Part shown: positions 1-64,000 of the stretch, piece after piece | Layout: every line of letters starts with the position of its first letter | How positions within the stretch are numbered: the first letter of the stretch is position 1 | From: an uncultured Verrucomicrobia subdivision 3 bacterium | Lineage (GTDB): Bacteria; Verrucomicrobiota; Verrucomicrobiia; Limisphaerales; UBA11358 | Length of the DNA: 64,000 nt | Direction: 5' to 3' | Assembly: GCA_903944085.1 (NCBI GenBank) | Contig: CAJAQO010000083.1 | Coordinates: forward strand, 6,590 to 70,589 | Program-made: the position numbers and the translations under genes | Notes under the pieces: model-generated | Seen by the model: only the letters and a program-made list of their open reading frames with translations | Database searches by the model: none | Told to the model about the DNA's origin: nothing

Positions 1-4
1 AAAA

Positions 5-1003
5 ATGAAGCCGCTGGTTTCCATTTTGATTCCGGCCTACAACGCCGAGCCATGGATTGCCGACACGCTCCGGTCGGTGCTGGCGCAGACTTGGCCGCGC
101 AAGGAAATTGTCGTGGTGGACGACGGCTCGCGCGACGAAACTTTTTCGGTCGCGGAAAAATTCGCGTCGGCGGAGGTCAAAGTGGTCCGGCAAAAAAATG
201 CTGGCGCGTCCGCCGCGCGCAATCACGCATATAAATTGTGCCAGGGCGATTTCATCCAGTGGCTCGATGCGGATGACATTCTGGATGCCGAAAAAATTTC
301 GCGCCAGATGGCGCATGCGGAAAATGCGGACAAGAAAGTTTTGTGGTCGTCAGCCTGGGGCCGGTTCCACTTCCGGTTAAGCCACGCGACCATGAAAACG
401 AGCCCGCTGTGGGCCGACCTTTCGCCGGTGGAATGGCTGTTGCTGAAAATGAGCCAGGACTTGCACATGTCGAACAAGTCGTGGCTGGTGAGCCGCGAAC
501 TGACGGAAGCCTCCGGGCCGTGGGATGAAACGCTTTCGCTCGATGACGACGGTGAATATTTTTGCCGCGTGCTGCTGGCCAGCAGCGGCGTGAAATTTGT
601 GCCGGAGGCAAAATCGTATTACCGGATTTCCGGCACGGGCGGCTTGAGCAACGTGGATCACTCGCCCAAAAAATTGGAGTCGTTGTGGCTTTCGATGCAA
701 CGGCACATCCGCTATCTTCGTTCGCTGGAAGACAGCGCGCGAACCCGCGCGGCGTGTGTGGCGTATCTCGGCAACTGGGTGAATTATTTTTATCCGGTGC
801 GGCCCGATTTGATTGAGGCGGCGAAACAGCTGGCGGCGACGCTGGGCGGCCAGTTGGAATTGAAGCCGCTGCGCGCGAAATATGCGTGGCTGGAAAAACC
901 GTTTGGCCGGCCGTTTGCCAGCCACGCGCAGACGGTTTTGCCGAACCTCAAATCGTCGCTGGCCCGGTCGTGGGACCTAACGCTGTTCCGACTGGGCGGC
1001 TGA
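5..1003 (+). CDS. Glycosyltransferase family 2
   Basis: 332-aa ORF. Has the GT-A N-terminal signature ILIPAYNAEPWI...VVVDDGSRDET and a DxD-like WLDADD. First gene of a co-directional glycan cluster. Confidence 0.88.
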   Translation: MKPLVSILIPAYNAEPWIADTLRSVLAQTWPRKEIVVVDDGSRDETFSVAEKFASAEVKVVRQKNAGASAARNHAYKLCQGDFIQWLDADDILDAEKISRQMAHAENADKKVLWSSAWGRFHFRLSHATMKTSPLWADLSPVEWLLLKMSQDLHMSNKSWLVSRELTEASGPWDETLSLDDDGEYFCRVLLASSGVKFVPEAKSYYRISGTGGLSNVDHSPKKLESLWLSMQRHIRYLRSLEDSARTRAACVAYLGNWVNYFYPVRPDLIEAAKQLAATLGGQLELKPLRAKYAWLEKPFGRPFASHAQTVLPNLKSSLARSWDLTLFRLGG

Positions 1004-1009
1004 TTTTTT

Positions 1010-1828
1010 ATGGCGCAACGACTGATCATTGAAGCGGGCCGCACGGAGCGCCAATATTGGCGCGACCTGTGGCGTTACCGCGAGTTGTTCGTCTTTCTCG
1101 CCTGGCGCGACCTGCTCATCCGCTACAAGCAGACGGCGGTGGGCGTGGCGTGGGCGCTGTTTCGTCCGCTGCTCACGATGTTCGCACTGCTGGTGGTGAT
1201 GAAAGTAGGCAAGCTCAACACGGGCGGCGTGCCGGCGGCGCTGATGCTGTTCGCCGGGATTTTGCCCTGGCAGTTTTTTTCCACCGCGCTGTCCGAAAGC
1301 GGCTTGAGCCTGGTCAACAATTCCAATTTGATTTCCAAAGTTTATTTTCCCCGGCTGGTGGTGCCGGCGAGCAGCGTGATTACGAGCTTCGTGGACTTTC
1401 TGATCGCGGCCGTTTTTGCCGCGCTGCTGCTGGTCTGGTATCGGTTTTTGCCGCCGCTCAACATTTTGTGCCTGCCGTTTTTTTTGCTGCTCACGTTCGG
1501 CGCGTCGTTTGGCGCGGGCCTGTGGATCGCGGCGCTGATGGTGAAATATCGCGACTTCCGTTTCATCGTGCCGTTCGTGGTGCAGTTCGGTTTGTATGCC
1601 GCGCCGGTGCTGTATTTGACCAGCGGCATCCCGGAAAAATGGCGCCTGTTTTATTCGTTGAATCCGGTGGTGGGCATCATTGACGGCTTTCGCTGGTGCA
1701 TTTTGGGCGGGCAACATGTGATTTATTGGCCGGGCTTCGGCGCGTCGGTTGTCGGCGTGACGCTGTTGGTCTGGAGCGGCCTCTGGTATTTCCGCAAAAT
1801 GGAACGCACGTTTGCCGACATGATTTGA
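1010..1828 (+). CDS. ABC-2 type polysaccharide export permease (Wzm/TagG/KpsM-like)
   Basis: 272-aa multi-TM ORF. N-terminus YWRDLWRYRELFVFLAWRDLLIRYKQTAVGVAWA is typical of ABC-2 glycan exporters. Lies directly upstream of the cognate ATPase. Confidence 0.88.
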   Translation: MAQRLIIEAGRTERQYWRDLWRYRELFVFLAWRDLLIRYKQTAVGVAWALFRPLLTMFALLVVMKVGKLNTGGVPAALMLFAGILPWQFFSTALSESGLSLVNNSNLISKVYFPRLVVPASSVITSFVDFLIAAVFAALLLVWYRFLPPLNILCLPFFLLLTFGASFGAGLWIAALMVKYRDFRFIVPFVVQFGLYAAPVLYLTSGIPEKWRLFYSLNPVVGIIDGFRWCILGGQHVIYWPGFGASVVGVTLLVWSGLWYFRKMERTFADMI

Positions 1829-1855
1829 ACCCGGCTTTTTCAATTTAAGAACCTT

Positions 1856-3133
1856 GTGAGCGACGCGATCATCACCGCCGAAAATATTTCCAAGCGCTAT
1901 TGGCTGGGGCATCAGGCCAGCCAGGGCGATGGCATCCGGCATTTGCTGGAAACGGTGTTGCGCAATCCGGCGCACTGGTTCCAGGCGCGGCGCGAAAAAC
2001 GCCGGCGCGAGACGGAGGAATTTTGGGCGCTCAAGGATATTTCATTTCAGATCAAGGCGGGCGATGTGGTGGGCATCATCGGGCGCAACGGCGCGGGTAA
2101 GTCCACGCTGCTGAAAATTTTGAGCCGCATCACCGAGCCGACCACCGGGCGGATTGAAATTGAAGGGCGCGTCGCCAGCCTGCTCGAAGTGGGCACCGGC
2201 TTTCACGGCGACTTGAGCGGGCGCGAAAATATTTTTCTGAACGGCGCGATACTGGGCATGACCAAGGCGGAGATCAAAAAGAAATTTGATGAGATCGTCG
2301 CGTTTTCCGAGATTGAAAAATTCCTGGACACGCCGGTGAAACGCTATTCGAGCGGAATGTTCGTGCGGCTGGCGTTCGCGGTGGCGGCGCACCTGGAGCC
2401 GGAAATTTTGATCGTGGACGAGGTGCTGGCGGTCGGCGACGCCGCGTTTCAAAAAAAATGCCTCGGCAAAATGGACGAAGTTGCACGCGGCGGTCGCACG
2501 GTGCTGTTTGTCTCGCACAACATGGCGGTGATGCGGCAGCTCTGCAATGCCGGGCTGCTGCTGGATCAGGGCCGCGTGTTGCAGGCCGGCACCATCGGCG
2601 AGGTCGTGGACAGCTACCTCACCGTCGGCGTGCATACGGAAGGCCACTGGCAGCGTCCGCAGCCCATGCCGGACCAGCCGGGAATTTATTTTGAAACGGT
2701 CAGGATTTTGAACCAGCAGGGCGAGCCGGCGGGCCACTTGGATTGCACCGATAGTTTCACCGTGGAAATCATCGCACGGGCCACGGAAACGTTTAATCGC
2801 GGCCAGATTGCGCTGCGCATTACCAACAAAGAAAACATCATCGTGCTGACTTCCGGCCACAACGACGCGGCGGGCAAATGCCTGCCGGTCACGCCTGGCC
2901 GCCATCGCTTTCGCGTGACGATTCCGGGAAATTTTCTGGCACCGGACATTTATTATCTGCAAATTGCGGCGCAAGTGCCGCAGGTGAAGCTGTTCGACAT
3001 CATTGAAAACACGCTATCTTTTTGCGTGGAAGACACCGGCAGCTTGCGCACGATTTTTCACGACGAGCGCGCGGGCGTGATTCAGCCGGTGCTGGCGTGG
3101 GCCGATGAAGCGGGGTCGGAAGGTAAATCCTGA
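1856..3133 (+). CDS. Polysaccharide ABC transporter ATP-binding protein (Wzt/TagH-like) with C-terminal extension
   Basis: GTG start. Walker A GRNGAGKST, signature YSSGM, Walker B ILIVDE. Carries about 170 extra C-terminal residues, as in glycan-binding Wzt domains. Confidence 0.88.
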   Translation: MSDAIITAENISKRYWLGHQASQGDGIRHLLETVLRNPAHWFQARREKRRRETEEFWALKDISFQIKAGDVVGIIGRNGAGKSTLLKILSRITEPTTGRIEIEGRVASLLEVGTGFHGDLSGRENIFLNGAILGMTKAEIKKKFDEIVAFSEIEKFLDTPVKRYSSGMFVRLAFAVAAHLEPEILIVDEVLAVGDAAFQKKCLGKMDEVARGGRTVLFVSHNMAVMRQLCNAGLLLDQGRVLQAGTIGEVVDSYLTVGVHTEGHWQRPQPMPDQPGIYFETVRILNQQGEPAGHLDCTDSFTVEIIARATETFNRGQIALRITNKENIIVLTSGHNDAAGKCLPVTPGRHRFRVTIPGNFLAPDIYYLQIAAQVPQVKLFDIIENTLSFCVEDTGSLRTIFHDERAGVIQPVLAWADEAGSEGKS

Positions 3134-4395
3134 TGAGCCACGATGCGTCCAGAAAATTGAAAATTGCCGTCTGGCACAACCTGCCGAGCGGTGGCGGCAA
3201 ACGGGCCTTGTGGCAGCATGTCGTTGGTCTGCAGCGGCGCGGTCATTACCTCGAATCGTGGTGCCCTGTGTCGGCCGCCACCGGCTATCTGCCGTTCAGC
3301 CAGATTTGCCGCGAACATGCCCTGCCGCTCGTGACGCCCAAGCGCATCCGGTTTTTGAATTCGGCGGCGGACTTTTTGCTCATCAAGGCGCGCATCGAGG
3401 CCATGCGTGCGCACAGCCGCGCGTGCGCCGAACAAATCCACGCCGGCGGCTTCGACGTTTTGCTGGCAAACAGTTGCGCCAGCTTTGCCATGCCGGCCGT
3501 GGGCCGCTACGTCGAAATGCCCAAGGCAGTTTATTTGCAGGAACCTTACCGCCGGTTTTACGAGGCGTTGCCGGAATCATTTTGGGCCGCGCCGCTGCCG
3601 GAAAAATTTCAGTCTGTCACCAGCCTGCGGCGGCTGACCGCCACCACGCTGCGCCTGCAGGCGGCGCGCGTCCAGATGCGCGAGGAAATTGAAAACGCAA
3701 AACACTTTGACCGCGTTCTCGTGAATTCTTTTTTCAGCCGCGAAAGTTTGCTGCGCGCCTACGGTGTGGAGTCGGAAGTGTGCTATCTCGGCATTGACAC
3801 CGATCTGTTTCACCCGACGCACGAGCCGGTGGAAAATTACGTCATCAGCCTCGGCGCGGTGCATTTTCACAAGGGCGCGGACCGCGCTATCCGCGGCCTG
3901 GCCGTGATTCCGCCGGCGCGGCGACCCAAACTGGTTTGGGTCGGCAACGACGCGGGCACCAGTTACGTGGCCGAGATGAAAGCGCTGGCCAAACAACTCG
4001 GCGTGGAATTTGAAGTGAAAGTCATGGTGACGGATGCCGAGCTGGTGTCGCTGTTGAGCCGCGCCACCGCGCTGCTTTATGCCTCGCGGCTGGAACCGTT
4101 CGGCCTCGCGCCGCTGGAGGCGAACGCCTGCGGCACGCCGGTCATCGCCATCGCCGAGGGCGGCGTGCGCGAGTCCATTGCGCCGGGCGAAAATGGCTGG
4201 CTGGTGGCGGATGCGCGGCCGGAAACCATCGCGGCGGCGGTGCAAAAATTAATGGCGCAGCCGGCGCTGGCGGTGGAACTGCGCGCCCGCTGCCGAAACA
4301 CCGTTGTGGCGCGCTGGGGCATGGACGCGGCGGCGGAACGATTGGAAAAAGCGCTGCTGGCGACCGTGAACGGCCACCGACCGGCGACCGCATGA
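3133..4395 (+). CDS. Glycosyltransferase family 4 (GT-B)
   Basis: 420-aa ORF. C-terminal EX7E-type motif EPFGLAPLEANACGTPVIA. Its start overlaps the upstream stop by 1 nt. Confidence 0.85.
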   Translation: MSHDASRKLKIAVWHNLPSGGGKRALWQHVVGLQRRGHYLESWCPVSAATGYLPFSQICREHALPLVTPKRIRFLNSAADFLLIKARIEAMRAHSRACAEQIHAGGFDVLLANSCASFAMPAVGRYVEMPKAVYLQEPYRRFYEALPESFWAAPLPEKFQSVTSLRRLTATTLRLQAARVQMREEIENAKHFDRVLVNSFFSRESLLRAYGVESEVCYLGIDTDLFHPTHEPVENYVISLGAVHFHKGADRAIRGLAVIPPARRPKLVWVGNDAGTSYVAEMKALAKQLGVEFEVKVMVTDAELVSLLSRATALLYASRLEPFGLAPLEANACGTPVIAIAEGGVRESIAPGENGWLVADARPETIAAAVQKLMAQPALAVELRARCRNTVVARWGMDAAAERLEKALLATVNGHRPATA

Positions 4396-5384
4396 ACCAG
4401 CCGGGCACAACTCCGCTGGCCATTGTCATCCCGGCCTACAAAACGAAATTTCTCCGGGAAGCTTTGCAGTCCATCGCCGACCAGACTGATAAAAATTTTC
4501 AACTTTACGTCGGGGATGATTGCAGTCCGGAACCCGTCGCGGAAATCGTCCGCGAATTCGCCGGCCGGCTGCCGCTGCGATATCATCGGTTTGAGAATAA
4601 TCTCGGTGGCCGATCGCTCGTCCAACAATTTGAGCGCTGCTGCCGGCTCACCACGGAGCCGTGGGTCTGGATTTTTTCGGACGATGATGTCATGGACGCC
4701 GGCTGCGTGGCGGCATTTTTGGCGGAGTTGAAAAATACGTCGGCCAGTCATGACCTCTACCGTTTCAACACTGTCTGGGTCAACAGCACCAGCGGCAAAA
4801 GCTTGGTCAGTCCGCTGCATCCACAAAATGAAAGCGGCGCTGATTTTTTGCTCGCGCGGCTGCGCGGCGGCCGGAACAGCACCTTGCAGGAACTGATTTT
4901 TTCACGGGCCGCGTGGGAAGCGGTGGGCGGGATGCCGGATTTCCCGCTGGGCTGGGCGGCGGATGACGCACTCGTCGCCAAGCTGGGTCGGCAACGGCCC
5001 ATTCGGACTATCGCCGGAGCGCGCGTGAACTGGCGTTTGAGCGACGTGAACCTCACGAACGAGCAGACCACCGGCTCCGTCCGCATTAAAATCCGGGTGT
5101 CTCTTTGTTTTCTCCGATGGGTTAGCGATTTTTTTAAATCGCATCACCCAGCGCGGCTTGCGGAGGCCAAGCTCTCGATTGAACATAAATTGCTGCATGA
5201 GCTGGCCAACTGCTGGATTTTTTTGGACCGGCCGACGTGCCGCGAAGTGGATGCGCTGGGCGTGGACGTTTTGGGCCATCGCCGCGGCTGGGGCTGGTGG
5301 AAAGGTTTGCAGTTGAACGCGCGGCTCGCGCTGATAAAAATTTTGCTGCGCCTGAAAATTCCATGCGAAAAATTCTTTGCCTGA
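4392..5384 (+). CDS. Glycosyltransferase family 2
   Basis: N-terminus LAIVIPAYKTKFLREALQSIADQTDKNFQLYVGDDCSPE. ATGA overlap with the upstream gene. Confidence 0.82.
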   Translation: MNQPGTTPLAIVIPAYKTKFLREALQSIADQTDKNFQLYVGDDCSPEPVAEIVREFAGRLPLRYHRFENNLGGRSLVQQFERCCRLTTEPWVWIFSDDDVMDAGCVAAFLAELKNTSASHDLYRFNTVWVNSTSGKSLVSPLHPQNESGADFLLARLRGGRNSTLQELIFSRAAWEAVGGMPDFPLGWAADDALVAKLGRQRPIRTIAGARVNWRLSDVNLTNEQTTGSVRIKIRVSLCFLRWVSDFFKSHHPARLAEAKLSIEHKLLHELANCWIFLDRPTCREVDALGVDVLGHRRGWGWWKGLQLNARLALIKILLRLKIPCEKFFA

Positions 5385-6547
5385 CCAGCCACAACCTCGA
5401 CCATCCGGCGCACGGCGCGGTGGTGCGGGCGCGGAGCATTTTCAAGCTGCTGGAGCGCTGCGGCGAAGTCCGGCTGGTGCTGGCCGGCTTTCATAAATTG
5501 TGGGGCGAGCAACTACCATCGGCCTGCCGCGATTTTGAACTGCTCCGCACGGTTTATTTTGAGCCGACACCAAACCGTTCGCTGCGCGAACGCGTGCGGC
5601 ACGAGCTTGATCCGCGTTTCATGAACACCGAATGGATGCAAGCCAATGCCGCCGACCAGGCTTGGCTCCAATCGGCCATCGCCGAGCACGATCTTGTGTG
5701 GATTCACGGCCTGGATCTGGCCAACGGCTTCGGCCGGTGGCACTGGCCCAATTCGGTGTTGGACATTGATGATATTCCCAGCTCCGTGCATCGCTCGCGG
5801 CTGGCGCAAGCCGCCGGCAGCCGCGAAAAAATCCGCCACCGCTGGCAGATGCGACGCTGGCAACGCCACGAAAAACTGCTGGGCGAACGCTTCAACGGCG
5901 TCTGCGTTTGCAGCGAACCGGACGTGGAAAAATTAAACTTGCCGGGAAAAACTTTCGTCGTGCAAAACGGTTTTGACGCGCCGAAAAATCCGATTGCCCG
6001 ACAGCTGGTCACGCCGCCGCGCATCGGATTTATCGGCAATTTCAGCCACCCGCCCAACCGGCAGGGCGTGGAATGGTTTCTCGCCCGCGTGTGGCCGTTG
6101 ATCCGCCAAAAAATTCCTTCGGCCCGGCTGCGGCTGGCGGGCGCGAAAAGCACGGAGATTTCCTGGCCGGCAGACCAGAACGTGGACACGCTCGGCTGGA
6201 TTGCGGATTCCGAAAGCGAAATGGCCACCTGGTCGCTGGCGATGGTGCCGGTGCTGACGGGCGGCGGCACGCGCGTGAAAATCGCGGAAGCTTTAAGCCG
6301 CCGCTGCCCGATGGTCTCGACCTCGCTCGGCGCCTACGGCTACGATCTGGCGGACGGCCAGGATATTTTCATCGCCGACACCGCCGAAACATTTGCGGCC
6401 CGCTGCCTGCAGATTTTGAACGACCCCGCCGGCGGGCAGGCGCTGGCGGATAACAGTTGGAAAAAATTCCTCGAACGCTGGACGTGGGAGGCACAGGCAG
6501 ACCGCGTGGCCAAAGTCGTCGAAACCGTTGCCAGCGCGCCGCGATAA
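5363..6547 (+). CDS. Glycosyltransferase (GT-B, family 4-like)
   Basis: The ORF-track entry 5237..6547 was trimmed to the ATG at 5363 (MRKILCLTSHNL...) to avoid a long overlap. C-terminal GGGTRVKIAEAL...STSLGAYG is typical of GT-B sugar-donor domains. Confidence 0.78.
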   Translation: MRKILCLTSHNLDHPAHGAVVRARSIFKLLERCGEVRLVLAGFHKLWGEQLPSACRDFELLRTVYFEPTPNRSLRERVRHELDPRFMNTEWMQANAADQAWLQSAIAEHDLVWIHGLDLANGFGRWHWPNSVLDIDDIPSSVHRSRLAQAAGSREKIRHRWQMRRWQRHEKLLGERFNGVCVCSEPDVEKLNLPGKTFVVQNGFDAPKNPIARQLVTPPRIGFIGNFSHPPNRQGVEWFLARVWPLIRQKIPSARLRLAGAKSTEISWPADQNVDTLGWIADSESEMATWSLAMVPVLTGGGTRVKIAEALSRRCPMVSTSLGAYGYDLADGQDIFIADTAETFAARCLQILNDPAGGQALADNSWKKFLERWTWEAQADRVAKVVETVASAPR

Positions 6548-6555
6548 ATTCTATC

Positions 6556-7506
6556 ATGCGCGAACCGCTCATCACCGTCGTCATTCCGTGCTATAACCGC
6601 AGCGCGCTGCTGCGGCGTGCGATTGACAGCGCGTTGGCGCAGAATGTTCCCGCCGCCGAAATCATCGTGGTGGACGACGGCTCCACCGACGACAGCCCGG
6701 CAGTGTGCGCCAGCTACGGCCAACGCATCGCATACGTCCGGCAGAAAAACGCTGGTGCGTCCGCCGCCCGCAACACCGGCGTCAACCGCGCAAAAAATCC
6801 GTGGATTGCGTTTTTGGATTCGGACGATTACTGGACGCCGACGCATTTGGAAAAAATGGCCGGTGCCATCGCGGAAACCGACGGCGTGGCGAATTATTAT
6901 TTCTGCGATATGCAAATGGGCGAGCGACCCAACGCCGGCACGCTCTGGCAGGCACTGGGTTTCGCGCCGCAGAAAGCCGTGCAATTGACAGCAGACGGCA
7001 CGAACTGGGCGTTCTTGAAACGCCAGCCGTTGATGCTCCAGTGCGCGGTGATCCACAAAGACGCGTGGCTGGCCAGCGGCGGGCTGGAGCCGCGTTTCCG
7101 GCTCGTGCATGACACGGACATTTTTTTCCATTTGAGCGTCGGCGCAAAAGTTTGCGCGGTGGCCGGCGTCGGCTGCGTGCAGACCGATGACGATGTGAGC
7201 GCCGTGCGCTTGACGACCGCCGTGTCATCGCATGGCGCGGCATATTGGGAAGAGTGCGTGGGCATGTGGGAAAAAGTTTTGGAAAAACTGCCGGCGTTAC
7301 GGCCGCCTTACCGGACCATCGCACGATTCAGTCTTGCCGCCGCGCACTGGCGCTTATTCCGATTAAGCTGGGCTGCCGGCCAGCGCGCCCGCAGCCTCGG
7401 GCATTTGCCGAAAATGATTTTGGCCGATCCGGCGTTTTTATTTTTGCTGCTCGTTCACCGGCGTTCGGACGAGGCCGCGCCGGTGGTGCCACCGGAATAC
7501 AAATAA
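6556..7506 (+). CDS. Glycosyltransferase family 2
   Basis: Trimmed to the ATG at 6556 (MREPLITVVIPCYNRSALLRRAIDSALAQ...VVDDGSTDDS), with DSDD as the DxD motif. Confidence 0.85.
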   Translation: MREPLITVVIPCYNRSALLRRAIDSALAQNVPAAEIIVVDDGSTDDSPAVCASYGQRIAYVRQKNAGASAARNTGVNRAKNPWIAFLDSDDYWTPTHLEKMAGAIAETDGVANYYFCDMQMGERPNAGTLWQALGFAPQKAVQLTADGTNWAFLKRQPLMLQCAVIHKDAWLASGGLEPRFRLVHDTDIFFHLSVGAKVCAVAGVGCVQTDDDVSAVRLTTAVSSHGAAYWEECVGMWEKVLEKLPALRPPYRTIARFSLAAAHWRLFRLSWAAGQRARSLGHLPKMILADPAFLFLLLVHRRSDEAAPVVPPEYK

Positions 7507-7512
7507 TTTTTC

Positions 7513-8220
7513 ATGTTCAAACCAGCTTCAAGCGACGGAATACGCCGCATTTTTTTCGGCCTCCTTACACGCAGGGAGCGCTGGAGCTTGTCGTGGCGCG
7601 GCTGGCTGGCGCTGCTTTTGACAGCTGCGGGTGTGGGTGGTGTTTGGATGTTGCAAGTGCATTCGTTTCTCGCGCCAACGCGGCGCGTGGACACCAAAAT
7701 TCTCGTGGTGGAAGGCTGGGTGCAGGAGTGTTTTCTCCGCGCGGCGATGGCGGAATTTCAAACCGGGCATTACGAAAAAATTTACACCACCGGCGGGCCG
7801 ATCATCGGCAGCGACGGTGCTACGAATGATTACAACACCTCGGCGAGCGTGGGCGCGGAACTGCTGGTGAAATTTGGGATGCCCAAAGATTTGGTGCAGA
7901 TGGTGCCGTCGCACGTCGCGGGCCGCGACCGCACTTACAGTTCGGCCCTGGCGCTGCGCGAATGGTTTCGCACCCACGCGCTTGCCGGAAAAAATTTCAA
8001 CGTGCTGACTGAGGACGCGCACGGCCGACGCACGCAAATGCTGTTTCAAAAAGCGTTCGGCGCGGAGGCCACCGTGGGCATCATCGCAGTGACTAATCCG
8101 GATTATGAGCCGCCGCGCTGGTGGCGTTACAGCGAAGGCGTGCGGGAAATTCTGGGCGAAAGCATCGCCTGGTTTTACGCCGCCGTTTTTTTTCATCCAG
8201 ACCCGCCGCCGGGCCGGTGA
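7513..8220 (+). CDS. DUF218 / YdcF-ElyC family envelope protein
   Basis: 235-aa ORF with an N-terminal TM segment. The ILVVEGW...YTTGG core and its position in a glycan locus fit the DUF218 fold. This is recognised by eye only. Confidence 0.55.
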   Translation: MFKPASSDGIRRIFFGLLTRRERWSLSWRGWLALLLTAAGVGGVWMLQVHSFLAPTRRVDTKILVVEGWVQECFLRAAMAEFQTGHYEKIYTTGGPIIGSDGATNDYNTSASVGAELLVKFGMPKDLVQMVPSHVAGRDRTYSSALALREWFRTHALAGKNFNVLTEDAHGRRTQMLFQKAFGAEATVGIIAVTNPDYEPPRWWRYSEGVREILGESIAWFYAAVFFHPDPPPGR

Positions 8221-8280
8221 AATCCCGTTCGTGTGCAACGCCCTTGATTCCCGCCTGATAATTCAGGAAGATAAACGCCT

Positions 8281-9591
8281 GTGAACTCGAAAACCACAAT
8301 CGGGCCATGCGCCTGCATCGGCCGCTTCAGCCTGTGGGGCGTGCTGCTGGCGACCGGTTTGCTGGTGGATGAACACCTCACCGCCGCGTCGTCGGTGATT
8401 GCCAGCCAGGCTCCGAGCACTCCGCTGACGACCGACTGGCAGCAAGCCCAGCCGAGCGAAATGGACGTGTTTATTCCGTTCGGAGAGGCTCCGGCGGCCA
8501 CCGTGCCGCAGATCTTTCGCTACGACTCGGTCGTGTTGCGGCCTCATGCCGACTATCGTTTTACTTATGGCAACGGCGTCCAGTCCGGCCCCAGCAACCA
8601 GCAGTCAACAGCCATCCACGAGCTTTCTCCCGGCGTGCGCGCCAGCCTCGGCTCGCACTGGGCGGTGGATTACACGCCCACGATCCGCTTTTATTCCAAC
8701 AGCAAGTTCAACGACACCGTTGATCATTCATTTGAGCTGACCGGGGGCAGCCAGTTTGAGGCGTGGGCTTTCGGTTTTTCCCACAGCTCGCAGCTCACGT
8801 CTGCGCCGCTGGCGGAAACTGGCACCCAGACGGATCAGGCCACGCATACAACCGCGCTGACGGCCGCGCGCGCGCTCGGCAGCAAGATGTCAGTGGATTT
8901 CGCCGCGAACCAGCAGATCAATTTGGTCAGCGGCTTTCAGGATTCCTACGACTGGTCCACGCTCGACTGGTTGAACTACCAGTTCTGGCCGCGCCTGAAC
9001 GTCGGCTTGGGCGCGGGCGGCGGTTACGAGGCCATTGATGACAACACCCAAACGCGCAGCACCAATAATCTCGACCAGACTTACGAGCAATTGCAGGCGC
9101 GCGTCAACTGGCGGGCCACGGATAAAATCAGTTTTCAAATCAGCGGCGGCTTGGAGGACCGGCAGTTCATGACCAGCGGCACCAGCGATTCGCTGAATCC
9201 CATCTTCGGCGCGACCATCCAATATCAGCCGTTTCAAGTGACGCAGCTTTCATTGAGCGCCAATCGCACGGTGAGTTCGTCCGATTATTATGCCCAGGCC
9301 CAGCAGACGGAAATCACCAGCCTCAGCGTGAATCTCAACCAGCGCCTGCTCAAAAAATTCAGTCTGGGTTTGGGCTTCGCCTATTCCACGACGGCTTACA
9401 ACACGTCGGTCAACGTGGGGTCAACGAGCCGCACGGACGACAATGTTTCGTTCAATGCCCGGTTGAGCCATCCTTGTTTCCAGCGCGGCACCTGGTCGGT
9501 TTTTTATCAAAACAACGACAACCGCTCCTCGCAGCCCGGCTTGAGTTTCCAGAGCAATCAAGTGGGCTTCGAAATCAGCTACAGCTATTAA
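8281..9591 (+). CDS. Putative outer-membrane beta-barrel protein associated with the exosortase system
   Basis: GTG start, 436 aa. S/T/N/Q/Y-rich alternating pattern and an aromatic C-terminus (EISYSY). Sits immediately upstream of the exosortase, as PEP-CTERM-system barrel proteins do. Confidence 0.5.
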   Translation: MNSKTTIGPCACIGRFSLWGVLLATGLLVDEHLTAASSVIASQAPSTPLTTDWQQAQPSEMDVFIPFGEAPAATVPQIFRYDSVVLRPHADYRFTYGNGVQSGPSNQQSTAIHELSPGVRASLGSHWAVDYTPTIRFYSNSKFNDTVDHSFELTGGSQFEAWAFGFSHSSQLTSAPLAETGTQTDQATHTTALTAARALGSKMSVDFAANQQINLVSGFQDSYDWSTLDWLNYQFWPRLNVGLGAGGGYEAIDDNTQTRSTNNLDQTYEQLQARVNWRATDKISFQISGGLEDRQFMTSGTSDSLNPIFGATIQYQPFQVTQLSLSANRTVSSSDYYAQAQQTEITSLSVNLNQRLLKKFSLGLGFAYSTTAYNTSVNVGSTSRTDDNVSFNARLSHPCFQRGTWSVFYQNNDNRSSQPGLSFQSNQVGFEISYSY

Positions 9592-9629
9592 AACCGCGCC
9601 GGCCCGATGTTTGAAGTTGAGGAACTATC

Positions 9630-10544
9630 ATGCCTGACTTGACCGCACACCCGGTTTCATCCCGCGCGCAGTATCGAAAATTTGCGCTGGCTGCCGCCGT
9701 GCTTTCGCTCGGCTTCATTGTGCCGCTGTGGCGATTGTTCTGGTTTTCCATCGGCGACGAACTGCATTCCTACATTCCGCTGATGCCGCTGGTCTGCGGA
9801 TATCTGATTTGGACGCAAAAATCACAGCTGCCAACCAGCTCGGTTTCGGCGCGCAAACTGGCCGGCTTTTTTTCCCTCGCGGGCAGCGCGGCGACCGCCG
9901 GTTATTTTGCGGTTTCACACTCGGCCACGCCGGCCACCGTTGAGAATTGCCTGGCGCTTTCCACCGGCGCGTGGCTGTTGTTTTTGACCGCCGCCGGCTG
10001 CTGGTTTTTGGGCGGGGCCGCGATGCGCGTGCTTGCCTTCCCGTTTTTCCTGCTGATATTCATGCTGCCGTTCCCGGTGGTTTTGCGCGAAGGCATCGAG
10101 GCCGGACTGCAACACGGTTCGGCGGTGGTGGCGGACTGGATGTTCACCCTGACCGGCATGCCGGTGATGCGGGAAGGCATGCTGTTCCGGCTGCCGGGCA
10201 TCAGCTTGCGCGTCGCGCCGGAATGCAGCGGCATCCACTCGACCCTGATTTTGTTCATCACGAGCCTGCTGGCCGGCCAGATGATTTTGCGCCGGCCATG
10301 GAAGCGCGCGGTGCTATGCCTCGCGGTGCTGCCGCTCGCGCTGCTGCGCAACGGTTTTCGCGTATTTGTGCTCGGCGAACTGTGCGTCCACGTCAATCCG
10401 GGGATGATTGATTCGCCGATCCATCACCATGGCGGCCCGCTGTTTTTTATATTATCATTGGGGCCATTTTTCCTGCTACTGTATTACTTAAGAAAAACCG
10501 AACCAACGGGCGCGGCGGGACCGGCGTCCGATTCAGAAAAATAA
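9630..10544 (+). CDS. Exosortase (EpsH/Xrt family transpeptidase)
   Basis: 304-aa polytopic membrane protein. Has the catalytic-Cys motif APECSGIHS, the downstream LLRNGFRVFVL (conserved Arg) and an HHHGGPLFF segment. Confidence 0.85.
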   Translation: MPDLTAHPVSSRAQYRKFALAAAVLSLGFIVPLWRLFWFSIGDELHSYIPLMPLVCGYLIWTQKSQLPTSSVSARKLAGFFSLAGSAATAGYFAVSHSATPATVENCLALSTGAWLLFLTAAGCWFLGGAAMRVLAFPFFLLIFMLPFPVVLREGIEAGLQHGSAVVADWMFTLTGMPVMREGMLFRLPGISLRVAPECSGIHSTLILFITSLLAGQMILRRPWKRAVLCLAVLPLALLRNGFRVFVLGELCVHVNPGMIDSPIHHHGGPLFFILSLGPFFLLLYYLRKTEPTGAAGPASDSEK

Positions 10545-10545
10545 T

Positions 10546-13500
10546 ATGCAAAAAAACATGCGCAGTTTGTTGATGCTGGCGATGGTGGCATTGCTGGCGT
10601 TTGACGGAGCCGGCTGTTCCGCCAAGGCGAAAAAAGCGTATCACCTGTCGCGGGCGAACCGTTTTTATACCGCCGGCCAGTTCAACCTCGCGGAAATCGA
10701 ATACCAGAATGTCCTGCGCAACGATCCGGTGAACGGCCTGGCGTGGAGCCGGATTGGCCTAATTTATTATGAGCAGGGCCGCATTCGCAGCGCCGCGCCT
10801 TTTCTGGCGAGGGCCAGCACGCTGGTGCCAAATGATTTGAACCTCCGGCTGAAGCTGGGCTTCATTTATGCCTCGTTGAAAATGACCAACGCGCTGGAGG
10901 AGGCGAATTATGTGCTGGAACGGAAACCGCTGGATGACGAGGCTCCGCTGCTGCTGGCGGAGGCTGTCCGCCAGCCGAAGGAAATCGCGGCGGCCCGGCA
11001 GCGGCTGCAAACGCTGGCGCACGCGGGCGACCGCGCGGTGCTGGAGGTGGCGCTGGGCAATCTGGCTTTGCGGGAAAAAGATTTGGCTGCCGCCGGGGCC
11101 GCGCTCAAAAAGGCGCAGGCGCTGGATGCAAAATTCATTCCCCTCACGGCGGCGCTGGGCACGCTGGCAGAGGCCCAGGGCGATTTAAAGCAGGCAGAAG
11201 CCTTGTTCAAGGCCGCCGCCGACGCGTCGCCAATCCGGTCGCCGCGCCGGATCACTTACGCCCAGTTTAAAATGCAGGTTGGCGATCTCGCCGGTGCGCG
11301 CCAGTTTTTGAATGAAATGGTCAAGGCGGCGGCTGACTATTTTCCCGCCCCGCTGCTGCTGGCGGAAATTGCGGCGCAGGAAAAAAAATACGATGAATGT
11401 GCGGGCTGGCTGGACAAGGCGCTGGCGCTCGATCCGGACAACATGGACGCGCTGTTTTTCGAAGGCCAGTTAAAATTGCAACGGGGCCAGACGGATCAGG
11501 CGGTGGTGATCATGGAACGGTTGGTCCGCATGTATCCGCAGGTCGCTTTGTTTCATTACACATTGGGCAACGCGTATTATCAGGCGAACGACTCCGTCAA
11601 AGCTGCCGGCAGCCTGAACCGGAGCCTTGAGCTGGAGACCAATTTCTTTGATGCCACCATTCTGCTGGCGCAAATCCAGATCAAGAACAACAATCCGGCG
11701 CCGGCAATTATCACGCTGGAACGATTGCGCCAGAAACAGCCGCAACTGGCCAAAGCGCAGTTGCTGCTCGCGGATGCCTACCGGCAGCAGGCACGGATTG
11801 ATGGGCAGCCGGGACTCAACAACAACGCGCTGGCGATTTATCAGTCGCTGGAAAAAAAGTTTCCCAAAGACGAACAAATTCCGCTGTTGCGCGGCGCGAC
11901 GTTGCTGCAAATGCAGGATCCGGCGGCGGCTCGGCAGGCTTTCGAGCGGGTGCTGGAACTTTCCCCCAGCCAGCTTCAGGCCATCGCCACGCTGGTGGAT
12001 TTGGACCTGACCGACAAAAAATTCGACGCGGCGATGCAGCTCGTCAACGCCGAACTCCAGAAAGATCCGAAGCGGGTGGAGCTGAATATTTTGCTGGCCA
12101 GGATTTTCCAAGCCGAGGGCAAGGGCGACCAGACCGAGGCGACCCTGTTGAAGACCATTGAGATTGCCCCGACAAATCTGTCGGCTTATTTGCTGCTGGC
12201 TAAAATCTATTCTGATGCCGGCCAGAATGACAAAGCCATGGCCAAGCTGGATGCCGTCATGTCCAAGGAACCCACGAATGCGCTGGCGCTATATTTGACG
12301 GCCACGATTTACAATGCGAACAAGGATTACAAAGGGGCGGCGGCAACTTATGAGAAAGAGTTGAAGCTGGAAGCCAACCCGGTGGCGATGAACAATCTGG
12401 CTTATATCTATTCGGAATTTTTGCCCGACAACCTCGACCGCGGTTATGAAGTGGCCCAGAACGCCCGCAAATTGCTGCCGCATGATGCGTCCACGGCGGA
12501 CACCTTGGGCTGGATTTGTTTCAAGAAAGGTTCCTACTCGACGGCGTTGGGCTTGCTGCAGGAAAGCGCCGGCGACGCCCAGTTGCAGGCGCAGCCCGAG
12601 GTCCAGTTTCATTTTGGCATGGCCAATTATATGACGGCCAACGAAGCGCCCGCCCGCGCCGCCTTTCAGCTCGCTTTGCAGTTGCGCGCGGCGTTTTCCG
12701 GCCGCGATGAATGTCAGCGCTGCCTGTCTATTCTTGACCTCAACCCGGCCACCGCCGATGCCGCCGCCCGCTCCCTGCTGGAAAAAAGAATTTCCGAAAA
12801 AGCCGACGACCCGGTTGCGCTGGTCCGGCTCGCCCGCATCTACTTGCGCGATGGCAATGCTGAAAAGGCCGTCACCGCCTACGAAGCCTTGCTGCAGGCC
12901 ATCCCAAAAAATCTGGAGGCGATGATCCAGCTTACCCGGCTGTATGCCGCCAAAGACACGAAGAAAGCCTACGAAATGGCCAAGGCCGCCAACAAGCTCG
13001 CGCCCTACAATCCCGAAGTGACGCACGCGTTGGGCCGACTGGCGTTTCTGTCCGGCGATTATCAGCTTGCGGCAAACCTGTTGCAGCAAGCCGTGCAAAC
13101 CCGGTCGGATGATGCACCGCTGCTCTTTGATTACGCGCAGGCCGCCTACAGTCTTGGCAAAACCGCCGAGGCGCAAACCGCGTTGCAGAACGCGTTGAAC
13201 TTGAATCTGCCGGCCGCCCAGGCTGCCTCGGTCCGGCGGATGCTCGATCTGATGGGACTGGCGGCGGCTCCGGCGCAAGCCGCCGCCGCGAGCAGCCGCA
13301 TCGCGGAGATTTTGAAATCGGAACCGGACGATGTGCCGGCACTGTTGGCCCAAGCCATCGCTTGCGAGGCCAAAGCCGATCTGGCGGGGGCGGAACAGGC
13401 ATGCGAAAAGATTCTGGCCCGTTATCCCGATTTTTCTCCCGCCCAAAAACAACTGGCTTGGCTGTATGCCGCCGAGCCGGCCAAGGCGGATCGCGCTTAT

Positions 13501-13788
13501 GCGCTCGCGGCCAAGGCTCGCGAAGCGTTTCCCAATGATCCCACACTCGAAAAAATCATCGGGGTCATTTTGGTCCAGCGCGGGGATTACACCCACGCGG
13601 TGAATCTGCTCAAACACAGCGCCGCCACGTTCAGCACCGATGCCGAGCTGTTTTATTATCTGGGGACGGCGCAGTTTCACCTCAAAAGCCGGCTGGAAAG
13701 CAAGACCAGTTTGCAACAGGCGCTGGCCTTAAAACTTTCCGGCCAGCCCGCTGAGGCGGCCAAGCAAATGCTCAATCAGCTAAAGTAA
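10546..13788 (+). CDS. PEP-CTERM system TPR-repeat lipoprotein (PrsT-like)
   Basis: 1080 aa. Lipoprotein signal LLAFDGAGC, then uninterrupted TPR-like repeats. Starts 2 nt after the exosortase stop. Confidence 0.75.
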   Translation: MQKNMRSLLMLAMVALLAFDGAGCSAKAKKAYHLSRANRFYTAGQFNLAEIEYQNVLRNDPVNGLAWSRIGLIYYEQGRIRSAAPFLARASTLVPNDLNLRLKLGFIYASLKMTNALEEANYVLERKPLDDEAPLLLAEAVRQPKEIAAARQRLQTLAHAGDRAVLEVALGNLALREKDLAAAGAALKKAQALDAKFIPLTAALGTLAEAQGDLKQAEALFKAAADASPIRSPRRITYAQFKMQVGDLAGARQFLNEMVKAAADYFPAPLLLAEIAAQEKKYDECAGWLDKALALDPDNMDALFFEGQLKLQRGQTDQAVVIMERLVRMYPQVALFHYTLGNAYYQANDSVKAAGSLNRSLELETNFFDATILLAQIQIKNNNPAPAIITLERLRQKQPQLAKAQLLLADAYRQQARIDGQPGLNNNALAIYQSLEKKFPKDEQIPLLRGATLLQMQDPAAARQAFERVLELSPSQLQAIATLVDLDLTDKKFDAAMQLVNAELQKDPKRVELNILLARIFQAEGKGDQTEATLLKTIEIAPTNLSAYLLLAKIYSDAGQNDKAMAKLDAVMSKEPTNALALYLTATIYNANKDYKGAAATYEKELKLEANPVAMNNLAYIYSEFLPDNLDRGYEVAQNARKLLPHDASTADTLGWICFKKGSYSTALGLLQESAGDAQLQAQPEVQFHFGMANYMTANEAPARAAFQLALQLRAAFSGRDECQRCLSILDLNPATADAAARSLLEKRISEKADDPVALVRLARIYLRDGNAEKAVTAYEALLQAIPKNLEAMIQLTRLYAAKDTKKAYEMAKAANKLAPYNPEVTHALGRLAFLSGDYQLAANLLQQAVQTRSDDAPLLFDYAQAAYSLGKTAEAQTALQNALNLNLPAAQAASVRRMLDLMGLAAAPAQAAAASSRIAEILKSEPDDVPALLAQAIACEAKADLAGAEQACEKILARYPDFSPAQKQLAWLYAAEPAKADRAYALAAKAREAFPNDPTLEKIIGVILVQRGDYTHAVNLLKHSAATFSTDAELFYYLGTAQFHLKSRLESKTSLQQALALKLSGQPAEAAKQMLNQLK

Positions 13789-13862
13789 AATCGTCGGAAA
13801 AACTTACATTATTTCCGAATTTTTCAACTTTTTATGGCCGCTATAAAAAGCTATAAGTTATT

Positions 13863-13882
13863 AACACAAATATATTTGTGTT
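13863..13882. promoter_or_regulatory. Perfect 20-bp palindrome (AACACAAATA|TATTTGTGTT) in an AT-rich leader; candidate operator
   Basis: Read directly from the sequence. Lies about 50 nt upstream of the PEP-CTERM gene start, inside the only strongly AT-rich stretch of the locus (13790-13930). Confidence 0.5.
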
Positions 13883-13933
13883 CAAATTTTAAATCTTTAT
13901 TTTGTGTGGCATTTGAATTGCTATCAGCCTCGC

Positions 13934-14563
13934 ATGAAAAAGACAATCATTATTGCAGCTGTAGTCGGAATTTGCGGCTTGGCCCAAGCGACCACGATCA
14001 ACGCGCCGTCCACTTTGGTGGGAGCCAGTGCATTGGATGGTAACAACGCCTATTCATGGGGCATTGCGGTGGCGGTGCCGACTGGCGAGACGATCACCAG
14101 CGCCGAAATTGATTTCACCGGTGTGCAGTTGACCGTGGCCAACTCTTCCGGCACGGGCTATCTCTACACGGATTTGTTGAATTCCAAAACCACCGGCGTC
14201 ACGACGGCGTCGGATGGCGATGCCGCCGGTGATTACTGGGCGACCAAGTATTCCGGGGCGAACATCACGAGTCTGGGCACCAAAGTGTTCGCGGCGGTGG
14301 GCACGACGCTGACATGGAGTTATGTTCTCAGTGCCGCGCAACTGACGGCGCTCAATTCCTACCTGGCTGCCGGCGCCTTCAATATCGGCATTGATCCGGA
14401 TTGCCATTACTCGGTTGGCGGCTTGTCCTTCACCTACACGCTCGGTTCGTCGAAAAGCAATTCCGTGCCGGACGACGCCGTGACGGCGTTGCTCGTGGTG
14501 TTGAGCTTGGCGGGCTTGGAAATTTTCCGCCGCCAGTTCGCGGTGGCCAAAATCAAGGCCTGA
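13934..14563 (+). CDS. PEP-CTERM sorting-domain secreted protein (exosortase substrate)
   Basis: Trimmed to MKKTIIIAAVVGICGLAQA (signal peptide). The C-terminus is VPDD, then a hydrophobic helix, then a basic tail (VPDDAVTALLVVLSLAGLEIFRRQF). Confidence 0.75.
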   Translation: MKKTIIIAAVVGICGLAQATTINAPSTLVGASALDGNNAYSWGIAVAVPTGETITSAEIDFTGVQLTVANSSGTGYLYTDLLNSKTTGVTTASDGDAAGDYWATKYSGANITSLGTKVFAAVGTTLTWSYVLSAAQLTALNSYLAAGAFNIGIDPDCHYSVGGLSFTYTLGSSKSNSVPDDAVTALLVVLSLAGLEIFRRQFAVAKIKA

Positions 14564-14587
14564 TGATTTACGGCAAGATAAAAAAAA

Positions 14588-14614
14588 CCGGCAACACCCG
14601 TTGCCGGTTTTTTT
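14588..14614 (+). terminator. Rho-independent terminator
   Basis: 8-bp GC-rich stem CCGGCAAC/GTTGCCGG, a 4-nt loop, then T7. Preceded by an A-run, so it may act bidirectionally. Confidence 0.72.
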
Positions 14615-14689
14615 GTGTCTGCATAAAATTCAAAGCTGAGGTTTGAACGCGACTGCCCGCCACCGGTAAAAATGTGAAGCGGGAAAGTT

Positions 14690-15139
14690 TTGCGACGGCT
14701 GTCGGCCGCCGTTACCATTGCCGCCATGAGCGCATTTCCTGTCAGCCTCGAAAAAGAAAATCAGCTTGCGCAACGCATGGCTGCGCTGGACGTGCGGGAG
14801 GCAGAGATTGAGGAAAGCTTCGTGCGCTCCGGCGGTCACGGCGGTCAGAACGTGAACAAGGTTTCCACCTGCGTGACGTTGCTGCATCGGCCGACCGGCA
14901 CCAAAGTGAAATGCCAGGAAACCCGCCAACAGGGACTCAACCGGTTCATCGCCCGCCGGCTGCTGCTGGACAAGATTGAAGCCTTGAAAAATGGCTTCGT
15001 CGCCGCGCAACGCGCCGAGGTCGAAAAAATCCGCCGCCAGAAACGGAAACGCTCACGCCGCGCGAAAAACAAACTCCTGGCCGACAAGTCCCATCACGCC
15101 GACAAAAAGGCCACGCGGCGACCGGTCGCGCCGGAGTGA
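14690..15139 (+). CDS. Class-I release-factor domain protein (ArfB/ICT1-like peptidyl-tRNA hydrolase)
   Basis: GGQ motif SGGHGGQNVNKVST, then a strongly basic C-terminal tail (RRQKRKRSRRAKNK...). The start is uncertain: TTG at 14690 or ATG at 14726. Confidence 0.72.
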   Translation: MRRLSAAVTIAAMSAFPVSLEKENQLAQRMAALDVREAEIEESFVRSGGHGGQNVNKVSTCVTLLHRPTGTKVKCQETRQQGLNRFIARRLLLDKIEALKNGFVAAQRAEVEKIRRQKRKRSRRAKNKLLADKSHHADKKATRRPVAPE

Positions 15140-15270
15140 ACGCTGTCGCCGCGCACGGCACGGCTGAATTTTTCTTGAAGGACCGGCGGGCTTCGGGTTT
15201 TGCGGCTTCGCGGTTGACAATCCGGTTTTGGCGTGGCATCTGGTCAAGGTAATTCAAACAATAAGTTTCT

Positions 15271-16494
15271 ATGAAAGACCATCGCAAAGACAAAACTGAG
15301 TTCACCCGGCGGGATTTCATTCGCGTCGGTGCCACCGGGGCTACGGGCGTGGCGCTGGCCAGCTTGGGCGCATTGAATGTGGCCGCCGCCGCGCCGGTCG
15401 CCAAGCTGCCGCGCCGGCGTTACGGCCGGACCGGGCTGGAGATCAGCGCGCTGGTGGGAGCCGCGGACTGGAATCCCGACGTCATCCCGTTGGCGGTCGA
15501 AGCCGGGGTGAATTATTGGCACAAGGCGCAACGCTGGAGCGCCGAGTCCATGCCAGAGGCGATCAAACGGCAGCCCCGCGAGGCGTATCATTTGGAAATC
15601 ACGGTGGACCGGGTCGGCGGCGACCACATGCACGGTCACATTGACGAAGAGCAGCACTATCAGTTTGTGAAGCAAGCCGTCGCGCGTTCGGCGGTGGGCT
15701 ATTTTGACGTGTTCAAGTTTCACTTTGGTTATCATTCAGTGCAGGAGGCGAAAACAGAACCAGGCGTGGTCCGCGCCTTTGACCGGCTGAAAAAAGAGGG
15801 TTTGGTCAAGCACCTCGCCCTGTCCCAGCATCACTACAACAACATCGGCGGCGACATGGCTTATGACATCATCACTTACCTGATGGATCATTCGCCCTTT
15901 GAAGCCGCGCAGTTTTTCTACACCTACGGCGACAAGCATGAATTGGAAGACGTCCTCGCGCTGGCCAAGAAAAACGACTTCGGGACCATTGCCATGAAAA
16001 CCATGGGTGGCGTCGGGCGCGCGGCCACGGACAAAAAGTTTCAGGCGTTGCTGGCCGAGCCGCGCTTCAAGGGCAGTTCCCCCGGCACGGCCATGGTTAA
16101 ATGGCTCATGGCCAATCCCAATCTGACGGCGGCGGTCATCGCCACGAGCAACTTTGACCAGTTGCAGGAAAACTTGGCGGCGGCCCGGCAGGGCAGCATG
16201 GGTTCGAACGACCGGCATGCGCTCGGTCTGCTCGCCGCCTACAACAAAGGGTTGACCTGTTTGCTCTGCGCCGACTGCGTCTCGCATTGTCCCGAACATC
16301 TTGCCATTGCCGACATCCTGCGCTACGAGCGCTATGCGCTGGATTACCACGACCTCTCCCGTGCCCGCGCGGAATACAAGACGCTGACCAAGGATGGCAC
16401 TGCCTGCATTGCGTGTGGCGACTGCCTGCCCGCGTGCCAGGCTGACATCAACATTGTGGCGAAGCTAAAAGAAGTGCACCGATTGCTGGGATAA
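15271..16494 (+). CDS. Aldo/keto reductase-like oxidoreductase with Tat signal and C-terminal 4Fe-4S ferredoxin-type domain
   Basis: Twin-arginine leader TRRDFIRVGATGATG. Two Cys clusters, CLLCADCVSHCP and CIACGDCLPAC. Confidence 0.7.
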   Translation: MKDHRKDKTEFTRRDFIRVGATGATGVALASLGALNVAAAAPVAKLPRRRYGRTGLEISALVGAADWNPDVIPLAVEAGVNYWHKAQRWSAESMPEAIKRQPREAYHLEITVDRVGGDHMHGHIDEEQHYQFVKQAVARSAVGYFDVFKFHFGYHSVQEAKTEPGVVRAFDRLKKEGLVKHLALSQHHYNNIGGDMAYDIITYLMDHSPFEAAQFFYTYGDKHELEDVLALAKKNDFGTIAMKTMGGVGRAATDKKFQALLAEPRFKGSSPGTAMVKWLMANPNLTAAVIATSNFDQLQENLAAARQGSMGSNDRHALGLLAAYNKGLTCLLCADCVSHCPEHLAIADILRYERYALDYHDLSRARAEYKTLTKDGTACIACGDCLPACQADINIVAKLKEVHRLLG

Positions 16495-16582
16495 AAGCCC
16501 GGTTGAAAATCCGTAAATTAATTTTTTGCGCCGCCTTCAACCGTCGAAGAATTTTTTTTCTGTTCCGCCAACCGGTCGGCGT

Positions 16583-17200
16583 TCAGCCAGCGGGCGTTAA
16601 TTTCATTCGCAGCCAGCCGAGGCTGGTTAGGGCTGCGCCCAACATGAGCGCGCTTGAGCCGGCATCCGGAACCGTGGCGGTAATGGTCAGATTATCCATC
16701 ACGAACTGCGTGCCGGTGTAGGCATAATTGATGTCTTGCGTCCCGCCGGAACTGAAGAAACTGACCTGATCCACGTCCACGAAGTTGAAAGTGATCAGCG
16801 TGGAACTGACGGCGCTGAGGAAATAAGTGTTGTCGTAAGTCAGCGTGGAGCCAACATACCCTTTGACTTCCAGCATCAAATTATCGTTCCACGCCGCCGC
16901 GAAATTGCCGGAGTTCAGATTGAACGCCGCGCCGCTGAACGAGGCCGAAGCGCCTGAGCCGTTGAAAGCCGCATTCTTGCTGGACACCGTGCCGGCCTGA
17001 TAGCCGCTGTTCGGCGAATCCGCCCCGTCAATGACCGCAAAATTATTCCAGTTCAGACCGCTGTAGCCGTTCGCGATGTTGGCATGGGTGCCGCCCACCG
17101 CCGTGGCGGCGAGGTTGTCAAAATTGATGGTCGTGCCCAAAGCCAAGCCGGCGGAAGCCAGCAAAATCACGGCTGCCGGAGATGGAAATTTAATTTTCAT
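16583..17200 (-). CDS. PEP-CTERM sorting-domain secreted protein
   Basis: Trimmed to MKIKFPSPAAVILLASAGLALG. The C-terminus ATVPDAGSSALMLGAALTSLGWLRMK matches the PEP-CTERM architecture. Confidence 0.75.
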   Translation of the reverse strand: MKIKFPSPAAVILLASAGLALGTTINFDNLAATAVGGTHANIANGYSGLNWNNFAVIDGADSPNSGYQAGTVSSKNAAFNGSGASASFSGAAFNLNSGNFAAAWNDNLMLEVKGYVGSTLTYDNTYFLSAVSSTLITFNFVDVDQVSFFSSGGTQDINYAYTGTQFVMDNLTITATVPDAGSSALMLGAALTSLGWLRMKLTPAG

Positions 17201-17626
17201 GGCGCTTTTCGGATTCCCACATAAAAAACCAGCAAGAACATTCAACCGCGAAAGCCATCTGTCAACTGGCAAAATCTTGGCGGGAACCGGCGCGCGGTAT
17301 CCGGTCAAAGACTAAACCCGGCTTCGCAAAGCAATTATCCGCCGCCGCCGTCTGGCTGGCTGCCCGGTCAAACGGGAAAATTCAAGCTGTCGCCGCTTGA
17401 AGGCGCGACTATTCGCTTGCGTTAAAATTATTTTTCCGGCAAACAGTTCGCCATCATTACTAAAAACATCTCTGCCATCTCCGCCAAACTCGCCGGCCAG
17501 CCGCGAGATTGTTTTTGGTCTTCACCTATGAACCGGTTTTTCGGCGGCGGGCTTGAACTCGCGCCGAGTCCGCAGCCCGGTCGCAAGACCGTTGCCCGGC
17601 ACTGACAGAACAACGCAATTTAAATT

Positions 17627-19123
17627 ATGGCAGCAATTACCACCACCAACTCCTCCGCCACCGGCAGCAGCAATGGCGCAAGCTATCGCGGCTCGTTCGC
17701 CATCATGACCTCGCTCTTTTTCATGTGGGGCTTCATGACGGTGTTCAATGATATTCTCATTCCGCGCTTCAAGGAGGCGTTCACGCTGGATTATTTCCAC
17801 GCGATGCTCGTCCAGTTTGCGTTTTTCGGCGCCTATTTCACCGGCGCGCTGATCTATTTTCTGATTTCGATGACAGCCGGCGATCCCATCGCCAAAATCG
17901 GCTACAAAAACGGCGTGGTCATCGGCCTGCTGATTTCCGCGACGGGCAGCGCGCTGTTTTGGCCCGCCGCCAACGCGCCGTCCTACCCGATGTTTCTGGC
18001 CGCGCTGTTCATCGTCGGCCTTGGCTTTGCGATGCTGCAAATTGCCGCCAATCCTTATGTCACCATTCTCGGCCCCGAGAAAACGGCGTCCAGCCGCTTG
18101 AATCTCGCGCAAGGTTTCAATTCCATCGGCACGACCATCGGGCCGATCATCGGCGGCTTCCTGATTTATCAATATTTCGCCAAGACCGGCGCGCACGGTG
18201 CCGACTCGGTGAAAATGCCTTACCTCGCGTTCAGCATTGTGTTCGTGGTGCTGGCTGTGATTTTCTTTTTCATCCATTTGCCGCACATCGGCGAGGGTCG
18301 TGTGGAAGCCGGCGCCGGCGCGTTGAAATATCCGCATGTCGTGCTCGGGGTGCTCGCGATTTTCATGTATGTCGGCGGCGAAGTTTCCGTCGGCAGTGCC
18401 ATCATTAATTTTCTCGGACAAAAATCCGTCGCGGGCTTGTCGGCGCTGGACGCGAGCAAATACGTTTCCATTTATTGGGGCGGCCTGATGATCGGCCGCT
18501 TCATGGGCGCGGTGGAACTGAGCGAAATGAAGGCGGCCCGGAAACATCTGCTGCTCGTGGTGATTCCGCTGCTCGCGTATCTGCTGCTCTGGGTGGCCAA
18601 GAGCGCGCCGTTGGACGCAATGCAGCACGGTTTGGACGCGGCGGTGTTTGCGCAGTGGCGTGACGCTTTCGTGGCCAACGGCGCGGTGTTCAAGCTGTAT
18701 CTGCCGTTCATCGCGCTGTGCTGGCTGCTGTTCCAGTTCGGGCAATCCAATGCCGGGCGCACGCTGATGATTTTTTCACTGACGGTCGTGGCGCTGCTGC
18801 TGACGGCGATTCTGGTCGGCGGCAAAGTGGCGATGTGGTGCGTGGTGGCGGTGGGTTTGTTTACTTCGATCGGCTGGTCGAACACGTTCTCGCTCGCGCT
18901 GGAGGGCACGGGCGTTTACAAGAGCCAGGTGTCATCGCTGCTGGTGATGGCGATTCTCGGTGGCGCGGTGCTGCCGCCGCTGCAAGGCAAAATTGCCGAC
19001 GTGACGCACAATTTGCAAATCTCCTTCATCGTGCCGCTGATCGCCTACGCCTACGTCGCGTTCTACGGAGCAAAAGGTCACACCATCGGCCGCAACAAGG
19101 TCGTCCTGAAAGCGGCCAGTTAG
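17627..19123 (+). CDS. Sugar MFS transporter (L-fucose:H+ symporter / glucose-galactose GluP family)
   Basis: 498 aa, about 12 TM segments. N-terminal FFMWGFMTVFNDILIPRFKEAF is characteristic of the FucP/GluP family. Confidence 0.8.
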   Translation: MAAITTTNSSATGSSNGASYRGSFAIMTSLFFMWGFMTVFNDILIPRFKEAFTLDYFHAMLVQFAFFGAYFTGALIYFLISMTAGDPIAKIGYKNGVVIGLLISATGSALFWPAANAPSYPMFLAALFIVGLGFAMLQIAANPYVTILGPEKTASSRLNLAQGFNSIGTTIGPIIGGFLIYQYFAKTGAHGADSVKMPYLAFSIVFVVLAVIFFFIHLPHIGEGRVEAGAGALKYPHVVLGVLAIFMYVGGEVSVGSAIINFLGQKSVAGLSALDASKYVSIYWGGLMIGRFMGAVELSEMKAARKHLLLVVIPLLAYLLLWVAKSAPLDAMQHGLDAAVFAQWRDAFVANGAVFKLYLPFIALCWLLFQFGQSNAGRTLMIFSLTVVALLLTAILVGGKVAMWCVVAVGLFTSIGWSNTFSLALEGTGVYKSQVSSLLVMAILGGAVLPPLQGKIADVTHNLQISFIVPLIAYAYVAFYGAKGHTIGRNKVVLKAAS

Positions 19124-19305
19124 CCCAATCCTAAAACATTGGTCGAACCGAGGCTGACGCTGCGGTGCCGCGCCGCGCTCGTTTGGCAAAATCCGGCGGC
19201 GAAAATCGCCCAAGCGCCGGTGTTCATCCCTGCCGACATCGCGCCTTTCGATGCTCCCAACGATTTTTTCGATTCACATTTGGCCTCCATTGGGATTAAT
19301 GTCAG

Positions 19306-20487
19306 ATGATGAAGCCGAAAGACAACCTCGCCCTCGCGAAAGCAAATCGCCCCATTCATATTCTGTTGGCAGGCCTCGCCGGCGTCTCACTGTTGGTTTA
19401 TGTGCTCGCCTGCTCCACCGCATTCAGTCCGGACGACCGGCAGGTGCTATATCCGTCGTTCGACCCGCAGAGCGGCGCGTTGAGCATCGCGCTGTATCAT
19501 CGCGACACCGGCCGCAGCGAACAAATCTTCTCCAGCATCGGCACGCACACCGACACCAATCTGCACTCGGCCAGCCTGCGTGCCGCCTGGCTGCCAGACG
19601 GCAAACATATCCTCGTGGCCGAGGCGGAGGCGCACGACGGGTTGTCGCTATTTGTGGTGCCGCGCGGCGGCAAGGAACCCATCCGCCACCTCGCCAGCCA
19701 GAAATGGGATGACGCCGAAACCGCTCTGGAATTTCCGTTCGCCGTGTCTGGCACCAAGGTTTTTTTGAACGATCAACACAATCTCACCCGCGTGGACTGG
19801 GTCACCGGCGAGGTGCTGGTCAACACCAACCCCATCGCCGCGCTGCCCGGTGGCGACGGCAAAACCATCCTCGGCTGGCGCGAATTGCCCAACAACGGCG
19901 GCGGCGAGTTTGGCATGATAGACCCGGAGACCCTGGCGTTCCAGCCGCAATTGACGCTGACGAATCAAACCGGCGAAGGCACGTTTCCCGCCTTCGATCC
20001 GCGCTCGCACGAGGTCATGCTGGTCACTGGCACTGGAACAAATTTGGAACTGCAAATCCTGCGTGACGGTGTGAAAAAATTTTCGCGTCCCATCGCGCGG
20101 CTTGGCTGCGAGGTGAAAGTCGCCGGCCCGTGGCTGGATTTGGGACCGAAGAAAGACCGCGTGTTCACGGCCTACACCAGCAAGGCCGACGGACAAACCA
20201 ATTCCGAATGCGGTCTGCTGGAAATTCCGCTGGATGCAAAGCCGCTGCGTTTCACGCCGTTGTTTCAGATGCAGTCGGATGACTTTAATTCGCTCATGGC
20301 CCAGCCGTCGCTCTCGCACGATGGCCGGACTTGGGCCATCTCTTCGGCGTGGCTCGGTGCCTCAAAAAAATCAGCGCTTCGGCCAGAAGATTGCGCACTG
20401 TTTCTGGTGCAGGTGGACCGCAGCCGTCCCAAACTTACCAAAGTGCCAATCGCGCTGCCGGCAGTGCAAGACGACGGCTTGAAATAA
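19306..20487 (+). CDS. Membrane-anchored PD40/TolB-like beta-propeller protein (function unknown)
   Basis: N-terminal TM helix. Repeated FSPDDR / WLPDGK / LSHDGR motifs are typical of PD40 blades. First gene of a tight three-gene operon. Confidence 0.5.
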   Translation: MMKPKDNLALAKANRPIHILLAGLAGVSLLVYVLACSTAFSPDDRQVLYPSFDPQSGALSIALYHRDTGRSEQIFSSIGTHTDTNLHSASLRAAWLPDGKHILVAEAEAHDGLSLFVVPRGGKEPIRHLASQKWDDAETALEFPFAVSGTKVFLNDQHNLTRVDWVTGEVLVNTNPIAALPGGDGKTILGWRELPNNGGGEFGMIDPETLAFQPQLTLTNQTGEGTFPAFDPRSHEVMLVTGTGTNLELQILRDGVKKFSRPIARLGCEVKVAGPWLDLGPKKDRVFTAYTSKADGQTNSECGLLEIPLDAKPLRFTPLFQMQSDDFNSLMAQPSLSHDGRTWAISSAWLGASKKSALRPEDCALFLVQVDRSRPKLTKVPIALPAVQDDGLK

Positions 20488-20491
20488 AAAC

Positions 20492-21085
20492 ATGCTGGAT
20501 TTTCTCCACCAGCTATTCAGCCACCTCTGCGGCCAGAATCTGGCGCATACCTGGTCGCTCGGCGGCGAAGCGCTGCCGTGCTGTCAGCGCTGCACCGGCG
20601 TCTATGTCGGCGCATTCGTCGCGGCGCTGCTGCATCTCGTCCGGCGACCGCAACCAACGAGTTTCTGGCGCTGGCTCAACGGCGCGTTTCTGCTGTTCAT
20701 GGTTCCCGCCGGATTTCATTGGTTCCCGCAAGGCCCGGAACTGCGCGCTGCTTCGGGAATTCTTTTTGGCTTCGGCATCGTTGCTTTCCTGTGGCTGCCA
20801 TTGCCGGAGAAATTTACGATTTACGATTTACGATTTACGAGTGCGCGTGACGACCGGCGCGTAAATCGTAAATCGCAAATCATAAATGCCCTGGGCCTTC
20901 TTGCCGCGATCATCGGCACGCCGCTGCTCGGCGCGAGTGAAAATTCCCTCGCCGCCATCGCGCTCACGCTGCTGACCGCCGGCGGCGCGCTCGCGCTCGC
21001 GCTGCTGCTGGTGGCCAATCTTTTTCTCGCGGCCCGCGGATTGTGGCGGTGGTTTTTCCAACCGGCACCGCGCGTGGCTGCATGA
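20492..21085 (+). CDS. DUF2085 family membrane protein
   Basis: N-terminal Cys pattern CGQN...CCQRCTGVY followed by TM helices. Interrupted in frame by repeat element 20813-20887. Confidence 0.6.
   Translation: MLDFLHQLFSHLCGQNLAHTWSLGGEALPCCQRCTGVYVGAFVAALLHLVRRPQPTSFWRWLNGAFLLFMVPAGFHWFPQGPELRAASGILFGFGIVAFLWLPLPEKFTIYDLRFTSARDDRRVNRKSQIINALGLLAAIIGTPLLGASENSLAAIALTLLTAGGALALALLLVANLFLAARGLWRWFFQPAPRVAA
20813..20887. repeat. Heptamer-arm hairpin element (75 nt, in frame in the DUF2085 gene)
   Basis: (TTTACGA)x4, a 21-nt GC-rich spacer, then TAAATCG TAAATCG CAAATCA TAAAT. The arms are inverted complements. Encodes FTIYDLRFTSARDDRRVNRKSQIIN. Confidence 0.9.
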
Positions 21086-22584
21086 AAGAGCTGTTTCTCT
21101 TTGTCCGTCCGCCGCGCCCGCTGTGGCCATTCAACGGTCCCGCCTCATCCTTCTGGCCGCCGCTTGCGTTCGCTTCGATGGCCGCGATGCTGCGCCAACA
21201 CAATCCCGACTGGCGCGTGGAAATTCTCGACGCGCCCGCGCTCGAAATGGGCTGGCGCTCGCTCGAAGCCGAAATCTGCTCGCGCCGTCCCGCCATTGTC
21301 GCGATGGGCGAGGAAGCCGTGAGTTGCGCCGAATGTCTCCGCCTCGCGCGCCTCGCGAAAAGTCTCGGTGCCAGAGTCATCGCCGGCGGCTGTTTCTTCG
21401 GCCACGTCGGCCCGCAAGTTTTGCAGACCGGCCTGGTGGATATCGTCGCGCACGGCGAAGGCGAAAACACCATCGTCGAACTCGCCGACGCGCTTCGCGA
21501 AAATTCGCCGGACGCGTTTGCGCAGGTCGCTGGAATTTCCTTTCGCCGCGACGGCGAAATCATCCGCACGCGCCATCGTCCACTCATCAAAAATCTCGAT
21601 GAGTTGCCGATGCCTGCGTGGGATTTGCTGCCGATGCACCGCTATGGCGCGGGCAGCCAGAATCATCCCGGCCTCGCCGCCATCGAATCGTCGCGCGGCT
21701 GTTTCGACGCCTGCGATTTCTGCGTGCTGTGGCGGCAGATGGGAAATTTCGTCGCCGAACAGACACGGCCGTTCGTCCGTTTCAAATCCACCGCGCGCCT
21801 GTTGGAGGAAATCAAAATCCAGACGCGCGATTTTGGCCGCCACCATTTCGGCTGGGTGGATCCTTGTTATAATGCGCATCCGCAACTGCCCGCCGAGCTG
21901 GCCGACACGCTGCTCCGCGAAAATTTTTCCGTCAGCATGAGCGCGTGGGTGCGGGCCGACTGCGTCGTGCGCGACGCCCAATCCGGCGCGCTCGCCCGCC
22001 AGGTGCGCGGCGGTTTAAAGGAAGTTTACATTGGCGTGGAACGGGCCGACGGCGACGGTTTGAAAGCGGTTCACAAGACCACCACCATTCCCGAAGTGCG
22101 CGAGGCGTTCCGCATTTTGGTGCATGATTTTCCGGACGTGTTCACGCTCGGCACTTTTATTTACGGCCTGCCGGACGACACGCCGGAAACCGTGCGCGCC
22201 ATTTTCCGGCTGTCGCACGAACTGGAGATGAGCCAGCCGTTTTTCATCCCGCTCACGCCGCTGCCCGGCACGCCGTTCTGGCGCGACGAACTGTGGGACG
22301 ACACCGGCGAAAGTTTTCGCGACTATAATTTTCTGCCGTCCACCACGCGGCCCGGCGCGCGGCGCGACCTCGAATGGGCGCTGCTCACGGCCTTCCTGAC
22401 GCAATGGCCGCCCGCGCGTTTCCGTTCCTACTGGCGCAGCGTGTTCGACGCCAACGCGCGCCGCCGGCGCATGACTCTGCGGCTCGCGGCGCGCAGCGCG
22501 TGGTTTGTGGGGCACGGCATGGTGAGCAGCCTGCTCGCCGGCAAACGCGCTGGCATGATTTTCCCGCGCTGGTATGAAAGTTGA
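21082..22584 (+). CDS. B12-binding domain radical SAM protein (class B)
   Basis: Trimmed to the ATG at 21082 (ATGA overlap with the DUF2085 stop). N-terminal cobalamin-binding-like domain, then SSRGCFDACDFCVLW (CxxxCxxC). Confidence 0.82.
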   Translation: MKELFLFVRPPRPLWPFNGPASSFWPPLAFASMAAMLRQHNPDWRVEILDAPALEMGWRSLEAEICSRRPAIVAMGEEAVSCAECLRLARLAKSLGARVIAGGCFFGHVGPQVLQTGLVDIVAHGEGENTIVELADALRENSPDAFAQVAGISFRRDGEIIRTRHRPLIKNLDELPMPAWDLLPMHRYGAGSQNHPGLAAIESSRGCFDACDFCVLWRQMGNFVAEQTRPFVRFKSTARLLEEIKIQTRDFGRHHFGWVDPCYNAHPQLPAELADTLLRENFSVSMSAWVRADCVVRDAQSGALARQVRGGLKEVYIGVERADGDGLKAVHKTTTIPEVREAFRILVHDFPDVFTLGTFIYGLPDDTPETVRAIFRLSHELEMSQPFFIPLTPLPGTPFWRDELWDDTGESFRDYNFLPSTTRPGARRDLEWALLTAFLTQWPPARFRSYWRSVFDANARRRRMTLRLAARSAWFVGHGMVSSLLAGKRAGMIFPRWYES

Positions 22585-22599
22585 GGGATCGAAAAATTA

Positions 22600-24765
22600 T
22601 TAAACAATTTCCACCGGACATTTCGGCAGCGCGTCGAGAAACGCCTGGCCGTATTGCTTCGTCAAAATCCGGTTGTCCAAAACCACCACGATGCCCGTGT
22701 CCGTTTTCGTGCGGATCAACCGGCCCACGCCCTGACGAAATTTCAAGATCGCTTCCGGCAAAGAAAATTCGCCAAAGGAATTTCCGCCGCGCGCTTCAAT
22801 CGCCTCGATGCGTGCCTCGATCAGCGGATGATCCGGCACGGCGAACGGCAGGCGGGTGATAATAACATTCGAGAGCGCCTCGCCCGGCACGTCCACGCCT
22901 TGCCAGAAACTGTCCGTGCCGAACAACACCGAGTCCACGTCGTCCTTGAATTTTTCCAGCATCGTCGAACGCGGTGTGCCGGTGCCCTGCACAAACAGCT
23001 CCAGCTTGAGCTTGTCAAAAAACGGCCGCATCCGGTCCGCGACTTCCTGCATCAGCTTGTAGCTAGTGAACAGCACGAACGCCTTGCCGTGCGTCTGTTT
23101 CACGAAATGCTCGATCCAATGTTCCAGCGCCTCCGCATAGCCGTGCTCGCGCGGGTCGGGCATTTTTTTTACGGTGAATAATTTCATCTGCCGCTCGTAG
23201 TCAAACGGCGTGCCGACCTGCAACTGGGTCGCCGCTTCACAGCCGACTCTTTTTGCAAAATAGTTCAGCGGCGAGTTGAAAGTTGAAGGTTGAAGGTTGA
23301 AGGTTTTTTTGCGTGGCGCAGTGGGAGAACTTTCAACCTTCAACTTGGAACCTTCAACTGCTCTGGCCGAAATGGCCAGCGTCGCGCTCGTCATGATGAC
23401 GCTCGTGTCGGTCTCGAACAGGCGGCGGCGCAAAAATTCCGCCACGTCCACCGGCGCGGCATTGAGCGACAGATTCCGCTGCGACTTGCCGCCGCGTTCG
23501 ACCCAGTAAACATGATCCTCCGCCTGCTGGCTCAAAAATTCTGCGACCTCAATTTTCAATTCGCCGAGCCGACGGTTGCATTCGATCAGCTCCTGCCCGA
23601 TGTCCTTGTCATCGCTCGTTTTGACGAGTTCGCTGACGGCTTCGCGCAAGCGCTGGATCGGCAGCGTGACATTGTCTTTAACCAGTTCTGCGCGACGGAT
23701 GCGCAGTTCCTTCCATTCGCGCCGGCGGGCGGAAGAGTTTTCGCCGCCGGAAAATTTCGGTTTTGCCGTCGCCTGAATTTCTTCGCACGCGCTCTCGACG
23801 TTTTCAAAAAACTTGTCCGACTCGCTCAAAATTTCCGCGACAAGCTGCACGGCTTTGCCTTGGCGCAGCGTGGCGAGCAGGCCTTTTTCCGTGCGCGGAT
23901 TCCACAGCCGGTTCAGCGAATAACGCACCTGCCCGCTCGACACGCTCAAGCCGATGTGCCGCGACGCCACGCTCTCCATCGTGTGCGCCTCGTCGAAAAT
24001 CACGAAGTCGTTTTTGAACAGAATGCCGCCTTCCATCTCCTCGTCCACGCCGCCGAGCAGCGTGAAAAACAGCGTGTGGTTCAAAATCACCACGTCCGCC
24101 GACAAAATCCGGTTCCGCACGCGCTGGAAAAAACAGACCTCGTGGTCGCGCGCAAAATCGGACTGGTGCCCGCACGTTTTCGGCGAGCAAAGTCCGCGCT
24201 CGGAACAGACCTGCGCCCAGACTTTCGGATCCGGCTCGATGGAAAAATCCGACAAACTGCCGTCCTTGGTTTCCTTCGACCACTCGTAAATGCGCTGCAA
24301 TTCCTCGGCTTCGGACGACGTGAACAAATTGCCCGATTGTTGCATCGCCTTTTGCAGGCGGCGCGTGCAGAGATAATTGGCGCGGCCCTTCAGCATCGCA
24401 TAGCTGAATTTTACCGGCTCCGGCAGCGCGGCCAAAACGCCCGCCAACATTGGCAAATCTTTTTCCGTGAGCTGCTCCTGCAAATTGATCGTGTGCGTGG
24501 AAACGATGGCTTTTTTCTTCTGCGCCACGGCAAAAAGAATTGCCGGAATCAAATACGCCAGCGATTTGCCGACGCCCGTGCCCGCCTCGACTGCGAGATG
24601 CTCGCGATTCTGCAACGCCCGCGCCACGGCCATGGCCATTTCCTGCTGTTGCGGGCGGAACTCGAAATTTTTTGCGCGCGACAAAATGCCCGTCGGCGAA
24701 AAAATTTGTTCGACCTGCGCAACCAAGTCGGTGCCGCTGGGCTGAATTTCAGACAGCGAAATCAT
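22600..24765 (-). CDS. dinG: ATP-dependent DNA helicase, DinG/Rad3 (XPD-like, Fe-S) family
   Basis: Trimmed to MISLSEIQ... (ATGA overlap with the upstream gene). Motifs AVEAGTGVGKSLAYL, DEAH-type FDEAHTME, a Cys cluster between motifs I and II, and C-terminal VVVLDNR. Confidence 0.85.
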   Translation of the reverse strand: MISLSEIQPSGTDLVAQVEQIFSPTGILSRAKNFEFRPQQQEMAMAVARALQNREHLAVEAGTGVGKSLAYLIPAILFAVAQKKKAIVSTHTINLQEQLTEKDLPMLAGVLAALPEPVKFSYAMLKGRANYLCTRRLQKAMQQSGNLFTSSEAEELQRIYEWSKETKDGSLSDFSIEPDPKVWAQVCSERGLCSPKTCGHQSDFARDHEVCFFQRVRNRILSADVVILNHTLFFTLLGGVDEEMEGGILFKNDFVIFDEAHTMESVASRHIGLSVSSGQVRYSLNRLWNPRTEKGLLATLRQGKAVQLVAEILSESDKFFENVESACEEIQATAKPKFSGGENSSARRREWKELRIRRAELVKDNVTLPIQRLREAVSELVKTSDDKDIGQELIECNRRLGELKIEVAEFLSQQAEDHVYWVERGGKSQRNLSLNAAPVDVAEFLRRRLFETDTSVIMTSATLAISARAVEGSKLKVESSPTAPRKKTFNLQPSTFNSPLNYFAKRVGCEAATQLQVGTPFDYERQMKLFTVKKMPDPREHGYAEALEHWIEHFVKQTHGKAFVLFTSYKLMQEVADRMRPFFDKLKLELFVQGTGTPRSTMLEKFKDDVDSVLFGTDSFWQGVDVPGEALSNVIITRLPFAVPDHPLIEARIEAIEARGGNSFGEFSLPEAILKFRQGVGRLIRTKTDTGIVVVLDNRILTKQYGQAFLDALPKCPVEIV
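23275..23358. repeat. Heptamer-arm hairpin element (84 nt, in frame in dinG)
   Basis: GTTGAAA (GTTGAAG)x3, a 25-nt spacer, then AACTTTC AACCTTC AACTTGG AACCTTC AAC. Encodes VEGSKLKVESSPTAPRKKTFNLQPSTFN on the minus strand. Confidence 0.9.
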
Positions 24766-25670
24766 TTCAATGGCGCGCTGCGCAAAACCACTTTCAGCGC
24801 CGCTGTTTTTCCCGGCGCGAGCGGAATTTTGTTTTGTTTCACATTGCCGGATTCCACGCAAACCATTTTCAAATGTTCATCCGTGCCCCAATCGGCCGGC
24901 ATTTTCTGCGTCGTCCACGGATTCCAGACGACGGTGGATTGCGAATGGAATTTCTCCACCGTGATTTTGCGTTGCAGCTTTGCGTCGTGAATTTCCACGG
25001 TGCCGGCGTTGTCAGGATAGACGCGATTGGTTTCCTGCGCGACGCGCAGCGCCGCCGGGTCGCCACTTCGCCGCGCGCCATTCGCGCCAAACGCAAAATC
25101 ATCGAACGGCGCGTTTTGTAGGCCGGTGAGCGAAACGGCGCTGATATCGCCAACTTTAAAATACGTGTGCAGGCAGTTTTCGATCTCCAGCGTTTCGTCG
25201 CAAGCATCGTTCGTGGCAATCAATTCCATCGTCAAACTGTCGGCGACAGTCACGACAAATTCCGTGCGCAAATTTTTCCAGGTTTCGCGGCCGGGAATTG
25301 GCGGCAGCGCGAAACGCACCGTCGCGTTGCCATCGGGCGAGGCCACCACTTTAATCAGCTCCCACGCGGCGAGCCGCGCGAAACCGTGGCCGACGTCGGT
25401 GCCGCGCGGGCCAAACCACGGGAAACAGATCGGCACGCCGCCGCGAATCGGCTTGCCCGGCGCGAAATCACTTTTCGCGCTCATGAAAATCAGCGGCGGC
25501 TCGCCGTTTTTCTGGAAGTGGGTGAGATGCGCGCCGTGCGGATAAATTTCAGCCGTGCTCCACGGCGTGCGGATTTTCACGAGCTGCAGGCCGCCGTGAC
25601 CGGTGGCGATTTCGACGCGGCCGGCGATTTCGTGCCGGCGCAAATTTTCCAAGGCGATTTTGGTTTCCAT
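24762..25670 (-). CDS. D-hexose-6-phosphate mutarotase (aldose 1-epimerase family, YeaD-like)
   Basis: 302 aa. Motif IRGGVPICFPWFG is typical of glucose-6-phosphate 1-epimerases. Confidence 0.8.
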   Translation of the reverse strand: METKIALENLRRHEIAGRVEIATGHGGLQLVKIRTPWSTAEIYPHGAHLTHFQKNGEPPLIFMSAKSDFAPGKPIRGGVPICFPWFGPRGTDVGHGFARLAAWELIKVVASPDGNATVRFALPPIPGRETWKNLRTEFVVTVADSLTMELIATNDACDETLEIENCLHTYFKVGDISAVSLTGLQNAPFDDFAFGANGARRSGDPAALRVAQETNRVYPDNAGTVEIHDAKLQRKITVEKFHSQSTVVWNPWTTQKMPADWGTDEHLKMVCVESGNVKQNKIPLAPGKTAALKVVLRSAPLK

Positions 25671-25685
25671 AATTTTATGAGCAGC

Positions 25686-27197
25686 TTAACGCCCCGCTTC
25701 GTGCAGTTGAAGTTTTTTGCGGAACAGAAATGTGCCCAGCGGCGTCACCAATCCGAGGCAGCCGATAAAAAGCCAGATGACTTCCGAATGCCTTGGGCCG
25801 GTCGGCGGACAGAATTGCGCGAGCAGCCAGCCGGAGCTGGCGCCGACAAAAAATTTGGCGGCGAACATCGGCAGCATCGAGAGCGACATGTAAGATGCCT
25901 CCTGGCCCTTGGGCGCGCAGGCGGCGGCGTATTCGTAAAGACGCGGCGACCACAGTGTTTCGCCGATAGAATACAGCACGATGAAAAGGAAAATGGAAAC
26001 ATAATGCGGGTTCACCGCGCCCATCACGCCCAGCCATCGGTGTGCCACCGCATCGCCGAGCCAGCCATCGGCCAGTGACTGAAACCATTGTGGCGGCACG
26101 GCGAGGAAAAACACGGACAGCGCGGAAACCAGGCTGCCGAAGGTCACCATGCGGTAGGCGGAGATTTTCTGCGTCAGCACGCCGCAGATCGGCACCAGCG
26201 CCAGAATCAAAACTTCGTTCAGCACGCCGGTCAGATGGCCGATCTTCAAGCCATCGCCCAGTTCGCGGAGGCCGTATTTGGGAAACAAAAATAAAATGTA
26301 GTAATAAATCATCCGCACACCGACGACGAGGGACATGAACAATAAAAACCGGTAAAATGCGGGCTGGCCCCAGAGGCTGGAAAAAATTTTCCACGTCTTC
26401 GCCGCCGATTCGCGGACGCTGTTCAGCAGCGTGGCGAGGGAATTGATGCCGCTCTTTTCTCGCGGAGTGATTTTGACGCCGGCCTCGGTCATTTCCACGC
26501 CGTCGCGCAGGCAGAACCAGACGAGGATCAGGCCGGGAATGGTGAACACCACGCTCAAAAAAATCAGCGTTTGATAAGGACATTGCTGGAGGCTTTGCCA
26601 GGTCGGACGCCAAATGTGGGCCACATGCTCCTTGTGCAACGGCGACTGTTCGGTGGCAGCGCTCCGCACGTGATCGAAAATCATGTCGCCGACGGCGTAG
26701 CCAAAATTCATCAACGCATAAAACAGCGCGAACGCCACCGACCGTTGCGCGGCGTTGGAATAGCGTTTGCACGCCGCCACCATCACCGGCGTCATCAGCG
26801 CGATCCCGACGGCCTGCAAAAAAAGACCGAAGGGCAGCACAATCCAGCGCTCCGCCGTCAGCGTCATCACCGTGCGCGCCACCAGGCAAATCCAAAAGCC
26901 GAGCAGAAATGTCCGTCGGATGCCGAGCGCGTCCACCAACGAGCCGACCAGCACCGTGATCAGCGTCAGCATGGCCGACCACACCGCGATCATCGCGCCG
27001 GCGGATTTGTCGCCGAAACCCAAATCTGCCGACAGCCACAACGTCAGCACGCTCGCCGCGCCGACTTTGTAGGCGAGATTTTCCATGATGTAGGCACCAT
27101 AGACGATCCACAGTTCGCGCGGCGCGCTGGCCATCATGGTGAACTTGTGGAAAAAGTTTTTGAACCGGCGGCCGGACGCGTTGGGTTGCGGGTTCAT
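25686..27197 (-). CDS. MFS transporter
   Basis: 503 aa, polytopic, hydrophobic periodicity throughout. Substrate not assignable from sequence alone. Confidence 0.7.
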   Translation of the reverse strand: MNPQPNASGRRFKNFFHKFTMMASAPRELWIVYGAYIMENLAYKVGAASVLTLWLSADLGFGDKSAGAMIAVWSAMLTLITVLVGSLVDALGIRRTFLLGFWICLVARTVMTLTAERWIVLPFGLFLQAVGIALMTPVMVAACKRYSNAAQRSVAFALFYALMNFGYAVGDMIFDHVRSAATEQSPLHKEHVAHIWRPTWQSLQQCPYQTLIFLSVVFTIPGLILVWFCLRDGVEMTEAGVKITPREKSGINSLATLLNSVRESAAKTWKIFSSLWGQPAFYRFLLFMSLVVGVRMIYYYILFLFPKYGLRELGDGLKIGHLTGVLNEVLILALVPICGVLTQKISAYRMVTFGSLVSALSVFFLAVPPQWFQSLADGWLGDAVAHRWLGVMGAVNPHYVSIFLFIVLYSIGETLWSPRLYEYAAACAPKGQEASYMSLSMLPMFAAKFFVGASSGWLLAQFCPPTGPRHSEVIWLFIGCLGLVTPLGTFLFRKKLQLHEAGR

Positions 27198-27207
27198 CGA
27201 AAAAAAT

Positions 27208-29865
27208 TCAAGCTTCGCGCGGTGGTTGCGAAAACAAATCCAACTGCGGCGGCGGCGCGAGCGATTTTAATTTTTCCCGATCCTGCTGGCGGCGCGGCTG
27301 GCGCACGTTGCCTTCCGGCGTGAGTTCGGATTCTTCGAGGTTGCCGAGAATTTGTTTAGCGCGCTCCAAGACTTCCTTCGGCACGCCCGCGAGCCGCGCG
27401 ACTTGGATGCCGTAACTCTTGTCCGTGCCGCCCTCGACAATTTTGCGGAGAAAAACAATCTGGTCATGCCACTCGCGCACGGCGACGTTGAAATTTTTGA
27501 TGCGCGGCAATCGCGCGGCCAGCTCCGTCAGCTCGTGATAATGCGTGGCAAACAAAGTTTTCGCGCCGACCTGATTGTGCAGAAATTCCACGATGCTCCA
27601 CGCGAGCGATAGTCCGTCGAACGTGCTCGTGCCGCGGCCGATTTCGTCCAGCACGATGAGGCTGCGGGCGGTAGCGTTGTTCAAAATGTTCGCCGTTTCC
27701 GTCATCTCGACCATGAACGTGGACTGGCCGCGAGACAAATCATCGCTCGCGCCGATGCGCGTGAAAATGCGGTCCACCAGATCAATCCGCGCTTCCACCG
27801 CCGGCACAAAACTGCCGGTGTGTGCGAGCAGCGTGAGCAGCGCCACCTGCCGGATGTAAGTGGATTTGCCGGCCATGTTCGGCCCGGTGATGAGCGCGAT
27901 TTGGGGCATTTCCAATTTCCGATTTTCAATTTCCAATTTGGCCGGCATCACCGAAGAGTTTTCAATTGGCAATTGGCAATTGGCAATTCCCAATCCGGTG
28001 TCATTCGGCACGAAGCGCTCCTCGACGAGCTGCTGTTCCAATACCGGATGCCGGCCGTCGCGGATTTGCAGCACGCCTTCATCGGCAATTTGTGGACGGC
28101 AATAATTATGCAGTCGTGCCGTTTCCGCGAACGACGCGAGCACATCCAATTGCGCCAGCGCAAAAGCGGTTTGCTGGATTTTCGGCAACTGGCCCAGCAC
28201 TTCCTCGCGCACGCGCTGAAAAATTTCGTATTCCAATTTCACGCTGCGTTCTTCCGCGCCGAGAATTTTACCTTCCATCGCTTTCAACTCCGGCGTGATA
28301 AAGCGCTCGCCGTTCGCGACCGTCTGCTTGCGATGATAATGCGGCGGCACCTTGTCCAGATTGGATTTGGTGACTTCGATGTAATAGCCAAAGACGGAAT
28401 TGAACCGGACTTTGAGCGAGGAAATTCCGGTGGCGGCAATTTCGTCGGCCTGCAATTTGGCAATCCAATCCTTGCCGCCGCGCTGGGCGGTGCGCAGTTC
28501 GTCGAGCGCGGTGTCAAAGCCGTCGCGGATCATGCCGCCTTCCTTGATCGGCAACGGCGGTTCGTCCACGATGGCGCGGGAAATGATCTCAACGAGATCG
28601 GGCGATTCGGAAATCTGCGAATCCAATTCTAAAATCAAGCTGGTGGGGCGAGCGTCCTCGCGAGCCGGAGCCTCATCGTGAATTAGATTTTCGGCTCGCG
28701 GGGACGCTCGCCTCACCGTGGCCAAAATTTGTTTCAGCGCTGGAATTTGTTCCAGCGCCAACCGCAGCGCGACAAGGTCACGCGCGTTGCCGCTGCCGGA
28801 ACTCAGGCGGCCCAGCGTGCGCTCCAAATCACGCACCTTCGCAAGCTGCTGGCGAAAGCTGTCGAGACTAAAAGTATTTTCAAGGAACGTCTGCACGGCT
28901 TCCTGCCGGCGGCAGATCGGCTCCACTTTGGCGAGCGGTTGCGACAGCCAGTTGCGCAGGAGTCGCGCGCCCATCGGCGTGACGGTTTTATTGAGCGCGC
29001 CGTAAAGACTGGCATTGCGCGGGGCGTCGTGATGCTGCGGCTCAAGAATTTCCAGATGCCGCAGCGTCGTGTAATCCAGCGTGAGAAAATCGCTGCGCTG
29101 ATAGAATGAAATGCGCGTCAGATGCTTCACGTCGCGGCGCAGATTTTGGGTGAGGTAATGCAGCGCGCCACCCGCCGCGCCGATGGCGGCGGTTTTATCC
29201 TTCAGCCCGAATCCGTCAAGCGAAGCCACCTTGAATTGTTCCTTCACCGTGTAAAACGCGGTTTCGGGCGCGAACGTCCAGTCGTCGTAGCCGCTCAAAA
29301 TTCGGAATGCGCCGCGCAGCAAATCGCGCAGCGAAGTCGCTTCCGTTGGAAAAATAATTTCCGCTGGACGCAAACGTTCCAGTTCGGCGAGCAGCGCGGC
29401 TTCGTTTTCCAATTCGGTCGTCAGAAAATCACCCGTCGTCAAATCCACCAGCGCGAGGCCGAAGATTTTTCCCGACGGATAAACGGATGCCAGAAAATTG
29501 TTCCGCTCGGCGACCAGCATCCGTTCGTCGAAATGCGTGCCGGGCGAAAGGATTTGCGTGACCTCGCGATTCACTAATTTTCCCGGCCGCGCTTCTTCGG
29601 TCTGATCGCAGATGGCCACCTTGCGTCCGCTCTTCAGGATGCGGGCGATGTAGCCATTGGCGGCGTGATGTGGCAGGCCGCACATCGGCACGCCATTGCG
29701 CGCGGTGAGCGAGAGATTGAGCAACTGCGCGCCGGCCTGCGCATCCTCAAAAAACATCTCGTAAAAATCGCCGAGCCGGAAGAGCAGCAGCGCGTCTTTC
29801 GGCAGTTCGCCTTTGATGCGGCGATACTGCGCCATCATGGGCGTGAGTTGGGCTTCGGCGGACAT
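27208..29865 (-). CDS. mutS: DNA mismatch repair protein MutS
   Basis: N-terminal TPMMAQYRRIK...FYEMFFEDA, Walker A ITGPNMAGKSTYIRQ, Walker B LIVLDEIGRGTSTFDG, and C-terminal FATHYHELT. Confidence 0.97.
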   Translation of the reverse strand: MSAEAQLTPMMAQYRRIKGELPKDALLLFRLGDFYEMFFEDAQAGAQLLNLSLTARNGVPMCGLPHHAANGYIARILKSGRKVAICDQTEEARPGKLVNREVTQILSPGTHFDERMLVAERNNFLASVYPSGKIFGLALVDLTTGDFLTTELENEAALLAELERLRPAEIIFPTEATSLRDLLRGAFRILSGYDDWTFAPETAFYTVKEQFKVASLDGFGLKDKTAAIGAAGGALHYLTQNLRRDVKHLTRISFYQRSDFLTLDYTTLRHLEILEPQHHDAPRNASLYGALNKTVTPMGARLLRNWLSQPLAKVEPICRRQEAVQTFLENTFSLDSFRQQLAKVRDLERTLGRLSSGSGNARDLVALRLALEQIPALKQILATVRRASPRAENLIHDEAPAREDARPTSLILELDSQISESPDLVEIISRAIVDEPPLPIKEGGMIRDGFDTALDELRTAQRGGKDWIAKLQADEIAATGISSLKVRFNSVFGYYIEVTKSNLDKVPPHYHRKQTVANGERFITPELKAMEGKILGAEERSVKLEYEIFQRVREEVLGQLPKIQQTAFALAQLDVLASFAETARLHNYCRPQIADEGVLQIRDGRHPVLEQQLVEERFVPNDTGLGIANCQLPIENSSVMPAKLEIENRKLEMPQIALITGPNMAGKSTYIRQVALLTLLAHTGSFVPAVEARIDLVDRIFTRIGASDDLSRGQSTFMVEMTETANILNNATARSLIVLDEIGRGTSTFDGLSLAWSIVEFLHNQVGAKTLFATHYHELTELAARLPRIKNFNVAVREWHDQIVFLRKIVEGGTDKSYGIQVARLAGVPKEVLERAKQILGNLEESELTPEGNVRQPRRQQDREKLKSLAPPPQLDLFSQPPREA
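27908..27997. repeat. Heptamer-array element (90 nt, in frame in mutS, directly before the Walker A codons)
   Basis: ATTTCCA ATTTCCG ATTTTCA ATTTCCA ATTTGGC, about 20 nt, then (CAATTGG)x3 CAATTCC CAATCCG. The arms are only partly complementary, through CCAATT/AATTGG. Confidence 0.88.
28642..28717. repeat. 26-nt imperfect inverted repeat with 24-nt spacer inside mutS
   Basis: GGTGGGGCGAGCGTCCTCGCGAGCCG pairs with CGGCTCGCGGGGACGCTCGCCTCACC (2 mismatches). Encodes part of RRASPRAENLIHDEAPAREDARPT. Confidence 0.88.
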
Positions 29866-29963
29866 GCGGCGGGAAAGCTATCCGCGAACGTGGACAAAAT
29901 CGAACAAGTTTTGTGCAAGACTGGCGTTGACACTCCGAAGTGGTTTTGTTGAACTTCGCGTCC

Positions 29964-32646
<2,683 letters not shown>

Positions 32647-32695
32647 GCCGGAAATTTACGGGAAAATCGGCCATCGCCAATCGCCAATCATAAAT

Positions 32696-33631
32696 TTATT
32701 CATCCATGACCGCCGCGAAGCGCAGGCCGCGCGTGCTGACGCGCAACTGATTGAAGCCAAATTCCGCCATCACCGTTTCGTAAATCAAAACGCCGGTGAG
32801 AATCACGTCGGCGCGCGTTTTTGGCAGGCCGGGGATTTCTTTCCGGCCGGCCAGCGGCAATTGCCACAAACTTTTCCGGCGCGCAACAATTTGGTCGTAG
32901 CTTAAAACGGCGCGCTCAATTTTTTCGCGGTCGAAGCGGTCGAGTTTTTTTTCGATGCGCGCCAGGATGCTCGTCGTGCCGCCGGTGCCGACGAGTTGGA
33001 TTTCGCCGGTCTCATTTTTCAGCGCCGGCTCGAGTTGCGGGCGAACTTCGTGATGCAGAAAATTTTTCAGCCAATCGCGGCAGGCGATGAATTCGCCGCG
33101 AGTCGGCGGGTCGCTGGGCGGAAATTTTTCCAGCAGCCGCACCGTGCCGAGCGGAAAGCTGTGCGCAAAACTTTTTTTGGTGCCGTGCCCCAAAATAAAT
33201 TCCGTGCTGCCGCCGCCGACATCCAGCAGCAGCAGCGGCTGTTTCGCCAACTCCGCATCGGTGGTCACACCTTGAAACGCCCAGTCGGCTTCCCGCGCGC
33301 CGGTGATGATTTCAGTTTTGAGACCGGAGGCGCGTTCAATCGCGCCGGTGAGGTCGGTCGGGTTCATCGCGTCGCGGGCGGCGCTGGTGGCGATCACGCG
33401 GATGGTGCCGGCATTTTTTTCGCGCGCGATTTCGGCAAACTCCCAGACGGCCGCGGCGGTGTGCGCGATGCTTTCCGGCTGGAGCCGGTGCGTTTCGTAA
33501 AACCCCTTGCCGAGCCGTGTTTGCTTGGATTCTTCGTGGACGGGCGTGACCTCGCGACCGCGCACGTCCGCCACCAACAGCTTGATTGAGTTGGTGCCGA
33601 CATCAATGACCGCGCGGCGCACAGCTTCCAT
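32696..33631 (-). CDS. Ppx/GppA family phosphatase (exopolyphosphatase)
   Basis: N-terminal AVIDVGTNSIKLLVAD, and DVGGGSTEF. Actin-like ATPase fold motifs of Ppx/GppA. Confidence 0.85.
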   Translation of the reverse strand: MEAVRRAVIDVGTNSIKLLVADVRGREVTPVHEESKQTRLGKGFYETHRLQPESIAHTAAAVWEFAEIAREKNAGTIRVIATSAARDAMNPTDLTGAIERASGLKTEIITGAREADWAFQGVTTDAELAKQPLLLLDVGGGSTEFILGHGTKKSFAHSFPLGTVRLLEKFPPSDPPTRGEFIACRDWLKNFLHHEVRPQLEPALKNETGEIQLVGTGGTTSILARIEKKLDRFDREKIERAVLSYDQIVARRKSLWQLPLAGRKEIPGLPKTRADVILTGVLIYETVMAEFGFNQLRVSTRGLRFAAVMDE

Positions 33632-33692
33632 CGAGCGCCCAAAATAGGCAAACAGGCGGCGGAAACCAAAATTAAAATGTTACAAATTCATG

Positions 33693-33751
33693 GGTGCGTG
33701 ATGCGTGAAAAAAGCGCGCTCAATTCACGCAGCACGAATCACGCATCAAGC
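33693..33751. repeat. Heptamer-arm hairpin element in the ppx / sixA divergent intergenic region
   Basis: GGTGCGTGATGCGTGAA, a 14-nt spacer, then TTCACGC AGCACGA ATCACGC ATCAAGC. The unit GCGTGAT and its complement ATCACGC are both present. Confidence 0.85.
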
Positions 33752-33806
33752 CGCACCGCTGCTCAAAGGCTTTCTTCCCCGCAGCCCGGGAGTTATACTA
33801 AGACAC

Positions 33807-34310
33807 ATGGAACTTTATCTGTTGCGCCACGGCCTCGCCGTCGAACGCGGCACGACCGGATTCAAAGACGATGCCCTGCGTCCGCTTACGCCCAAAGGCC
33901 GGCGGCAGCTCCGCACCATCGCCGCCGCGATCAAAGGAATGGATTTGCGCTGTGACCTGATTTTGTCGAGTCCGCTTCAGCGCGCGAAGCAGACGGCGGA
34001 AATCATCGCCCGGGAAATAAAATTAAAAAAGCGGTTGAAATTTTCCAACGCGCTCGCGCCGGGCGGCAGCGCGGCGGTATTGTTCCGGCAGTTGGTGCGA
34101 ATGAAACCAATGCCGGCTAGACTATTGTTTGTCGGCCACGAACCGGATTTGAGCCGGCTGATTTCGCTACTCATCACCGGCGGCCTGCGGTTGCAAATGG
34201 ATTTCAAAAAAGGCGGCCTGTGCAAGCTGGATATCGGAAAATTGAAAGCTGGAAAATGCGCGACGCTCGCCTGGCTGCTCACACCGAAACAGTTGAAGCA
34301 AATGGTTTGA
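33807..34310 (+). CDS. sixA: Phosphohistidine phosphatase SixA
   Basis: Trimmed to MELYLLRHGLAV... RHG catalytic motif, SPLQRAKQTAEII and VGHEPDLS. Confidence 0.8.
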   Translation: MELYLLRHGLAVERGTTGFKDDALRPLTPKGRRQLRTIAAAIKGMDLRCDLILSSPLQRAKQTAEIIAREIKLKKRLKFSNALAPGGSAAVLFRQLVRMKPMPARLLFVGHEPDLSRLISLLITGGLRLQMDFKKGGLCKLDIGKLKAGKCATLAWLLTPKQLKQMV

Positions 34311-34354
34311 TCGGTAAGGTGGCACCGCCGTGCTGCCTTCGACGAGCGAAAATT

Positions 34355-34735
34355 TCAGCCGATGCGGAAGGAAATTTTTTGCACAGTGGTTTTGCCGAAA
34401 CTGTTTTGCAGGCGGTCCAGAATTTCCTTGCGCCGGTAGCGGACAATTTCCGAGAGCCACACGCTGCTGTCCACGTTCACGAACAGCGTGCCTTTGTGCA
34501 GGTTCGCCGGCTGCGCGTGCGCGGTGACGGCGGGATCAATCAGCGCGTTCCAGACTTTCACGATTTCCGCGTCGCTGCGGCGCGTATCGAGTTTCAAGTC
34601 CACCAGCACCTGCGGCAGCAGTTCGCCGGCGGATTTCGCCGCAACGGCGCGCGCTTTTTCCAGCGGCCCCAAATCCACGCCGCGCCACTGCGCGAGAATG
34701 CGGGCGCGGGCGGAGGATTTTTTCGGTGGCGGCAT
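34355..34735 (-). CDS. DUF721 (DciA-like) domain protein
   Basis: 126 aa. The central block VKVWNALIDPAVTAHAQPANLHKGTLFVNVDSSVWLSEI resembles DUF721 family members. Confidence 0.6.
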   Translation of the reverse strand: MPPPKKSSARARILAQWRGVDLGPLEKARAVAAKSAGELLPQVLVDLKLDTRRSDAEIVKVWNALIDPAVTAHAQPANLHKGTLFVNVDSSVWLSEIVRYRRKEILDRLQNSFGKTTVQKISFRIG

Positions 34736-34740
34736 GGCGA

Positions 34741-34833
34741 AAGTTTTCAGTTTTTAATGCTCAATTTTTAGTTGAGCGGGACGGCGGCGGGCAATTTGAA
34801 CTAAAAATTAAAAACTAAAAACTAAAAACTGAG
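34741..34833. repeat. Heptamer-arm hairpin element in a divergent promoter region
   Basis: Right arm AACTAAA AATTAAA AACTAAA AACTAAA AACTGAG. The left arm is the inverted complement (AACTAAA AATTGAG CATTAAA AACTGAA when reverse-complemented). GC-rich 25-nt spacer. Confidence 0.85.
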
Positions 34834-34864
34834 CTAGACAAATTCCGCCGCCGGGCGCGTCATT

Positions 34865-35392
34865 ATGAAAATGCCCGCCGGACTGGACATCGCACGGCTC
34901 TACGACGAACACGCGCAGCCGCTCTATGCCTTTCTGCTGAACCTCACGCGCGACGAGGCGGACACGCGCGATCTGCTCCAGGAAATTTTCGTCAAGCTTG
35001 CGCGCGCGCCAAAACTGCTCGACGGCGTGCGCGAGGAACGGGCTTTCCTCATCCGGCTCGCGCACAATGCCGCGATTGATTTGATGCGCCGGCGCGGCAC
35101 GCGCGAGCAGATGCGAGAAAACTTCGCCGCTGAAATCATTTCGCCGTTCGCGCCGGCAAGCGACCCGGATGAAATTTTTTTCCGCGAAAACTTAGCGGCG
35201 GCGGTGGGCGAATTGCCGGAAGAACAGCGCGCCGTGGTGCATTTGAAATTGTGGGGCGAATTGACGTTTGAAGAAATCGCCGCCGCGCTGGAGATTCCGC
35301 CGAACACCGCCGCCAGCCGGTATCGCTACGGGCTAGACAAATTGCGCGGGCGGCTGCGTCCACTTTACGAAGAAATGAAGAAGGCAGAATGA
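34865..35392 (+). CDS. ECF-type RNA polymerase sigma-70 family factor
   Basis: 175 aa. Region 2 (LLNLTRDEADTRDLLQEIFVKL) and region 4 (EEQRAVVHLKLWGELTFEEIAAALEIPPNTAASRYRYGLDKLR). Confidence 0.85.
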   Translation: MKMPAGLDIARLYDEHAQPLYAFLLNLTRDEADTRDLLQEIFVKLARAPKLLDGVREERAFLIRLAHNAAIDLMRRRGTREQMRENFAAEIISPFAPASDPDEIFFRENLAAAVGELPEEQRAVVHLKLWGELTFEEIAAALEIPPNTAASRYRYGLDKLRGRLRPLYEEMKKAE

Positions 35393-35832
35393 TGAATGAT
35401 GAAATGGAACAATTCGAGCGCCGCTTGAGCCGCCAGCCGCTGCGGCAAGTCCCCGGTGATTGGCGCGCGGAAATCCTGGCGGCAACTCGCGGCGCGCAAC
35501 CGGTGCCTCGCGCCGCGCGCCGCGCGCCTCACGCCTGGCTCTCAACCATCAGCCATCAATTCTCAGCGTTGCTCTGGCCGCATCCGAAAGCGTGGGCAGG
35601 TCTGGCTGCGGTTTGGGTTTTGATTTTTGTCATGAATTTTTCCATGCGCGATGCGTGGCCGAGGCTGGCGGCGAAATCCGCGCCGCCGTCGGCAGAGGTG
35701 ATCGTGGAATTAAAAATGCAGCAGCGGCTGTTTGCGGAACTGGTTGGCACCTACGAAGCGCCGGACGCCGACCGGCGGAAAATCTTCTCACCCAAACCGC
35801 GCAGCGACCGGGCGGAAATTTTGCTGACGTAG
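35389..35832 (+). CDS. Putative anti-sigma factor (single-pass membrane protein)
   Basis: ATGA overlap with the sigma-factor stop. 147 aa with one central TM helix. Assigned by position only. Confidence 0.5.
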   Translation: MMNDEMEQFERRLSRQPLRQVPGDWRAEILAATRGAQPVPRAARRAPHAWLSTISHQFSALLWPHPKAWAGLAAVWVLIFVMNFSMRDAWPRLAAKSAPPSAEVIVELKMQQRLFAELVGTYEAPDADRRKIFSPKPRSDRAEILLT

Positions 35833-35859
35833 AACTCGGCCCTCCGAAAGAAGAAAATT

Positions 35860-37635
35860 ATGAACGAAGAACCCAAAAGCATCTGGAAAAAATCGTGGAC
35901 CGGCCCGCACTGGCTGCGCGCCTGGCTGATCCTGGTGGTGGTGATTTACGTTATCGGTTTGATTGCCTATCTGGCCGGCGGCATTCCCGGCGCGCCGCCC
36001 AGTTTGTGGCCGGAGCTTTTCTTGTTGCTAACCGGCAGTCTGATCACGGCCACCGTGTTTGTGCTGCTCTGGCTGTTCGTCCGCTGTTTTTTTAGCCGGC
36101 GCAATTTCAAGCGGCTGCTGTTCGGCCTCGCCTGTTTCGCCACGCTGATCGCGCTGTTTTATGCGGAGGAAGACTGGCGCGGCTGGCACGCCTGGAACCA
36201 GTTCAAGCACGCATGGGAAGCCAAGGGCGAACATTTTGACATGGCCAGCGTGACGCCTGCGCCGGTGCCGGCGGACCAGAATTTTGCGCTGACACCGATT
36301 GCTTTCACCAGCTACGGCTACATTCTGACGCGCGATGGCCAACGCATTCCCAATGCGCAGCGCGACACCAATTTCATTCAGCGCATTCGCATGCCAGTGG
36401 CCCATGATTACAACGGCCCCACCAACGTCGCCGGCAATCGGGAGAAAGGGAAGTTCACCGATCTCGAAGGCTGGCAACGCTATTACCGCGAGCTGGCGGC
36501 AACGACGAATTTGTTTGCTGTCCCGGCGCAATCGCAGTCGCCGGCGGCGGACGTCCTGCTGGCGTTGAGCAAATATGATCCGGTGATTGAGGAATTGCGC
36601 GTCGCCAGTCGGCTGCCGGCCTCGCGGTTTCCGCTGGAATATACGAACGAATCGCCGGCGGACATTTTGCTGCCGCATCTGTCCGCGCTGAAAGGCTGCG
36701 CGCAAGTCCTGCAACTGCGCAGTCTGGCCGAATTGCAAAACGGCCAGCCGGACAAGGCGCTGAATGATGTGACGTTGGCGCTGCAACTGGCGGGCAAAAT
36801 TAACACGGAGCCGTTTTTGATCTCGCATCTGGTCCGCATTTCGATGGTGCAAATTGCGCTCCAGCCGCTTTGGGAAGGCTTGGCGCGGCAGCAATGGTTT
36901 GACGCGCAGCTTGTCGCGCTCGATGCGGAACTAGCCGGGCTGAATTTTCTCGCCGATTACCAGTTGTCCTTGCACGGCGAACTCGGCTGCCAGGATGGCG
37001 AAGTCGAACACCTGCGCCGGCATCCGGAAGAGTTGCGGGATCTGGTTTATAACTTTGGCGACAACAGCAGCGAGCCCCGGGTCTATGTCCCGGAAGGATT
37101 GATCGTTCGGCTGGTCCCCGCTGGCTGGTTCTATCAAAACCAGCTTAGATGTGATCGCATGATGGTGAATTATTTCATTCCGGTGGCGGATCTAAGCCAG
37201 AGCATCTTTGTTCCCAGCCTGGCTCGCCAAGGTGATGCCGCGCTGGAGGCTGACACCAAACCGGCCACACCTTTCAATCTGCTCGAGCGACTGATGCTGC
37301 CGGCGCTGGGCAATTCGGCGAAGAAATTCGCCTGGGGACAGGCTTCGGTGGACATGGCACGCACGGCGCTCGCGCTGGAGCGCTATCGGCTGGCGCACGG
37401 GGAATTTCCTGAATCGCTGGATACGCTCGCGCCGCAGTTCATCGCCAAAGTGCCGCACGACGTGATCGGCGGGCAGCCGCTGAAATATCGCCGCGAGGCG
37501 GATGGCCGGTTCGTGCTTTACTCCATCGGCTGGAATGAAACCGACGACGGCGGCGTGGTGGCTTTTCATCCCAAAACTCAAAACCCGGATATTTCGCAAG
37601 GCGACTGGGTCTGGCGGTATCCGAAGGCAGAATGA
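35860..37635 (+). CDS. Membrane protein of unknown function with GspG-like C-terminal tail
   Basis: 591 aa with N-terminal TM helices. The C-terminus GGQPLKYRREADGRFVLYSIGWNETDDGG resembles the conserved C-terminal module of type II pseudopilin G-like proteins. Confidence 0.6.
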   Translation: MNEEPKSIWKKSWTGPHWLRAWLILVVVIYVIGLIAYLAGGIPGAPPSLWPELFLLLTGSLITATVFVLLWLFVRCFFSRRNFKRLLFGLACFATLIALFYAEEDWRGWHAWNQFKHAWEAKGEHFDMASVTPAPVPADQNFALTPIAFTSYGYILTRDGQRIPNAQRDTNFIQRIRMPVAHDYNGPTNVAGNREKGKFTDLEGWQRYYRELAATTNLFAVPAQSQSPAADVLLALSKYDPVIEELRVASRLPASRFPLEYTNESPADILLPHLSALKGCAQVLQLRSLAELQNGQPDKALNDVTLALQLAGKINTEPFLISHLVRISMVQIALQPLWEGLARQQWFDAQLVALDAELAGLNFLADYQLSLHGELGCQDGEVEHLRRHPEELRDLVYNFGDNSSEPRVYVPEGLIVRLVPAGWFYQNQLRCDRMMVNYFIPVADLSQSIFVPSLARQGDAALEADTKPATPFNLLERLMLPALGNSAKKFAWGQASVDMARTALALERYRLAHGEFPESLDTLAPQFIAKVPHDVIGGQPLKYRREADGRFVLYSIGWNETDDGGVVAFHPKTQNPDISQGDWVWRYPKAE

Positions 37636-37715
37636 TGAAGGATGAATGAAGAAGTTTTCGCGGGAGCAGTTTGCCGGTTTCCCGTTTCTTCATTCATCAT
37701 TCTGTCTTCATCATT
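37623..37715. repeat. Heptamer-arm hairpin element overlapping the stop codon of the 591-aa gene
   Basis: Left arm GAAGGCAGAATGATGAAGGATGAATGAAGAAG. A spacer of about 32 nt contains its own CGGGA/TCCCG stem. Right arm TCTTCATTCATCATTCTGTCTTCATCATT. The first 17 nt are identical to 35380-35396. Confidence 0.88.
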
Positions 37716-37763
37716 TTCTTTTTATCTGTGTCCAACCGCGTCCATCTGTGGTTCAATTAGTCT

Positions 37764-39140
37764 GTGAATATTACGAATTTGAATCCAGCTATGGACATTG
37801 GCGCCAGTTCGTGGCTGGTGGACATGGAGGACCATCGCATTTTGCTCGACGCCGGGATGCATCCCAAGCTCGAAGGCCGCGATGCCCTGCCGCTGTTTGG
37901 CAAAGCCAGCGACGCGGAAGTGGACGCCATTGCGCTGTCGCATTGCCATCACGACCACGTCGGCGCGCTGCCGGTGGCCTGCGCGCGCTTTCCCAAGGCG
38001 CATGTGCTGATGACGGAGTTGAGCTATCTGATCATCGAGCGGGTGCTGCACAATTCGGTGAACGTGATGACGCGTCAGCGCGACGAGTTGGGCATCCGCG
38101 AATACCCGCTCTACACGCACGACGAGCTGGATGAAATCGCGCCGCAGTTTCAAGGCTTCAAATACAACCGTGAGGTGGAATGGGGCTCGTTCAAAAAAGC
38201 GCGCGCGGGCGTGCCGTCGCCGACGCTGGAATTTTTCGACGCCGGCCACACGCTCGGCTCGGCGGGGATTTTATTGCGCGGAAAAAAAGAGACGCTGTTT
38301 TTCACCGGCGACGTATGTTTCCACGACCAGACGATCCTGCGCAGCGCCCGGTTCGAGGATGTGAAGGCAGATGTGCTGATCATGGAAACGACGCGCGGCA
38401 ATCGCGAGGTGCCGAAGGATTTTACCCGCGACGACGAGGTGAACCGGCTGGTGGCAGCCATCCACGCGGCGCAGGAAAAAAAGGGCTGCGTGCTTCTCCC
38501 GTCGTTTGCGCTGGGCCGCACGCAGGAAATTCTGGCGCTGCTCGCGCTGCTGATGCGCGAGGGGAAATTGAAGAAGCAGCCGATTTACATCGGCGGGCTG
38601 GGCCGCGTGTTCACGGAGCTTTATGACATCGAGGCGCACCGCACGCACCGGCAGCACACGAATCTGAATTTGAACGAGGCGCTGCAATTGATCGTGCTGG
38701 AAAAAGGCGCGGCGGAAAACATGAAGTTGAGCGGCGGTAAAATTTTTGTCATCACCGCCGGCATGATGAGCGAGAATACCGCGGCACACGGCCTGGCGGC
38801 GCGGATGATCGGCGACGAGCGGCAGAGCATTTTCTTCGTCGGCTATGCCGACCCGGATTCGCCGGCCGGAAGATTGAAAGCCGCGAAAGCGGGTGAAACC
38901 TTTGTGTTCAGCCCGAGCGCGGGTCGCGTGACGAAAAATTGCGACATGCAGGAATTTGATCTGACAGCGCACGCGAACCGGGGCGACTTGCTGGAATTTG
39001 TCGGCCAAGTTTCGCCGCGCGCCATTTTGCTCGGCCACGGTGACGATGACGCCCGCGCGTGGTTCGAGGAGCAAATCCGCGCGCGCTGGCCCAAAATCAA
39101 AGTCTTCCAGCCGCAGCCGGGCAAAAAAGTTGAAGCGTGA
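37764..39140 (+). CDS. MBL-fold metallo-hydrolase, beta-CASP RNA-metabolising nuclease family
   Basis: GTG start. HCHHDHVGALP (HxHxDH), and 458 aa with a beta-CASP-length C-terminal half. Confidence 0.78.
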   Translation: MNITNLNPAMDIGASSWLVDMEDHRILLDAGMHPKLEGRDALPLFGKASDAEVDAIALSHCHHDHVGALPVACARFPKAHVLMTELSYLIIERVLHNSVNVMTRQRDELGIREYPLYTHDELDEIAPQFQGFKYNREVEWGSFKKARAGVPSPTLEFFDAGHTLGSAGILLRGKKETLFFTGDVCFHDQTILRSARFEDVKADVLIMETTRGNREVPKDFTRDDEVNRLVAAIHAAQEKKGCVLLPSFALGRTQEILALLALLMREGKLKKQPIYIGGLGRVFTELYDIEAHRTHRQHTNLNLNEALQLIVLEKGAAENMKLSGGKIFVITAGMMSENTAAHGLAARMIGDERQSIFFVGYADPDSPAGRLKAAKAGETFVFSPSAGRVTKNCDMQEFDLTAHANRGDLLEFVGQVSPRAILLGHGDDDARAWFEEQIRARWPKIKVFQPQPGKKVEA

Positions 39141-39186
39141 TCGGTGATTCGTTGAAAGGTCGAATTGCCAAATCGTTGAACCAGCA

Positions 39187-39332
39187 GACAGTGTCCTAAT
39201 CCTAATCCTAATCCTAATCGTCATCGTAATCGTCATCGTAATCGTAATCGTAATCGTAATCGTCATCGTAATCTTAATCCGCTTCAAACCACGATTACGA
39301 TTAAGAACAAGATTAAGATCAGGACAGCACCA
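39187..39332. repeat. Hexamer-array hairpin element, MITE-like (146 nt) between convergent genes
   Basis: 14 tandem hexamers (CCTAAT x4, then CGTAAT/CGTCAT/CTTAAT), a 14-nt spacer, and 5 inverted units (GATTAC GATTAA GAACAA GATTAA GATCAG). Terminal TGTCCTRATC inverted repeats. Flanked by identical AACCAGCA at 39179-39186 and 39333-39340. Confidence 0.85.
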
Positions 39333-39380
39333 ACCAGCAATTCAATTCAACGATTCAACGGGTTAACCCGGCCACGAATT

Positions 39381-40592
39381 TCAGTGGCCGCCGCTGACGA
39401 CATTGGCCAGGTTGAAGATCGGCAGGAACATGCAGATCACCATGCCGCCGATGACAACGCCGAGAAACACGATCAGCAGCGGTTCGATGAGGGACATGAG
39501 GCCGGAGAGCACCGTTTCGATTTCCTCGTCCAGAAAGTCAGCCACGCGTTCAAGCATGTTGTCAATGTTGCCGGTCTGTTCGCCGGCGCTCAACATGCGG
39601 ATGATCATGGTGGGGAACACCGGATGTTTGGCGAGCGCGGAGGAAATGCCCTCGCCGCGCTCGATGTCGAGCGCGGACGCTTTGATGGCTTTTTCCATGA
39701 CGGTGTTGCCGACCGTCTGCGAGACGATCTGGAGCACTTCCAAAATCGGGACACCGCTGCGCACCAGCGAGGCCAGCGTGCGCGTGAACCGCGCAAGGCA
39801 GATTTTGTGCGCGATGGATCCAAAAACGGGCAGCTTGATGCGCTGGGCGTCCCAAAAATCACGCCCCTGTTTGGTCTTGATGAACGACAGCCAGCCCCAG
39901 ACGCCGGCACCCGCCAGGACAATCAAATAAATCAGGTCATGCTGGACAATTTCACTGATACCGATCATGAACTCGGTCGGGGCCGGCAGCTTGGCCCCAA
40001 AGCCGGAATAAACTTCCTTGAACGTCGGGATCACGCGCACCAGCAGGAAAATGGTGATGACAATCGCCACGACTGTCACGACGGTTGGATACATGAGCGC
40101 GGTCTTAACTTTCTTGCGCAGCCGCTCGGTGTTTTCCAAATAAGTGGCGAGGCGCGCGAGAATTTCCGCGAGCAGGCCGCCTTTTTCGCCGGCACCCACC
40201 ATGGAAACATACAACCGGTTGAACGCCTTCGGATGCCGCATCAGCGCTTCGGAAAAACTTTCGCCCGCCTCCACCCGCGAACAGATGTCCTTGATCGTGT
40301 CGCGCATGACCTTGTTGGTGGTCTGCTCGGCCAGCGCCTGGAGCGACTGCACAATCGCGATGCCCGCGTCAATCATCGTGGCCAGTTGCCGCGTGAACAC
40401 CACCAGGTCGGCGAGCTGCACCCGGCCGCCTTTGGTCTGGCCGCGCTTGGCCATCTTCTCCTTGATCTCGACCACCAGCAAGTTGCGGTTGAGCAGCGCT
40501 GCGATGGCCGCCTGCTCCGAGAGCGCTTCGACGGTGTTGCGGATTTCGCGGCCCGAAGCAGTTTCGCGGGCGGTGTAGGCAAATATAGGCAT
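39381..40592 (-). CDS. Type II secretion / type IV pilus platform protein (GspF/PilC family)
   Basis: Trimmed to MPIFAYTARETASGREI... Two GspF repeats (FTRQLATMIDAGI..., FTRTLASLVRSGVPI...) and three TM segments. Confidence 0.9.
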   Translation of the reverse strand: MPIFAYTARETASGREIRNTVEALSEQAAIAALLNRNLLVVEIKEKMAKRGQTKGGRVQLADLVVFTRQLATMIDAGIAIVQSLQALAEQTTNKVMRDTIKDICSRVEAGESFSEALMRHPKAFNRLYVSMVGAGEKGGLLAEILARLATYLENTERLRKKVKTALMYPTVVTVVAIVITIFLLVRVIPTFKEVYSGFGAKLPAPTEFMIGISEIVQHDLIYLIVLAGAGVWGWLSFIKTKQGRDFWDAQRIKLPVFGSIAHKICLARFTRTLASLVRSGVPILEVLQIVSQTVGNTVMEKAIKASALDIERGEGISSALAKHPVFPTMIIRMLSAGEQTGNIDNMLERVADFLDEEIETVLSGLMSLIEPLLIVFLGVVIGGMVICMFLPIFNLANVVSGGH

Positions 40593-40959
40593 GGCTGTTC
40601 TGGTGAATAATTCATGGCGTGCGAATTGCAAGAGCAATTCATTGCGCCGCGAAATAAACAAGCACGATTTGTTCCAGCGGCATCGCGCGGCGTCCGATTT
40701 ATTCCGCCCAAAATTTCAGATTTTGCCCCGTTTTTACCGGTCAGAAAATGGGCGGCGCGGGCATTTATTTGCTGGCGTTCTGGCAAACGACTTGACGGCA
40801 ACAGCTTGGCCAACCGTATTTGCAAAAAAAAAAGATTGTCATTTGCCCCGCTTTTCCTTAATTTTGACACCAATGGCACCTTGTGGTGCTAGGAGCGAAC
40901 CGGTTTCGTTCCACTTATCACAGGTAAAAAACAAACATACAAACTAACTGGAGGAACAG

Positions 40960-42108
40960 ATGAAGTTTAATAAATGGACATTGGGTCTCGCCGCCGTCGG
41001 AGTTGTCAGCATGGCATCCGCCGTCCGCGCAGACGAAACGAAATTGAGCGCGCTTAACACCGCCGTCTCGAGCACCGTCATCAGCGGCTACGTTGATGTC
41101 GCGGCGCAATACAACGCGGGATCACCGTCGCCAAGAGAGAGCGCCTACGCTGCTTACCAGCCGACGACTGGCTACAATGGCGCTGCTGTTAATAATGGCA
41201 AGGTTGACAACTTTAGTCTCAACGATGTGGTTATCAGCTTGGACAAGGCGCTGGACGAAAGTCCGTGGGCTTCCGGCTACCATGTGGATTTGAATTGGGG
41301 TGCTGACGCAATCTCGCCGGCTAATGGCACGCCTGTTCGTCAGGCTTATGTCACCCTCCGCACTCCGGTGGGCAATGGGATTGACTGGAAAGTTGGCGGT
41401 TTTGATGGTGTGACAGGCTATGAAGGCAACACCGCATATTCCAATCCGAACTACACCCGTTCCTACGGCTATGAAGTGAATCCCGCCTCGGAACTCGGCA
41501 TGATTGGCTCTTACAAGATTGTTGATGGAGTGTCCGTGCAGGCAGGTCTTGGCAATCGTTATAGTGGTAACAGCGTGGGTCTTAGCTCCAAAGACTTTAT
41601 CTTCGCTGCGGCTTTGACCGCGCCGGATAGCTGGGGCTGGATCAAAGGCTCCACGCTCAATGCGGGCACCGTCCAAACCTTTGACAATGGCGGCATTAAC
41701 AACTACAGCGTCAGCGCCACCATTGCGACGCCAGTTACCGGTTTGAAATTCGGTGCTGCCTATGACATTGTTCAGTCTTTGCAATCTTCCAAAGATGGCA
41801 ATATCTTCGGTGTTTATGGAACTTATCAAGCAACGGATAAATTGGCCTTCAATGTCCGTGGTGAATATGTTGATACCACTGATTTGCCCTTGATCAACGG
41901 CTATAACCAATTTGGTTTTACTAACCACAAAGGCGAGGAAGTCACCGCCACGGTTGAGTATGACCTCTGGGCCAATGTCGTGAGCCGTGTGGAATTCCGC
42001 TGGGATCACACCGAACACGGAGTCGCATTTAATAATGGAGGCTTTAGTGAAACGCCCAGCAACGAAAACGCGTTCCTGCTCGCGCTCAACTTGGTTTACA
42101 AGTTCTAA
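40960..42108 (+). CDS. Putative outer-membrane porin-like beta-barrel protein
   Basis: Strong RBS (GGAGG). Signal peptide MKFNKWTLGLAAVGVVSMASAVRA, G/N/Y/T-rich alternating strands and a terminal YKF. Confidence 0.5.
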   Translation: MKFNKWTLGLAAVGVVSMASAVRADETKLSALNTAVSSTVISGYVDVAAQYNAGSPSPRESAYAAYQPTTGYNGAAVNNGKVDNFSLNDVVISLDKALDESPWASGYHVDLNWGADAISPANGTPVRQAYVTLRTPVGNGIDWKVGGFDGVTGYEGNTAYSNPNYTRSYGYEVNPASELGMIGSYKIVDGVSVQAGLGNRYSGNSVGLSSKDFIFAAALTAPDSWGWIKGSTLNAGTVQTFDNGGINNYSVSATIATPVTGLKFGAAYDIVQSLQSSKDGNIFGVYGTYQATDKLAFNVRGEYVDTTDLPLINGYNQFGFTNHKGEEVTATVEYDLWANVVSRVEFRWDHTEHGVAFNNGGFSETPSNENAFLLALNLVYKF

Positions 42109-42127
42109 TTTGATTTAGAATCCTTGT

Positions 42128-42157
42128 CCCCTGCCGGGCAACCGGCAGGGGCTTTTT
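42128..42157 (+). terminator. Rho-independent terminator
   Basis: 10-bp stem CCCCTGCCGG/CCGGCAGGGG, a 4-nt loop, then a T-run. Lies 20 nt after the porin-like gene stop. Confidence 0.75.
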
Positions 42158-42196
42158 GTTTTCATAATTAAAATTATCCGGCATAATCGTCCCCCG

Positions 42197-43084
42197 ATGA
42201 AATTCATCCGCGACATTTACGCCGAAAAAAAAGCCGCCGGCCAGCCCGTCGTCTCCTTTGAATTTTTTCCGCCCAAGACCGACGAGGGCGACCGCGCGCT
42301 GTTCGAGAAACAGATTCCCGCGCTGCTCGCGGCGCGGCCGGACTTTTGCTCTGTCACCTACGGTGCCGGCGGCAGCACCCGCGAAAAGACGCTGCAGATC
42401 GTGGACCGCGTCCAGCGCGAACATGGCCTGCCCGCGCTCGCGCATCTCACCTGCGTCAACCACACGCGCGAAGAGGTGCGCGCGCTGCTGGAAAAAATCC
42501 GCGCGCTGAACTGCAAAAATATTCTTGCGCTGCGCGGCGACCCGCCCGGCGGCGGCGAATTCCAGCCCACGCCCGGCGGCTTTGAATTTTCCTCGGAGCT
42601 GGTGCGGTTCATCCGCGAGCAGGGAAATTTTTCCACCGGCGTCGCCGGTTTCCCCGAGGGTCATATTGCGTGCAAAGCCGGCAAGCACGCCGACTGGCAA
42701 CACCTGAAGGAAAAAGTCGAGGCCGGCGCAGATTTCGTGGTCACGCAATTATTTTTCGACAACGCGGATTATTTTGAATTCCGCGATCATGTGGCCGGCA
42801 AACTCGGCGTGCAGGTGCCGCTGGTGCCCGGCGTCGTTTCCATTTTAAGCGCGACGCAAATCACGAAGTTCACGCAGATGTGCGGCGCAAAAATTCCGCC
42901 GGCGTTGCGGTCCAAATTGGATGCGCTCGGCACGGATGACGAGGCGGCCATGAAGTTCGGCATCGAATATGCCACGCGCCAGTGCGAGGAATTGCTGCGC
43001 GCCGGCGCACCCGGCCTGCATTTCTACACGCTCAACAAGGCGCCCGCCACGGTGCAGGTCTTGAAAAATCTGGGGTTGGCCTGA
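42197..43084 (+). CDS. metF: 5,10-methylenetetrahydrofolate reductase
   Basis: 295 aa. VSFEFFPPKT, CSVTYGAGGSTR, NILALRGDPP and FVVTQLFFD are canonical MetF blocks. Confidence 0.92.
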   Translation: MKFIRDIYAEKKAAGQPVVSFEFFPPKTDEGDRALFEKQIPALLAARPDFCSVTYGAGGSTREKTLQIVDRVQREHGLPALAHLTCVNHTREEVRALLEKIRALNCKNILALRGDPPGGGEFQPTPGGFEFSSELVRFIREQGNFSTGVAGFPEGHIACKAGKHADWQHLKEKVEAGADFVVTQLFFDNADYFEFRDHVAGKLGVQVPLVPGVVSILSATQITKFTQMCGAKIPPALRSKLDALGTDDEAAMKFGIEYATRQCEELLRAGAPGLHFYTLNKAPATVQVLKNLGLA

Positions 43085-43121
43085 ACGCAGGCGGAGCGCG
43101 TCTGCCGCTAGGTAAAATCGT

Positions 43122-44342
43122 TCACACCCCGTCAATCCACTGGCGGTCTTCCCAAACGGCCTTGAGCGAAGTCAGATTGCGGGCATCGAAAATATTTTTC
43201 GCCGCCGCCAGAATTTTGCCCTGTTTCAAATTATGAAACGCGTCGCTGGCGCTGATGGCGACAAATTGCAGCACGCTCGGATCGCGGTAACAGTCAATCA
43301 TGCAGCGCGTGCAGCCGTCGCGGATGAGCTTGGAGTCGTCCCAATCCCAGACCTTGCACATCGGCGTTTCCCAGAAATGGCAGCGATACAAATCCAGGTT
43401 CCAGTCGAGGTAAAAATACTTGTGCCCGCCGAGGCAGTCGAATTTTTCCTTCTCGCCGCGCAGGTGCCGCTGCATTTCGTCGAGCGACTCGCGCGGGTTC
43501 ACGACCGGAAAGCCGCTGTTCTTTTTCATCTGCTTGATTTTTTCAAACAGTTGAATCAGTTCGTCCTTGGAAAAATTCACCAGCCCGCTGTCGCTGAAAC
43601 TCAAATAGCTGCTCGCCAGCGACGTCAGCGGATAACTGAACGTGCAGCTTTTGAAGCCGAGCGTTTCCAAAAAAGGCGGCAGCTTTTCATAATCGTCAAT
43701 CAGCCGGCTCGCCGTGATGCTGGCGGTGGTCTGAATGCCGGCGCCGTGGAAAAATTCGTTCGCGCGTTTGATTTTTTTGCAGACATCCGGCAGGCCGCGG
43801 TTTGTCTCGTGCTTGCCGATGTCGTGCGCGTCAATGGACATGATGACGCTGCTCAAGCCATCGTTCGCGAGACCGCGCATGTTATCTTCGGTCCACAAAC
43901 CGCCGTTGGTGCAGATCATCGGATGAATGCCGCGCTCGGCGGCGTAGCGCGTCATGGCGCGCAGATCGCGATGCACCATCGGCTCGCCGCCCACAAAAAG
44001 CAGGTAGCCGATGTGATTTTTCAAAGCGATTTCCACCACGCGCTTGGCCTCGTCAAGCGTGACGCTTTGCCGCGCCTTGGGATCAAACTTCGAACGCGCG
44101 AAGCCGCAGAAATCGCAGTCGGCATTGCAGAGATTTGTGATGGCGAATTGCAGATAGCCTGGGCCACCGTAATGCAGGACTTCTTTGAAAAGTGCGAACG
44201 TGCTCTTTTGGGGACGAGCCGCCGGTGCCGGAAAACCAGCGGTGGCGGAGCCTTGACGCGTCGGTGCATCCGGATTGGTTGTGGCAGTCATTTTGGTGGT
44301 CACCAGCCAAGGCATTTTGGCTGCAAGAAATGTCGCGGACAA
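43122..44342 (-). CDS. Radical SAM protein with Cys-rich C-terminal (SPASM/twitch-like) region
   Basis: CNADCDFCGF (CxxxCxxC), and C-terminal cysteines CLGG...CHFWETPMC...CTRCMIDC. The N-terminal 50 aa are low complexity, so the start is uncertain. Confidence 0.78.
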   Translation of the reverse strand: MSATFLAAKMPWLVTTKMTATTNPDAPTRQGSATAGFPAPAARPQKSTFALFKEVLHYGGPGYLQFAITNLCNADCDFCGFARSKFDPKARQSVTLDEAKRVVEIALKNHIGYLLFVGGEPMVHRDLRAMTRYAAERGIHPMICTNGGLWTEDNMRGLANDGLSSVIMSIDAHDIGKHETNRGLPDVCKKIKRANEFFHGAGIQTTASITASRLIDDYEKLPPFLETLGFKSCTFSYPLTSLASSYLSFSDSGLVNFSKDELIQLFEKIKQMKKNSGFPVVNPRESLDEMQRHLRGEKEKFDCLGGHKYFYLDWNLDLYRCHFWETPMCKVWDWDDSKLIRDGCTRCMIDCYRDPSVLQFVAISASDAFHNLKQGKILAAAKNIFDARNLTSLKAVWEDRQWIDGV

Positions 44343-44422
44343 CTTCTTTTGGCCACAAAACCAGCGCGGTCGTGATTTTCGCTTTGCGCCAGCGCCGTGA
44401 AAAGATTAAAGTCAGGCAGAAT

Positions 44423-44496
44423 TGTCCGATGGTGTAATGGTAACACAGCGCCCTTTGGAGGCGTTATTCATGGTTCGAATCCATGTCGGACAGCCA
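44423..44496 (+). tRNA. tRNA-Gln (anticodon UUG), CCA encoded
   Basis: Hand-folded cloverleaf. Acceptor TGTCCGA/TCGGACA (U1-A72), anticodon stem GCGCC/GGCGT with loop CTTTGGA, T-arm CATGG-TTCGAAT-CCATG, discriminator G, then CCA. Confidence 0.88.
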
Positions 44497-44746
44497 AAAT
44501 TGAAAGCGCAATTATCCTCAATCAGGACAATCGTTTTCTGTGATTTTCAATTCCCAGAACAGCCATTCGCAGCATTCCGTCAAACCTCTCGGCAGTGAAT
44601 TTTCCAGATGCTTTTACTGACATTTTTTATGAGTGCCGACATTGGAGTTGTTCCCGCCGCATAAAAAGCAGACTGAATTGAGCCGCTTTAAATTATTTAG
44701 TTTAGAAACCCGTCAAACAATTTTCGCAGAAAATTCTTCGCGACAT

Positions 44747-44776
44747 AAAAAACGCCCCGCTATTGCTCGCGGGGCG
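44747..44776 (-). terminator. Rho-independent terminator downstream of the RNase E/G gene
   Basis: 8-bp stem CGCCCCGC/GCGGGGCG with an 8-nt loop. The A6 run on the plus strand reads as a U-tract on the minus strand. About 20 nt after the stop at 44798. Confidence 0.75.
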
Positions 44777-44797
44777 TTTGTTGTTTGAGGCTTTATT

Positions 44798-46762
44798 TCA
44801 CGCGCCGACGCTGGCGAGTTCTTCGTTCGTTTCCACGTTCACAATCTTGAACTGTTCGGCGTGCATGCCGGTGTCCGCCCGGAACGACAGCTTGCCGAAG
44901 TAACGTTTCTCCATCTCGATGAGATGCTTCTCATCCTCCGTCCGCAGCCGGTCCAGCACCGTGGGATGCACGACGATGCGCAACTGGAAGTCGTTCTCGT
45001 CGCGCGTGCGCTTCTTGAGGATTTCCTGGAGCTTGCGCTGGATCTCCACGCTCATGGTGGTGGTGCTCTTCACCTTGCCGCGACCTTTGCAATACGGGCA
45101 GTCGTCATAGACGGCGGCGCGCACGCTCTCGCTGTGGCGCTGGCGGGTCATCTCCATCAGCCCAAGCTGCGAGATCGGCAGGATGTGGGTCTTGGCCTTG
45201 TCGCGGCGCAGGCCGTCGCGCATGCGGTTGTGGACTTGCTGGCGGTCGCGCCCGGATTTCATATCAATGAAGTCGAGCACGATGAGCCCGCCCATGTTGC
45301 GCAGGCGGAGCTGCCGGGTGATTTCCTCGGCGGCTTCGAGATTCACTTTCAGAATGAGCGCTTCCTGATCCTTGCCGCCCTTGTGCCGGCCGGTGTTCAC
45401 GTCAATGGCCACGAGCGCCTCGGTTTCATCAATGACGATGCAGCCGCCGCTCTTGAGATTCACCTGGCGGGAGAACGTGTTTTCCAGTTGCTTGCTGATG
45501 CCGAAGCGGTCGAACACGGGCTGCGCCTCGGTGTATAATTTAATTTTGCTGGCGGAGCGCTTGGAGATCTTGGAGATCATGTCGCGCATCCGGTCGTGAG
45601 CTTTCAGGTTGTCCACCACGATGCGCTCGACGTCCTCGGTGAGAAAATCGCGCACAGTGCGTTCGATCAAGTCCGGCTCCTGGAACACGCAGGTGGCCAT
45701 TGGCTGCTTCTTGATTTTTTCCTGCACGCCGTTCCATTCTTCCAGCAACAACGCGAGGTCGCGGACGAAGTAACGCAACTGCTGGCCTTCGCCGGCGGTG
45801 CGCATGATCACGCCCATGCCGTCGGGAATGTGCAATTCGCGCAGGATGTGCTTGAGGCGCTTGCGCTCTTCGATGTTTTCAATCTTGCGGGAAATGCCGC
45901 TTTGATCCGAATTCGGCAGCAGCACGAGGAAACGTCCCGGCAGCACGAGGTTGGTCGTGACGCGCGGGCCTTTGGTGCCGATCGGGCCTTTGGTGACTTG
46001 CACGATGATATCCGCGCCGGGCGAATAGAGACGCGGAATATCTTTCTGCGTGATCTTGGGGCGCGACGGCCGGCGGCCCTGGTTTTCGCGCTCGACAATT
46101 TCCACGCCGGAATCGAACTGGTTGGGCACGATGTCCCAATAATGTAGGAACGCATTTTTCTCGAAGCCGATGTCCACGAACGCAGCTTTCAAACCATCTT
46201 CCAAATTGCGCACCTTGCCTTTGAAGATGCTGCCGACGAGGCGTTCCTCGGTCGTGCGCTCAATGTTGAATTCCTCCAGCTTGCCGTCTTCGGTGACCGC
46301 GACGCGTGTTTCCAGCGTCTCGGCGTTGATGATGACTTCCTTGTGAATTTTCTTTTCCGGGCGGATGAGCCGCTGGACCTTTTTGACAAGGTTGGTGGCG
46401 GCAGTGGTGATGGTCTCGATCAAACCTTTCGGCTGCTCGGGAATTTTCACCGGCACGAATTTTTCCTCCGGTTCCGGCGCGGCGGCGGCGGGCGCCTCGT
46501 GCGTGTGCGCGTGCGGCACGTTTTCAGCGACGGGCGTTTCGGGCTTGCCTTCCGGCGGCAGGCCGGCGGCGATGTTTTCCGCGCGTTCGATTTCGTTCAA
46601 ATGACGTTTCTCGAACAGGCGGTCGGAGCCGCCTTGTTCGCTGACCACGTCGGCGCGGGCCTCGACGGCCTCGCGATCGGTCTTTTGGTGAGCGGGGTTC
46701 AAGCCACCTTTGGGCTTGAAGCGCATTCCGCGACGGCGTCGCGAGAAGTTATTGCTGCTCAT
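44798..46762 (-). CDS. Ribonuclease E/G family endoribonuclease with a roughly 150-aa N-terminal extension
   Basis: S1 domain (GSIFKGKVRNLEDGLKAAFVDIG), the catalytic core (GGCIVIDETEALVAIDVNTG, GGLIVLDFIDM) and the Zn-link CPYCKGRG. The start is 2 nt from the rodA stop. Confidence 0.9.
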   Translation of the reverse strand: MSSNNFSRRRRGMRFKPKGGLNPAHQKTDREAVEARADVVSEQGGSDRLFEKRHLNEIERAENIAAGLPPEGKPETPVAENVPHAHTHEAPAAAAPEPEEKFVPVKIPEQPKGLIETITTAATNLVKKVQRLIRPEKKIHKEVIINAETLETRVAVTEDGKLEEFNIERTTEERLVGSIFKGKVRNLEDGLKAAFVDIGFEKNAFLHYWDIVPNQFDSGVEIVERENQGRRPSRPKITQKDIPRLYSPGADIIVQVTKGPIGTKGPRVTTNLVLPGRFLVLLPNSDQSGISRKIENIEERKRLKHILRELHIPDGMGVIMRTAGEGQQLRYFVRDLALLLEEWNGVQEKIKKQPMATCVFQEPDLIERTVRDFLTEDVERIVVDNLKAHDRMRDMISKISKRSASKIKLYTEAQPVFDRFGISKQLENTFSRQVNLKSGGCIVIDETEALVAIDVNTGRHKGGKDQEALILKVNLEAAEEITRQLRLRNMGGLIVLDFIDMKSGRDRQQVHNRMRDGLRRDKAKTHILPISQLGLMEMTRQRHSESVRAAVYDDCPYCKGRGKVKSTTTMSVEIQRKLQEILKKRTRDENDFQLRIVVHPTVLDRLRTEDEKHLIEMEKRYFGKLSFRADTGMHAEQFKIVNVETNEELASVGA

Positions 46763-46764
46763 AA

Positions 46765-47976
46765 TTAGTATCCTCTACGGTTCATGTATACGTTTTGCAT
46801 CAGGCCCAGCGCGATCAACGAGCATAGCACTGAAGATCCGCCGTAACTTAACAGCGGCAGTGGTATGCCCGTCACCGGGACGATGCGAATGTTCATGCCG
46901 ATATTGATGAAAACGTGGCTGAACAGGAGCGTCACAACGCCCACGGCCACCAGTTTTCCCAGACGATCGCGCGCCTGGCCGGCGATTCTCAAACCTGTGA
47001 AGAGAACCACCGCATACAGCGTCAGCACCACAACGGAGCCGACGAATCCTTCCTCCTCGGCAATGACGGAGAAAATGAAATCATTATGTGCCGCGCCAGC
47101 CGGCAAAAAACTCAGCGCGGTCTGCTGGCCCTGGCGCCAGCCCTTGCCAAAAATCCCGCCGGAGCCGACGGAGATCAGCGCCTGGCGCACTTGGTAAGAT
47201 TTTTCCAATTGCTGTCGCCGCGCCTCGGATCTTTCTTGCGCAGACGCGTTGGCGGGCGCGAAATTCGCGCCGAAATAAACGAGCAGCCGCTGGCGCTGAT
47301 AATCTTGCATCGGAATCCGCCAGTGCTGCGGGGCGAACAAAACGTCCGCCACGAACAACACGCCCACGATGCCAACGCCGCCAATCAAGCGAACCAAAAA
47401 TTTATGCGGCGTGCCGGCGACGAGCATCATCACCAAACCCGTCGGCAGCAGCACCAGCGCGGAACCCAGATCCGGCTCTTTCAAAATCAGCAGGAACGGC
47501 AGCATCATCAGGCCGATGCCCTGCCAAAAAACTTCGGGCTGTTTCAATTCATCCGGCGGCCGGCTCAGGAAATTGGCGCCCGCCAGAATGAAAGCCAGTT
47601 TCGCAAATTCGCTCGGTTGAAATTGGAAGAACGGCAGATCAATCCATCGCCGTGCGCCCCAGCCGTGCGTCTGGCCGATGAACGGAATCAGCACCGCGAC
47701 CAGGCAAAGAATCATTGCCCAATACGCCACCAGCGACCACCGCGCCAGCGTGTGATAATCCACGAGGCAAACCGCCGCCGCTGCGCCGAGGCCCAGCACA
47801 TACCAGATGACCTGCCGGAACCAGATTTGCGCGAACCAGACTTTTTCCATTTCAAACGGACTTGCCGTCGTAGCGCTGGCCACGAACGCCGCACCGAGCA
47901 GCATCAGTCCGGCCAGCGCCATCAATTGCAGCCGGTCCAGTTTGGCGTATTTCTCGTTGAACGTCTCGGTGGTCAT
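46765..47976 (-). CDS. rodA: Rod shape-determining SEDS protein RodA
   Basis: 403 aa, polytopic. Blocks QPSEFAKL, HNDFIFSVIAEEEGF and PLPLLSYGGSS. Confidence 0.9.
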   Translation of the reverse strand: MTTETFNEKYAKLDRLQLMALAGLMLLGAAFVASATTASPFEMEKVWFAQIWFRQVIWYVLGLGAAAAVCLVDYHTLARWSLVAYWAMILCLVAVLIPFIGQTHGWGARRWIDLPFFQFQPSEFAKLAFILAGANFLSRPPDELKQPEVFWQGIGLMMLPFLLILKEPDLGSALVLLPTGLVMMLVAGTPHKFLVRLIGGVGIVGVLFVADVLFAPQHWRIPMQDYQRQRLLVYFGANFAPANASAQERSEARRQQLEKSYQVRQALISVGSGGIFGKGWRQGQQTALSFLPAGAAHNDFIFSVIAEEEGFVGSVVVLTLYAVVLFTGLRIAGQARDRLGKLVAVGVVTLLFSHVFINIGMNIRIVPVTGIPLPLLSYGGSSVLCSLIALGLMQNVYMNRRGY

Positions 47977-47977
47977 T

Positions 47978-50011
47978 TCATTTCGCCAGCGCCAGCGCTT
48001 TCGTCACGCCGGTCGTTTCTTTCTTCAGAATTTCTTCGTAAACATCGTGTGCAATCGGCGCGCAAACCAAGCCGCCGGAACCGTGCAGTTCCTTCGATTG
48101 CACCATCACCACCACGGCGTATTTCGGATTTTCAAACGGCGCGAACGAGGCGAACCAAAAATTGTAGGCGATCAGCCGGCCCGCGCTGTCCTTGACCTGC
48201 GCCGTGCCGGTCTTCGCCCCGATATGCAATCCATTCACGGCCGCCGCCGTGCCGGTGCCTTCGCTGCTCTCCACGTCCGCGAGCATCGCGTCGCGCAAAA
48301 TCTGCAGGCTGCGCGGATGCACCATCAGCCGGTCGCGCACGAGTCCGGACGGAAAATTCGTCGTCACGCCGCCCGCCGCCGGGTCCTGCGGCTCGATGCG
48401 CTGCACGAGGCGCGGCCACAAAATCGTGCCGCCATTGGCGATGGCCGAAATCATCACGGCCATCTGAATCGGTGTGATGTCAACCGGGCCTTGGCCGATG
48501 CATACGTTCGCGGTGTCGCCCTCGCGCCAGCCGGAATGGATTTGGTTTTCCGTCGGAAAATTTCCGCGCGTTTCCTGATGCGCGAAGAGCTGCGTGGTTT
48601 CGCCGAGGTGAAATTCTTTGCCGATCCGCACAATATTCTCGATACCGGCATGCGTCAGGCCCGCGTTCACGAAATAAGCGTTGCTCGAATGAATGAACGC
48701 GTGCTTGAAATCGTAAGGACCCGGCGGCGCGGTGTCTTCGATCTTATGCCGGTTCTTGCCAATGTAAATGCAGCCATGCCCCGCCCGCAGCGGATCGGCT
48801 TCGACGTGATAAATCTCGTTTACATTCAAACCGTTTTCCAACGCGGCCAGCGCGACGACCGTTTTGAAAATCGAGCCCGGCTGGTAATTTTCAAATGTCG
48901 CGCGATTTTTCTCCGCTTCGAGGTCCTGCAACTGCTGGTATTTCTCGCGCGAAATGCCCTGCGCAAAAGCGTTCGGATCAAACGTCGGCGACGACGCCAT
49001 CGCCAGCACGTCGCCGTTGCGCACATCCATCACCACCACGGCTGCGATCGGATCCTGACCCCGACGGTTCACGATTGAGTTTTCGGCGGCGCGCTCCAAG
49101 TCGAGATCCAGCGTCATCACCACGTTTTCGCCGGGCAGCGGCTCAGTGTCCACGTCTTTCGACTGGCGGTAGCCCATGTTGTTCACGAGCACGGATTCCT
49201 GGCCGGCGCGGCCATGCAGCTCCGCGTTGAATTTGCCTTCAATGCCCGTCACCCCGGCATAATCCGGCAGGCGGTAATTGAAAAAAGATTCCTCGCCGGC
49301 GATGGAACTGTCATCCTGCCGCAACTCGCCGAGCACATGCGCCGCCGTGGTGCCGAGCGGATAGCTGCGCATGGATTGCAATTCCAAATCCGCGCCGAGG
49401 CCGCCGATGAAATTTTCCTGAAAGCGCGCGATGTTCGTCGCGTCGAGGTTTTGCAAAATCGGAAACGGCATTGCCAGCTCCGTGGCGTAATGCCGGCTGA
49501 ATTTTGCCGCGTCGAACGGCAGCGGCTCGCCCATTTTCCGGCTGATTTCCGCGACGACTTCGCCGGCGACCTGCACGCGCGCCTGCTCGCGGATTTTTTG
49601 CACCTGCTCCGGCGTGAACGCAAATTGTTTCCGCTCGGTTTTGGACAGCGAGCGGCCCAGCTTTTTTTCCTGCGCGGCGATGGCTTGCTTTTGCCCCGCG
49701 CGCGCCTGTTTCATCAAACGGTCGCCGGCCACGGCGAACGGGCTGCGCAAATCGTCGAGGTAAAGGCTCAAGTTGTAGCGCGGCCGGTTTTCCGCCAGCA
49801 CGCGGCCCTCGCGGTCCAGGATTTTTCCGCGCACGGCGGGAATGCGGATGGTGCGATACGCCTGCGTGTCGAGATGCGCCTGATATTCGCGCGCGGAAAC
49901 GACCTGCACCCACCACAAGCCCGCGAGCAAAATGAAAAGCCCGGCCATCAGCACCACCGCCACGAGGCGGAGCGACGGGTCGTTCTTTTTCAGTTCGTCA
50001 AAGACAAGCAT
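47978..50011 (-). CDS. mrdA: Penicillin-binding protein 2 (elongasome transpeptidase)
   Basis: 677 aa. N-terminal TM helix, the PBP dimerisation domain, then SIFK (SxxK), SSN and KTGTA motifs. Confidence 0.9.
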   Translation of the reverse strand: MLVFDELKKNDPSLRLVAVVLMAGLFILLAGLWWVQVVSAREYQAHLDTQAYRTIRIPAVRGKILDREGRVLAENRPRYNLSLYLDDLRSPFAVAGDRLMKQARAGQKQAIAAQEKKLGRSLSKTERKQFAFTPEQVQKIREQARVQVAGEVVAEISRKMGEPLPFDAAKFSRHYATELAMPFPILQNLDATNIARFQENFIGGLGADLELQSMRSYPLGTTAAHVLGELRQDDSSIAGEESFFNYRLPDYAGVTGIEGKFNAELHGRAGQESVLVNNMGYRQSKDVDTEPLPGENVVMTLDLDLERAAENSIVNRRGQDPIAAVVVMDVRNGDVLAMASSPTFDPNAFAQGISREKYQQLQDLEAEKNRATFENYQPGSIFKTVVALAALENGLNVNEIYHVEADPLRAGHGCIYIGKNRHKIEDTAPPGPYDFKHAFIHSSNAYFVNAGLTHAGIENIVRIGKEFHLGETTQLFAHQETRGNFPTENQIHSGWREGDTANVCIGQGPVDITPIQMAVMISAIANGGTILWPRLVQRIEPQDPAAGGVTTNFPSGLVRDRLMVHPRSLQILRDAMLADVESSEGTGTAAAVNGLHIGAKTGTAQVKDSAGRLIAYNFWFASFAPFENPKYAVVVMVQSKELHGSGGLVCAPIAHDVYEEILKKETTGVTKALALAK

Positions 50012-50012
50012 T

Positions 50013-50588
50013 TTATTTTCTGCCGCGATGAATTTCGCGGTCGGAACGGAAACTCATTTCCGTGCGCGGCTGGTAGCCGAGCGTATGGCTGAACCATTCG
50101 AACAAGGCAAAAATCACGGGAGTGGCGACCGCGCCGCCGGCGGTCATCACGAGCCATTGCCAGAGCGAACCCCAGCCGATCAGCGGCGATTTTCCGCTGT
50201 TCAGGAGCAGCAAAACCGTCAGCAGCGGCACCAGCGCGCTCGCCGCCGCGCCGAGCACGAGCTGGGCAAACGGCAGGCCGCGCAGAATCAAATCCCGCTG
50301 CCAGTAAACTGGAAAACCAGCGACCACCAGCGGCAGAATTGTCACGCCCAGCGGATTCGCCGAGAGCGAGTCAAACCAGATTCCGCCAAAGACGGCGAGC
50401 AGCGACAACGTCACAATGTCCGCATTCAACGCGGCATAAATCATCAGCGCCGGCAGCAAATCAATCTGCGCGCCCAGCAGGCTGCGCGGCGCGAACAGCG
50501 TGGCTTCACCAAACACCGCGAGGAACGCGAAGCTCAAAATCAAGGCTGGTTTGAAAAGATTCATTTTCTCCGCACGGGATCTCGCCAA
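50013..50588 (-). CDS. mreD: Rod shape-determining protein MreD
   Basis: Small polytopic membrane protein between mreC and mrdA. The start may be the second Met (50564). Confidence 0.72.
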   Translation of the reverse strand: MARSRAEKMNLFKPALILSFAFLAVFGEATLFAPRSLLGAQIDLLPALMIYAALNADIVTLSLLAVFGGIWFDSLSANPLGVTILPLVVAGFPVYWQRDLILRGLPFAQLVLGAAASALVPLLTVLLLLNSGKSPLIGWGSLWQWLVMTAGGAVATPVIFALFEWFSHTLGYQPRTEMSFRSDREIHRGRK

Positions 50589-50615
50589 ACCGCCAAGTTC
50601 GCAAAGGGAAAAATT

Positions 50616-50639
50616 CTTTGCGGCTTTGCGGCTTTGCGA
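50616..50639. repeat. Tandem octamer array (CTTTGCGG x2 + CTTTGCGA) in the mreC-mreD spacer
   Basis: Read directly. The upstream GCAAAG (50601-50606) can pair with any of the three CTTTGC copies. Confidence 0.85.
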
Positions 50640-50661
50640 GAAATTTTCGGCATTTGAATTT

Positions 50662-51465
50662 TCATTTGAACAAAACCCAGACTTGTTCGAGCGCGCCGAG
50701 ATTGGCGTTGAGCTTCACCCGTGCCTCGGTGGCGAGGCCGTATTCGATGGCCTGCGCGTCCACGATTTTTCCAATCGGGATGCCTTTCGGGAAAATGCCG
50801 CCGAGGCCGCTGGTGAGCACATTCTGGCCGGGTTTCAAATTGGCGCCGCTGGCGAGGTAGCTCAACTCGACGAGCGACGTGTCCAGCGGGCCGCTGGCGA
50901 CCAGCACGCCGATGTCGTGCGTGGCGTTTTCGACCAGCGCGGAAACACGGCAGTTCGGGTCGCCAATCAAGACGACCTGTGAACTCACGAAACCGACCGA
51001 GGAAATACGGCCAGCCAGGCCTTCGGCGGTCAGCACCGGCTGGTTGGTTTGAATGCCGTCACGGCTGCCGAGATCAATTTGAATCGTGCGCCACCAGTTC
51101 GCCGGGTCGCGCATCACGACATTGGCGGGCTTCAATTTCCACGGTGCCTGCTTCTGCCAGCCAAGGAGATTTCGCAACTGGTCGTTTTCGCGGGCGATGG
51201 CGACGGCCTGGATTTGCTGTTCCCGGAGCTGCTGGTTTTCGCGGCGGAGCGAATCAATCTGATGCAGCAGTTCGCGGCGCGGCAGGACGGAGTCGGCGAG
51301 GTCGGCCGGCAGTTGCTGGCCGGCGTTGGCGAGGCCAAACAGCGGCAAAAACCAGCTGCCCACCGCGAGTTTCAGGCGCGCAGTCGCGCGCGTGGGCAGG
51401 CTCAGGAGAACGACTGCCACGAACACCACCGCGCCGAGCGCGAGATAATTTTTTTGCTTAAACAT
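50662..51465 (-). CDS. mreC: Rod shape-determining protein MreC
   Basis: 267 aa. N-terminal TM helix, a coiled coil (LRRENQQLREQQ), and a C-terminal beta domain with GIFPKGIPIGKI. Confidence 0.85.
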   Translation of the reverse strand: MFKQKNYLALGAVVFVAVVLLSLPTRATARLKLAVGSWFLPLFGLANAGQQLPADLADSVLPRRELLHQIDSLRRENQQLREQQIQAVAIARENDQLRNLLGWQKQAPWKLKPANVVMRDPANWWRTIQIDLGSRDGIQTNQPVLTAEGLAGRISSVGFVSSQVVLIGDPNCRVSALVENATHDIGVLVASGPLDTSLVELSYLASGANLKPGQNVLTSGLGGIFPKGIPIGKIVDAQAIEYGLATEARVKLNANLGALEQVWVLFK

Positions 51466-51518
51466 CCGCTACGTCACGGCGTTGTCGCCGTGGTGCGGTG
51501 AACGAACTCCCGGAAGAA

Positions 51519-52547
51519 TCAGTATTTGGCGTTGGTGGCGACGCGTTTCAGGAATTCGATTTCCTGCAACACGCGCCCGGTGCCTTCGGCGACGGCGCTC
51601 ATCGGGTCGTCGGCGAGATGCACGGGCAAACCGGTTTCCCCAGCCACGAGCCGGTCAATCCCGCGGATCAACGAGCCGCCGCCGGCCATCACCAAGCCGC
51701 GATCCACGAGATCGGCGGCGAGTTCTGGGGGGCAGCGTTCCAACGTGATCCGGATGGATTCGAGAATGCTCGAAAGCGGTTCTTGCAAGGCTTCGCGGAT
51801 TTCCTCGGAACGGATGGTCAAGGTTTTGGGCAGGCCGGAACCGAGGTCGCGGCCTTTGACATCCATGGTTAATTCCTGTTCCAGCGGAAAGGCGGAGCCG
51901 ATACGAATCTTGATTTCTTCTGCGGTGCGTTCACCTATCATCAGGTTGTAGGCACGTTTCATGTGGGCGACAATCGTGGCATCCAGTTCGTCTCCGCCCA
52001 CCCGCAGGCTGCGGCTGAAGACGATGCCGGCGAGGGAGATGATTGCGATTTCGCAAGTTCCGCCGCCGATGTCCACGATCATGTTGCCCGCCGGCTCATG
52101 CACCGGCAGACCGACGCCAATGGCCGAAGCCATCGGCTGCTCGATCAAATAAACCTCCCGCGCACCCGCGTGCGTGGCGGAATCTTTCACAGCCCGTTTC
52201 TCCACTTCGGTAATTCCCGAAGGCACTGCCACCACGACGCGTGGGGCAATGAGTTTCCGATGGTGAACTTTCTGGATGAAGTGGCGCAGCATCGCCTCGG
52301 TGATCTCGAAGTCGGCAATCACGCCGTCTTTCATCGGGCGGATGGCCACGATGTTGCCGGGCGTGCGGCCCAGCATTCTTTTTGCTTCGTCACCGACCGC
52401 CAGCACGTTGGTTGTGCCGGCCTGAATGGCCACCACCGAAGGTTCGCGCAGGACGATGCCACGATCCCGCACATAGACGAGGGAATTTGCGGTTCCCAGA
52501 TCTATTCCAATGTCATTGGAGAAGAGACTTTTGAATTGCTCAAGCAT
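51519..52547 (-). CDS. mreB: Rod shape-determining protein MreB
   Basis: Trimmed to MLEQFKSLFSNDIGIDLGTANSLVYV. Actin-fold blocks VVAVPSGITEVEKRAV, DIGGGTCEIAIISL and VMAGGGSLIRGID. Confidence 0.97.
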   Translation of the reverse strand: MLEQFKSLFSNDIGIDLGTANSLVYVRDRGIVLREPSVVAIQAGTTNVLAVGDEAKRMLGRTPGNIVAIRPMKDGVIADFEITEAMLRHFIQKVHHRKLIAPRVVVAVPSGITEVEKRAVKDSATHAGAREVYLIEQPMASAIGVGLPVHEPAGNMIVDIGGGTCEIAIISLAGIVFSRSLRVGGDELDATIVAHMKRAYNLMIGERTAEEIKIRIGSAFPLEQELTMDVKGRDLGSGLPKTLTIRSEEIREALQEPLSSILESIRITLERCPPELAADLVDRGLVMAGGGSLIRGIDRLVAGETGLPVHLADDPMSAVAEGTGRVLQEIEFLKRVATNAKY

Positions 52548-52755
52548 GAATGTGCCTAATCGCAGATAGTTAAAACCCCTTTGCCCCAAAGGTCAAGCGG
52601 CGAATGAAACAGATATTTCGCCCTTGCCTGGTCAATTGTTCTCATGCGCTGCCTCGATTTAAAACCCGGCGGCCGTCAACTGACCGGCCGCGCGCCCGCC
52701 GTTTCGGGTCCAGCCCGCGATTGCACGCGTGGAGCGGTTCGTTTAACTTGAACGG

Positions 52756-53541
52756 ATGTCGTTTTTTGGCAAATGGAGTTCCGCCTGGCTGGCCGCCGCA
52801 TTTTTGGCGGGCGCCACCGGCTGTTCGCCGCTGGATCAAGGCCCGCAGGACGAGGAGAAGGAGCCGCATTTCGTCCTCGGCAAAAGCCGCGTGAACGCGA
52901 TGGATTATGCCGGCGCGATCCGGGCGTTCGAGGAATCGCTGGAGGCCAACCCGCATTCGGCGCTGGCGCATTACCAGCTCGCGATGCTGTTTGAAAACCA
53001 GGAATCCGATCCGGCGGCGGCCATTTACCACTATCAGGAATATTTGAAATACGATCCCCGGGCCGAGAACGCGGATGTCATCGCGCAGCGCATCACCCGC
53101 TGCAAACAGCAGTTGGCCGAGGACTCGCTCGCGCTGCCCAGCACGCCCGCCGCGCAGCAGCAACTCGAAAAACTCACCGAGGAAAACCGCCGGTTGCACG
53201 ACCAGTTGACCCAATGGCAGACGGCTTATGCCGGGCTGCAAGCGTCCGTTAAAACCAATCCGCCGGTCGTGCAAAATTATTATGCCGCGCCGACGCCGGT
53301 CGTCAGCCCGACGCCGGATGACGTGACGCCGGTCACGACCACTACCATGGCGCCGGCGCGCAAACCGGGTTCGGCCAAAATGATTTCCCCGCCGCACACC
53401 CACAAAGTTGTCAGCGGCGAAACGCTCGCCAGCATCGCCCGCAGACAGGGCGTCAGCCTCGCGGCGCTGGAGGCGGTCAATCCCGGCGTCAACCCGAAAA
53501 AACTCAAGGCCGGCCAGGTGCTGAACCTGCCCGCGCCCTGA
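52756..53541 (+). CDS. TPR + LysM domain lipoprotein
   Basis: Lipobox LAGATGC, a TPR segment (YAGAIRAFEESLEANP...), a coiled coil and a Pro-rich linker. C-terminal LysM (HKVVSGETLASIARRQGVSLAALEAVNP...GQVLNLP). Confidence 0.72.
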   Translation: MSFFGKWSSAWLAAAFLAGATGCSPLDQGPQDEEKEPHFVLGKSRVNAMDYAGAIRAFEESLEANPHSALAHYQLAMLFENQESDPAAAIYHYQEYLKYDPRAENADVIAQRITRCKQQLAEDSLALPSTPAAQQQLEKLTEENRRLHDQLTQWQTAYAGLQASVKTNPPVVQNYYAAPTPVVSPTPDDVTPVTTTTMAPARKPGSAKMISPPHTHKVVSGETLASIARRQGVSLAALEAVNPGVNPKKLKAGQVLNLPAP

Positions 53542-53546
53542 CCACG

Positions 53547-54347
53547 ATGACTGCGCGCCTGACATTGCTGGGCATCACCGCCTTTTGGCTGACGATGAAC
53601 GCGTGGCTCTGGCGGACGGAATATGGCGCGCGCGGCGGCGATACGCCGGTGCCGGTGCAACTGGTCTGGCGGAAAATTTTGACCGCGCCGGATGCGTCGT
53701 CGTTGAGCGTTTATGAAGCCGGCAACCGCATGGGCTACTGCGAATTTTCCACCGGCGTCGGCCAGCAGATGGCCACGTTTGACGAAGACAAGCCGCCGCC
53801 GGAAGGCTACACCACGCGCACCGGCTACCAGCTTCATCTCGCCGGCAATGTCGCGCTCGGGGATTTCACCAACCGGCTGAAATTTGACGGCCGGGTGCAG
53901 TTCAACCCGGCCCACCAGTGGCAGGAGGTGAATTTGCGGATCACTTCGCATCTGGCCGTGATTGAAATTCAATCGCTGGCCACGAACCAGGCGGCGCACG
54001 TCAAATTCAGCAACGATGGCGCGTCCGTGCTGGAACGCGATTTTTCCTTCGCCGAACTGCAGAATCCCGGCGCGCTGGTCCGGGCTTTGACCGGCAATGT
54101 GGCCGACGGTTTTCTGGGCGCGTTTGACCTGCCGGGCCTGGCACCGGACGCCACCGCCCAAAAACTCGAATGGGATGCCCGCCGCACGCGCGTCAGAATC
54201 GGCACCGAGGCCGTGCCGGTTTACCGGCTGGAAACCAGCGTGCTCGGCCATGCCGTCAGCGTGGACGTGAGCACGCTCGGGGAAATTTTGTGCGTCGAGC
54301 TGCCCGGCGGCATCAGCGCCCGCATTGACGAGTGGAGCAAACCATGA
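53547..54347 (+). CDS. Hypothetical membrane-anchored protein
   Basis: 266 aa with one N-terminal TM helix. Its stop overlaps (ATGA) the start of the ABC ATPase. Confidence 0.5.
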   Translation: MTARLTLLGITAFWLTMNAWLWRTEYGARGGDTPVPVQLVWRKILTAPDASSLSVYEAGNRMGYCEFSTGVGQQMATFDEDKPPPEGYTTRTGYQLHLAGNVALGDFTNRLKFDGRVQFNPAHQWQEVNLRITSHLAVIEIQSLATNQAAHVKFSNDGASVLERDFSFAELQNPGALVRALTGNVADGFLGAFDLPGLAPDATAQKLEWDARRTRVRIGTEAVPVYRLETSVLGHAVSVDVSTLGEILCVELPGGISARIDEWSKP

Positions 54348-55069
54348 TTGAACTTGACCGGCTGGTAAAAAACTTTGGCGATTTGGTGGCCGTCAATGAC
54401 GTCTCGCTTCAGATCGGGCGCGGCGAATTTTTCGCGCTGCTCGGGCCCAACGCCGCCGGCAAGACGACGCTGATGAAACTGCTCACCGGCCTGATCAAGC
54501 CCACGGCCGGCCGTGCGCGCATCTGCGGTTTTGATGTGCAAACGCAGCCGCTCGCCGCGCGCCAGCGGCTGGCTTACGTTCCCGATTTCCCGTTTCTTTA
54601 TGACAAGCTGACGGCATGGGAGTTTTTCCGTTTCATCGGGGAGATGTTCCGGCTCGACGCGGCCCGGATCGAGCACAACGCGCAGGAACTCGTCCAGCGG
54701 TTTCACCTGACGGATTTTGCCGACCGCACGCTCGAAGGGCTTTCGCACGGCACACGCCAGCGCATCGCCATCGTGTCCGCGCTGCTGCACGATCCGGAGG
54801 TGTTTGTGATTGACGAGCCGATGGTCGGCCTCGATCCGCAGCACGCCCGCGTGGTGAAGGATGTTTTGAAGGAGCGTTCACGGGCCGGCATGACCGTGCT
54901 GGTGTCCACGCACCAACTGAGCATCGCCGAGGAAATGGCCGACCGCATCGGCATCATCCACGGCGGCAAACTGATCGCCGTGGGCACGCGCGAGGAACTG
55001 CGGCGACAAAGCGGCGCGGCCGGCGCGCTCGAGGAAACTTTCCTGTCGCTGACGGCGGACGCAAAATGA
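54344..55069 (+). CDS. ABC transporter ATP-binding protein (ABC-2 subfamily-like)
   Basis: Walker A GPNAAGKTT, signature LSHGTRQR, Walker B VFVIDEPMVGLD, H-loop STHQL. The ATG at 54344 is preferred over the GTG at 54332. Confidence 0.88.
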   Translation: MIELDRLVKNFGDLVAVNDVSLQIGRGEFFALLGPNAAGKTTLMKLLTGLIKPTAGRARICGFDVQTQPLAARQRLAYVPDFPFLYDKLTAWEFFRFIGEMFRLDAARIEHNAQELVQRFHLTDFADRTLEGLSHGTRQRIAIVSALLHDPEVFVIDEPMVGLDPQHARVVKDVLKERSRAGMTVLVSTHQLSIAEEMADRIGIIHGGKLIAVGTREELRRQSGAAGALEETFLSLTADAK

Positions 55070-55181
55070 ATTTTGATTTCGTGATCCGCGTTGAAACCGC
55101 CGGCGCGGCGCGCTTGGCTCCGGTCTGAAGCGGCCGGTTTCCAATTGACAGCCCCGGCGGCGGCCCGTTACAAATCCCGCG

Positions 55182-55373
55182 ATGGGCGATTCAACCAGCA
55201 ACCCAGTTCTGCACCGGCGGCGGCGAAAATATCCGTATCGCCGGTTTATCCGGATTCTCCTGGGTGCGGCGCTGGTCATCACCCTGTTTTTTCTGCTGCT
55301 GTTTCTGCGCAGCACGCCCACGGCATCCGGCCCCAATGTTTCCAGCGATGACGCCTCGGTGCAATTCAAGTGA
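55182..55373 (+). CDS. Possible small single-pass membrane protein
   Basis: 63-aa ORF with a basic N-terminus (HRRRRKYPYRR) and one TM helix. Preceded by TTGACA-N18-TACAAA ending 7 nt before the ATG, which would give a leaderless transcript. Weak support only. Confidence 0.25.
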   Translation: MGDSTSNPVLHRRRRKYPYRRFIRILLGAALVITLFFLLLFLRSTPTASGPNVSSDDASVQFK

Positions 55374-55559
55374 AGACCGGTTGGCACGCGCCGTGGTTGT
55401 GGATTCTTGGACCGACTTGAGCATCCGCCTACAGACGCTTATCGCCATCGTCGCGGCGTAGAACCGGCGTTTGCTCGTGCTGCGATCATGGCGCAGGTCA
55501 GTTTTTTAAATACCAAAACGGACACGGCCAAAGTTTGCGTGGCGAAAGTCAGGCGAGAA

Positions 55560-57493
55560 TTATTGAACCGTCCACCGGCCGCGAATCATGGCTTTGATCG
55601 CGGGCGTGAGCGGCGGCAGCTTGGACATGGATTTGAAATTCATGTCAAACGCCCAGTTGCGGTTGGGCGCGTTGTAATAATTTCCGGTGGGCCGCCAGTG
55701 ATTGGTTGCCCACTGGCTGTAAAAGAGCACGACGATGGAGCCGTTGTAAGTCAGGACTTGCTGGGAACTGGAGCCGGTCGGATTTTGCCCCAGTCTTCCA
55801 GCAGGCGCATGAAATTTTCCACGCCGCCGCTGTAGTCGCCGCTGATGGTGGGGTCGGTTTGCACGATGCCTTCGAGCATCGCGGCGTTGATGGTGGTGCT
55901 GCCAGGATACGGAAGCTTATTGGTCACGCTGTCACTCCAGTTGGTGGAAAGAATGCTGATGGAATCGGCCATGAGCGCCGCCGGTTCGGTGTTGGTGGTG
56001 GTGTTGACGCCGAGCGAGGTGCCGCCGTTGAGTTGCGAATTATAATTGCCCCACACATACATCGGAAACGGCGTGGCCACGGAGAAACCGCGGGGCGTCG
56101 CCGAATTTCCCGGGTTGGGCAATTGCTGGCCATTGACCACGCGCACCGCCGGCAACTGCGCGGTGGTCAGCGCCACGCTGGTATAAACATAGACGGAACC
56201 AATGTGATTGCCGGAATGCAGCACTTTGTTCTGGTCACTGATGTAGCCGCTGTTCACGACGGTGTTGTTGGTCAGCCAGGTGTTGAGCTTGGCCATGTCA
56301 ATCTGCACAGCCTCCACCCGCTTGGGCGGCCCGCTGCCGCCGTTCCAGCCTTCGCGCCAGTCGTAAAAGACGGCGTTGGTTATCCACGAATAGCCGCAGA
56401 AGACAATGTTCGTGGTGAAGGCGGGTGCCACATAATTGGTCGAGGTGATCAAATGAGTGACCCGATTGGTCATGAGATAAAAATCATAATTGACCTGCGT
56501 CAGCCCGCCGTCTTGAAAATAAACGAACAGATTCGTGCCGGTGGGAGTCAGCGGCCCGTCGTTGGTGCCGGAAACGAAGTTGGTGATCACCAAGTCGGCA
56601 CCGTTGGCGGGATAGACAATGCCGTTGGAGGAATACGCCGCGGCCGTGCCCATGGCGAAAGCGGGCGGCGGCAGTTGAAGCAGTCCCAAAATGGCCCCGG
56701 GACTGTTATTGGTGCCGATCGGCATCACCAGCGCATTGGCATTGTTGACCGGCGCACCGCCCGCAAACGTGGCGGCACCCGAACCGTTGTAACTCAAGGC
56801 AAACGGATTGGCGACCTGCGCGGCGTTGGTGCCCACGGCGGTGACCGTGGAATTAAAAGTGCAGACCGACGAACCTTCCCAGATGTTTTGATTGCAGAAC
56901 ACCGGGCCGGTAATGAGCATGGCCGCACCCGGATCAATCTCCAAGTTGACGTTGTAGAAAATGGCGAACTGGAACAGCGGAATGGCGGCAAACTGCAGCG
57001 CCTCATGCACGGTGGCCGGAACATTGTAGGGCTGGCCACTTGGCGTGGCGGTGGCATACACATCAATGTTCTGGGCCTGGCCAAATAAACCGGAATACTG
57101 CGAATTTAATCCGACCGTGCTGCTGGCAGCCGTGCCAAAAATCACGCTGACGACGTTGGCGTTGCCATTGGTGTCGCTGTAAGTGTATTGCACTGGCCAA
57201 CTGGACTGGTCAATGCCGTTGGAGCCGGCCACCAAGCCGGTGTAGGCGGTGGAATTGGAAATGCTCGAATTGATGAAGTCGCGGTCAATCTGGCCAATCA
57301 CCCGTTCCACGGCCGCCTCGGCGGCGTTCTGGCTCATGTTATACTGGTTGTTGCGCACGGTGATCGTGGCGTTGGTGAAGGTCCACGCGAGGATGCTGGC
57401 AAAAATCACCAGGGCGACGGCCAGGAAAATGAGCGTGATGGTCAGGGCATAACCGGCAACGCCCGGGCGGAGGGATCTGGAAAAAGTTTTCAT
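55560..57493 (-). pseudogene. PilX-like minor pilin / pseudopilin-associated large protein, apparently frameshifted near 55783-55791
   Basis: The 580-aa ORF (55751..57493) has a PilX_N-like N-terminus (TM helix, then NNQYNMSQNAAEAAVERV). A further 75-codon open frame (...QNPTGSSSQQVLTYNGSIVVLFYSQWATNHW...RGRWTVQ*) continues in the -1 register down to the stop at 55560-55562. It fills an otherwise gene-free gap. Confidence 0.55.
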
Positions 57494-57502
57494 GGGTCGG
57501 TT

Positions 57503-58180
57503 TCAATCCAGCGCCCGGCGGCAGACCTTGGTGCGCAACTGATAATAGTCATACGCATTCAGGCCGCCGTTGGTGCTGACCACGGCGATGGGGTATTCCC
57601 ACTGGTAAAACTGGAGTTTGACCGAGAACACCTGGTTGTTCTGGAGGAAATTCGAGATCGTGTTGCCAAAACAATCGTTGGCGGCAAAAACATCCATGTT
57701 GGTAATGTAACTGGCCAGATTCACCGTGTTGCTGCCCGCGCTGGTCACGGAAAGCCACAACAGATTGTTTGAGGACATGCCGCCCGCGGAGTTGGTCTGC
57801 AGATAATAGATGGAATACGGCGGCGTGTAGGGCGCGGTGGCCGTGCCATTGTTCGTATAAAAAATTTGCAGTGCGTTGCCAATCGCCCCATTGGTGCCCG
57901 CAATCGGAGTGAAGTTTCCCGCGTTATCGGTGTTGCCCACTTGCAGCGTCTTGGCCTGACGGATGTCATCGCGGATCTGGTTCAGCGCCTTGCGCGAACC
58001 CTGGGTGGCGGTCAGCTTGGTCGCCGCCAGCGTATAAATCCGCAGCGCGAAAATTTGGATGGCGACGATCACGCCGACAAAGATGACCAGATAAATGCCG
58101 GCGGAAACCATCATTTCCACCAGCGTAAACGCGGCGCGGCGCGGGCGGCTGCCGGACTGAATGGGAAAAGATAATTTCAT
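57503..58180 (-). CDS. Prepilin-type N-terminal domain protein (pseudopilin / minor pilin)
   Basis: N-terminus RRAAFTLVEMMVSAGIYLVIFVGVIVAI is the class III signal/methylation motif. Overlaps the upstream gene by 4 nt. Confidence 0.72.
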   Translation of the reverse strand: MKLSFPIQSGSRPRRAAFTLVEMMVSAGIYLVIFVGVIVAIQIFALRIYTLAATKLTATQGSRKALNQIRDDIRQAKTLQVGNTDNAGNFTPIAGTNGAIGNALQIFYTNNGTATAPYTPPYSIYYLQTNSAGGMSSNNLLWLSVTSAGSNTVNLASYITNMDVFAANDCFGNTISNFLQNNQVFSVKLQFYQWEYPIAVVSTNGGLNAYDYYQLRTKVCRRALD

Positions 58181-58680
58181 TGGTCAGGCGCGCGAAAGCC
58201 AATCGCGGTGTTGGTGCAAAGTGAGCCGTCCAGCGGAAAAGTCCACACGCAGTCCGAACGGATCTGCCGCATAAACGGCTTGTCCGGACTCAGGTTGGTC
58301 AGCACGTTCATGATCGTCACAAAATTGGTGATGTAAATTGGCGACCCGCTTGTCGGCACGTCCAGCGTGTCGGTGACCGGCGGCAGATTGGTGTAGCCGA
58401 TCGAAGCCGGAAACCCCAGTTCATCGCCGGTCCCCGGCCCGAAATTGGTGTTCGGCCAGCGCACATAATTCCATTGCGCCGACTTGGCCTGTTCCAAGCC
58501 CTGCGAGGCATACGACTGCGCGGCCAGCGACATGGAACTCCATTCCGCCAGACGGTTGACCTGCACATAACCATAAATCAAACCGCTGACCACCAGGCCA
58601 AAAATAAAAAACGACACCAGCACCTCGACCAGAGTAAAACCCCGGCGCCGGCCGTTTTTCGGTATCCAATGCAAAAACAT
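58177..58680 (-). CDS. Prepilin-type N-terminal cleavage/methylation domain protein (pseudopilin / minor pilin)
   Basis: N-terminus RRGFTLVEVLVSFFIFGLVVSGLIYGY. First gene of the three-gene pilin operon. Confidence 0.75.
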   Translation of the reverse strand: MFLHWIPKNGRRRGFTLVEVLVSFFIFGLVVSGLIYGYVQVNRLAEWSSMSLAAQSYASQGLEQAKSAQWNYVRWPNTNFGPGTGDELGFPASIGYTNLPPVTDTLDVPTSGSPIYITNFVTIMNVLTNLSPDKPFMRQIRSDCVWTFPLDGSLCTNTAIGFRAPDQ

Positions 58681-58806
58681 AAGCTCAAAGGTTCAGACCA
58701 ACTGCCATAAAAGCAAGAGGCATACCACAATTTTGCCTTCAAATCCATTCGCAAATCGTGACGGTTGGACCACGGGTTGTCCCACAGTTTGACAGAATTG
58801 TCGCTT

Positions 58807-59436
58807 TCAAAACATCCGCCGCGCCGGCGCTTTCACAAAACTTGTCGGCCGCAGATACACCGGTTCCAATTGTTCGCCTCGCACAAAATCCGTCCGCCCC
58901 GCTGCCAGCCGCGCCACCATCGCCGCGCTGGGAAACAAAACGTGCGCCATTTCCGGCCCCGCGCAAATTTCTCCCGCCGCCTGACGCCGCGTCACCGCCG
59001 CCGCCGGCACAATCGCCAGCGGTGAAATTTCTGCGCGCTGCTCACCAGAAATTTCCCATGTTGCCAGATAAAATTCCCCGCGCTGCGCATCCACCACCAC
59101 GTTCATCCGTCCGAAAATTTTCGCCGCCTGCGCCTGCGCCGCCAGACTCTCCGCGCTGCTCACGCCAAGCAGCTTGACGCCGCGCGCCAGTTGCCAGCCC
59201 TGCGCCACCGCAATCGCCGCGCGGATGCCGGTGTAGCTGCCCGGCCCCAAGCCGACCGCGATCACCGCGATTTCCTCCCGCGAAATTTTTGACTGCGCCA
59301 GAACTTTTTCGATCAGGACCAGCGCATTCGTGGACCGGCCGCCGCCGCCCTCGACCGCTTCGGCGAGAACTGCGCCGGCGCGCGCCAGCGCCACGCTCCG
59401 CCGCGCCGAGGAAAATTCAAGCGCCAAAATCGTCAT
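58807..59436 (-). CDS. tsaB: tRNA t6A37 biosynthesis protein TsaB
   Basis: Trimmed to MTILALEFSSARRSVALA... Contains VGLGPGSYTGIRAAIAVAQG. Overlaps the tsaE stop by 20 nt. Confidence 0.82.
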   Translation of the reverse strand: MTILALEFSSARRSVALARAGAVLAEAVEGGGGRSTNALVLIEKVLAQSKISREEIAVIAVGLGPGSYTGIRAAIAVAQGWQLARGVKLLGVSSAESLAAQAQAAKIFGRMNVVVDAQRGEFYLATWEISGEQRAEISPLAIVPAAAVTRRQAAGEICAGPEMAHVLFPSAAMVARLAAGRTDFVRGEQLEPVYLRPTSFVKAPARRMF

Positions 59437-59848
59437 AAATAATTTTGCGTTCCGTCTCGCCGACAATTTCAATCTTCACATTTTTCAAATCCGCAATCTG
59501 TAATCCGCAATCCGCAATCCGCTCCGCCCATTCCATCACGGCCGCGCCGTCGGGGTTAAAAAATTCCTCGATGCCCGCGCTCAAAATCTGCTCCGCTGTT
59601 TCCAGCCGGTATAAATCCAGATGAAACAGTGTCAGCCGTCCGCCGCCGTATTCGTTCACCAGCGTGAACGTCGGCGAATGCACGCGGCCGGAAATTCCCA
59701 GCCCGCGCGCCAGCCCGCGCACGAACTGCGTCTTGCCCGCGCCGAGATCGCCGCTCAAGGCGATGACCCAGCCGGACGAGGCCGCGCGGCCAAACTTTTC
59801 ACCGAGCGCTTCCGTTTCCGCCGGACTATGCGAAATGAACGTAGCCAT
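59417..59848 (-). CDS. tsaE: tRNA t6A37 biosynthesis ATPase TsaE
   Basis: P-loop LSGDLGAGKTQFVRGLARGLG, plus SPTFTLVNEY and HLDLYRL. Confidence 0.85.
   Translation of the reverse strand: MATFISHSPAETEALGEKFGRAASSGWVIALSGDLGAGKTQFVRGLARGLGISGRVHSPTFTLVNEYGGGRLTLFHLDLYRLETAEQILSAGIEEFFNPDGAAVMEWAERIADCGLQIADLKNVKIEIVGETERKIIYDDFGA
59487..59521. repeat. Tandem heptamer array (AATCCGC AATCTGT AATCCGC x3) inside tsaE
   Basis: Read directly. Encodes RIADCGLQIADL near the TsaE C-terminus. No obvious inverted partner arm. Confidence 0.88.
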
Positions 59849-60758
59849 GCGCGTTGAATTTGTGCGAGCTTGTTTTGTCGCGGATCAAAATGCCTTCGCC
59901 GGCAATGATTTTCCCGATGCAGCTCAATTTTAATTTTGGAAATTTCTTCCGCCACGCGTCCAGCAGTTTCACCGCGTCTTTGCTGGCGACGGTGAACAGC
60001 AGTTCAAAATCCTCGCCGTCCGTCAGCGCCGCCACGAACGCGGGTTTCGCCGCCGAATTTTCCTTCGCCCGCAATTTCGCCGCGCGCGACACCGGCACCG
60101 CCGATTTCAAAATTTCCGCGCCAACCTTGCTGGCCGCCAAAATGTGGCGCAAATCACCGCCCAAGCCGTCGCTTAAATCCATCAGCGCGTGAACTGAAAA
60201 ATGTTCCGCCAGCCAGCGCGCTTCGGCGAGGCGAGGCTCGAACTCCAAATGTTTTTCCGCCAGTGAGCCGCCAAGTTCGCCGGTCACAAAAATCGCGTCG
60301 CCCACTTTCGCGCCGCTGCGCAAAATCTGTTTTCCGCGCGGCACGGTGCCGAGCAGTGCGATGGAAATTAAAATCCGCTCGGGGTTCGTCGTCGTTTCGC
60401 CGCCGACAATCGCCACGCCGGTTTTTTCCGCGAGCGCGTTCAGGCCGTCATAAATTTTCGCGATGAATTCCGCGTCAAATTTTTCCGGCAGCGCAATCGT
60501 CACCAGCGCCGCGGTCGGCGTGCCCGCCATCGCCGCGATGTCGCTTAAGCACCGCGCGAGCGCCTTGCGTCCGATTTTTTCCGGCGGCGTTTCAGCTGTG
60601 AAATGAATGCCTTCGACGACCGCATCGGTCTTGAACAAAATCAATTTTTCCGGCACGCCGAGATCCAGCACCGCGCAGTCGTCGCCCGCGCCGGTCACGA
60701 CGGTTTCATTCGTCGGCAGCGATTTGGTCAGGCGCGCGATGAGTTCGAATTCGTTCAT
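59826..60758 (-). CDS. thiL: Thiamine-monophosphate kinase
   Basis: Trimmed to MNEFELIARLTK... (ATGA overlap with the upstream CPBP gene). Blocks GDDCAVL, DAVVEGIHF and VGGETT. Confidence 0.88.
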   Translation of the reverse strand: MNEFELIARLTKSLPTNETVVTGAGDDCAVLDLGVPEKLILFKTDAVVEGIHFTAETPPEKIGRKALARCLSDIAAMAGTPTAALVTIALPEKFDAEFIAKIYDGLNALAEKTGVAIVGGETTTNPERILISIALLGTVPRGKQILRSGAKVGDAIFVTGELGGSLAEKHLEFEPRLAEARWLAEHFSVHALMDLSDGLGGDLRHILAASKVGAEILKSAVPVSRAAKLRAKENSAAKPAFVAALTDGEDFELLFTVASKDAVKLLDAWRKKFPKLKLSCIGKIIAGEGILIRDKTSSHKFNAHGYVHFA

Positions 60759-61471
60759 CGGGATTGCGTGAACAGAATGACCAGGTTGGCCGTGTTGAAC
60801 AGGCTGTGCGCCGCGATCGGCGCGAGCAGGCAGTCGGTTTTTTCGTAAAGCCAGGTGAACACCAGCGCCAGCGCGAAGAGCGGCACGAACGACGGCGCGT
60901 TGAAGTGGATGAGCGCGAACAGAAAACTCACGCCGAACCACGCGAGCTTCGGCCAGCCCCGTTGCTTGATGAACGGAAACAGCACGCCGCGAAAAATAAA
61001 TTCCTCGGCGACGGGCGCGAGCACCATCGCAAAAAAGGCGAGATAGCCGCGCAGCCAAAACGATTTCGCGTGGGCGAGCAGTTCCACGGCGCGCTGGTTT
61101 TCCGGCGGCCAGCCGAGTTTTTCCAGCGCGAGCGCCGAGCCATACTGCAACCCCAAAACCACCGGCAATGCCAGCGCCAGCACGCCGGCGGCGAGCAGCA
61201 GGGCTTTTTTCAATTTTACGTTGCGGAAACCGAAGGCGTCGCGCCAGTGCGTGTCATGCTGTTTCAGAAAAATGAAAATCAGAAACCACGCCGCGCCCTG
61301 GAAACTCAGCGTCGCCACCAAAATGTTGGCGAAGCTGTCCGGCGATTTGAACGCCGGCACGCCCGCCTGCCGCAACAGCCCCGCTGTCACCACGCCGAGA
61401 CACAGGCAGACGAACACGCCCGCGACCAGTTGGATCACGGCTTCGGCCCGCCACGGTTTTGGCGACAACAT
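60755..61471 (-). CDS. CPBP family intramembrane glutamic endopeptidase (CAAX protease-like)
   Basis: Motifs APVAEEFIFRGVLFP and FALIHF, with a polytopic membrane profile. Confidence 0.8.
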   Translation of the reverse strand: MLSPKPWRAEAVIQLVAGVFVCLCLGVVTAGLLRQAGVPAFKSPDSFANILVATLSFQGAAWFLIFIFLKQHDTHWRDAFGFRNVKLKKALLLAAGVLALALPVVLGLQYGSALALEKLGWPPENQRAVELLAHAKSFWLRGYLAFFAMVLAPVAEEFIFRGVLFPFIKQRGWPKLAWFGVSFLFALIHFNAPSFVPLFALALVFTWLYEKTDCLLAPIAAHSLFNTANLVILFTQSR

Positions 61472-61553
61472 ATTTTCAGCCTAGCGCAGCCGCGCGCGCG
61501 AGACGACGTAAAATTATTCGCGGCTAGGCGCTCTTTACGGCATTTTTATCGAA

Positions 61554-63653
<2,100 letters not shown>

Positions 63654-63747
63654 CGCGGTTGTGACTGCGGAAAACGGCGCTCATCAAGTGCCGCTGCAAT
63701 TTTTCCGTTCGTGTATTTCGCGCATTTCGCGGTTAAAATTTTTCCGG

Positions 63748-64000
63748 CATGGATGATTTTGAAACCAGATTTGGCGGCATCGCGCGGCTTTACGGCCAAA
63801 GCGGACTGCAAAAATTGCGCGCCGCACACGTCGGCGTCATCGGCATCGGCGGCGTCGGCACGTGGGCGGCGGAAGCGCTCGCCCGCTCCGGCGTCGGCGC
63901 GCTGACGCTCGTGGACTTGGATGAAGTCTGCGTGACCAACATCAACCGCCAGCTGCACGCGCTCACGGAAACCGTCGGCCGCGCCAAAGTCGAGGTCATG
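63748..64000 (+). CDS. tcdA: tRNA threonylcarbamoyladenosine dehydratase (TcdA/CsdL, ThiF family), 5' fragment running off the window
   Basis: Hand translation from the ATG at 63748 gives MDDFETRFGGIARLYGQSGLQKLRAAHVGVIGIGGVGTWAAEALARSGVGALTLVDLDEVCVTNINRQ. This has the ThiF-type GxGxxG and DxD..NRQ motifs. No stop before the window end. Confidence 0.8.

What the first reader, a model, noticed from the sequence alone, without database searches (positions are those of the whole stretch)
27908..27997. 90-nt heptamer-array insertion in mutS immediately upstream of the Walker A (P-loop) codons
The MutS ATPase domain reads ...ERFVPNDTGLGIANCQLPIENSSVMPAKLEIENRKLEMPQIALITGPNMAGKST. In the E. coli MutS sequence as I recall it, only about 9 residues separate the FIANP-type block from ITGPNMGGKST. 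Here there are about 34, and the extra 25-30 residues are encoded exactly by the tandem heptamers.

An insertion next to the nucleotide-binding loop of the mismatch sensor could alter or switch repair capacity. Tandem 7-mers are also slippage-prone, and any non-multiple-of-3 change would knock out mutS. That is the logic of a contingency (mutator) switch.
Basis: partly seen in the sequence, partly recalled or inferred. Interest (0 to 1): 0.68.

Follow-up and report, generated by a model that had tools for sequence, protein, structure and literature searches.

The report
Translated heptamer hairpin inside mutS
A small hairpin-forming repeat made of 7-base units sits in frame in a tolerant loop of the DNA mismatch-repair gene mutS of a soil verrucomicrobium; it is mainly a tolerated passenger, but losing one 7-base unit switches the gene off, and that has happened in a sister species.

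Summary
mutS (27208-29865, minus strand) carries 32 codons (27904-27999) between ERFVPND and QIALITGPNMAGKS. E. coli MutS, outgroups and some congeners have about 7 there.

The DNA is two inverted arrays of about 4 heptamers around a 23-nt centre. It belongs to a genus-wide family of heptamer hairpins: 46 period-7 arrays in 293 kb, in intergenic DNA and in frame in other genes.

The site is an insertion hot spot. 194 close MutS proteins (3-8% divergent among the 120 closest) hold at least 17 unrelated hairpin inserts or none, all in frame, with no conserved peptide. The insert is therefore a translated, REP-like passenger in a permissive loop, not an adapted protein feature.

The mutator-switch reading is partly supported:
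- Intact alleles differ only by 21 nt (3 units).
- A database protein from a sister species (P0132) is reproduced exactly by deleting one AAATCCG unit. This splits mutS before the Walker A motif.
- Against a true contingency locus, the window's arrays are short and imperfect.
- Eleven near-identical proteins of the same species show no length change.
- Broken alleles are no commoner at heptamer inserts than at other allele types.

Verdict: a new variant of known kinds (intragenic REP/RPE elements; repeat-mediated mismatch-repair switching).

The parts
27208..29865 (-). mutS coding sequence (885 aa; MutS domains I-V)
   Evidence: ORF list and translation. Pfam MutS_I-V. E. coli MutS structures match at E = 1e-182.
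27904..27999 (-). 32 codons (TGLGIANCQLPIENSSVMPAKLEIENRKLEMP) between ERFVPND and QIALITGPN. This is the occupied insertion site; empty alleles have 7 codons here.
27963..27994 (-). 5' arm on the mutS sense strand: (AATTGCC)x3.7 perfect plus a degenerate unit; encodes IANCQLPIE
   Evidence: TRF CAATTGG x3.7, 100%; inverted repeat I1/I2.
27940..27962 (-). 23-nt non-repetitive centre of the element (hairpin loop region)
27908..27939 (-). 3' arm on the sense strand: AAATTGG AAATTGA AAATCGG AAATTGG AAAT (imperfect, 84%); encodes KLEIENRKLEM
   Evidence: TRF ATTTCCA x4.6.
27859..27885 (-). Walker A / P-loop codons GPNMAGKST (residues 661-669), 19 nt downstream of the insert in the sense direction
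   Evidence: Translation; invariant columns.
28642..28717 (-). Second in-frame hairpin element in mutS (26-nt arms, 92% complementary; residues ~384-409, domain III). It has no counterpart in E. coli MutS.
   Evidence: I8; RNA fold z = -7.1; alignment gap against E. coli; alternative hairpin types in relatives.
23275..23358 (-). Family member: (GTTGAAG)4 / (CTTCAAC)4 hairpin in frame in a DinG-like helicase; a 27-aa insert compared with an orthologue
20812..20887 (+). Family member: (ATTTACG)4 / (CGTAAAT)4 hairpin in frame in a DUF2085 membrane-protein gene
32613..32689 (.). Family member: intergenic heptamer hairpin between ppx/gppA and an epimerase gene. Orthologous sites in sister species carry heptamer hairpins with other units.
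34742..34830 (.). Family member: intergenic (AGTTTTT)/(AACTAAA) hairpin between dciA and an ECF sigma gene. The unit is conserved at the orthologous site of L167 and L163.
59488..59522 (-). Single heptamer array (AATCCGC x5) in frame in tsaE; encodes RIADCGLQIADL
62424..62989 (+). Two single in-frame heptamer arrays, (AAAGCGG)x4.4 at 62424-62454 and (CAATCGG)x4.6 at 62958-62989, in a DUF255/thioredoxin-domain gene

Best explanation
**What it is.** The 90-nt segment is a partly decayed copy of a small REP-like hairpin element. Its two arms are inverted arrays of about four heptamers around a ~23-nt centre. Such elements are abundant in this soil/peat genus of Verrucomicrobiia.

**Where it sits.** It lies in frame in a permissive loop of MutS domain V, the turn between the strand ERFVPND and the strand leading into the Walker A loop. 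It is translated as an unconstrained 25-residue extension (shown).

**How the site behaves.** The loop is an insertion hot spot. In congeneric species the same codon position holds unrelated hairpin elements (GTAG-type REP pairs, 8-mer-array hairpins and others), hybrids of them, or nothing (shown). This implies repeated insertion into or next to the resident hairpin, followed by deletion (inferred). Selection keeps only in-frame, stop-free outcomes (shown: all alleles recovered at DNA level are in frame).

**Side effect.** The heptamer arms slip. Changes of three units survive. Changes of one unit truncate MutS before the P-loop, which should give a mismatch-repair-deficient mutator that is revertible in principle. 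The truncation is shown once, in a sister species. The mutator phenotype and its reversibility are inferred.
For: - **Anatomy and position:**
- **Family:** 46 period-7 arrays of at least 3 copies in 293 kb of genus DNA, against at most 7 for any other period. About 15 form adjacent array pairs; two of those pairs have unlike, non-complementary units.
- **Other members in the window:** in frame in DinG, DUF2085, tsaE and a DUF255 gene, and in intergenic sites.
- **Hot spot:** 194 close MutS proteins with invariant flanks hold at least 17 unrelated insert clusters of 16-61 aa, or a 7-aa linker (36 proteins).
- **Turnover:** mutS DNA of nine alleles is 85-89% identical, with about 70% identity at 4-fold sites. 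The inserts are unalignable, so they turn over faster than neutral drift.
- **Hairpins:** nine other alleles fold better than all 200 shuffles (z -2.7 to -11.5).
- **Hybrids:** L162/P0099, P0286, and a relic heptamer tail 3' of the REP pair in L168/L162.
- **Outgroups:** relatives at 73% identity or less have no insert, apart from L093, an independent gain.
- **Translation:** all 8 occupied alleles recovered by tblastn are in frame and stop-free.
- **Slippage:** -21-nt alleles and the -7-nt OFF allele P0132.
Against: - The window's own copy is not a thermodynamically special hairpin (z -0.2 as RNA, -0.4 as DNA). Calling it a hairpin element rests on its inverted symmetry and on better-preserved homologous alleles (L163, L164, L169).
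- No mobilising enzyme (RAYT or other transposase) was found among the 54 ORFs scanned in the window. Mobility is therefore inferred only from distribution.
- Units differ between most copies. This fits in-situ evolution as well as copy-and-paste.
- The surface-loop claim could not be confirmed by modelling: both AlphaFold runs gave pLDDT below 50 for residues 604-672.
- Only one one-unit OFF allele was seen, and its DNA could not be read directly (the sample has no file).
Confidence: 0.7

Rival explanations
1. Evolved contingency (mutator) switch. The heptamer tract is kept in mutS by second-order selection because reversible one-unit slippage turns mismatch repair off and on in the population. 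This is the logic of neuO, or of the 6-bp repeats of mutL.
For: - The frame logic holds.
- A natural one-unit OFF allele exists in a sister species, against at least 9 ON contigs.
- Intact alleles differ by exactly 3 units. This could reflect passage through OFF states.
- Published precedents exist: neuO heptanucleotide repeats (PMC13001214) and tandem repeats in mismatch-repair genes as mutability switches (PMC2955026).
Against: - The tract has only 3.7 perfect and 4.6 imperfect units, whereas neuO has 3-53 repeats with 65.6% of genomes OFF (PMC13001214).
- There are 0 length variants among 11 near-identical proteins (11-16 contigs on record), and no truncated ORF of this species.
- My tally, with denominators: OFF-like ORFs are about as common at other allele types. 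That is about 1 of 53 heptamer alleles, about 5 of 115 other hairpins, and 2 of 38 empty alleles.
- Most congeners carry non-tandem hairpins or nothing at the site.
- The same arrays occur in intergenic DNA and in housekeeping genes, where a switch makes no sense.
Confidence: 0.14
2. Nucleic-acid-level function. A hairpin at this position of the mutS mRNA or DNA is itself selected (mRNA processing or stability, a translational pause between domains IV and V, or a protein-binding site), and its sequence is free to vary.
For: - Every occupant of the site is a hairpin (z -2.7 to -11.5).
- The variable trinucleotide of the heptamers covaries between arms in WIN, L163, L164 and L169.
- A second hairpin sits in the same gene.
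Against: - 36 of 194 close proteins, and all outgroups except L093, lack any insert.
- The window's copy folds no better than shuffles.
- Alleles with one arm collapsed persist.
- There is no Rfam match.
- Hairpin shape is equally explained if the inserting elements are hairpins by nature.
Confidence: 0.1
3. Protein-level adaptation. The extra loop next to the P-loop tunes ATP binding, dimerisation or partner contacts of MutS.
For: Proximity to Walker A. Length is clustered at 25-33 aa: 127 of 158 occupied alleles.
Against: - No residue of the insert is conserved. At least 17 unrelated peptide types of 16-61 aa occur, as do empty alleles.
- Peptides are simply the three reading frames of the DNA repeat units.
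- Polymorphisms within the species fall in the insert (E/A, M/I).
Confidence: 0.04

Closest known systems
Intragenic REP elements (GTAG/CGTC-tagged palindromes), as catalogued by Di Nocera et al. 2013 (PMC3733652), and Rickettsia palindromic elements (RPE)
   Same: - Short palindromic repeats inserted in frame in genes that remain functional.
- They encode 20-30 extra residues, sometimes twice in one gene.
- They are most numerous in a verrucomicrobium (Opitutus terrae) and in Rickettsia.
- They are frequent in replication and repair genes.
- Several sister alleles at this very site begin with GTAG and end with CTAC (L162, L165, L168).
   Different: - The window's element has no GTAG/CGTC tag, and its arms are tandem heptamers rather than a unique palindrome.
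- No RAYT gene was seen in the window.
- The excerpts read did not mention replacement of one element type by another at a single codon position across congeners.
Short tandemly repeated heptamers of cyanobacteria (STRR; heptamer repeats that host small dispersed repeats), and TAACTGA repeats of Beggiatoaceae (PMC4679880)
   Same: Genome-wide excess of period-7 arrays of a few copies, with several unit sequences per genome and no known function or mechanism. STRR and Elhai 2008 are cited from my own knowledge.
   Different: - A different phylum.
- Here the arrays are usually paired as inverted arms of a hairpin with about 4 copies per arm, and many lie in frame inside genes.
- TAACTGA repeats are mostly direct, lie upstream of start codons, and contain stop codons.
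Repeat-mediated switching of mismatch-repair genes (mutL 6-bp repeats in Salmonella/E. coli, PMC2955026), and the phase-variable heptanucleotide tract of neuO (PMC13001214)
   Same: Slipped-strand change of a tandem repeat inside the gene converts functional and defective alleles. For a 7-nt unit, only multiples of three units are ON. One OFF allele was found here.
   Different: - The mutL repeat is native coding sequence and changes in frame.
- neuO tracts are long and highly polymorphic.
- Here the tract is part of an inserted hairpin element, is short, and shows no variation within the window's species.
Mobile-element switches in mismatch-repair genes (SpyCIM1 at mutL in S. pyogenes; an element in mutS of Vibrio splendidus), as reviewed in PMC8875331
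   Same: A mobile element resident in a mismatch-repair gene couples its own dynamics to the host's mutation rate.
   Different: Those are kilobase-size integrative elements that excise by recombinases. This one is a 90-nt translated repeat.

Membership tests
Simple-sequence-repeat contingency locus | Tandem repeat tract inside the reading frame, with a unit length that is not a multiple of 3 | tested here: met
   Two period-7 arrays inside mutS. Changes of 7 or 14 nt give stops at codons 630-726.
Simple-sequence-repeat contingency locus | Tract long and pure enough for high-frequency slippage | tested here: inconclusive
   The tract has 3.7 perfect units and 4.6 units at 84%. For comparison, neuO has 3-53 units, most commonly 20. 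No rate can be computed here.
Simple-sequence-repeat contingency locus | Unit-number polymorphism, including OFF alleles, among closely related strains | tested here: not met
   - Window's species: 11 proteins at least 99.5% identical all have the same length, and no truncated ORF was found.
- Sister species: 1 OFF (P0132) against at least 9 ON contigs.
- So the feature is not met for this locus, and is met once for a homologous allele.
Simple-sequence-repeat contingency locus | Measured reversible ON/OFF switching with a phenotype | not testable with these tools
   Needs cultures or read-level data.
REP / REPIN (RAYT-mobilised) | Short imperfect palindrome present in many dispersed copies | tested here: inconclusive
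   The architecture is multi-copy, and some units recur at non-orthologous sites: ATTTACG, TTCTTCA, AACTAAA. No second copy of the AATTGCC/GGAAATT element is in the window.
REP / REPIN (RAYT-mobilised) | Conserved GTAG (or CGTC) tetranucleotide at the element's end | tested here: not met
   The window element starts GGATTGGGAATTGCC and ends GGAAATGCCC. GTAG...CTAC is present in sister alleles L162, L165 and L168.
REP / REPIN (RAYT-mobilised) | Cognate RAYT (Y1 HUH transposase) gene in the genome | not testable with these tools
   None among the 54 window ORFs scanned against Pfam. The rest of the genome is not available.
In-frame palindromic insertions (RPE-like) | Insertion within a conserved gene that keeps the frame, is absent from orthologues, and lies in a variable or surface region | tested here: met
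   It is in frame and absent from outgroups and from 36 close relatives. The site is a loop of variable length in MutS alignments. Surface exposure itself was not confirmed.
Canonical bacterial MutS | Domains I-V with intact Walker A and the rest of the ATPase domain | tested here: met
   Pfam MutS_I-V; alignment to E. coli MutS over residues 8-849; GPNMAGKST intact.

The most novel reading that the evidence does not exclude
Three linked claims:
- This verrucomicrobial genus harbours an undescribed class of hairpin cassettes that home to existing hairpins in permissive coding loops and replace one another. That would explain at least 17 occupant types at one mutS codon.
- Their tandem-heptamer arms (always about 4 x 7 nt, with arms co-varying) are produced by a dedicated mechanism rather than by ordinary slippage.
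- In mutS (and perhaps dinG) the heptamer-armed version works as a reversible, population-level mutator switch.
Probability: 0.15. Interest if true: 0.8.

Novelty: new variant of a known kind. Interest (0 to 1): 0.55.

Why it matters
- **A permissive site beside the P-loop.** A universally conserved repair enzyme tolerates, one strand before its P-loop, almost any 16-61-residue peptide. This marks a useful permissive site in MutS.
- **A natural turnover experiment.** Sister species carry unrelated cassettes at one codon position. This is a clean record of how small hairpin repeats insert, replace each other and decay inside genes. The phenomenon is known for Rickettsia RPEs and Opitutus REPs, but the excerpts I read did not describe hot-spot turnover of this kind.
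- **A link to mutator alleles.** One-unit slippage of such a passenger has produced a mutS-null allele in an environmental population. This links selfish repeats to the supply of mutator alleles, possibly revertible ones, in uncultured soil bacteria.
- **An open question made testable.** The unexplained regularity of the arrays (period 7, about 4 copies, co-varying arms) parallels the long-unexplained heptamer repeats of cyanobacteria and Beggiatoaceae, and offers a second system in which to study them.

Tried and rejected
- **AlphaFold2, twice.** The first run used a shallow alignment of 37 sequences at 89% identity or more (mean pLDDT 42). The second used 83 sequences down to 58% identity (mean pLDDT 63.8). 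Residues 604-672 stayed below 50 in the second run (582-885 in the first), so the surface-loop question was not settled. No fold search was attempted on these models.
- **Scans of genome contigs and metagenome contigs with MutS.** They returned only about 12 close loci. The DNA of close alleles had to be fetched one by one.
- **DNA of the OFF allele.** It could not be fetched because the sample has no file. The 7-nt deletion was inferred from gene coordinates and an exact protein simulation.
- **Chance or artefact.** Rejected.
- **Strong hairpin in the window's copy.** Rejected (z -0.2 and -0.4).
- **Known RNA family.** None in mutS; the only Rfam hit in the window is a tRNA.
- **Transposase or RAYT in the window.** None found.
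- **In-situ origin of the right arm.** I considered that it arose by amplifying the flanking codons CAAATCGC. The resemblance is 6 of 7 bases but out of phase, so this stays a speculation.
- **Literature.** One search was wasted on the term 'STRR' and one call failed on term length. Elhai 2008 on cyanobacterial small dispersed repeats is not in the library and is cited from memory only.
- **Search filter.** The partial-query protein search returned only proteins of 746 aa or less, which looks like a length filter. This happened to make it a useful screen for truncated mutS ORFs.
Full report
**1. The observation.** Window 27908-27997 lies inside a minus-strand ORF, 27208-29865 (885 aa). This ORF is a canonical MutS: Pfam domains I-V and E = 1e-182 to E. 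coli MutS structures.
- Tandem Repeats Finder reports ATTTCCA x4.6 at 27908-27939 (84% matches) and CAATTGG x3.7 at 27963-27988 (100%).
- The two arrays are inverted relative to each other: 28-nt arms, 79% complementary, 32 nt apart.
- On the sense strand the segment reads (AATTGCC)n - 23 nt - (AAATTGG)n.
- The phmmer alignment to E. coli MutS splits exactly here, at query 625/655 against E. coli 603/608.

**2. The organism and the gene's relatives.**
- The closest named genome record is a 'Verrucomicrobiia bacterium' MAG, 93% identical over the N-terminal 400 residues (L019). The named close proteins are labelled Verrucomicrobiae or Verrucomicrobiota.
- The 120 closest MutS proteins are 89-100% identical overall. 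Outside two short regions they differ by only 0-8%.
- At the finding's position their flanks are nearly invariant, but the segment between them is different in almost every lineage.
- Over 194 full-length close proteins the segment is 7 aa in 36 ('empty', for example TVFNHEL) and 16-61 aa in 158, with the mode at 32 aa. The occupied segments fall into at least 17 clusters with no mutual similarity.
- More distant relatives (73% identity or less) have the short linker, like E. coli. The one exception is an unrelated lineage (L093) with its own independent insert.

**3. What the inserts are at DNA level.** I fetched the DNA of a dozen alleles.
- The flanks are alignable base for base (gaacgcttcgtgccgaaygac...caaatcgc).
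- The inserts are, in turn:
  - heptamer-array hairpins homologous to the window's (L163, L164, L169);
  - 8-mer-array hairpins (L167, L081);
  - GTAG...CTAC palindrome pairs (L165, L168);
  - a 183-nt compound palindrome (L166, -126 kcal/mol);
  - other near-perfect palindromes (L082-L084);
  - nothing (L161, L086).
- Nine of the inserts fold better than all 200 dinucleotide shuffles, with z from -2.7 to -11.5.
- The window's own copy does not (z -0.2 as RNA, -0.4 as DNA). It is a decayed member.
- Hybrids exist:
  - L162 has a GTAG-REP pair with (AAATCGG)x4 in its loop.
  - P0286 joins a REP left half to a heptamer right arm.
  - L168 and L162 keep a relic 'GAAATAAAATTTCCC/GCC' of the heptamer arm 3' of the REP pair.
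- The nine mutS alleles are 85-89% identical in DNA and about 70% identical at four-fold sites. They therefore come from congeneric species. A neutral insert inherited from their ancestor should still align.
- It does not align, so the occupants are replaced faster than neutral drift. The hybrids suggest new elements insert into or beside the resident hairpin and the old one is then deleted. This step is inferred.

**4. The insert is translated and the peptide does not matter.**
- All eight occupied alleles recovered by tblastn, which does not require an intact ORF, are in frame and stop-free.
- By my estimate an unconstrained 75-96-nt insert would be in frame and stop-free only about 8% of the time.
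- No insert residue is conserved. The peptides are simply the three frames of the repeat units: IANCQLP / KLEIENR; IADCRLP / KSEIGNR; IADCGLR / KSEIRNP.
- Within the window's species, two polymorphic residues (E/A and M/I) fall in the insert.
- This argues against a tuned protein function and for a permissive loop.
- From general knowledge of the ABC-type ATPase fold, this is the turn between the second strand and the strand that ends in the P-loop. That is my inference.
- Two AlphaFold runs failed to model residues 604-672 with confidence.

**5. It is one of a genome-wide family.**
- In 293 kb of DNA from this genus there are 46 period-7 arrays with at least 3 copies. No other period has more than 7.
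- Most arrays have 3.6-5.0 copies (26-35 nt). About 15 form adjacent array pairs, mostly inverted around a 20-30-nt centre.
- In the window, in-frame members lie in:
  - a DinG-like helicase (23275-23358), where an orthologue lacks the 27 aa and another has a different 14 aa;
  - a DUF2085 gene (20812-20887);
  - tsaE (59488-59522);
  - a DUF255 gene (62424-62454 and 62958-62989).
- Intergenic members lie at 32613-32689, 34742-34830 and 37640-37715.
- At orthologous intergenic sites, sister species carry heptamer hairpins with the same unit (dciA|sigma; the site upstream of the beta-CASP gene) or with different units. Between ppx and the epimerase gene these are GATGGCG, ATTTACG or AGAATGA.
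- mutS itself has a second in-frame hairpin at 28642-28717 (z -7.1), also replaced by other types in some relatives.
- No transposase was found in the window.
- The nearest published description is of intragenic REPs. They are most numerous in the verrucomicrobium Opitutus terrae and in Rickettsia, often lie in repair genes, and encode 20-30 residues (PMC3733652).

**6. The mutator-switch idea.**

The logic is sound. In either array a change of 7 or 14 nt gives a stop at codons 630-726 and removes the P-loop. A change of 21 nt keeps the frame.

Slippage does happen over evolutionary time:
- Among 30 distinct heptamer-type alleles, 22 are 32 aa long, one is 31 aa, and 7 are 25 aa.
- Two of the short alleles, read at DNA level, have one arm reduced from about 4 units to about 1 (L171, L172).

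A search with MutS residues 200-625 returned only truncated or partial ORFs. One of them is P0132 (652 aa, ENA and NCBI), which ends ...KSEIRNPKFPRSL*.
- Its contig has the same gene coordinates as the intact sister-species contig L169 up to mutS.
- mutS is split into 652-aa and 216-aa ORFs.
- Every downstream gene is shifted by exactly 7 nt.
- Deleting one AAATCCG from L169's (AAATCCG)x4 reproduces P0132 at 652 of 652 residues.
- This is a natural one-unit slippage knock-out of mutS, set against at least 9 intact contigs of the same species.

Against a dedicated contingency locus:
- The window's tract is short and imperfect.
- Its species shows no length variant among 11 near-identical proteins (11-16 contigs on record), and no truncated ORF.
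- Frameshifted ORFs are also seen at non-heptamer inserts (P0123, P0140, P0141, P0156, P0157) and at empty alleles (P0147, P0152). Their proportions are similar or higher, and some may be sequencing errors.
- The same arrays occur where a switch is meaningless.
- By comparison, neuO tracts range from 3 to 53 units, with 65.6% of genomes OFF (PMC13001214).
- Repeat-mediated switching of mismatch-repair genes is already a published concept (PMC2955026).

**7. Verdict.**
- The finding is real, and more interesting in its context than in itself.
- It is best read as a translated, REP-like heptamer hairpin lodged in a hot-spot loop of MutS. The hairpin is one of many in this genus.
- As a by-product it makes mutS liable to frameshift by slippage.
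- I put about 0.7 on this reading and about 0.14 on a selected mutator switch. The remainder goes to nucleic-acid-level or protein-level function.
- Novelty: a new variant of known kinds.

Unexplained points:
- why the period is 7 and the copy number about 4;
- the regular G.A mismatch per unit while the variable trinucleotide covaries between arms;
- how so many element types reach the same codon.

Noticed in passing
window 28642-28717 (mutS residues ~384-409): A second in-frame hairpin insert in the same mutS gene: 26-nt arms, 92% complementary, RNA fold z = -7.1. It has no counterpart in E. coli MutS. Most of the genus shares it, but some relatives have other hairpin types there.
   Followed up: partly
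window 23275-23358, in the DinG-like helicase gene 22603-24861 (-): A heptamer hairpin, (GTTGAAG)4/(CTTCAAC)4, translated as a 27-aa insert. The L165 orthologue has nothing there and L162 has a different 14-aa insert. This is a second variable insertion site in a repair-type gene.
   Followed up: partly
window 20812-20887, in the DUF2085 gene 20492-21085 (+): An (ATTTACG)4...(CGTAAAT)4 hairpin in frame. The third right-arm unit is CGCAAAT, and this change removes what would be an in-frame TAA. It looks like repair of the frame after insertion.
   Followed up: no
window 59488-59522 (tsaE); 62424-62454 and 62958-62989 (DUF255/thioredoxin-domain gene): Single in-frame heptamer arrays without an inverted partner. 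They encode [23 protein letters not shown] and [11 protein letters not shown], the same peptide motifs as the mutS alleles of sister species.
   Followed up: no
window 32613-32689, 34742-34830, 37640-37715; L162-L168 orthologous sites: Intergenic heptamer hairpins sit tightly between a stop and the next start codon. At orthologous sites the unit is conserved in some cases and different in others (GATGGCG, ATTTACG or AGAATGA between ppx and the epimerase gene).
   Followed up: partly
window 39197-39324: A hexamer array, TAATCG x13.8, followed by a short inverted GATTAA array, between convergent genes (beta-CASP RNase-like and T2SS protein F). It is the only long non-heptamer array in the window.
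   Followed up: no
window 35389-35832 (ORF after the ECF sigma gene); L163 6772-6792, L167 4190-4254, L168 2817-2877: This putative anti-sigma ORF carries arrays at 35387-35403 and 35486-35536. Its orthologues carry two unlike heptamer arrays side by side (for example AGAGTTG next to TGATGCG), which are not complementary.
   Followed up: no
L093 (metagenome contig LNFM01039352.1), MutS at 59% identity: A different lineage has its own 33-aa insert in the same MutS loop, encoded by repetitive GC-rich DNA (-38.6 kcal/mol). This suggests the loop is broadly permissive.
   Followed up: no
proteins P0123, P0140, P0141, P0147, P0152, P0156, P0157, P0162, P0192, P0205: A background of frameshifted mutS ORFs in this clade. 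They lie inside other insert types, in empty alleles, and upstream of the site. They are either real mutator pseudogenes or indel errors of long-read assemblies.
   Followed up: partly
L165 3447-4860; protein P0154: amtB next to mutS in L165 is split into five ORFs, which points to an error-prone assembly or a pseudogene. P0154 ends in the peptide EIGRAHV, the translation of an Illumina adapter at a contig end.
   Followed up: no
window 44423-44493: One tRNA gene, the only Rfam match in the window. The rest is ordinary housekeeping: glycosyltransferases, exosortase, amtB-glnB, RNase E/G, rodA-PBP2-mreCB, tsaB/E and thiL.
   Followed up: no

What the first reader, a model, noticed from the sequence alone, without database searches (positions are those of the whole stretch)
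39179..39340. Hexamer-array element bounded by terminal inverted repeats and an 8-bp direct repeat (target-site-duplication-like)
The 146-nt element (14 + 5 inverted hexamer units) lies between the convergent beta-CASP nuclease and pilC genes. It has TGTCCTAATC / GATCAGGACA termini and is flanked on both sides by identical AACCAGCA (39179-39186 and 39333-39340).

That is the classic footprint of transposition (a MITE). It is the strongest hint here that at least some of these arrays are, or were, mobile rather than pure slippage products.

The flanks also carry inverted CGTTGAA-containing segments (39150-39180 versus 39341-39360). The insertion may therefore have landed in a pre-existing bidirectional terminator hairpin.
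Basis: seen in the sequence. Interest (0 to 1): 0.62.

Follow-up and report, generated by a model that had tools for sequence, protein, structure and literature searches.

The report
IS1-type MITE with expandable hexamer array
The hexamer-repeat hairpin between the nuclease and pilC genes is one copy of an ordinary small non-coding "hitch-hiker" transposon (a MITE) that IS1-type transposases move, and its left arm later grew by repeat slippage.

Summary

- **The element.** It spans 39187-39331 (145 nt) and is flanked directly by AACCAGCA on both sides.
- **The family.** It is one of about 30 copies in this genome. The consensus is 91 nt: GGCAGTGTCC, five TAATCN units, a GCTTCAAACCAC loop, five GATTAN units, then GGACAGCACC.
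- **Target-site duplications.** Each copy sits between its own 8-bp direct repeat. Of 26 other copies, 8 match 8/8 and 17 match at least 7/8. Mismatched-partner controls average 2.1/8.
- **The likely mobiliser.** The 14-nt ends (GGYRSTGTCCTAAT) are the ends of 2.2-2.7 kb IS1-family elements in congeners. Those elements also make exact 8-bp duplications.
- **This genome's transposase.** Only one truncated copy of the transposase gene is present.
- **The insertion site.** Ten congeners have 48-91 nt at this site and no element. The insertion hit the loop of an older octamer-repeat hairpin.
- **Array growth.** The left arm has 14 units against the family's five, and unit number varies between metagenomes.
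- **The other arrays.** The genome's roughly 100 other tandem-unit hairpins show no duplication signal, so this result does not extend to them.

Verdict: a new member of a known kind, of modest interest.

The parts
39179..39186 (.). Left copy of the 8-bp target-site duplication, AACCAGCA.
   Evidence: repeat D5. It abuts the first base of the element as defined by the family consensus.
39187..39200 (+). Left terminal inverted repeat, GACAGTGTCCTAAT. The family consensus is GGCAGTGTCCTAAT and the IS ends are GGTAGTGTCCTAAT.
39197..39280 (+). Left-arm hexamer array of 14 TAATCN/TCATCG units. The family norm is 5, so this arm is 9 units (54 nt) longer.
   Evidence: Length classes in steps of 6 nt are. 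Alleles shorter by 6 and 12 nt are.
39281..39292 (+). Hairpin loop GCTTCAAACCAC, conserved among the family copies of this genome.
39293..39322 (+). Right-arm array of 5 inverted units: GATTAC, GATTAA, GAACAA, GATTAA, GATCAG.
39318..39331 (+). Right terminal inverted repeat, ATCAGGACAGCACC. The consensus is ATTAGGACAGCACC.
39332..39339 (.). Right copy of the 8-bp target-site duplication, AACCAGCA.
39142..39180 (+). Left arm of the older, outer hairpin, built from TCGTTGAA-type octamers. The perfect 10-bp stem half AATCGTTGAA lies at 39171-39180.
   Evidence: D4, I13, I14, I17; fold of the reconstructed empty site.
39343..39360 (+). Right arm of the outer hairpin (ATTCAACG x2). The stem half TTCAACGATT lies at 39346-39355.
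37764..39140 (+). Upstream convergent gene: a metallo-beta-lactamase / beta-CASP nuclease.
   Evidence: PF10996, PF00753, PF07521.
39381..40661 (-). Downstream convergent gene: a PilC/GspF-type platform protein.
   Evidence: PF00482, 225 bits.

Best explanation
The element at 39187-39331 is a non-autonomous transposon (a MITE) derived from, and most likely moved in trans by, an IS1-family DDE transposase.

Proposed mechanism:
1. The transposase recognises the 14-nt terminal inverted repeats GG(C/T)(A/G)(G/C)TGTCCTAAT. This step is inferred from the identity of the ends between the MITE and the IS.
2. It joins the element to target DNA cut with an 8-bp stagger. Repair of the gaps gives the 8-bp direct repeat. 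This step is shown by the duplications.
3. Here the target was AACCAGCA, at the stem/loop junction of a pre-existing octamer-repeat hairpin between two convergent genes. This step is shown.
4. The interior of the element is only a hairpin: five TAATCN hexamers, a 12-nt loop and five inverted units.
5. After insertion, replication slippage added nine units to the left arm only. Unit number still varies between natural populations. Variation by 1 and 2 units is shown. That the ancestral allele at this site had five units is inferred from the family consensus, with one supporting contig.
6. In this genome the only detectable partner transposase gene is truncated, so the family is probably no longer moving here. 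This step is inferred.

The element is best seen as a selfish passenger that is transcribed within a 3' untranslated region. No host function is shown.
For: - **Family.** BLAST of the core against the window's own genome gives 27 hits that span the loop, of which 26 are distinct loci. Modal length is 91 nt and mean identity to the consensus is 92.4%. The terminus search adds further copies.
- **Duplications.** Each copy has its own 8-mer, for example AAAAATCC, GTAAATTT, GTTGACAG, TTCGTTTC, CGAAGATT, GGTATTTC and CCGGCGGC. Of 26 copies, 8 match 8/8 and 17 match at least 7/8, against a control mean of 2.1. Copies in congener G018 show CGGCAAGC (8/8) and GCTGGTTT/GCTGGCTT (7/8).
- **Autonomous partner.** Complete elements in three congeners measure 2687, 2449 and 2224 nt. 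Their ends are GGTAGTGTCCTAATTTG or GGTAGTCACCTAATTTG, and they have exact 8-bp duplications: TAAAATCG, CGTAATTG and GCCATTTC.
- **Transposase identity.** The 278-aa transposase of these elements hits Pfam DDE_Tnp_IS1 at 32.2 bits, above the cut-off of 24.1. Its best NCBIfam match is the IS1 family model (E 1.4e-18).
- **Agreement with the literature.** IS1-family ends are GGnnnTG and its direct repeat is 8-9 bp (PMC10425158 Table 8; PMC6807381).
- **Absence in relatives.** The orthologous spacer in 10 congeners is 48-91 nt without the element.
- **Window copy.** With 54 nt of array removed it is 89/91 identical to the family consensus.
- **Slippage.** Family lengths are 85, 91, 97, 103, 121 and 145 nt, in steps of 6. 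Metagenome contigs anchored in the unique left flank lack 6 nt (X2) or 12 nt (X3, X4) of the TAATCC run.
- **Transcription.** Metatranscriptome contigs run from the flanks into the element.
Against: - No transposition event was observed.
- The insertion here, and two other copies on contig C141, are fixed in all metagenome populations examined.
- An exact 24-mer for the empty site is absent from two public contig collections.
- The closest genome with an 'empty' site is only about 87% identical, and its spacer is not alignable base for base.
- The partner transposase scores below NCBIfam's IS1 cut-off (67.5 against 100 bits).
- The full elements are 2.2-2.7 kb with passenger genes, outside the classical IS1 size range.
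- Presence of the MITE and of IS1-like transposase genes is not clearly associated across the 61 genus genomes covered by both searches. My tally is transposase present in 16 of 25 genomes with the MITE, against 20 of 36 without it.
- The 54-nt-shorter allele seen in RNA contigs may be an assembly-path artefact. The X12 contig runs on into another copy.
Confidence: 0.9

Rival explanations
1. The element is not mobile. It is one more locally grown tandem-unit hairpin, like the genome's heptamer arrays, and the flanking 8-mer is coincidence or part of the old hairpin.
For: - The architecture (array, loop, inverted array) is the same as in about 116 paired arrays genome-wide.
- The array does change by slippage.
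- 'Naked' TAATCN hairpins without IS1-type ends and with unique loops also exist.
Against: - About 30 copies share termini, unit order and loop.
- Each copy has a different 8-bp direct repeat exactly at its ends.
- Other arrays give no such signal.
- Full IS elements with the same ends exist.
Confidence: 0.03
2. It is a MITE, but a different transposase family that also has GG...TG ends and 8-bp duplications moves it: IS6/IS26 or IS1595 (ISPna2 group).
For: - GGnnnTG ends and 8-bp duplications are shared by IS6/IS26 (PMC6807381).
- From memory of the ISfinder table, the ISPna2 group of IS1595 has GGCnnTG ends and 8-bp repeats.
- The truncated copy in the window's genome gives a weak PF13610 (IS240/IS6) hit.
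Against: - No PF12762 (IS1595 DDE) match in the window's genome.
- The elements that carry the identical 14-nt ends encode a protein whose best models are IS1. NF033558 gives E 1.4e-18 against E 2.4e-5 for IS6, and PF03400 scores above its cut-off.
Confidence: 0.06
3. At this locus the element is kept for a host function rather than being a neutral passenger. It could act as a bidirectional transcription barrier or an RNA-stabilising 3' hairpin that replaces the canonical terminator present in relatives.
For: - Most congeners have a classical AAAACCGCCGG...CCGGCGGTTTT terminator in this spacer. This genome and its closest relative have repeat hairpins instead.
- No other terminator-like site lies in 38900-39600.
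- The insertion is fixed in pond, peat and permafrost populations.
- The fold is better than shuffled sequence, with z -3.2 to -4.9.
Against: - The stem is AT-rich with a mismatch every sixth base, no T-run follows it, and the predicted DNA stability is modest at about -15 kcal/mol.
- One-armed expansion to 14 units degrades the hairpin, which argues against selection on pairing.
- RNA contigs pass into and across it.
- Family copies sit in all kinds of gene contexts.
Confidence: 0.1
4. The TAATCN hairpin core is an independent, recurrent module of the generic array class that became trapped between IS1 ends. On this view the MITE is a vehicle for an array hairpin, not an internally deleted IS whose end was amplified.
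For: - The same IS1-type ends also bracket unrelated 112-nt GC-rich interiors.
- About 10 TAATCN hairpins in this genome have no IS1-type ends, unique loops and no duplication.
- Earlier unchecked notes report TAATCN arrays in other phyla and inside an IS4-type MITE.
Against: - The IS end itself contains CCTAAT, a rotation of the TAATCC unit. The array could therefore have been seeded from the end by slippage.
- The direction of descent cannot be told from these data.
Confidence: 0.2

Closest known systems
IS1 family insertion sequences and their non-autonomous derivatives
   Same: - The ends fit GGnnnTG.
- The duplication is 8 bp, within the family's 8-9 bp.
- The partner's DDE transposase matches PF03400.
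- The partner has an N-terminal helix-turn-helix and a D-E-x-W-x-F motif region like IS1 InsAB'.
   Different: - The partner elements are 2.2-2.7 kb and carry passenger genes: a PIN-domain protein and two unknown ORFs. Classical IS1 is 740-1180 bp.
- The transposase is a single ORF and scores below NCBIfam's IS1 cut-off.
- The MITE interior is not IS-derived sequence but a hexamer-repeat hairpin.
BrickBuilt MITE of Porphyromonas gingivalis (PMC4596501)
   Same: It is a bacterial MITE whose body is a tandem repeat of variable copy number. It is intergenic, present in about 20 copies per genome, and transcribed.
   Different: - BrickBuilt carries 23-nt units in one direct array.
- Here the units are 6 nt, arranged as two inverted arrays that form a hairpin.
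- Here a matching autonomous IS and clean 8-bp duplications are identified.
BOX elements of Streptococcus pneumoniae and Correia/NEMIS elements of Neisseria (from my own knowledge)
   Same: They are short intergenic hairpin-forming mobile repeats that are co-transcribed with neighbouring genes. BOX has a variable number of internal boxB modules.
   Different: - Correia elements make TA duplications.
- BOX has no clear duplications and its modules are 45 nt.
- Neither is related in sequence or in transposase family to this element.
Tandem heptamer arrays: cyanobacterial STRR-like repeats and the other tandem-unit hairpins of this same genome
   Same: They share the layout of 3-5 tandem short units, a loop and the inverted units. 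TAATCN is also one of the unit types seen without IS ends.
   Different: - Those arrays have unique loops, no conserved termini and no target-site duplication above control.
- Some lie in frame inside genes.
- The element studied here has all three transposon hallmarks.

Membership tests
MITE (miniature inverted-repeat transposable element) | Small, non-coding element. | tested here: met
   Length is 145 nt here and 91 nt in the consensus. The body is only arrays and a loop.
MITE (miniature inverted-repeat transposable element) | Terminal inverted repeats. | tested here: met
   The two ends are GGCAGTGTCCTAATC and, as the reverse complement of the right end, GGTGCTGTCCTAATC. They are conserved across copies.
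MITE (miniature inverted-repeat transposable element) | Target-site duplication of fixed length, with a different sequence at each copy. | tested here: met
   The duplication is 8 bp. Of 26 other copies, 8 match 8/8 and 17 match at least 7/8, and the window copy matches 8/8. The control mean is 2.1/8.
MITE (miniature inverted-repeat transposable element) | Multiple dispersed copies. | tested here: met
   About 30 copies in this genome. The family is present in 29 of 77 genomes of the genus.
MITE (miniature inverted-repeat transposable element) | An autonomous element with the same ends and the same duplication length. | tested here: met
   Three complete IS copies in congeners have GGTAGT(GT/CA)CCTAAT ends and exact 8-bp duplications. 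A truncated copy lies at C168:5767-8678 of this genome.
MITE (miniature inverted-repeat transposable element) | Presence/absence polymorphism, or an empty site. | tested here: inconclusive
   The element is absent from the orthologous spacer of 10 congeners. No base-exact empty site was found. The insertion is fixed in all conspecific metagenome populations examined.
IS1 family (for the partner element) | DDE transposase of IS1 type. | tested here: met
   PF03400 scores 32.2 bits against a cut-off of 24.1. NF033558 is the best NCBIfam model at E 1.4e-18, but its 67.5 bits fall below the 100-bit cut-off.
IS1 family (for the partner element) | Ends GGnnnTG and a direct repeat of 8-9 bp (PMC10425158 Table 8; PMC6807381). 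| tested here: met
   The ends are GGTAGTG... and the duplications are 8 bp.
IS1 family (for the partner element) | Size of 740-1180 bp, with the transposase as the only content. | tested here: not met
   The elements are 2224-2687 nt and carry PIN-domain and unknown passenger ORFs. From memory, ISfinder has a long IS1 subgroup (ISMhu11), but I did not check this here.
IS1595 family (considered as partner) | DDE_Tnp_IS1595 transposase present. | tested here: not met
   No PF12762 match in the window's genome.

The most novel reading that the evidence does not exclude
The TAATCN array hairpin may be a self-standing, recurrent module of the same unexplained class as the genome's heptamer hairpins. 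IS1 ends would have captured it, and the resulting MITE would then spread it. The arrays would act as iterated binding sites for a protein, either the transposase's DNA-binding domain or a host factor. The one-armed growth from 5 to 14 units seen here would be a dated, natural read-out of how such arrays grow.
Probability: 0.18. Interest if true: 0.55.

Novelty: new member of a known kind. Interest (0 to 1): 0.3.

Why it matters
- It separates two things that look alike in this genome. One is a conventional IS1-driven MITE with clear transposition footprints. The other is a much larger, still unexplained population of tandem-unit hairpins that lack such footprints. Work on the heptamer-array puzzle should not count this hexamer family as evidence that those arrays transpose.
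- It gives a clean, dated example of array growth. The growth is in place, on one arm and in whole units, and it varies among wild populations.
- It documents an IS1-like element with passenger genes, and its MITEs, across an uncultured verrucomicrobial genus.

Tried and rejected
- **IS1595 as partner.** The ends and 8-bp repeat recalled the ISPna2 group, but the genome has no PF12762 match.
- **IS6 as partner.** Only weak hits were found.
- **An IS630-like element** whose flank carries GGCAGTGTCTTAAT (C75 and C17). It is a different family and I did not follow it further.
- **Rfam.** Only sub-threshold plant miRNA-precursor hairpins matched.
- **Terminator and promoter scan.** Nothing was found.
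- **Hairpin loops as the general target of the family.** Reconstructed empty sites are not generally structured: mean z is -0.6, and 5 of 24 fall below -2.
- **Exact empty-site 24-mer and filled left-junction 27-mer** in public metagenome and genome contig collections.
- **Presence/absence polymorphism of two other copies** in four metagenomes. Both copies are fixed.
- **Association between MITE presence and IS1-like transposase presence** across 61 genomes. None is clear. My tally is 16 of 25 against 20 of 36.
- **MITEs built on the variant end GTCACCTAAT.** None were found. That end occurs only on full elements.
- **The 54-nt-shorter allele in RNA contigs.** I treat it as suggestive only. 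Its junction words are shared with other copies, and one of the two contigs is visibly chimeric.

Full report
**What is there**

- AACCAGCA occurs at 39179-39186 and again at 39332-39339.
- Between the two copies lie 145 nt, made of four parts:
  - a left end, GACAGTGTCC;
  - 14 hexamers of the TAATCN/TCATCG type at 39197-39280;
  - a 12-nt loop, GCTTCAAACCAC;
  - five inverted units (GATTAC GATTAA GAACAA GATTAA GATCAG) followed by GACAGCACC.
- The element lies between two convergent genes. One is a beta-CASP/metallo-beta-lactamase nuclease gene that ends at 39140. The other is a PilC/GspF gene on the minus strand that ends at 39381.
- Outside the 8-mers the flanks carry a second inverted repeat built from TCGTTGAA/ATTCAACG octamers. 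It includes a perfect 10-bp pair at 39171-39180 and 39346-39355.

**It is a family, and every copy has its own 8-bp duplication**

The window lies in a 5.79-Mb, 335-contig assembly.
- BLAST of the core (39251-39331) against this assembly gives 27 hits that span the loop. Two of them are the same locus at overlapping contig ends.
- Fourteen copies are exactly 91 nt. Their consensus is GGCAGTGTCCTAATCCTAATCGTCATCGTAATCTTAATCCGCTTCAAACCACGATTACGATTAAGAACAAGATTAAGATTAGGACAGCACC.
- Mean identity to the consensus is 92.4%, and the median pairwise distance is 12 differences.
The direct repeats therefore abut it.
- The 8 nt outside the two ends are identical in 8 of 26 other copies and match at 7 or more positions in 17 of 26. 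Each copy has a different 8-mer: AAAAATCC, GGCGCTTG, GTAAATTT, GTTGACAG, TTCGTTTC, CGAAGATT, GGTATTTC, CCGGCGGC and others.
- Pairing the left flank of one copy with the right flank of another gives 2.1 matches on average. Only 3 of 650 such pairs reach 7 or more.
- A search by termini adds a few more copies, including a short one at C96:21866 with a perfect GGTTGCCG duplication.
- That search also finds two other small families of 112 nt with GC-rich palindromic interiors. They carry the same 14-nt ends.

**The partner transposon**

- The shared end, GG(C/T)(A/G)(G/C)TGTCCTAAT, also occurs once on its own at C168:5767, as GGTAGTGTCCTAATTTG. It lies 1.5 kb upstream of a transposase gene at C168:7268-7849.
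- That gene is cut short after about 186 of 278 codons, where IS66-like coding sequence follows. It is the only homologue in the assembly.
- Homologues are common in the genus, in 36 of 61 genomes.
- Three congeners hold complete copies of 2687, 2449 and 2224 nt. These have perfect inverted ends, GGTAGTGTCCTAATTTG or GGTAGTCACCTAATTTG, and exact 8-bp duplications: TAAAATCG, CGTAATTG and GCCATTTC.
- The 278-aa protein matches Pfam DDE_Tnp_IS1 above its cut-off (32.2 against 24.1 bits). Its best NCBIfam model is the IS1 family (E 1.4e-18), though below that model's cut-off. IS6 is far weaker at E 2.4e-5.
- ISfinder's family table, as reproduced in PMC10425158 (Table 8), gives IS1 ends of GGnnnTG and direct repeats of 8-9 bp. 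PMC6807381 notes that IS1 and IS6/IS26 share the GGnnnTG feature.
- No IS1595-type transposase is present.
- The full elements are longer than classical IS1. They carry a PIN-domain ORF and two ORFs with no family match.

**Empty sites**

- Synteny of the two genes is kept in the genus.
- In 10 congeners the spacer between them is 48-91 nt and has no element.
- Most of these spacers carry a textbook bidirectional terminator, AAAACCGCCGG...CCGGCGGTTTT.
- The closest genome is about 87-88% identical in the flanking genes. It has a heptamer-repeat hairpin there instead (GTTGATG / CATCAAC).
- Removing the element and one 8-mer from the window sequence gives an 87-nt spacer. In it, AATCGTTGAA pairs with TTCAACGATT, and the duplicated AACCAGCA sits at the stem/loop junction. 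The insertion therefore did land in an older hairpin, one of the genome's tandem-unit hairpins.
- Nothing shows that this hairpin was a terminator. No T-run or terminator-like site is found.
- Landing in a hairpin is not a rule for the family. Only 5 of 24 reconstructed sites are clearly structured.
- A base-exact empty site was not found in the two public contig collections.

**Slippage after insertion**

- Family members measure 85, 91, 97, 103, 121 and 145 nt, which are steps of one hexamer. Either arm can change on its own.
- The window copy is 89/91 identical to the consensus once 54 nt of the left array are removed. It is therefore a young, little-diverged copy that gained nine units on one arm.
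- Pond, peat and permafrost metagenomes hold the same insertion.
- Contigs anchored in the unique left flank lack 6 nt (X2) or 12 nt (X3, X4) of the TAATCC run. One run (X1) reproduces the window allele.
- Two metatranscriptome contigs join 39202 to 39257, which is exactly the canonical five-unit arm. In one of them (X18) both unique flanks are present without a mismatch.
- I treat this 54-nt-shorter allele as suggestive only, for two reasons. These are de Bruijn contigs whose junction words also occur in other copies, and the X12 contig runs on into another copy.
- RNA contigs entering the element from both sides indicate that it is transcribed. The caveat is that DNA can be present in such libraries.

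**What it does not explain**

- The genome holds about 116 paired inverted arrays of 6-8-nt units, with about 40 unit types.
- The other families (ATTTACG, GAATGAT, ACGCAAAG, ATTTCCA and more) have a different loop in every copy and no shared termini.
- Their flanks show no 8-mer duplication beyond control. One of 97 matches 8/8 and 10 of 97 match 7/8, against 1% and 8% in controls. The TAATC hexamer set gives 5 of 18 at 8/8 and 5 of 18 at 7/8.
- Some of these other arrays lie in frame inside long ORFs.
- About ten TAATCN hairpins also lack IS1 ends and have unique loops. The hexamer hairpin core and the IS1 ends are therefore separable modules.
- These data do not decide how the array arose. 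It may have been seeded from the CCTAAT in the IS end, or a pre-existing array hairpin may have been trapped between IS ends.

**Verdict**

This is a MITE with genuine transposition footprints, and its array also slips.
- It is a new family of a well-known kind. Its nearest analogue in body plan is the BrickBuilt MITE with an internal minisatellite (PMC4596501).
- It is probably inactive in this genome.
- No host function is shown. One-armed expansion argues against selection for the hairpin.

Noticed in passing
window 27908-27994 (also 23275-23358, 62424-62454, 62958-62989): Heptamer-array hairpins lie inside long open reading frames without breaking them. The first sits just upstream of the Walker A codons of a MutS-like 889-aa ORF (27208-29877, minus strand). 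The others lie in ORFs 22600-24876 (minus) and 61512-63653 (plus).
   Followed up: partly
whole genome (G000); window examples at 20812-20887 and 32613-32689: About 116 paired inverted arrays of 6-8-nt units occur, in about 40 unit types. Within a unit type the arms are alike, but the loop is different in every copy. They have no conserved termini and no target-site duplication above control. Their origin remains unexplained.
   Followed up: partly
G000 C168:5767-8678 (outside the window); L018 867-3553, L020 876-3324, L023 906-3129: The IS1-like partner element carries passenger genes. One is a PIN-domain ORF. The others are a conserved ORF of about 237 aa and one of about 104 aa, neither with a family match. 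In the window's genome the transposase is truncated where IS66-like coding sequence begins.
   Followed up: partly
G000 C218:36250-36361, C130:962-1073, C38:35592-35703, C151:219: Two further 112-nt MITE-like families have the same GGYRSTGTCCT(A/G)AT ends but GC-rich palindromic interiors. Type A gives 54 BLAST hits in the genome.
   Followed up: partly
L003-L012 (orthologous spacers in congeners) against window 39141-39380: Most congeners have a canonical bidirectional intrinsic terminator between the nuclease and pilC genes. This genome and its closest relative have tandem-unit hairpins there instead and no T-run terminator.
   Followed up: no
G000 C75:28829 and C17:523: An IS630-like element (DDE_3-type motif PPYSPDFNPIE) lies next to a sequence, GGCAGTGTCTTAATAG, that resembles the MITE terminus. 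The sequence is duplicated at two contig ends. This may be coincidence or a nested insertion.
   Followed up: no
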